From positions 113,738 to 127,781 of the forward strand of contig CAYTEO010000004.1 of NCBI GenBank assembly GCA_964436825.1: a stretch of DNA of 14,044 nt, given 5' to 3'. This DNA is from an uncultured Fibrobacteraceae bacterium (GTDB taxonomy: Bacteria > Krumholzibacteriota > Krumholzibacteriia > LZORAL124-64-63). Each line of letters begins with the position of its first letter. Positions within the stretch are counted from its first letter, which is position 1. Made by a program: the position numbers and the translations under genes. The notes below the pieces were generated by a model. It was not told the origin of the DNA. It worked only from the letters and a program-made list of their open reading frames with translations, and did not search any database. Of this stretch, positions 1-14,044 are shown in pieces.

Positions 1-9
1 GAGGTGGCG

Positions 10-1413
10 TCAAGACGCCGCGGTTCCCCGCTGGAAGAAGAACCGTTCCCGTCCGCCGGCCGGACGCAGCTGGTCGAGCCAGACGGCACGGGGATCGTAC
101 CTGGCGAAGAAGGGGCGGTAGGTCCACTCGGGTCGGCGGGCCTGCAGGAAGCGCAGCGCGAGCACCTTCTCCCCGTCCTGCTCCGTCACGCCCAGTACCT
201 CCACCTTTCCGGGATCGGCGCTCATGCAGGGCCCGCGGACGGTGCGGGCCAGGCCCGAGACCTGCCGGGCGGCTTTGCGGAAGATCTGCCAGGCCTGCAC
301 CAGGGGAACGGCGAAGAAGTCGCGGGGGCCCGTGTCGCGGGCCACGAACATGTAGTACGGCACGATGCCCAGCTGGACCTCGCGACGCCACAGCTCGGCC
401 CAGGTGTCGGGATCGTCGTTGATCCCAGCCAGCAGGGGGGCCTGGGCCCGCAGGACGACACCCGTGTTCCGCAGGCGGGCGATGGCCGCGAGCGTGGCCG
501 GCGGCTCCAGCTCCCGCGGATGGTCCAGATGGAGCATCAGCGCCACGTGCTTGCCGGCGGCCGTCAGCCGCTCCAGCAGGGCCAGCAGCTCGTCGGCGTC
601 CGGGGCGTCCAGCAGGCGCATCGGCCACCAGGTCAGCGCCTTGGTCCCGATCCGGATGTTCCGCACATGGGCCAGATCCGGCTCCAGCAGGGGCTCCAGG
701 TAGGCGGCCAGATGGCGGGCCCGCATGACCAGTGGATCGCCACCGGTGACCAGCAGGTCGGTCACCTCGGGCTGTCCGCGGAGGTAGGCGTGCAGCTGTC
801 CGGCCTCCCGGGAGGCCAGGCGCAGGTCCACGTCCCCGGTGAACTGGGGCCAGCGGAAACAGAAGGAGCAGTAGCTGTGGCAGGTCTGGCCCTGGCTGGG
901 AAAGAACAGGACCGTCTCCCGGTACTTGTGCTGCAGACCCGACAGGGGCCGCCCCCTGGCGTCGCGGGGGCGGTTCTTCTTCAGCTGACCGGCGGGATGG
1001 GGATTGAGGGAGTGGCGGATCTCCCTGACCGCGGCCGCCAGGGCGATCCGGTCCCCCGAGCGCTCCAGCCGGTCGAGGCGGTCCAGGACCCGGGCGGGCA
1101 GCATCCGGGGGTGGGGGAAGACCATCCGGAAGATGGGATCGTCCGGGATCCGGTCCCAGTCGATCAGTTCCTCCAGGACGTAGGTATTGGCCCGGAAGGG
1201 TAGGACGGCGGTCACCAGGCGCATGCGCCTCAGGTCGGCCTCGGGCAACCTCTTCAGCTGGGGAAGATCGAGCAGGCTGCTCCCGCTGACCAGTCGCAGA
1301 CGCCGGTGTGCCGCTGGTCCGTCGGCGGCCGCCTGCATGGCACGCCAGGAAAACAGGTGGTCCAAGATGGTCACCCCTCCGTTGATGGTCGTGGCGAGGA
1401 TTGGCCGAAACAC
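10..1413 (-). CDS. KamA-family radical SAM aminomutase (lysine 2,3-aminomutase-like)
   Basis: 467-aa ORF. It has the radical-SAM cluster motif CHSYCSFCFRW (CxxxCxxC) and the KamA hallmark GGDPL (LLVTGGDPLVM). Overall length and layout resemble KamA/EpmB. The track start is GTG at 1413. In-frame TTG and ATG alternatives lie 8 and 25 codons downstream, with GGAGG about 10 nt before the TTG. The stop is at 10-12. The start codon is uncertain. Confidence 0.75.
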   Translation of the reverse strand: MFRPILATTINGGVTILDHLFSWRAMQAAADGPAAHRRLRLVSGSSLLDLPQLKRLPEADLRRMRLVTAVLPFRANTYVLEELIDWDRIPDDPIFRMVFPHPRMLPARVLDRLDRLERSGDRIALAAAVREIRHSLNPHPAGQLKKNRPRDARGRPLSGLQHKYRETVLFFPSQGQTCHSYCSFCFRWPQFTGDVDLRLASREAGQLHAYLRGQPEVTDLLVTGGDPLVMRARHLAAYLEPLLEPDLAHVRNIRIGTKALTWWPMRLLDAPDADELLALLERLTAAGKHVALMLHLDHPRELEPPATLAAIARLRNTGVVLRAQAPLLAGINDDPDTWAELWRREVQLGIVPYYMFVARDTGPRDFFAVPLVQAWQIFRKAARQVSGLARTVRGPCMSADPGKVEVLGVTEQDGEKVLALRFLQARRPEWTYRPFFARYDPRAVWLDQLRPAGGRERFFFQRGTAAS

Positions 1414-1467
1414 CCGGTACTATGATAGACGCTATCGGGGCCCGGGAGTTCCTTTTTTAATAAACAC

Positions 1468-2214
1468 TCAACCGGCAATCAGTTCCAGCCCCAGCGAGGC
1501 GACGGCGTAGCCGAAGATCCCCGGCAGGGCCATCCCGCTGGGCAGGGGGCGCCGGGGGCGGCCGCGTTGGAAGGCCGGTTCCTCGCCGGGATCGTCCAGG
1601 GGAACGGCCGGCGCCTCCTCCGACCAGACACACGGCAGCGGCCGGACCAGTCCCTCCCGGCGCAGCAGGCGGCGGACCCGCCGGGCCAGGGGGCAGCGCC
1701 GCGACGCCCACAGGTCGCCGCTGCGCACGGCCGAGACGTCCGTGTGTCCGGCCGCTCCCATGCTGCTGACCACCGGCCACTCCCGGCGCAGGCACCAGGC
1801 CAGCAGGGCGACCTTGGGACCCAGCCCGTCGATGGCGTCGACGAGCAGGTCGGGTCGCTCGTCCAGCAGCTCGGCCGCCGTGCCGGTGTGGAAGAAGGCG
1901 GACACCGGCCTGACCGCCGTGTCGGGGCAGGTGCGGGAGAGGAACCGGGCCAGGACCTCGGTCTTGGGCCGGCCCACGTCGCCGGGGCCGGCGCAGGGGT
2001 GGCGGTTCAGGCTCGACGGCGTGATCACGTCGGGATCGATCAGGGTCAGGGCGCCGATCCCGCTGCGGGCCAGGGCCACCGCCGCGTGGGAGCCCACACC
2101 GCCCGCGCCGACGACGACGGCCCGGGCCGCGCGGATGCGGGCGAACCGTTCGGGGCCGTAGAGACCGACGGTGCGGGCGAATCGCTCAGGGAAGTCGGAA
2201 GAGGCAACGGGCAT
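1468..2214 (-). CDS. tcdA: tRNA threonylcarbamoyladenosine dehydratase TcdA (ThiF/MoeB E1-like)
   Basis: Rossmann segment VVVGAGGVGSHAAVALARSGIGALTLIDPDVITPSSLNRH, with an order of motifs collinear with E. coli TcdA/CsdL. I trimmed the track ORF (1468..2379) to the ATG at 2214-2212, which is preceded by GAGGAG with a 10-nt spacer. The trimmed start overlaps the upstream TatD stop by 29 nt. Confidence 0.85.
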   Translation of the reverse strand: MPVASSDFPERFARTVGLYGPERFARIRAARAVVVGAGGVGSHAAVALARSGIGALTLIDPDVITPSSLNRHPCAGPGDVGRPKTEVLARFLSRTCPDTAVRPVSAFFHTGTAAELLDERPDLLVDAIDGLGPKVALLAWCLRREWPVVSSMGAAGHTDVSAVRSGDLWASRRCPLARRVRRLLRREGLVRPLPCVWSEEAPAVPLDDPGEEPAFQRGRPRRPLPSGMALPGIFGYAVASLGLELIAG

Positions 2215-2956
2215 TGGCGGTCGTCTCCTCGGCGATGGTCTCCAGGGGAACGCCGCGCAGGTCGGCCAGCGCGGCGGCCACCTCCCGCACGTGCCGCGGC
2301 TCGGTCTCCCGCGGCGCAACGCCCTCCAGGCCGATGGAGGGGGCGTCGGTCTCCAGCACGATCCTGTCCAGGGGCGCAACCTGGGCGCTGCGCCGCGGCC
2401 GGCGGGCCCGCGGCCTGGTGATCGCCCCCCCGAACCCCAGGTGCAGCCCCAGGTCGAGGAAGCGTCGCATCAGCTCCGGACCGCGGCTGAAGGCGTGGAC
2501 GACACCCTGCACCGGCGCCAGCGGCGCCAGCAGTTCCAGCAGCTCCGCGAAGGCTCCGCGAACGTGCAGGACGACCGGCAGGTCCAGCTCCCGCGCCACG
2601 GCCAGCTGGACCTCCAGGACCGGCGTCTGGACGGCCAGCGGTGGATGGTCCACCTTCCCGTCCAGCCCGATCTCGCCCACGGCCACCGCGTTGCTCTCGC
2701 GCAGGGCACGGCGCAACCGGTCGGCCAGTGCCTGCGGGTCCGGGGCCTGGTCGGCCACCCACGGGTGGAGCCCCAGGCAGGGGTGGACATCCGGGTGCGC
2801 TGTCGCCAGGTCGCGGATGGCGCCCCAGGATCCCAGGTCGTACGCCGGCACGACGCAGCCGCTCACCTCCGCGGCGGTGGCCCGTGCCAGCACCCCCGGC
2901 ACGTCGTCGCCCAGGGGGGGCATGTCCAGGTGGGCGTGACTGTCGATCAGTCGCAC
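2186..2956 (-). CDS. TatD-family metal-dependent hydrolase/DNase
   Basis: N-terminal VRLIDSHAHLDM (TatD/YcfH signature), then GLHPW, AVGEIGLD, VVLHVRGA, HAFSG-like and LETDAP motifs. The track ORF (2186..3379) has a 141-codon out-of-context N-terminal extension running through the MBL gene, so I trimmed it to the GTG at 2956. This start overlaps the upstream MBL gene stop by 10 nt, which suggests translational coupling. Confidence 0.85.
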   Translation of the reverse strand: MRLIDSHAHLDMPPLGDDVPGVLARATAAEVSGCVVPAYDLGSWGAIRDLATAHPDVHPCLGLHPWVADQAPDPQALADRLRRALRESNAVAVGEIGLDGKVDHPPLAVQTPVLEVQLAVARELDLPVVLHVRGAFAELLELLAPLAPVQGVVHAFSRGPELMRRFLDLGLHLGFGGAITRPRARRPRRSAQVAPLDRIVLETDAPSIGLEGVAPRETEPRHVREVAAALADLRGVPLETIAEETTANARCLFRLP

Positions 2957-3750
2957 ATCGCCCTCCCGGAGACCGTGGATTCCTCCAGGATGACGGTGGG
3001 AGTGTCCTGTCTGGCCACCAGCCAGCGCACTCCGGCCGGGTCGCCGGCCGCCTCCCGGACGTCGGCAAGGGCCAGTTCCGGTTCGTTGTTCTGCTCGCTG
3101 AGATGTCCCAGGACCACGATCCGCAGCCGGGACGAGTGCCGCCTGGCCGTCGCCACCAGCTCGCCGCACTGGCGGTTGCTCAGATGGCCGCGCGGGCCGG
3201 CGATGCGGTGTTTCAGGAAGGCGGGGTAGGGACCGTCTCGCAGCAGGACAGGATCGTGGTTGGCCTCGACGTACAGGACGTCCAGGCCGGACAGCGACGC
3301 GGTGGGCAGGCCGTCCACCGTCCCCAGGTCGGTCAGCAACAGCAGGCTCAGGTCCGGCCCGTCCAGGCGGAAGGCGCACGGTTCCGCAGCGTCATGGGAG
3401 GTGGGGATCGCGGTGATGCGCATCCCGGCCAGCGCGAACGGTCGCAACGGGGCCACCAGCCGGGCGGCGGGCAGTTGCGCCAGTCCGCTGTGGCGAGCCG
3501 TCCCGGCGGTCATCATGACCGGCACTCCGAGGCTCGCGGACAGCCGGGCGGCACCGCGCACGTGATCGGTGTGTTCGTGGGTCAGCAGGAGGGCTTCGAT
3601 GCCCCGGGGATCGATGCGGGCCTCCGCCAGCCTGCGCAGGGTCTCGCGACGGGAGAGGCCGCAGTCGACCAGCACGCCCCGGCCGCCGCGCAGCACGCAG
3701 GTGGCGTTGCCCCTGCTGCCACTGGCCAGGTTCACGATGCGCGTGGGCAC
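2947..3750 (-). CDS. MBL-fold metallo-hydrolase, YycJ/WalJ-like
   Basis: N-terminus IVNLASGSRGNATCV...LVDCGLS, HxHxDH motif (LTHEHTDHVRG), then a downstream His and Asp pattern, all collinear with Bacillus YycJ. GTG start at 3750 is preceded by GGAGGAG with a 7-nt spacer. Stop is TGA at 2949-2947. Confidence 0.8.
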   Translation of the reverse strand: MPTRIVNLASGSRGNATCVLRGGRGVLVDCGLSRRETLRRLAEARIDPRGIEALLLTHEHTDHVRGAARLSASLGVPVMMTAGTARHSGLAQLPAARLVAPLRPFALAGMRITAIPTSHDAAEPCAFRLDGPDLSLLLLTDLGTVDGLPTASLSGLDVLYVEANHDPVLLRDGPYPAFLKHRIAGPRGHLSNRQCGELVATARRHSSRLRIVVLGHLSEQNNEPELALADVREAAGDPAGVRWLVARQDTPTVILEESTVSGRAMCD

Positions 3751-3793
3751 TCCGTCTCCTCCCCCCGGGCGCCGGCAGGGCAGCCAGGGCGGT

Positions 3794-4687
3794 TCAGGGC
3801 CGCTTGCCCTCCAGGAAGAACACCTCGAAGACCTTCTCGTGGAAGATCGGCCCGTGGCCGAAGTAGCCGTCCTCCCCGAACAGCTCGCCGTGGTCGGACA
3901 TGATCATCAGCCAGGTGTTGCGGGGACACTTCTCCAGCAGCTCGCCGACGACGCGGTCCAGGTGTTCGACGCAGGCGATCTGCTTCTCGTAGAACGCCTT
4001 GAACTGCTGCGGGGTGAAGAACTCGTCCTGCTTGCGGTCCTGCAGGAACTCCGACGGATTCTTCAGGAAGTCGTCCAGGTGCTTGAAGACGCCGTGGACG
4101 CCGCTGATGTGGGGCAGGTCGTCGGCCGTCTCCCCGGGCAGGAGGTACGGGTAGTGGGTCTCGCCGGTGTTGATGAAGAAGAACGACGGGCGGTCGTCCC
4201 GGAACTCGAGCCGCTGGACGATGGCCCGCAGGTCGTTGTGGCTCGGCGCCAGCTCGTAGCGGTCGAAGTGCTGGCTCAAGGTGGTCATCGGGTTCAGCAC
4301 CGGCAGGCTGACCCAGCCCTCGCACCAGTAGCCCTGCTGCTTCAGGAAGTAGGGGAGCGACAGCTCGGGGACGAACTTCCTGAACTCCACGTCCGGCATG
4401 TTGATCCGCGTTCCCCAGGTGATGAACTCCTCCCGGTAGACCTCGGAGGCGAAGACCCCCCGGGGACTGGCGTGGGGGACCATGCCCATCAGGAAGGTGT
4501 AGTGGCTCGGACTGGTCCAGCTGGCGTAGCTGTAGCGGCGCTCCGCGACGCCGATGCGGTCCAGGTTGGGGGTCCGGGCCGCCTGGAAGGCATCCCAGCG
4601 ACAGCTGTCGAAGACGATCAGGACGATGTTGTTCAGCTTGTCGCCACCGGTGAGCTTGTCCTTCAGCTTGTCGATCAGGCCGGCCAT
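3794..4687 (-). CDS. Alkaline-phosphatase-superfamily metalloenzyme, type I phosphodiesterase / nucleotide pyrophosphatase (NPP)-like
   Basis: The protein contains NIVLIVFDSCRWD, which resembles the NPP LxxDGxRxD metal-site motif. It also has SWTSPSHYTFLMGM (compare NPP TxPNHYTIVTG, the Thr nucleophile region) and a C-terminal MSDHGELFGEDGYFGHG (compare SDHGM...GxHGY). I trimmed the track ORF (to 4762) to the ATG at 4687-4685, which is preceded by AGGGAG with a 5-nt spacer. The gene is about 10 points lower in GC than its neighbours by eye, and the protein is unusually rich in F, K, Y and N. Confidence 0.6.
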   Translation of the reverse strand: MAGLIDKLKDKLTGGDKLNNIVLIVFDSCRWDAFQAARTPNLDRIGVAERRYSYASWTSPSHYTFLMGMVPHASPRGVFASEVYREEFITWGTRINMPDVEFRKFVPELSLPYFLKQQGYWCEGWVSLPVLNPMTTLSQHFDRYELAPSHNDLRAIVQRLEFRDDRPSFFFINTGETHYPYLLPGETADDLPHISGVHGVFKHLDDFLKNPSEFLQDRKQDEFFTPQQFKAFYEKQIACVEHLDRVVGELLEKCPRNTWLMIMSDHGELFGEDGYFGHGPIFHEKVFEVFFLEGKRP

Positions 4688-4717
4688 GGTCGCTCCCTGG
4701 GTTGGGGGTAGGTTCCC

Positions 4718-4746
4718 ATTATCGGTCCTGTGGTCGGCGGCGGCAA
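4718..4746 (-). promoter_or_regulatory. sigma-70-like promoter for the AP-superfamily gene (-35 TTGCCG, 17-nt spacer, -10 GATAAT)
   Basis: On the minus strand TTGCCG (4746-4741) and GATAAT (4723-4718) are separated by 17 nt, about 30 nt upstream of the ATG at 4687. This is a sequence match only. Confidence 0.3.
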
Positions 4747-4759
4747 GTGTCGCGGACGT

Positions 4760-4788
4760 CACCGGCGGCCCGCTGGGGGCCGCCGGTG
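4760..4788 (-). terminator. GC-rich stem-loop downstream of trxA (12-bp stem, 5-nt loop, no U-tract)
   Basis: The perfect inverted repeat CCGGCGGCCC (4762-4771) and GGGCCGCCGG (4777-4786) can be extended by 2 bp on each side. It lies 30 nt after the trxA stop. It is not followed by a T-run on the minus strand, so it may be a non-canonical terminator or a processing or attenuation structure. Confidence 0.3.
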
Positions 4789-4816
4789 GGTGAGGACCGT
4801 CCGTTCCGTGCCGGGA

Positions 4817-5140
4817 TCAGAGGGCGGCGTCGATGGCCGCGGCCAGGTCCTCCTTGGGGCGGACGCCGACCAGCGAATTGACGGCCTGGCCGCCCTTGAA
4901 GATCATGACCGTCGGGATGCCGCGGATTCCGTAGCGCATGGCCAGGTCCTGGTTGTCGTCGACGTTGACCTTCACGACCTTGATCTTGTCGCCGTACTGC
5001 TGGGCCAGCTCGTCGATGATCGGGGCGATCATCCGGCACGGCCCGCACCACGGGGCCCAGAAGTCGACGACGACCGGCACGGGGCTCTGCAGGACCTCGG
5101 GCTCGAAGGTGGCGGTATCGACTGCCAGTGCGTTGCTCAT
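4817..5140 (-). CDS. trxA: Thioredoxin
   Basis: 107 aa with the canonical WCGPC active site. Full-length similarity to TrxA ([24 protein letters not shown]...). ATG at 5140 with AAGGAGA 6 nt upstream. Confidence 0.95.
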
Positions 5141-5195
5141 GAGAGTCTCCTTCTGTTTCGATGAAGCAGGTTGCTCGCTCGCTCATGCCCAGCAG

Positions 5196-5212
5196 AGCAG
5201 GGAGCGTGCCAG
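5196..5212 (-). promoter_or_regulatory. sigma-54 (RpoN) -24/-12 promoter upstream of trxA
   Basis: The minus strand reads CTGGCACG-CTCC-CTGCT. Against the consensus TGGCACG-N4-TTGCW this scores 7/7 at -24 and 4/5 at -12, with correct GG-N10-GC spacing. The -12 GC is about 57 nt upstream of the trxA ATG. Confidence 0.5.
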
Positions 5213-5296
5213 GATCGTCGTGATGCATCCTTGGTCGTAACCGGTTGAATCATCTGTCGATACATCCCTGGAAGCGAACAACCGGGAACAAGATAT

Positions 5297-5320
5297 GTTG
5301 CATTGCAACGTTGTTGTTGC
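5297..5320. promoter_or_regulatory. Overlapping dyad-symmetric elements (putative enhancer-binding-protein site / UAS)
   Basis: GTTGCA-T-TGCAAC is a perfect 6+6 inverted repeat at 5297-5309. It overlaps a second dyad, GCAAC-N6-GTTGC (5305-5320). The pair sits about 95 bp upstream of the sigma-54 -24 element and about 45 bp upstream of the divergent EBP start codon. Confidence 0.4.
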
Positions 5321-5331
5321 TACGATATTGT
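5303..5331 (+). promoter_or_regulatory. Possible sigma-70-like promoter of the EBP gene (-35 TTGCAA, 17-nt spacer, -10 TATTGT)
   Basis: The -35 hexamer lies inside the palindrome, which would allow autoregulation. The -10 TATTGT at 5326-5331 is about 24 nt before the ATG. The GAGGTGA Shine-Dalgarno is at 5345-5351. This is a weak sequence-only call. Confidence 0.25.
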
Positions 5332-5354
5332 TTCAATCAACATCGAGGTGAGCG

Positions 5355-6731
5355 ATGCCCCCAGCCCTGACGGAATTCTGTCGCTGCCATCCCGGGAGCG
5401 TCGTCCGGATCCTGGACGCCCTGCAGGAGATGGTCCTGGTCGCCGGGCCCGACCTGCGCCTCTCGGCCATCAACGAGGCTGCCGCCCACTTCCTGGGAGT
5501 CCGCCGCGAGGAGGTGCTGGGACAGCCCCTCTGCGACCTGTTCGCCGAGGACGCCTGTCCCGTGGACTGCCTGGGCGAGACCCTCCGGACGGGGCGTCCC
5601 ATCGTCGACTACCAGACCGACGTCGCCCTGCCGGACGGCCGCCGCTTCGACATCCTCGTGCGGACCGTGCCCCTCGAACCGGCGGAACCGGACGTCGGTG
5701 CGGGCGCCGCCCTCATCCTGCGCGACGTCACCGAGGTGACGAGCCTGCGCAAGGAGATCAGCGGCCGGACCCTATTTGCCGGGATCGTCGGCAAGAGTCG
5801 CCGGATGCAGGAGCTGTACACCCTGATCGAGGACGTGGCACCGACCGAGGCGACGGTCCTGATCCGGGGCGAAACCGGGACGGGGAAGGAGCTGGTGGCC
5901 CGGGCCATCCACCGCCACAGCCGGCGCAGCGAGGGGCCGTTCGTCACGGTCAACTGCTCGGCCCTGTCGGAGACCCTGCTGGAGAGCGAGCTGTTCGGGC
6001 ACGTCCGCGGCGCTTTCACCGGGGCGGTCGCCGACCGGCGGGGCCGTTTCGAGGAGGCCCGCGGAGGTACCCTCTTCCTGGACGAGATCGGGGACGTCAG
6101 TCCCGTCGTCCAGGTCAAGCTGCTGCGGGTCCTGCAGGAGCGGGTCATCGAGCGGGTGGGGGACAACACGCCCCGGCCGGTGGACGTGCGGATCATCACG
6201 GCCACGAACCGCGACCTGGAGGAGCTGGTGGCCATCGGCCGGATCCGGCGCGACTTCTACTACCGGATCAAGGTGGTCGTCCTGGAGCTGCCGCCGCTGC
6301 GGGAACGGCGCGAGGACATCCCCCTGCTGCTGGAACACCTCCTGCGGCGCCACGGGCGCACCGTGGAGGATGTGGCGCCCGAGACGCTCCGCCTGCTGAT
6401 GGACCACGACTGGCCCGGCAACATCCGGGAGCTGGAGAACGCCATCGAGCACGCCGTCGTCCTGAGCCGGGGCGGTCCCATCGAGCCGCGCCACCTGCCG
6501 CCGGAGATCGTTCGGGCCGTCCCAGTCGGGGGCGGGCGGCCGGTCGCCTCGCGCCGCGCACCCCTGGAGCGGGAGACGATCCTGGCGGCCCTGGAGCGCC
6601 AGCACTGGCACCGGGGCCGGACGGCACGGGAGCTGGGGATCGACAGGACGACCCTGTGGCGCAGGATGCGGGAATACGGTCTGCTGGACGACCGCCACCG
6701 GCGGGGAAGGGAGGGCGGCGATGGGCGGTAG
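5355..6731 (+). CDS. sigma-54-dependent transcriptional activator (PAS sensor - AAA+ sigma-54 interaction domain - Fis-type HTH), no receiver domain
   Basis: N-terminal PAS-like region (about residues 10-130). Walker A GETGTGKE, the sigma-54 contact motif GAFTGA, Walker B LFLDEIGD and the arginine finger region. C-terminal HTH ([21 protein letters not shown]). ATG at 5355 is preceded by GAGGTGA. Stop is TAG at 6729-6731. Confidence 0.9.
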
Positions 6732-7509
6732 GGGCGGAGGCTGGATCCTGGGCTGCGGGATCGGCTGCGGGGTGCTGATCCTGGTCGGGATGCTGGTCGT
6801 CGGCGGCGTCTTCCTGGCGGGGAAGAAGACGGCTCGGCACTTCGCCAGGGCCGTCGCCCTGGAGGACAGCCTCATGGCTAGATGCGGTCGGCCCGAGGAC
6901 TACGTCCCGCCGCCGGACGGCCGGATTCCCCCCGAGAGGCTGGCCCTCTTCCTGGCCGTGCGGGACAGCGTCGTCGAAGCGGAGCGGGACTTCCTGGCCG
7001 AGGTCGAGTCCCTGGACGGCGCCGGTGGCGGGATCGGCCGGTTCCTGAAGGCGTTGCGCCACGGCGTGGGGTCGCTCTCCCGGCTCGGCGAGGTGATCGA
7101 CCGGCGTGACCGGGCCCTGCTGGCGGTGGGGATGAACCCGGGTGAATACGCCTGGTGGACGGTGATGATCTATCACTGCTGGCTGGGCCAGCCGCTCCGT
7201 CCGCCGGAGCTGGCCGACCGGGAGCACTTCCACCTGGAACTCGGCGAGCAGGAACTGGTCAGGGTGATCCGTTCGCGGTTCGTGGCGCAGGTCGACAGTG
7301 CCATGGCCGCGGGGGAGACCCAGGAGTGGCTGGCCCAGCTGGCCGCCGAGTCGCGACGGCTGATCCGGGAGCCGGGGCGGCTTCCCTGGGAGGACGGACT
7401 CCCCCGGCGCACTCTCCTCTCCCTGGCCGGCAGGCGGGAGGAGCTGGAGGCCAGGGGCACTCCCGCAGCCTGTCTGCTGGTGGGGACGACACTGGGGAAG
7501 GACGACTAG
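6721..7509 (+). CDS. Hypothetical membrane-anchored protein (one N-terminal TM helix plus a roughly 220-aa soluble domain), translationally coupled to the EBP
   Basis: The ATG at 6721 overlaps the EBP stop by 11 nt (ATGGGCGGTAG). The hydrophobic segment [27 protein letters not shown] is followed by KK (positive-inside). GC3 usage is high and coding-like throughout. I recognise no domain. Confidence 0.6.
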
Positions 7510-7527
7510 GGCCGGACAGGCCGGCGG

Positions 7528-7725
7528 TCACTCCGGATCCCGGTCGTCGTCGCCCTCCCCGCTGGCGGTCCCCGGCGCCGAACGGCCCCGGCGGCGCCGG
7601 ACCGCCTCCCGCAGCAGGTACTCGATCTGGCCGTTGACGCTGCGCAGCTCCTGCTCGGCCCAGCCCCGCAGCTCCTCGTAGAGCTCGGGGCTGAGCCGCA
7701 GCAGGAAGGTCTTGCGTCTCGCCAC
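7528..7725 (-). CDS. Arc-family ribbon-helix-helix DNA-binding protein
   Basis: 65 aa. [38 protein letters not shown] aligns motif-for-motif with P22 Arc (FNLRWPREVLDLVRKVAEENGRSVNSEIYQRVMESF). GTG start at 7725 lies 3 nt after the upstream gene's stop. The C-terminal tail is basic then acidic. Confidence 0.7.
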
Positions 7726-7728
7726 AGC

Positions 7729-8199
7729 TCACTCCCCGGGGGCGAGGCCGCCCGGCCTGCGGATCCGCTCGAGGCTGCGGACCAGCTCTTCCGGCTCGGG
7801 TGTCCCGATCAGCAGCGTGCGGCCGTCGGTCGTCACCAGCAGGACGCCGCGGTTGCCGGTGACGTTCCATCGCCAGTTCCCCAGCGCCCACTTGAGCCCC
7901 AGTCCGGCCCGCAGCAGCATCCCCTCGACGACGTGGACCGATGCGATCCTCGCCAGGGGCACCGATCGCCGCGGCCAGCCGAAGGTGGCCCGCAGACCGA
8001 GCTTCTCCCTGTCGACGACGATCGTCACCGTCCCGAGGGCGAGGCCCAGCAGCAGGGCCGCCGGCGGGACGATCCAGCGCCACGGTCCGCTGTCGGGGGA
8101 CCAGTTGACGGCACAGGAGACTGCACCGGCCAGGACGAACAGCAACATGATCGGCCAGCCGAGGAAGCGGCGCTCGTAGACGGGATTCACGACGGCCAC
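7729..8199 (-). CDS. YdbS-like membrane protein: two TM helices plus a bacterial PH (bPH_2/DUF304-like) domain
   Basis: Two hydrophobic helices (PIMLLFVLAGAVSCAV and ALLLGLALGTVTIVV), then an approximately 90-aa domain with a PH-like pattern (REKLGLRATFGW...IASVHVVEG...LLVTTDGRTLLIGTPEPEEL). The GTG start lies 1 nt after the SPFH gene's TGA. The start is uncertain because no good Shine-Dalgarno is present, and an internal ATG at codon 18 is an alternative. Confidence 0.55.
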   Translation of the reverse strand: MAVVNPVYERRFLGWPIMLLFVLAGAVSCAVNWSPDSGPWRWIVPPAALLLGLALGTVTIVVDREKLGLRATFGWPRRSVPLARIASVHVVEGMLLRAGLGLKWALGNWRWNVTGNRGVLLVTTDGRTLLIGTPEPEELVRSLERIRRPGGLAPGE

Positions 8200-8200
8200 C

Positions 8201-9067
8201 TCACTGGTAGAGCGTGCCGGTGTTCAGGACCGGCTGCGCCGCGTGTTCGCTGCAGAGCACGACCATCAGGTTGCTGACCATGGCCGCCTTGCGCTCGGCG
8301 TCCAGCTCGACGATGTCCTTCTCGCCCAGCTCCTGCAGGGCCAGCTCGACCATGCCGACGGCGCCCTCGACGATCTTCTGGCGCGCCGCCACCACGGCGC
8401 TGGCCTGCTGCCGCTGGAGCATGGCACCGGCGATCTCGGGGGCGTAGGCCAGGTGGCTCAGGCGCGCCTCGATGACCTCGACCCCGGCCCTGCCCAGGCG
8501 TTCCTGCAGCTCCCGTTCCAGGCGCTCGTTGATCTCGTCGGTCGTCCCGCGCAGGGTCAGCTCGTCCTCGGGACCGTCGTAGGGGTAGGCGCCGGCCAGG
8601 TGGCGGACGGCCGCCTCGCTCTGGGTCTCGACGTACTCCTCGTAGTCGTCCACCTCGAACATGGCCTGGGCCGTGTCCCGGACCCGCCAGACGACCACGG
8701 CCGCGATCTCGATGGGATTGCCGGCCAGGTCGTTGACCTTGATCTTCTCCCCGTTGAGGTTGCGGGCCCGGAGCGAGATCTTCCGCTTGGAGAGGAAGGG
8801 ATTGGCCCACTTGAAGCCGTTGGTCCGGACCGAGCCCTTGTAGTCCCCGAACAGCAGCAGCACCGCCGCCTCGTTGGGGTTGACGATGAAGAAGCCGACC
8901 ATCAGGACGATGTCGAGCGCGAAGACGACGATACTGCTGACGATCTCGGCGACCGCCTCGTGGCGGACGCCGCGGACGAAGCCGTAGACCGACAGGCCCA
9001 GGACGACGATCGTCGCCAACAGAACCGGCCAACCGGACGAGATGCTGATCTCCTTTTCCCTGTGCAT
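8201..9067 (-). CDS. SPFH/band-7 (stomatin/prohibitin-like) membrane protein
   Basis: N-terminal membrane helices are followed by an SPFH core ([33 protein letters not shown]...[21 protein letters not shown]) and a C-terminal coiled-coil-like region rich in E, R, A and Q. ATG at 9067 with GGAGG 6 nt upstream. Confidence 0.85.
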
Positions 9068-9099
9068 GACGAACCTCCGCGTTGGGGCGTTGGGGTCGC

Positions 9100-9139
9100 T
9101 GTGATGTCACGATGATATCACGCTGGTAGCATACGGTCA
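9100..9139 (-). promoter_or_regulatory. sigma-70-like promoter with extended -10 (TTGACC, 17 nt, TGaTATCAT) overlapped by tandem 11-bp direct repeats (putative Arc-type operator)
   Basis: On the minus strand the -35 TTGACC (9139-9134) and the -10 TATCAT (9116-9111) are 17 nt apart, with a TG extension. The plus strand 9101-9122 contains TGATGTCACGA and TGATATCACGC, which are 9/11 identical tandem repeats. Each has TGAT..ATCA/TCAC half-site symmetry. They span the -10 element and the predicted transcription start. Confidence 0.4.
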
Positions 9140-9171
9140 AGGCTGCAGGTGGGTTGCAGGGAAGGGAACGG

Positions 9172-9201
9172 AAAAAAAGGGCCCGGCGCGATGCCGGGCC
9201 C
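9172..9201 (-). terminator. Rho-independent terminator of pepT
   Basis: Perfect 9-bp GC stem GGGCCCGGC (9179-9187) and GCCGGGCCC (9193-9201) with a 5-nt loop. On the minus strand it is followed by a T7 run (9178-9172). It lies 28 nt after the pepT stop. Confidence 0.65.
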
Positions 9202-9229
9202 CTGTCCCTGGTCGCGGGGGATATGTCGG

Positions 9230-10513
9230 TCAGGTGCTCGCCGGGCCGGCGGTGCCTTCCCTCTCGGCCCAGACGGAGATCAACTGCAGGATCGTGCTGG
9301 TGGCCAGCTCCATGTCCTTGACGCAGACCCACTCGGTGAAGCTGTGGAAGCTCTGCTCGCCGGTGAAGAGGTTCGGCGTGGGCAGGCCGCGCGCGGTCAG
9401 GTTGGCGCCGTCGGTGCCGCCCCGGATGGAGCCCAGTTGCGGCTCGATGCCGACCCGGCGGATGGCCTCGATGGCGTATTCGACGGCCCGGGGCTCCTTC
9501 TCCAGGTCGTACTTCATGTTCCGGTAGTATTCCTTGATCTCGAACTCGAAGGTCGATCCCGGCCAGGCGGCGCAGGCCTGCTGCGCACGCTCGCGCAGCA
9601 GCTGGGCCTTGACCGGCAGCTGGTCGAGATCGAAGTCGCGGATCAGCAGGTGGACGGTCACCTTGCTCGTGTTGCCCTCGATGCTGATGGGGTGGACGTA
9701 GCCCTGCTTCTCCTCGGTCGTCTCCGGCGCCATGTCCCGGGGCAGGGAGGCGATGAACTCGGCGGCCACCTTGATGGCCGGGACCATCTTGTCCTTGGCG
9801 TAGCCGGGGTGGATGTCGCGGCCGATGAAGGTGACGATGGCGCTGTCGGCGCAGAAGGTCTCGTTCTCCACCTCGCCGCGCCGGCCGCCGTCCATCGTGT
9901 AGGCCACCTTGGCGCCGAACTTCTCGATGTCGAAGTACTTGACGCCGGCACCCACCTCCTCGTCGGGGGTGAAGGCGACCTTGATCGTCCCGTGCTTGAA
10001 ATCGGGGTTCTCGACGATGCGGGTCAGCGCCTCCATGATCTCGGCGATGCCGGCCTTGTCGTCGGCACCCAGCAGGGTCGTCCCGTCGGCGGTGATGATC
10101 GTCTCGCCGATGCACTCGGCCAGGTAGGGATTCTCCTTGGCCTTGATGACGACACCGTTGTTGGGCAGGGCGATGTCCCCTCCCTGGTAGTTCTCGTGGA
10201 AGATGGGATTGACGTCCTTGCCCGAGACCTCGGGGTAGGTGTCCATGTGCGCGATGAACCCGACGGCCGGCACGTTCGCCAGGGCGGGGTCGTTGGCCGG
10301 CAGGGTGGCGGTCACGTACCCGTACTGGTCCATGGCGGCGTCGGACAGGCCCAGCTCCTGCAACTCCTTCACCAGCAGGCGCCCCAGTTCCAGCTGACCG
10401 GGCGTGGAGGGATAGGTCGACGTGTCCTCGGCGGACTGGGTGTCCATCCTGGCGTAGGTGACGAAGCGCTCGGTCAGGGAGGGGAATCGCGAGTCGGGAT
10501 TGCGGTCCAGCAT
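9230..10513 (-). CDS. pepT: Peptidase T (tripeptide aminopeptidase, M20B)
   Basis: Collinear with E. coli PepT from the N-terminus (LTERFVTYARMDTQS...IGFIAHMDT...GADDKAGIAEIMEAL...TPDEEVG...). I trimmed the track ORF (to 10609) to the ATG at 10513-10511, which is preceded by GAGGAG with a 7-nt spacer. Confidence 0.9.
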   Translation of the reverse strand: MLDRNPDSRFPSLTERFVTYARMDTQSAEDTSTYPSTPGQLELGRLLVKELQELGLSDAAMDQYGYVTATLPANDPALANVPAVGFIAHMDTYPEVSGKDVNPIFHENYQGGDIALPNNGVVIKAKENPYLAECIGETIITADGTTLLGADDKAGIAEIMEALTRIVENPDFKHGTIKVAFTPDEEVGAGVKYFDIEKFGAKVAYTMDGGRRGEVENETFCADSAIVTFIGRDIHPGYAKDKMVPAIKVAAEFIASLPRDMAPETTEEKQGYVHPISIEGNTSKVTVHLLIRDFDLDQLPVKAQLLRERAQQACAAWPGSTFEFEIKEYYRNMKYDLEKEPRAVEYAIEAIRRVGIEPQLGSIRGGTDGANLTARGLPTPNLFTGEQSFHSFTEWVCVKDMELATSTILQLISVWAEREGTAGPAST

Positions 10514-10608
10514 ATGGTGTCTCCTCGCCTTGCGTGTGGCAGGGCGCGCCAGCGGAGCATCTGGTGGGGCTGCCCGCCGGGCAACGATCTGTGTGGGCGC
10601 TGGCGGCA

Positions 10609-10637
10609 ACGATAGTCGATCCCACTGGGGGTGGCAA
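10609..10637 (-). promoter_or_regulatory. Possible sigma-70-like pepT promoter (-35 TTGCCA, 17 nt, -10 TATCGT)
   Basis: This is a hexamer and spacing match on the minus strand. The -10 overlaps one copy of a direct repeat ATCGTTGCC, and the second copy lies 25 bp downstream. The evidence is weak and sequence-only. Confidence 0.25.
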
Positions 10638-10702
10638 GCGGGACCCCCGACGGCGGCGGGGGAGCGCGATAACGGCGCGTTCGGGGGCTGGTGGTGTCCT
10701 GT

Positions 10703-12040
10703 TCAGGAGGCGGCGTGGACCGGGGCCCGTTGCGGGGCCTGCTGCTCGCCGCCGAAGCGGATCCCGATCCCGTGCAGCAGGGCGAAGGGCGGGATCCCGC
10801 CGATCAGGACCAGGACGTTGTCCGCCGGCACGACGACCCCACCGCCGGGGGTGGCCAGGGCGACGCTGGTGGGGGTGATCTCCTGGACGGTCGATTCGGG
10901 CAGGAACGTGATCCTTCCGTCCGCGATGGCGCGCTCGATGCGCTCGGCGTTGCGCTTCTTGACGCGCAGGAAGGCCGGCTTGCGGTAGGAGAGGGTGACC
11001 CGGGTCCCGGCCTGGGCCGACAGGCCCAGGGCGGCCTCGACGGCGCTGTCCCCGCCACCGACCACCAGGACGCGCCGGTCGCGATAGGCGGCGGCGTCGA
11101 TCAGCTTGTAGGTGACGTGGGGCAGTTCCTCGCCCGGCACGTCCAGCCTGCGCGGCGTACCGCGCCGTCCCAGGGCCAGCACGACCCGCCGTCCCCGGAA
11201 CCGCTCGCCGCTCTCGGTTTCCACCGTGAAGTCGCCACGCTGCCCGGTGACGCCGGTGACCCGCAGGGGGTGGCGGATATCCAGGCCGAAGTCGCGGTGC
11301 AGTCGCCGCCAGATCTCCAGTAACTCCTCCTTGCTGTACTCCTCGCGGTCGAGGGTCCCGAAGCAGGGAATGGTCACCGGCTGGACCATGACGAGCTTGT
11401 GCCGGGGATACTGCAGGATCGTCCCGCCTGGTCCCTGCTGGTCCAGGACGATGCAGCGCAGGCCCTCGCGGGAGGCGGTCAGCGCCGCGCTCATGCCGGC
11501 CGGCCCGGCCCCGACGATCACCACGTCCCACAGGTCCGGCTCCCGCGACCGCTCCGGGTCCCGCGCGATGGCCCCGGCAACGCGCTCTCCCTGCCGGATG
11601 GCGTTGCTGATCAGGGCGAAGCCGCTCAGTTCGCCGCAGATGTAGATGCCGGGGACGCTGGTCTGCTGGTCCTCGTCGAGCAGGGGGATGTCATCGCGGG
11701 TCCGGATGTCGCCCAGACCGATCCTGATGGCACCGACCGGACACGCCTCGGCGCACTTGCCGTGGCCGATGCAACGGGCCCCGTTGATGACGACCGCCCG
11801 CCCGGAGACGATCCCCAGCACGTCCCCCTCGGGACAGGCCGCCACGCAGGTCCCGCAGCCGATGCAGGCGTTGGCGTCGACCAGGGGATACTGGCCCAGC
11901 GGCTTGTCCAGGCCGAGGGCCGCCGACTCCCGCCGGCGGAGGGCCGCCTCCCGGCGATCGCGGCGAAAGCGGATCAGGTACGGGACCAGGGTCCCGGCCC
12001 CGATCGCCAGCGCTCCCAGCCAGATCAGCAGCGATTCCAC
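10703..12040 (-). CDS. Membrane-anchored fusion of a 2x[4Fe-4S] ferredoxin domain to a thioredoxin-reductase-type FAD/NAD(P)-binding oxidoreductase (ferredoxin:NAD(P)+ reductase-like, no redox-active CxxC)
   Basis: N-terminal TM helix (LLIWLGALAIGAGTLVPYLI, then RFRRDRR). Two cluster motifs, CIGCGTCVAACP and CIGHGKCAEACP; the second has His in place of the second Cys. FAD GxGxxG motif (VVIVGAGPAGMSAA), second dinucleotide motif (VLVVGGGDSAVEAA), and no CxxC between them, which matches TrxR-like ferredoxin:NADP+ reductases of the YumC type. GTG start at 12040, 15 nt after the outer-membrane-protein stop. Confidence 0.75.
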   Translation of the reverse strand: MESLLIWLGALAIGAGTLVPYLIRFRRDRREAALRRRESAALGLDKPLGQYPLVDANACIGCGTCVAACPEGDVLGIVSGRAVVINGARCIGHGKCAEACPVGAIRIGLGDIRTRDDIPLLDEDQQTSVPGIYICGELSGFALISNAIRQGERVAGAIARDPERSREPDLWDVVIVGAGPAGMSAALTASREGLRCIVLDQQGPGGTILQYPRHKLVMVQPVTIPCFGTLDREEYSKEELLEIWRRLHRDFGLDIRHPLRVTGVTGQRGDFTVETESGERFRGRRVVLALGRRGTPRRLDVPGEELPHVTYKLIDAAAYRDRRVLVVGGGDSAVEAALGLSAQAGTRVTLSYRKPAFLRVKKRNAERIERAIADGRITFLPESTVQEITPTSVALATPGGGVVVPADNVLVLIGGIPPFALLHGIGIRFGGEQQAPQRAPVHAAS

Positions 12041-12055
12041 GGTGCACCGTCCCTG

Positions 12056-13660
12056 TCAGAAGCGATAGGCCAGTCCGGTCCGCAGGGACAACCCCTCCAT
12101 GCTGTCTCCCCGGTCGTACTCCACCTCGGTCCGGACGTCGAGGCCACCGGGCAGCGGCCGCCACCATCCCGCCCGCAGCCACCGGTCCCTTCGCGTCAGC
12201 CCCGACGTCCGGTAGGCGTAGCGGCCGGCGGCCAGTTCCAGGCGGTCGCCGCGGTCGGTGGCCAGCTCCAGGGAGAGGGACGGGTGCCAGCCCGAGACCA
12301 GCTCCCCGTCGAACCCGCTGACCGAGAGCCGCAGTCGGGTCCGTGCCCCAAGCAGACCGCGCCGGGTCCAGGAGAGGCGGTAGGAGAGGGTCCGGTCCCG
12401 TCCCCGGCGGAAGTCGCGCACGCCGCCGTCGGCGGACAGCGAGGAACGGTTTCCCCGCCAGGCGAACCCCAGCCGCGCTCCCCGGCGTCTGGAGTTGTCG
12501 AACAGGCTGTCGGCCAGGCTGCGGGTCTCCCAGGTGCGCGGCAGGTGCCGGTCGTCGTAGGCCAGGTGCCAGCGCCAGCTGGCGGTCGGGCGGTATCCCA
12601 GCCGCAGCCAGAGGTTGTTGATCCGCAGACGGTCGCGGGCAACCCCCATGCGCCAGCCCCGGTTCATGTCGATCTCCACGGTCTGGTCCAGGGACCAGCG
12701 CCGCGGCCCGCGCCAGTGGAACCCCAGCAGGGCGTACTCGCGGCTGATCTCGCCGCGGTGGTACTGGCCGATGCCGGCGCAGTCCAGGCGCCAGCGTCCC
12801 CCGCCGAGCCGTCCGGCGCCGGCCAGCAGCCCGCCCAGCTTCAGGTCGTCCGTGCGCGGTGCGGACGTGCGCCAGTCGGGCTGGAAACCGGCGAACAGGC
12901 CGATGCGCAGCGACCGGTAGAAGGGAATGCTCGTCACCGCACCGTCGAGGTAGCCCACACCGGGCACCGAGCGCGGGATGAACCGGCCCAACCGCCAGTG
13001 CCAGCGCACGTCGGGATCCTCCCGGTAGAGGGAGCAGGCGGTGACCCGGTTGACCCACTCGGTCGCAGGGGCCGTGGCCAGGTCCCGCCGGCGGGCGATC
13101 CGGCGCAGGGAGCCTCGTACCTCCAGGTCCGGGCCCCGGTCACTGTCGTGGCGCAACCGGAAGCGGACGGTCGTCCGTGTGGCGTCCAGGTCCGAGACGG
13201 TGCGATCGTCGGTGTGGTCCCAGTCCAGGGAGAGCCCTCCCCGCCAGGACGACGGCCGGCGGGAGGCCTCCCGCTCCGGCGCGGGCGCCGGCGACGGCAC
13301 CGGTCGGCGCCGCGCCGGTGGCGATGCGGCGACGGCCGTTGCGGTCGAGTCGGCTGCGTCGGCAGCGGCCTGGATGGGGACGGCCCGGTCGCCGGGCCGG
13401 ATCCTCCCGGAGGCGGACTCGACGCGGCAGGAGGCCGAATGGGTCGCCACGTGCTCCACCGTCACCACGGCCACCTGCCGCTCGCCGCGGTGGATGGCGA
13501 AGCGGTCGCCGGGCCGGATCCCCTCCCCGCGCCCACCATCGAGGTAGACGTGGTCGGCGGAGACGTACCGGACGTGCTGGACCACCGGGACAGCCGCCGC
13601 GGCCAGCGGCAGCACCAGGACCAGCAGGCCGAGACGGGACGACAGGTTCCGCCTTCTCAT
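12056..13660 (-). CDS. Predicted outer-membrane beta-barrel protein with an N-terminal small beta-domain and a Pro/Ala linker
   Basis: Signal peptide MRRRNLSSRLGLLVLVLPLAAAAVP. An approximately 70-aa domain carries a duplicated G(R)IRPGDR motif. A Pro/Ala/Ser-rich linker follows. The remaining roughly 380 aa have alternating hydrophobic and aromatic residues and abundant W, Y and R, and end in LAYRF (a C-terminal Phe, the beta-barrel assembly signature). The ATG at 13660 shares its A with the cytochrome's TGA stop (TGATG). Confidence 0.55.
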   Translation of the reverse strand: MRRRNLSSRLGLLVLVLPLAAAAVPVVQHVRYVSADHVYLDGGRGEGIRPGDRFAIHRGERQVAVVTVEHVATHSASCRVESASGRIRPGDRAVPIQAAADAADSTATAVAASPPARRRPVPSPAPAPEREASRRPSSWRGGLSLDWDHTDDRTVSDLDATRTTVRFRLRHDSDRGPDLEVRGSLRRIARRRDLATAPATEWVNRVTACSLYREDPDVRWHWRLGRFIPRSVPGVGYLDGAVTSIPFYRSLRIGLFAGFQPDWRTSAPRTDDLKLGGLLAGAGRLGGGRWRLDCAGIGQYHRGEISREYALLGFHWRGPRRWSLDQTVEIDMNRGWRMGVARDRLRINNLWLRLGYRPTASWRWHLAYDDRHLPRTWETRSLADSLFDNSRRRGARLGFAWRGNRSSLSADGGVRDFRRGRDRTLSYRLSWTRRGLLGARTRLRLSVSGFDGELVSGWHPSLSLELATDRGDRLELAAGRYAYRTSGLTRRDRWLRAGWWRPLPGGLDVRTEVEYDRGDSMEGLSLRTGLAYRF

Positions 13661-14044
13661 CAGTCACCTCCGTCGCCGCTCGGGTGGCACCGGTAGCACT
13701 CCGAACTCCGGTAGACGTACCCCCCCACTTCCCGGTGATCGCGGTCGGTGTCGGTCTGGTTGTGCTCGTGGCAGAGGATGCACTCGAAGACCTGGTAGTC
13801 GGTGGGGCTGACGTGGCAGTCGGTGCAGGTGTCCCACTCGCCCCGGTGCGATCCGGAGTAGATGGGGAAGAGGCCGTCGTGGTCCCAGTCGGCCGGCCGC
13901 CAGGCCCTGGTGGCGTGGCAGGCGGCGCAGTCGGTCGGGAATCCCGACGCCGTGTGGTCCGGGTCGATCGTCGCGTCGTAGTCGGCCTGGTGGCACCCGA
14001 AGCAGTCGCTCGGCGTGCCGGCGTAGCCCTGGGCGTGGCAGGCG
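13660..14044 (-). CDS. Multiheme c-type cytochrome, C-terminal 128 aa (5'-partial; continues beyond the window edge)
   Basis: This reading frame is not in the supplied ORF track because it has no in-window start. Translating the minus strand from 14043 gives A-CHAQGYAGTPSDCFGCHQADYDATIDPDHTASGFPTDCAACHATRAWRPADWDHDGLFPIYSGSHRGEWDTCTDCHVSPTDYQVFECILCHEHNQTDTDRDHREVGGYVYRSSECYRCHPSGDGGD*. It contains five complete CXXCH motifs (CFGCH, CAACH, CTDCH, CILCH, CYRCH) and a sixth that is truncated at the window edge. The stop is TGA at 13662-13660. Confidence 0.8.
   Translation of the reverse strand, partial: ACHAQGYAGTPSDCFGCHQADYDATIDPDHTASGFPTDCAACHATRAWRPADWDHDGLFPIYSGSHRGEWDTCTDCHVSPTDYQVFECILCHEHNQTDTDRDHREVGGYVYRSSECYRCHPSGDGGD

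Follow-up and report, generated by a model that had tools for sequence, protein, structure and literature searches.

A putative sigma-54-dependent thioredoxin gene with a divergent PAS-type activator in the candidate lineage Krumholzibacteriia

OrpR (DVU2106) of Desulfovibrio vulgaris Hildenborough combines a PAS domain, an AAA+ domain and a Fis-type helix-turn-helix (HTH) without a receiver domain, and controls a tiny local regulon of orp (Nitro_FeMo-Co/ORP) genes through sigma-54 promoters next to its own gene (PMC8359166, PMC3897727). Redox sensing by OrpR requires its cysteines C52, C61 and C65, which hold a [4Fe-4S] cluster (PMC8359166), and the oxidised PAS domain is inhibitory to the AAA+ domain, OrpR being off under oxidation (PMC8359166, PMC3897727). 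The OrpR site overlaps the regulator's own sigma-70 promoter, and the same sites serve both activation and autorepression (PMC3897727); IHF is needed as well (PMC8359166, PMC3897727). More generally, activators of this kind mostly adjoin their targets (PMC8359166).

NorR of E. coli (norVW) and PexR of Myxococcus xanthus (ahpC/katB) are likewise sigma-54 stress activators that have no receiver domain (PMC12754779, PMC2831303). In each, an N-terminal sensor domain keeps the protein inactive, and three upstream sites lie beside the detoxification or antioxidant gene under its control; PexR furthermore acts both as repressor and as activator (PMC12754779). In FisR of Cupriavidus, another sigma-54 activator, reactive sulfur is sensed by cysteines in the regulatory domain (PMC12754779).

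No sigma-54-dependent thioredoxin gene, and no activator dedicated to one, was reported in the searched literature, which included surveys of sigma-54 regulons and left subscription journals mostly uncovered. In the systems known to us, transcription of thioredoxin genes depends on housekeeping sigma factors or on stress sigma factors of the sigma-70 family. Alternative-sigma control of trx is exerted by SigB in Bacillus and by SigH in actinobacteria, and in the SigR-RsrA-TrxBA system of Streptomyces coelicolor trx is placed under a dedicated thiol-sensing alternative-sigma circuit that is comparable to the arrangement considered here. In systems of this type, feedback can arise when the thioredoxin that has been induced reduces the sensor, which at the present locus would be hypothetical. 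Furthermore, these circuits use sigma-70-family ECF or stress sigma factors with anti-sigma factors, whereas the circuit proposed here would use sigma-54 with an ATP-dependent enhancer-binding protein. The organism belongs to the Krumholzibacteriia, a candidate lineage for which we know of no cultured representative.

In this work, the window, that is, the whole stretch of 14,044 nucleotides presented above, was analysed together with orthologous loci, starting from an earlier note that had proposed a sigma-54 promoter before its thioredoxin gene and an enhancer for the divergent activator. We regard it as likely that the window carries a local regulon under sigma-54 whose one target, the thioredoxin gene, is driven by the divergent activator, and the wiring of this circuit is well supported by sequence comparison. 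Positions of the individual features are collected in Table 1.

Table 1. Coordinates of the features of the thioredoxin/activator locus, numbered from the first nucleotide of the window
Feature	Position	Strand	Remarks
Alkaline-phosphatase-superfamily hydrolase, next gene after thioredoxin	3794-4687		
Sigma-70-like promoter TTGCCG-17-GATAAT	4718-4746	minus	From promoter scan; boundary of the unit, outside the sigma-54 circuit
12-bp GC hairpin just after thioredoxin stop codon	4760-4788	minus	Transcript from the sigma-54 promoter likely ends here
Thioredoxin gene, 107 aa, WCGPC	4817-5140	minus	Pfam PF00085, 4e-35
Shine-Dalgarno AGGAG of thioredoxin gene	5147-5151	minus	Read from sequence
Putative sigma-54 promoter TGGCACGCTCCCTGCT	5196-5211	minus	-24 GG at 5210-5209; -12 GC at 5198-5197
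Possible bend or IHF-like site ATTCAACCGGTTA	5238-5250	minus	One mismatch to WATCAANNNNTTR; weak
Site 3 of putative enhancer, nearest the promoter, perfect dyad GTTGCATTGCAAC	5297-5309		All orthologues have a GTGGTTTGCAAC-type site at the aligned position
Site 2 of putative enhancer, GTTGCTAC	5316-5323		GTTGCAAC in 5/7 orthologues; GTTG and AC invariant (alignment A3)
GATATT, candidate -10 hexamer of the activator's own sigma-70-type promoter	5324-5329	plus	Tentative; within the array
Site 1 of putative enhancer, GTTTCAATCAAC	5330-5341		Aligned with GTTGCATGCAAC-type sites; right-hand CAAC invariant
Sigma-54 enhancer-binding protein, 458 aa	5355-6731	plus	PAS 16-127, AAA+ 144-310, HTH_8 402-441
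Membrane-protein gene	6721-7509	plus	Overlaps the activator stop codon by 11 nt

The G+C content is 65-75% across the window and about 53-55% in the 214-bp gap that separates the divergent thioredoxin and activator genes. In origin the window is a contig of a JGI metagenome, and near-identical copies of it are contained in two other samples. Seven orthologous loci were used for comparison: L001-L005, from a one-genome-per-species scan with the activator, and L081 and L082, from metagenome contigs. L001 comes from DAOTGJ010000001.1 and L002 from JADGDU010000018.1. In L001-L005, the annotation is Candidatus Krumholzibacteriia MAG for four loci and simply bacterium for L004. Counts out of eight refer to the window and these seven loci. 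The activators of L001-L005 are 55-64% identical to that of the window in the species-level genome scan, and those of all seven loci are 55-61% identical in a full-length alignment; the thioredoxins are 60-66% identical in 7/7 loci, with WCGPC in all eight, and the divergent pairing of the two genes is kept in every one of the seven. The intergenic DNA has otherwise diverged, with a mean column identity of 56% (alignment A1). The loci are related and hence not fully independent of one another. Longer contigs with the same genes supplied a few extra kb, in which rpoN was not found; this additional DNA carries multihaem cytochromes and an OPT transporter.

The minus strand at 5211-5196 reads TGGCACG-CTCC-CTGCT, with a single mismatch (T to C before the GC) to TGGCACG-N4-TTGCW. 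The GG and GC doublets are exactly 10 nt apart, and 56 nt lie between the GC and the thioredoxin ATG (5140-5138). If no more than one mismatch is allowed, TGGCACGCTCCCTGCT is the sole match on either strand of the 14 kb, where 0.09 are expected, and any such match arose in 18 of 200 shuffles. When two mismatches are allowed, however, the pattern is no rarer in the window than by chance, and the core GGCAC-N6-TGC occurs once against 1.0 expected; because such looser definitions reach chance level, the single site taken alone is suggestive but not decisive. The case for the promoter is built on comparison of the related loci. GGCAC and TGC are the sole invariant blocks upstream of the thioredoxin ATG in alignment A1, and [TC]GGCA[CT]-N5-NTGC is found in the right orientation, 56-79 nt before this ATG, in 8/8 loci. 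By our own rough estimate this pattern is expected about 0.005 times per 300-bp region on the correct strand, yet it is retained in every locus, which indicates selection. The earlier note had read an RpoN-like -24/-12 element with correct spacing at this place and had taken it as the thioredoxin promoter. The element is there as described, and its retention in 7/7 orthologous loci, with orientation and distance preserved while the flanking DNA diverged, supports the reading as a promoter.

The putative enhancer was resolved into its sites by aligning the 70 nt that precede the activator start codon in the eight loci (alignments A2 and A3). Three GTTGCA/TGCAAC sites stand in register in all of them, with centres about 16 bp apart and the consensus TGTGGTTTGCAAC-GATATT-GTTGCAAC-GAAAAC-GTTGCATGCAAC. 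GTTGCATTGCAAC is exact and unique in the window and was matched in 0/200 shuffles, while GCAAC-N6-GTTGC, composed of the right half of site 3 and site 2, has its sole exact match in the window at 5305-5320; the GTTGCA/TGCAAC motif is absent elsewhere in the window. Measured from the -24 GG, the dyad centre of site 3 is about 94 bp upstream and the site centres of the window span 94-126 bp upstream, and the distance from array to -24 is 92-129 bp in all eight loci. Both the dyad GTTGCA-T-TGCAAC and the overlapping GCAAC-N6-GTTGC, which the earlier note had placed at a distance typical of enhancers, were recovered exactly, and the distance agrees. That account had treated the enhancer as one dyad; site 3 and its overlap with site 2 hold, but the third site, at 5330-5341, had been overlooked. 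Conservation of the dyad in orthologous intergenic regions had been set beforehand as a test that could refute the proposal, and the GTTGCA/TGCAAC array was found to be kept in 7/7 loci. The binding unit is ambiguous: the half-sites may form three compact dyads, or they may be paired as two everted TGCAAC-N6-GTTGCA dyads, a layout that resembles the GGGCG-N7-CGCCC of OrpR.

The spacer between enhancer and promoter is 86 bp long and has 50% G+C in the window; it is AT-rich in most orthologues. An IHF site in this spacer is a weak possibility: a match with at most one mismatch was seen in 3/8 loci, and an AT-rich stretch occupies the corresponding position in the six orthologues of lower G+C (L002-L005, L081 and L082). 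On the other side of the array, site 1 is located 13 nt from the activator ATG and abuts the activator ribosome-binding site. A hexamer reading GATATT, GATAAT or a variant with one or two changed bases (GATACT, GTTATT) occurs inside the array in the window and five orthologues (6/8 loci), although it occupies a different inter-site spacer in the window than in the orthologues. The promoter scan gave no activator promoter above threshold. Since site 1 lies beside the ribosome-binding site and the hexamer lies within the array, the activator's own promoter would have to overlap the array, as the palindromic sites of OrpR overlap the promoter of their regulator.

The activator contains PAS, Sigma54_activat (PF00158, 5.6e-71), AAA_lid and HTH_8 (1.5e-14) domains according to Pfam and no receiver domain, in agreement with the earlier description of a divergent PAS-type sigma-54 activator. 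Its AAA+ core matches solved activator structures (ZraR, 1e-95), and beyond this core it is not closely related in sequence to NorR and PexR. Both Walker motifs, A (GETGTGKE) and B (DEIGD), occur in the window protein and are kept in the orthologues, and the loop GAFTGA is found at residues 219-224, with GAYTGA in six orthologues, where OrpR has GAFTDA. With this loop and the Walker motifs intact, the regulator can be taken as a genuine sigma-54 activator. Its stop codon is overlapped by a gene that is probably co-transcribed with it and whose product crosses the membrane once, carries a GCGIGC motif and matches no known domain; a homologue is detectable by tblastn after the activator in 5/7 orthologous loci. 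The membrane protein was also considered as an obligate partner of the activator, but its distant homologues showed no linkage to activators.

A segment of ten residues in the recognition helix is invariant in the eight loci that share the GTTGCA/TGCAAC motif, and differs from the GIDPSTLYRK-type helix of OrpR. Two further loci, L032 (Desulfohalobiaceae) and L074 (Spirochaetales), have unrelated activators divergent from thioredoxin genes with sigma-54 promoters; these activators have different helices, and their loci have different repeated half-sites (AACGTTAC and TTAACGTTAA). The co-variation of helix and half-site between the eight loci and these two supports binding of the array by the adjacent activator. 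Furthermore, the two loci show that the pairing of an activator with a thioredoxin gene arose more than once.

The PAS domain of the window contains C60, C68 and C72 together with D61 and D71, in the arrangement C60-x7-C68-x3-C72, compared with C52-x8-C61-x3-C65 and D/E54 in OrpR, so that the first cysteine is one residue off relative to OrpR. C60, C68, P69 and D71 are invariant in the PAS domains of the eight orthologues. However, the third OrpR-type cysteine, C72, and with it C-x7-C-x3-C, is present in the window and L001 only and missing in the other six, unlike in OrpR, and D61 is confined to the window (Ala in L001). An Fe-S cluster is not assured, because C72 is limited to these two proteins and the first cysteine is shifted, and either such a cluster or a C60-C68 dithiol/disulfide may be the sensing element. 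We put the chance that this PAS domain is a cysteine-based redox sensor slightly above even, and it is about equally likely that oxidation turns the thioredoxin gene on or off. Oxidant induction would be the more sensible direction for a thioredoxin.

Over its full length, the activator is 40-50% identical to a large family in Desulfobacterota, Planctomycetota and other phyla. C-x7-8-C-x3-C is found in the PAS domain of 71 of 99 members, and at least 27 members with this motif adjoin Nitro_FeMo-Co (ORP-type) genes; the assignment of this family to OrpR is based on the published cysteine spacing and the ORP-type neighbours. The window activator is treated, on this sequence evidence, as belonging to a sister group of OrpR and not as its orthologue, because its neighbour is a thioredoxin gene instead of an orp gene and its motif is GTTGCA/TGCAAC instead of GGGCGYRTTTTGCGCCC. 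The locus shares with OrpR the domain layout and, as predicted here, a tiny local regulon with a sigma-54 promoter next to the regulator gene, but it comes from Krumholzibacteriia and has three sites and one promoter, whereas OrpR has one site per promoter. In the number of upstream sites it is closer to NorR and PexR; these, in contrast, sense through a GAF domain with a mononuclear Fe/Zn centre instead of a cysteine-bearing PAS domain, and regulate NO reductase, or peroxiredoxin and catalase, instead of a thioredoxin. FisR, by its description, differs from the window activator in its regulatory domain and in its targets, which are sulfide oxidation genes.

The thioredoxin itself is canonical (TIGR01068, 132 bits against a cut-off of 96.8), and a purine-rich block precedes its ATG in all orthologues. 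From the usual geometry of sigma-54 promoters, transcription is predicted to start at about 5186, which would give a leader of about 46 nt. A conserved hairpin in this leader was considered but is not claimed: one is seen in the folds of all eight leaders, but with z-scores between +0.5 (window) and -3.3, and no pairs were predicted from a MAFFT alignment by RNAalifold. Downstream, a strong hairpin occupies the same place after the stop codon in the 6/6 orthologues with sequence there and is followed by a U-tract in five. The hairpin of the window has no U-tract, and read-through into the next gene is therefore possible. This next gene, of the alkaline-phosphatase superfamily, was seen after the thioredoxin gene in 6/7 loci, the sequence of L005 stopping just past the thioredoxin gene, and elements similar to its sigma-70-like promoter, TTGCC(G)...GAnAnT, are found in the orthologous spacers before it. 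The MBL, TatD and ThiF genes further downstream are not syntenic in the orthologues. The earlier suggestion that the sigma-54 circuit extends to the downstream hydrolase genes is thus not upheld: given the conserved hairpin and the next gene's own sigma-70-like promoter, these genes are probably outside the unit, which most likely consists of the thioredoxin gene alone.

Several other explanations of these features were weighed. The promoter might be real but driven by another activator, with the array acting as an operator for autorepression of the neighbouring gene only. The array covers the region of the activator gene's ribosome-binding site and promoter and comes within 13 nt of its ATG, which would suit autoregulation; however, in every locus the array also lies at a distance usual for enhancers, 92-129 bp upstream of the -24 element, and thioredoxin and activator have stayed paired in 7/7 orthologues across 55-61% protein identity. 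Moreover, the two functions coexist in the OrpR sites (PMC3897727), and the adjacency of activators and targets is usual (PMC8359166). We therefore regard this explanation as improbable. It is very unlikely, in our judgement, that the -24/-12 match is due to chance, the thioredoxin gene being read from a housekeeping-sigma promoter and the activator regulating something else. The expectation of 0.09 one-mismatch sites in 14 kb and the chance-level frequency of looser definitions leave some room for this explanation; moreover, the promoter consensus of this candidate phylum is not established, so that the promoter scan may miss real promoters. Against it, GG-N10-GC is kept in 8/8 loci on the same strand and at a similar distance from the ATG despite diverged flanks, where a 300-bp region would be expected to hold about 0.005 copies of the pattern on that strand. 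The promoter scan also showed no sigma-70-like promoter directed at the thioredoxin gene within the gap, a negative result of limited weight given that consensus, and the window offers the activator no other sigma-54-like site with at most one mismatch and no other copy of the motif, including before the ferredoxin-flavoprotein gene.

The array could also be bound by a different factor, such as an unrelated redox repressor, or act as a DNA or RNA hairpin, and the scan did flag the dyad as a terminator-like stem. The role of a terminator or structured RNA was rejected, since both neighbouring genes point away from the array and no transcript ends there, substitutions in the three sites keep half-site identity and not stem pairing, and no Rfam family matched. 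As for a different factor, everted dyads of the form 5/6-N6-5/6 are similar to those that Fis-type HTH activators use, for instance the GGGCG-N7-CGCCC of OrpR, and the motif shifts together with the recognition helix in L032 and L074. Taken together, these points make such an origin of the array very unlikely, and a sigma-54 circuit in which the divergent activator drives the thioredoxin gene is preferred.

Of this preferred circuit, comparison of the sequences shows the promoter, the three sites, the domains and invariant cysteines of the activator and the hairpin after the thioredoxin gene; array binding, looping, hexamer assembly, autorepression and the nature of the signal are our inferences. 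Sigma-54 RNA polymerase would wait as a closed complex on TGGCACG-N4-CTGCT before the thioredoxin gene. The PAS/AAA+/HTH activator would bind the three GTTGCA/TGCAAC sites at 5297-5341, and the three dimer sites would nucleate one activator hexamer, as in NorR and PexR. This hexamer is expected to reach the polymerase via a loop over the 86-bp spacer and to open the promoter by ATP hydrolysis. The resulting transcript would probably contain the thioredoxin gene alone and stop at the hairpin at 4760-4788. The PAS domain most likely reads the redox state, through an Fe-S cluster or the C60-C68 dithiol/disulfide, and would gate the AAA+ domain. In addition, the position of the array on the ribosome-binding site and promoter region of the activator gene makes it probable, by analogy with OrpR, that the activator also represses its own sigma-70-type transcription.

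A further step would be a self-contained thiol-redox homeostat, in which the oxidised PAS domain frees the AAA+ domain and the induced thioredoxin re-reduces the sensor and shuts the system off. An oxidising cytoplasm would then lead to a disulfide between C60 and C68 (with D71 and C72) or to loss of an Fe-S cluster, and thereby to thioredoxin induction. We consider this extension doubtful. If true, it would be a counterpart, built on sigma-54 and an enhancer-binding protein, of SigR-RsrA-Trx or OxyR-Grx, and the pairings in L032 and L074 suggest that such homeostats may have evolved independently in other phyla.

The target, the DNA motif and the lineage would be new here, whereas the architecture is shared with NorR, PexR and OrpR; this architecture is textbook knowledge, and the advance is therefore incremental, not conceptual. 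If the circuit operates as proposed, thioredoxin would join the short list of sigma-54 redox defences, namely norVW (NorR), ahpC/katB (PexR) and orp (OrpR), and a cysteine PAS sensor of the OrpR type would be seen to have acquired, outside Desulfobacterota, both a new target and a new motif. The module might also serve as a redox-responsive switch with tight control of the off state. For the Krumholzibacteriia, it would mean the gain of a regulatory module compact enough to fit into about 2 kb, in which one promoter serves one gene.

Behind the thioredoxin gene, six of the seven orthologous loci share with the window a gene for a protein of the alkaline-phosphatase/sulfatase superfamily, and the remaining locus (L005) stops short of this position. 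The product is the most conserved of the three compared across these loci, at 72–81% identity against 60–66% for the thioredoxin and 55–61% for the divergent PAS-type activator. The gene seems to have a sigma-70-like promoter of its own. In the window, four further genes on the same strand lie 3' of it; their products are an MBL-fold hydrolase, a TatD-family hydrolase, a TcdA/ThiF-type adenylyltransferase and a KamA-family radical SAM aminomutase-like protein. The organization of these genes suggests an operon because adjacent genes overlap; in the orthologous loci this run is not syntenic with the thioredoxin gene.

Features around the thioredoxin–activator locus (window coordinates unless stated)
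Feature	Position	Strand	Remarks
Gene of the four-gene run	10-1413	-	
Gene of the four-gene run	1468-2214	-	
Gene of the four-gene run	2186-2945	-	
Gene of the four-gene run	2947-3750	-	
Alkaline-phosphatase/sulfatase-superfamily gene	3794-4687	-	Weak STM4013-family hydrolase match; FDSCR motif
Promoter-like site of the alkaline-phosphatase/sulfatase-superfamily gene	4718-4746	-	Sigma-70-like
Single-pass membrane protein gene	6721-7509	+	262 aa; 11-nt overlap with activator stop codon
Ferredoxin-flavoprotein gene	10703-12040	-	445 aa; N-terminal membrane helix, two-[4Fe-4S] ferredoxin domain, YpdA/TrxR-like flavoprotein domain
Two large proteins	14066-16797 of L166		Faint multihaem cytochrome c3/c7 matches; just past right end of window

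A hairpin was predicted approximately 18–40 nt past the predicted start in every predicted thioredoxin mRNA leader, both in the window (5138-5186, minus strand) and in the orthologues (L001-L005, L081 and L082). The stems differ in sequence between loci. The stability z-scores are mixed, with the window (+0.5) and L082 (-3.3) at the two ends of the range, and no pairs were predicted when RNAalifold was run on the MAFFT alignment. In addition, a GTTGCA/ATCAAC-like word is present in several of the leaders.

On the other side, the membrane protein encoded after the activator carries GCGIGC where its membrane helix begins, and it has no match in Pfam or NCBIfam. Of the seven orthologous loci, five have a homologue detectable by tblastn 3' of the activator gene, and more distant homologues (28–31% identity) occur in unrelated contexts. 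The protein may work with the regulator, either as a partner or as a modulator.

The ferredoxin-flavoprotein gene lies 5.5 kb from the thioredoxin gene, with neither a sigma-54 site nor a copy of the enhancer motif upstream. Its YpdA/TrxR-like domain lacks a CxxC motif, and the product is a putative, unusual ferredoxin-fused reductase of low-molecular-weight thiols or disulfides. In L166, a longer contig from the same population, the two large proteins with the faint cytochrome matches come after a 534-aa unknown protein (window 12056-13660).

Among the other loci collected with activator homologues (L006-L050 and L083-L125), OrpR-like activators with a C-x8-C-x3-C PAS domain adjoin Nitro_FeMo-Co (ORP-type) genes far beyond the Desulfobacterota (for example, L014 3447-3839, L010 3316-3759 and L095 1397-1978), in MAGs labelled Planctomycetota, Hydrogenedentota, Nitrospirota, Acidobacteriota and others.

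Furthermore, two unrelated activators, in a Desulfohalobiaceae MAG (L032 3316-4001) and a Spirochaetales MAG (L074 3103-4001), are divergent from thioredoxin-family genes that have near-consensus sigma-54 promoters, with repeated palindromic half-sites distinct to each locus (AACGTTAC and TTAACGTTAA, respectively). On the basis of these arrangements, sigma-54 control of thioredoxin genes may be a recurrent and so far undescribed theme.

Follow-up and report, generated by a model that had tools for sequence, protein, structure and literature searches.

A ferredoxin-flavoprotein linked to a widespread porin-cytochrome cassette: a candidate NAD(P)H-fed trans-envelope conduit

Genes at the end of the window

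The window, meaning the whole 14,044-nucleotide stretch that was analyzed, ends in three closely spaced minus-strand genes coding for a multiheme cytochrome c, an outer-membrane barrel protein (OMP), and a ferredoxin-flavoprotein; all coordinates below are on the minus strand. The cytochrome gene is cut by the window edge, leaving its 3' end (13660..14044; 127 codons and the stop), and the stop-free frame 13663-14043 translates to 127 aa with five full CXXCH motifs (CFGCH, CAACH, CTDCH, CILCH, and CYRCH) and, at the window edge, the tail of one more, bearing out the earlier note's description of a multiheme cytochrome c. Profile searches give weak matches to Cytochrome_C7 and to the DmsE family (the DmsE/MtrA-type match scores 16.7 bits, where the cutoff is 192), and the fragment is 61-68% identical to the C termini of a 16-heme and a 22-heme cytochrome at the related loci L001 and L090. 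The gene ends with GGT GAC TGA, and the ATG of the barrel gene overlaps it by 1 nt (GACTGATGAGA), forming the TGATG stop/start junction (13658..13662) that had been reported before and that is read directly from the sequence. The junction is equally tight in relatives' loci, and the overlap is consistent with translational coupling of the cytochrome and barrel genes.

The OMP gene (12056..13660) codes for 534 aa beginning with MRRRNLSSRLGLLVLVLPLAAAA and ending in GLAYRF, with a signal peptide and the C-terminal Phe that the earlier note had described. Its confident structure prediction comprises a FlgT-like domain in the periplasm, then a linker, then a 22-strand barrel without a plug. The N-terminal domain, itself a periplasmic beta-barrel (residues 28-95; 13376..13579), carries an invariant S75-A76-S77-C78, and is joined by a disordered Pro/Ala-rich linker (residues 99-131; 13268..13366; pLDDT <50), varying in length among aligned homologues, to the transmembrane barrel (residues 138-534; 12059..13249), which models with 22 strands at a pLDDT of 85.6. 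There are no plug or usher-type domains in the model. The possible homology to MtrB or PioB raised in the earlier note is not upheld; a Pfam search of the OMP gives no MtrB_PioB match.

A spacer of 15 nt (12041..12055; CAGGGACGGTGCACC), also read directly from the sequence and as previously noted, separates the TGA of the barrel gene from the GTG that starts the flavoprotein gene (10703..12040); a promoter-like site follows the flavoprotein gene, and there is none between the three genes. The 445-aa flavoprotein is organized, according to Pfam and NCBIfam matches, as a transmembrane (TM) helix, a 2x[4Fe-4S] domain, and a TrxR/YpdA-type FAD/NAD(P)H domain, and its start codon is confirmed by the agreement of the N terminus MESLLIW with homologues. 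The TM helix (approximately residues 5-24; 11969..12028) is followed by the basic stretch RFRRDRRE, within a W7...Y21-x3-F25-R-R pattern that is kept in 121 homologues, and the N terminus has no twin-arginine signal; by the positive-inside rule, the catalytic domains are likely cytoplasmic.

The dicluster ferredoxin domain (residues 52-110; 11711..11887; Fer4_10, Fer4_7, and Fer4_21, with the Pfam Fer4 dicluster at 53-106) contains C59xxC62xxC65xxxC69P and C90xxH93xxC96xxxC100P. The second motif is therefore Cys3His and not Cys4, a refinement of the membrane-anchored 2x[4Fe-4S]/TrxR-type fusion proposed earlier, the architecture of which otherwise stands. All seven Cys residues and His93 are at least 97% conserved in 121 sequences, and distant copies keep His93 too. 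The two-dinucleotide-binding domain (residues 171-431; 10748..11530; Pyr_redox_3 at 5e-42, with Pyr_redox_3/Pyr_redox_2 spanning 172-429) has a GAGPAG FAD motif and a GGGDSAVEAA...SYRK NAD(P)H motif, and the closest solved structures are YpdA/Bdr 7a76 and 7a7b (E values of 1e-22 to 1e-20). Where YpdA 7a76 has GGGPCG, the flavoprotein has GAGPAG. The domain has neither a CxxC nor a YpdA-type Cys, and among the 121 sequences no Cys is conserved outside the ferredoxin domain.

A conserved five-gene cassette

By gene content and order in relatives, the three genes are the last three of a widespread, uncharacterized five-gene cassette, arranged as an inner-membrane protein (IMP; a predicted di-heme b protein), a 20-heme cytochrome, a 10- to 55-heme cytochrome, the 22-strand barrel, and the ferredoxin-flavoprotein. 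The window stops within the cytochrome gene, and the IMP and the 20-heme cytochrome are known from relatives' loci, among which L090 has all five genes and the same flanking genes as the window. Conservation of the gene set in the FCB-group phyla and Acidobacteriota is strong whether sampled via the barrel, the flavoprotein, or the IMP: 75 of 80 loci have a multiheme cytochrome open reading frame immediately 5' of the barrel gene, and the cassette is recovered in 3/3 loci starting from the flavoprotein and in 14/14 starting from the IMP. The flavoprotein is 50-69% identical across phyla, and the OMP, in the recurring arrangement, 26-42%.

Counts of CXXCH motifs are 20 for the first cytochrome in most loci and 10-55 for the second, and in some lineages the two are fused into single 35- to 50-heme proteins. 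The window's cytochrome fragment corresponds, by its position and similarity, to the variable, barrel-adjacent cytochrome, which occupies the "extracellular MHC" position of PCC3 clusters. In relatives this cytochrome is secreted, with a signal peptide and approximately 26 aa per heme, and is neither a di-heme nor an integral inner-membrane protein; its C-terminal module, encoded beside the barrel gene, is its best-conserved part. Surface exposure is putative, since a lipobox is missing from both cytochromes of the relatives that were examined. None of the findings that the earlier note had named as grounds for abandoning a porin-cytochrome conduit was obtained, including a lack of co-occurrence of the three genes or a di-heme or inner-membrane cytochrome, and the candidate conduit is supported.

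The IMP, the remaining fifth gene product, is encoded beyond the window end and is approximately 290 aa long with 5 TM helices. W96-x3-H100-x13-H114, S136-G-x-x-G140, and W259-x3-H263-x13-H277 are invariant in 56 sequences, with the W-x3-H-x13-H motifs on two helices, placing the heme histidines on TM3 and TM5. It matches DUF4405, Ferric_reduct, and Ni_hydr_CYTB weakly, below gathering thresholds, and DUF4405 proteins bind heme b (PMC11334425). From these motifs, the IMP is a predicted di-heme b membrane protein, with both hemes presumably loaded.

Among 54 loci with enough flank, 46 have both flavoprotein and IMP, 8 have neither, and none is discordant (Fisher p of ~1e-9 by our own arithmetic, for loci that are not phylogenetically independent). 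In several lineages the two genes are immediate neighbors, with either one first, and a search for an IMP-flavoprotein fusion found none. The 8 loci with neither gene nearby retain the cytochrome-barrel core, and the core can therefore probably work with another input. Thioredoxin-like genes are near some clusters (L001, L003, and L090), and L087 is flanked by metal ABC transporters and a DtxR-like repressor; thioredoxin, ApbE, and metal-transport neighbors are not conserved around the cassette.

A proposed electron path and its alternatives

From the observed gene anatomy, fold predictions, cofactor motifs, conserved synteny, and co-occurrence, we infer the cofactor loading, protein contacts, electron-flow direction, acceptor, and quinone independence of the following path, to which we assign a probability of about one-half. 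The cassette would be a trans-envelope PCC3-type conduit in which a split NOX/ferric-reductase-like module passes electrons from NAD(P)H to heme b and on to a heme wire. The flavoprotein would be anchored by its N-terminal helix on the cytoplasmic side of the inner membrane, where it would oxidize NAD(P)H at its FAD and relay electrons through both [4Fe-4S] clusters; they would leave, likely from the Cys3His cluster, for the cytoplasmic-side heme b of the 5-TM IMP. The periplasmic-side heme of the IMP would hand electrons to the 20-heme wire in the periplasm, and this wire would pass them to the second cytochrome. The conserved C-terminal module of the second cytochrome would lie at or in the plug-less barrel, and the electrons would end on an acceptor outside the cell, for example Fe(III)/Mn(IV) minerals, humics, or a partner cell. 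The earlier note's idea that the flavoprotein is an NAD(P)H input module is a supported reading, with the amendment that, being cytoplasmic, it would act only through the di-heme b protein encoded beyond the window. The cassette may bypass the quinone pool used by known pathways of its kind. Electron export from cytoplasmic NAD(P)H would be charge dissipating, so the cassette is likelier to serve as an electron sink or for reduction outside the cell (reductive metal acquisition included) than for proton-motive respiration.

A somewhat unlikely alternative keeps the conduit but makes the IMP a quinol/quinone-active cytochrome b, with the flavoprotein as a peripheral auxiliary, for example of the NAD(P)H:quinone or NAD(P)H:IMP type, that poises the system, or runs the conduit inward, from Fe(II), Mn(II), or a cathode to the quinone pool. 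Multiheme conduits such as Mtr and Mto are generally reversible, and the weak similarity of the IMP to Ni_hydr_CYTB, a quinone-reactive cytochrome b family, and the 8/54 loci with a core lacking the flavoprotein also fit; a quinone-active IMP and an inward model were proposed for PCC3 by He et al. (PMC5566968). However, the loci without the flavoprotein also lack the IMP, which is unexpected if the IMP works alone with quinones, and the flavoprotein's own TM anchor and surface-type Cys3His cluster suggest direct docking to a membrane partner. Flow inward to NAD(P)+ would, moreover, probably run uphill with respect to both redox potential and membrane potential.

It is unlikely that the flavoprotein and IMP serve periplasmic reductant delivery in the manner of Fre-MsrQ or DsbD, keeping heme wires or other periplasmic targets reduced, aiding maturation, or detoxifying soluble oxidants or metals, with no route to insoluble extracellular acceptors. 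MsrQ, PepSY-, and DUF4405-type di-heme b proteins are known or proposed to carry cytoplasmic reductant to the periplasm (PMC11334425), and the thioredoxin-like genes and the L087 flanks noted above would suit such a role, but these neighbors, like ApbE, vary between loci, and 36 to more than 70 hemes with a dedicated plug-less 22-strand barrel far exceed the needs of periplasmic maintenance.

Still less probable is a barrel through which the large cytochrome is secreted, assembled, or anchored, or one that is an ordinary diffusion channel, with the cytochromes as periplasmic electron stores; the apparent translational coupling and frequent adjacency of the barrel and cytochrome genes, the conservation of the cytochrome module beside the barrel gene, and the lack of plug or usher-type domains in the barrel argue against it. 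A fortuitous neighborhood of flavoprotein, cytochrome, and barrel genes, favored only by the general frequency of unrelated neighbors, has negligible probability and is refuted by linkage kept in at least 8 phylum-level groups from three independent sampling directions.

Relationship to known systems

The input module has two sets of partial relatives. Like NOX/FRE, MsrQ, PepSY, and DUF4405 proteins, the IMP would hold two b hemes on H-x13-H pairs on two helices and receive electrons crossing the membrane from a cytoplasmic NAD(P)H-flavin site, although its Pfam matches are subthreshold. With 5 TM helices in the IMP and one in the flavoprotein, next to its cytoplasmic dehydrogenase, the pair would be analogous to a NOX/FRE protein (6 TM helices and a dehydrogenase) split in two. 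The dehydrogenase differs in being a separate polypeptide that carries a TM helix and in being TrxR/YpdA-like with two [4Fe-4S] clusters rather than FNR-like. The flavoprotein shares the two-Rossmann FAD/NAD(P)H fold with YpdA/Bdr bacillithiol-disulfide reductase and TrxR-type ferredoxin-NADP+ reductases, but the catalytic Cys of YpdA is replaced by Ala, the CxxC of TrxR is missing, an N-terminal TM helix and dicluster ferredoxin domain are added, and the score is far under the TIGR04018 and TIGR01292 cutoffs. In function only, the fused 2x[4Fe-4S] and FAD/NADPH input module is reminiscent of GltD/NfnB-type subunits.

For the conduit, the earlier note pointed to Mtr, Pio, Mto, and Geobacter systems. 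MtrCAB, MtoAB, and PioAB likewise have a periplasmic multiheme cytochrome gene tightly linked to an outer-membrane barrel gene, presumably for a barrel-insulated heme wire, but the cassette's barrel lacks an MtrB_PioB match, its cytochromes are c7/c3-type repeat polymers of 16-55 hemes rather than DmsE/MtrA decahemes, and its input would not be via CymA and quinol. Geobacter Pcc (OmbB-OmaB-OmcB) and Ext clusters, types also reported in Ignavibacteria, resemble it in architecture, with a porin, a periplasmic cytochrome, and an outer cytochrome, but have 8 and 12 hemes versus 20 and 10-55, and a lipoprotein cytochrome absent from the cassette relatives examined, whereas the cassette includes the IMP and flavoprotein.

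The nearest described system, which the earlier note did not name, is PCC3, found in Alpha-, Beta-, and Gammaproteobacteria, e.g., Sideroxydans lithotrophicus Slit_0867-0870 and Slit_1446-1449 (He et al. 2017, PMC5566968). It has four components in the same relative order (an IMP of ~300 aa, a ~21-heme "periplasmic" cytochrome, a variable-heme "extracellular" cytochrome, and a porin), the same IMP signature (5 TM helices, SGxxG on TM4, and W-x3-H-x13-H on TM3 and TM5), matching heme counts (20 and a variable number), and a reported 22-39 aa per heme that includes the 26-28 of the cassette. Because the IMP signature, gene order, and heme counts match, the cassette core is, by gene content, order, and IMP signature, a PCC3-type cluster, and the function of both is putative; in Sideroxydans ES-1, the PCC3 genes are down-regulated on Fe(II). 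The hosts differ, being Proteobacteria for PCC3 and FCB-group phyla and Acidobacteriota for the cassette, as do the porins, with up to 42 predicted transmembrane segments in PCC3 versus 22 strands and a FlgT-like N-terminal domain. The TM-anchored ferredoxin-flavoprotein occurs strictly with the IMP in the cassette, whereas the PCC3 description makes no mention of one (PMC5566968), and such a dedicated flavoprotein partner of a PCC3-type core appears to be undescribed.

Organization of the operon and its surroundings

The window has a G+C content of about 70% and long spurious ORFs are plentiful (those on the opposite strand, such as 8187-11531 [1114 aa] and 11399-13696 [765 aa], are high-GC artefacts), but the three minus-strand genes claimed in an earlier note on this DNA are real. 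The first is a cytochrome gene represented by its 3' part (13663-14043, minus strand), a frame open up to the window edge and coding for 127 aa with five full CXXCH motifs plus the last part of another, in keeping with the multihaem cytochrome that had been proposed; a search with this fragment brought up short partial proteins only. Its stop codon overlaps the next start by 1 nt, as described, and the junction reads GAC TGA TG. The second gene (12056-13660, minus strand) codes for a 534-aa outer-membrane protein (OMP), and both the signal peptide and the terminal Phe ascribed to it are present, the C-terminus being GLAYRF. The third codes for the ferredoxin-flavoprotein (10703-12040, minus strand; 445 aa) and begins with a GTG codon 15 nt past the OMP stop, the spacing that the note had given; the N-terminus, MESLLIW, is common to homologues. 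The flavoprotein gene is probably the last of the operon, because a promoter-like site separates its stop from the downstream gene for a PepT-like M20 peptidase (9230-10609, minus strand) and a strong terminator-like hairpin (9177-9203, minus strand) lies 3' of the peptidase gene.

The peptidase probably starts at an internal Met (427 aa) and not at the TTG at 10609. It is followed downstream of the cassette by genes for an SPFH/Band_7 protein (8201-9067, minus strand) and a small membrane protein whose match to bPH_5 is weak (7729-8199, minus strand), and TatD-family hydrolase and ThiF-family genes (2186-3379 and 1468-2379, both minus strand) occupy the far end of the window. The plus strand encodes a PAS-domain sigma-54 enhancer-binding protein (Sigma54_activat, HTH_8; 5355-6731), about 4 kb from the operon. 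A search of the window with Rfam returned no RNA families.

The flavoprotein and the outer-membrane barrel

The flavoprotein contains a 4Fe-4S dicluster domain (residues 53-106; Fer4_10, Fer4_7, and Fer4_9 all score above their cutoffs, as for a 2x[4Fe-4S] ferredoxin) and a Pyr_redox_3/Pyr_redox_2 domain (residues 172-429). The first ferredoxin motif is canonical (C59xxC62xxC65xxxC69P). In the second (C90xxH93xxC96xxxC100P; residues 90-100, 11741-11773, minus strand), the position of the second Cys is taken by His93, which is at least 97% conserved among 121 sequences and present in distant copies too. The protein is thus a dicluster variant with one Cys3His site, which implies a putative Cys3His-ligated second [4Fe-4S] cluster. 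Where a [4Fe-4S] cluster has a His ligand, it is usually an entry or exit point at the protein surface; the distal cluster of [NiFe]-hydrogenases is an example.

The closest solved structures are those of YpdA/Bdr (7a76 and 7a7b), and the nearest NCBIfam families are YpdA and thioredoxin reductase (TrxR), but the flavoprotein falls far under both cutoffs (165.7 bits against 339.9 for YpdA/Bdr, TIGR04018; 90.5 against 343 for TrxR, TIGR01292) and belongs to neither. The catalytic Cys of YpdA lies in a GGGPCG motif, whereas the flavoprotein, aligned to 7a76 and 7a7b, has Ala (GAGPAG); it also lacks the redox-active CxxC that TrxR carries in its NADPH domain, and no conserved Cys was found outside the ferredoxin domain in 121 homologues. 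A disulfide-reductase role is therefore rejected, and the flavin must pass its electrons on to the Fe-S clusters. The N-terminus is a single hydrophobic helix followed by RFRR-type basic residues, with no twin-arginine signal ahead of the helix, and the cofactor domains are predicted to be cytoplasmic because of these basic residues and the positive-inside rule. Across phyla the flavoprotein is 50-69% identical, compared with 26-42% for the barrel, and databases annotate its family only as 'NAD(P)-binding domain-containing protein' or 'thioredoxin reductase'.

The OMP matches no Pfam or NCBIfam family; its homologues include 26 at 24-39% identity and one identical copy. In an AlphaFold2 model built from a 23-sequence alignment (mean pLDDT, 85.6), a disordered linker rich in Pro and Ala (residues 99-131) joins a small beta domain (28-95) to a 22-strand barrel (138-533), and no plug domain is modelled in the barrel. 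The barrel family is large and unannotated, with 1020 clusters at E<=1e-30 in a profile search of 1.84 billion representatives.

In the OMP, an S-A-S-C motif (residues 75-78; 13427-13438, minus strand) is invariant in 23 of 23 sequences and lies within the FlgT-like periplasmic N-domain, close to whose start some homologues have a second Cys. The motif differs from the [S/T]GA[S/T] that ApbE flavinylates. In some longer barrel-family homologues (P0160, P0161, P0163, and P0252; 650-820 aa), two separate stretches match the profile, suggesting an additional N-terminal domain, and another (P0010) visibly has the FlgT-like domain twice.

A conserved cassette in relatives and the inner-membrane protein

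The loci of three barrel homologues, looked up by identity, share one gene order: a protein of ~236-287 aa without a Pfam family, a multihaem cytochrome of ~560-600 aa, a second one of 289-424 aa, the barrel, and a Fer4 plus Pyr_redox protein. A wider scan, in which a single genome stood for each species, yielded 94 relatives, of which 80 were kept. These belong to Krumholzibacteriia, Calditrichia, Ignavibacteria, Zixibacteria, KSB1, Fibrobacteres, and Gemmatimonadota, as well as to Acidobacteriota (Thermoanaerobaculia, Holophagae, and Vicinamibacteria) and one Polyangiaceae MAG, and a CXXCH-rich ORF ends beside the barrel gene in 75 of the 80 loci. When CXXCH motifs in stop-to-stop ORFs are counted as haems, most loci give 20 for the first cytochrome; the count for the second ranges over 10-55. 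Orthologues include one of 416 aa with 16 haems and one of 570 aa with 20. The three-gene neighbourhood, whose occurrence in related genomes the earlier note had raised, is conserved across FCB phyla and Acidobacteriota.

The first gene of the cassette, expected beyond position 14044, codes for an inner-membrane protein (IMP), and its presence follows that of the flavoprotein. Where at least 7 kb upstream and at least 2 kb downstream are available (54 loci), both genes are present in 46 loci, neither is in 8, and one alone is in none (Fisher exact p about 1e-9 by our arithmetic, for loci that are not phylogenetically independent). Chance adjacency of the flavoprotein with the cytochrome and barrel genes is rejected by this co-occurrence across the relatives' loci. 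Sampling from the flavoprotein gives the same picture, with three homologues picked by similarity only all lying in the cassette, and a metagenome scan seeded with the IMP recovered the flavoprotein, barrel, and cytochromes in 14 of 14 loci with sufficient flank. The IMP and flavoprotein genes are immediate neighbours in several lineages, in either order; no fusion of the two (a Rosetta stone) was found among the homologues, where the relationship is one of adjacency.

Loci without the flavoprotein and IMP have a single fused cytochrome of 35-50 haems preceding the barrel. This long cytochrome appears to be the two cytochromes naturally fused, and the Zixibacteria version has 36 haems, the sum of the 20 and 16 of split versions, an argument for the two working as a single wire. 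Fused cytochromes span 960-1408 aa, as at L032 (6944-9958), L060 (7100-9982), and L077 (5579-9805).

The best proxy for the sequence past position 14044 is L090, a relative's locus with a G+C content of 70%, all five cassette genes, and cytochromes of 20 and 22 haems. It shares the genes downstream of the cassette in the window (M20 peptidase, 74% identity; Band_7 protein, 70%; and a 152-aa protein) and has a sigma-54 PAS activator near the cassette, as the window does, the gene lying at the matching relative position. Other neighbours are variable. Genes for ZnuA/ABC-3 metal ABC transporters and for a DtxR-type repressor dependent on Fe flank the L087 cassette on both sides (1-2057 and 10235-14649), and an OPT-family transporter lies upstream of that in L090; such neighbours may point to a connection with metal acquisition, but they are not conserved elsewhere. 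Thioredoxin-like, DUF4266, DUF3570, and ApbE genes lie directly 3' of the flavoprotein in L001 (13074-16023), but a flavinylation link is rejected as incidental, since the arrangement comes from one genome (three loci of identical sequence). In seven Krumholzibacteriia-like loci (L006, L007, L009, L011, L012, L087, and L089), the next gene after that of the flavoprotein codes for an enoyl-CoA hydratase (ECH_1), and L005 (132-10472) is a tandem, with a second barrel (580 aa) and a second flavoprotein (495 aa) upstream of the five-gene set on the same contig.

Invariant positions in 56 distinct IMP sequences are W96-x3-H100-x13-H114, S136-G137-x-x-G140, and W259-x3-H263-x13-H277, and the same signature is present in L090. 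The sequences suggest five hydrophobic helices. All Pfam matches are sub-threshold (DUF4405, 16.8-26.4 bits against a cutoff of 26.7; Ferric_reduct, 15.2 against 28; and Ni_hydr_CYTB), to families of di-haem cytochromes b. DUF4405 proteins have been shown to bind haem b (PMC11334425). The two H-x13-H pairs on two transmembrane (TM) helices that mark ferric-reductase-domain and DUF4405 proteins are invariant in the relatives' IMP, although its Pfam scores stay below threshold.

A possible NAD(P)H-linked path and its relation to known systems

In Gram-negative bacteria, the routes of extracellular electron transfer that have been characterised (CymA, ImcH, CbcL, and others) take electrons from the quinol pool, whereas the flavoprotein suggests a putative quinone-independent input. 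Judging from sequence, predicted folds, and gene neighbourhoods, on which all functional claims here are based, electrons would pass from NAD(P)H to FAD and the two [4Fe-4S] clusters of the flavoprotein at the cytoplasmic face, and the two b haems of the IMP would then carry them across the inner membrane. They would next enter the 20-haem cytochrome, which in relatives has a conserved sequence (QLSPGxLSxxH) at its mature N-terminus, and from it the variable cytochrome, which has a conserved C-terminal module encoded beside the barrel and apparently coupled to it in translation, before reaching the cell exterior; surface exposure of the cytochromes is putative. The IMP would be oriented N-in and C-out, with its five helices carrying the haem His residues on TM3 and TM5, and the flavoprotein would supply an out-to-in helix and a cytoplasmic dehydrogenase, so that the two polypeptides may together recreate the 6-TM topology of NOX/FRE with a different dehydrogenase.

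Flow would be outward, the thermodynamically favoured direction, because inward flow to NAD(P)+ is uphill in potential and runs against the membrane potential. Taking electrons from NAD(P)H out of the cell is charge-dissipating, so the system would be expected to act as an electron sink or an extracellular reductase and not to conserve energy. In our most far-reaching reading, to which we give a probability of about 40%, the flavoprotein and the 5-TM di-haem b protein would be the two parts of a split, NOX-like NAD(P)H:multihaem-cytochrome oxidoreductase. With at least 36 c-haems and a 22-strand barrel, they would make a hard-wired path, independent of quinones, from cytoplasmic NAD(P)H to the exterior of diderm bacteria, widespread in FCB phyla and Acidobacteriota, and the flavoprotein would be the partner long sought for the PCC3-type IMP. 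The foremost rival of the proposed path has the IMP active on quinone, as He et al. proposed for PCC3, the porin-cytochrome cluster type of Proteobacteria; a role in delivering reductant to the periplasm is another, and the barrel could serve secretion instead of conduction.

If the flavoprotein does feed the di-haem b protein, and with it a haem wire spanning the periplasm, directly, the cassette would offer a new entry point with different energetics, a sink and not a proton-motive route. It would also provide a testable function hypothesis for the PCC3 IMP, a question since 2017. Because the family is large (about 1000 clusters at 50% identity for the barrel by itself) and soils, sediments, groundwater, and sludge harbour the mostly uncultured carriers in abundance, the cassette could contribute significantly, and unannotated, to the redox cycling of Fe, Mn, and humics. 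The three unannotated families (barrel, IMP, and flavoprotein) could be used as marker genes.

Among known systems, those to which the operon had first been likened differ from it in several features. The MtrB_PioB family is marked by PF11854 and 26 strands, whereas the barrel has no Pfam family match and 22 strands in its model, and membership is rejected. The window cytochrome scores 16.7 bits against a cutoff of 192.2 for the MtrA/DmsE family (TIGR03508), whose members are decahaem, unlike the orthologues here with 16-55 haems of c7/c3 repeat type. Geobacter Pcc clusters pair an 8-haem periplasmic with a 12-haem lipoprotein cytochrome, in contrast to 20 and 10-55 haems in the cassette, and the cytochromes of four relatives' loci (L001, L003, L005, and L090) are of signal-peptidase-I type without a lipobox Cys. 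The recently proposed EET1-4 clusters from peat also differ, with 8-13 haems.

Closest to the cassette among described systems is PCC3, by comparison with its published description. Its porin and IMP are accompanied by two cytochromes, the 'extracellular' one with a median of 34 haems and the 'periplasmic' one with a median of 21, at 22-39 aa per haem, and the PCC3/PCC4 IMP has ~300 aa, 5 TM helices, SGxxG on TM4, and W-x3-H-x13-H on TM3 and TM5, for which He et al. noted a likeness to the ferric-reductase domain of NOX/FRE (PMC5566968). The IMP signature of the 56 relatives matches this description exactly. The adjoining of porin and low aa-per-haem cytochrome genes is seen in the window itself (TGATG junction, CXXCH density of the fragment), the pairing of a cytochrome of ~21 haems with a variable one recurs as 20 plus 10-55 in relatives including L090, and the relative gene order is that of Sideroxydans Slit_0867-0870, whose cytochromes have 17 and 21 haems. 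By gene content, order, and IMP signature as seen in relatives, the core of the finding is thus a PCC3-type cluster. The literature consulted, of incomplete coverage and so giving absence of evidence only, holds no account of such a flavoprotein in any porin-cytochrome cluster or of PCC3-type clusters in FCB phyla or Acidobacteriota. What accompanies the PCC3-like core is a barrel from a new family, bearing a FlgT-like domain, together with the strictly co-occurring NAD(P)H ferredoxin-flavoprotein.
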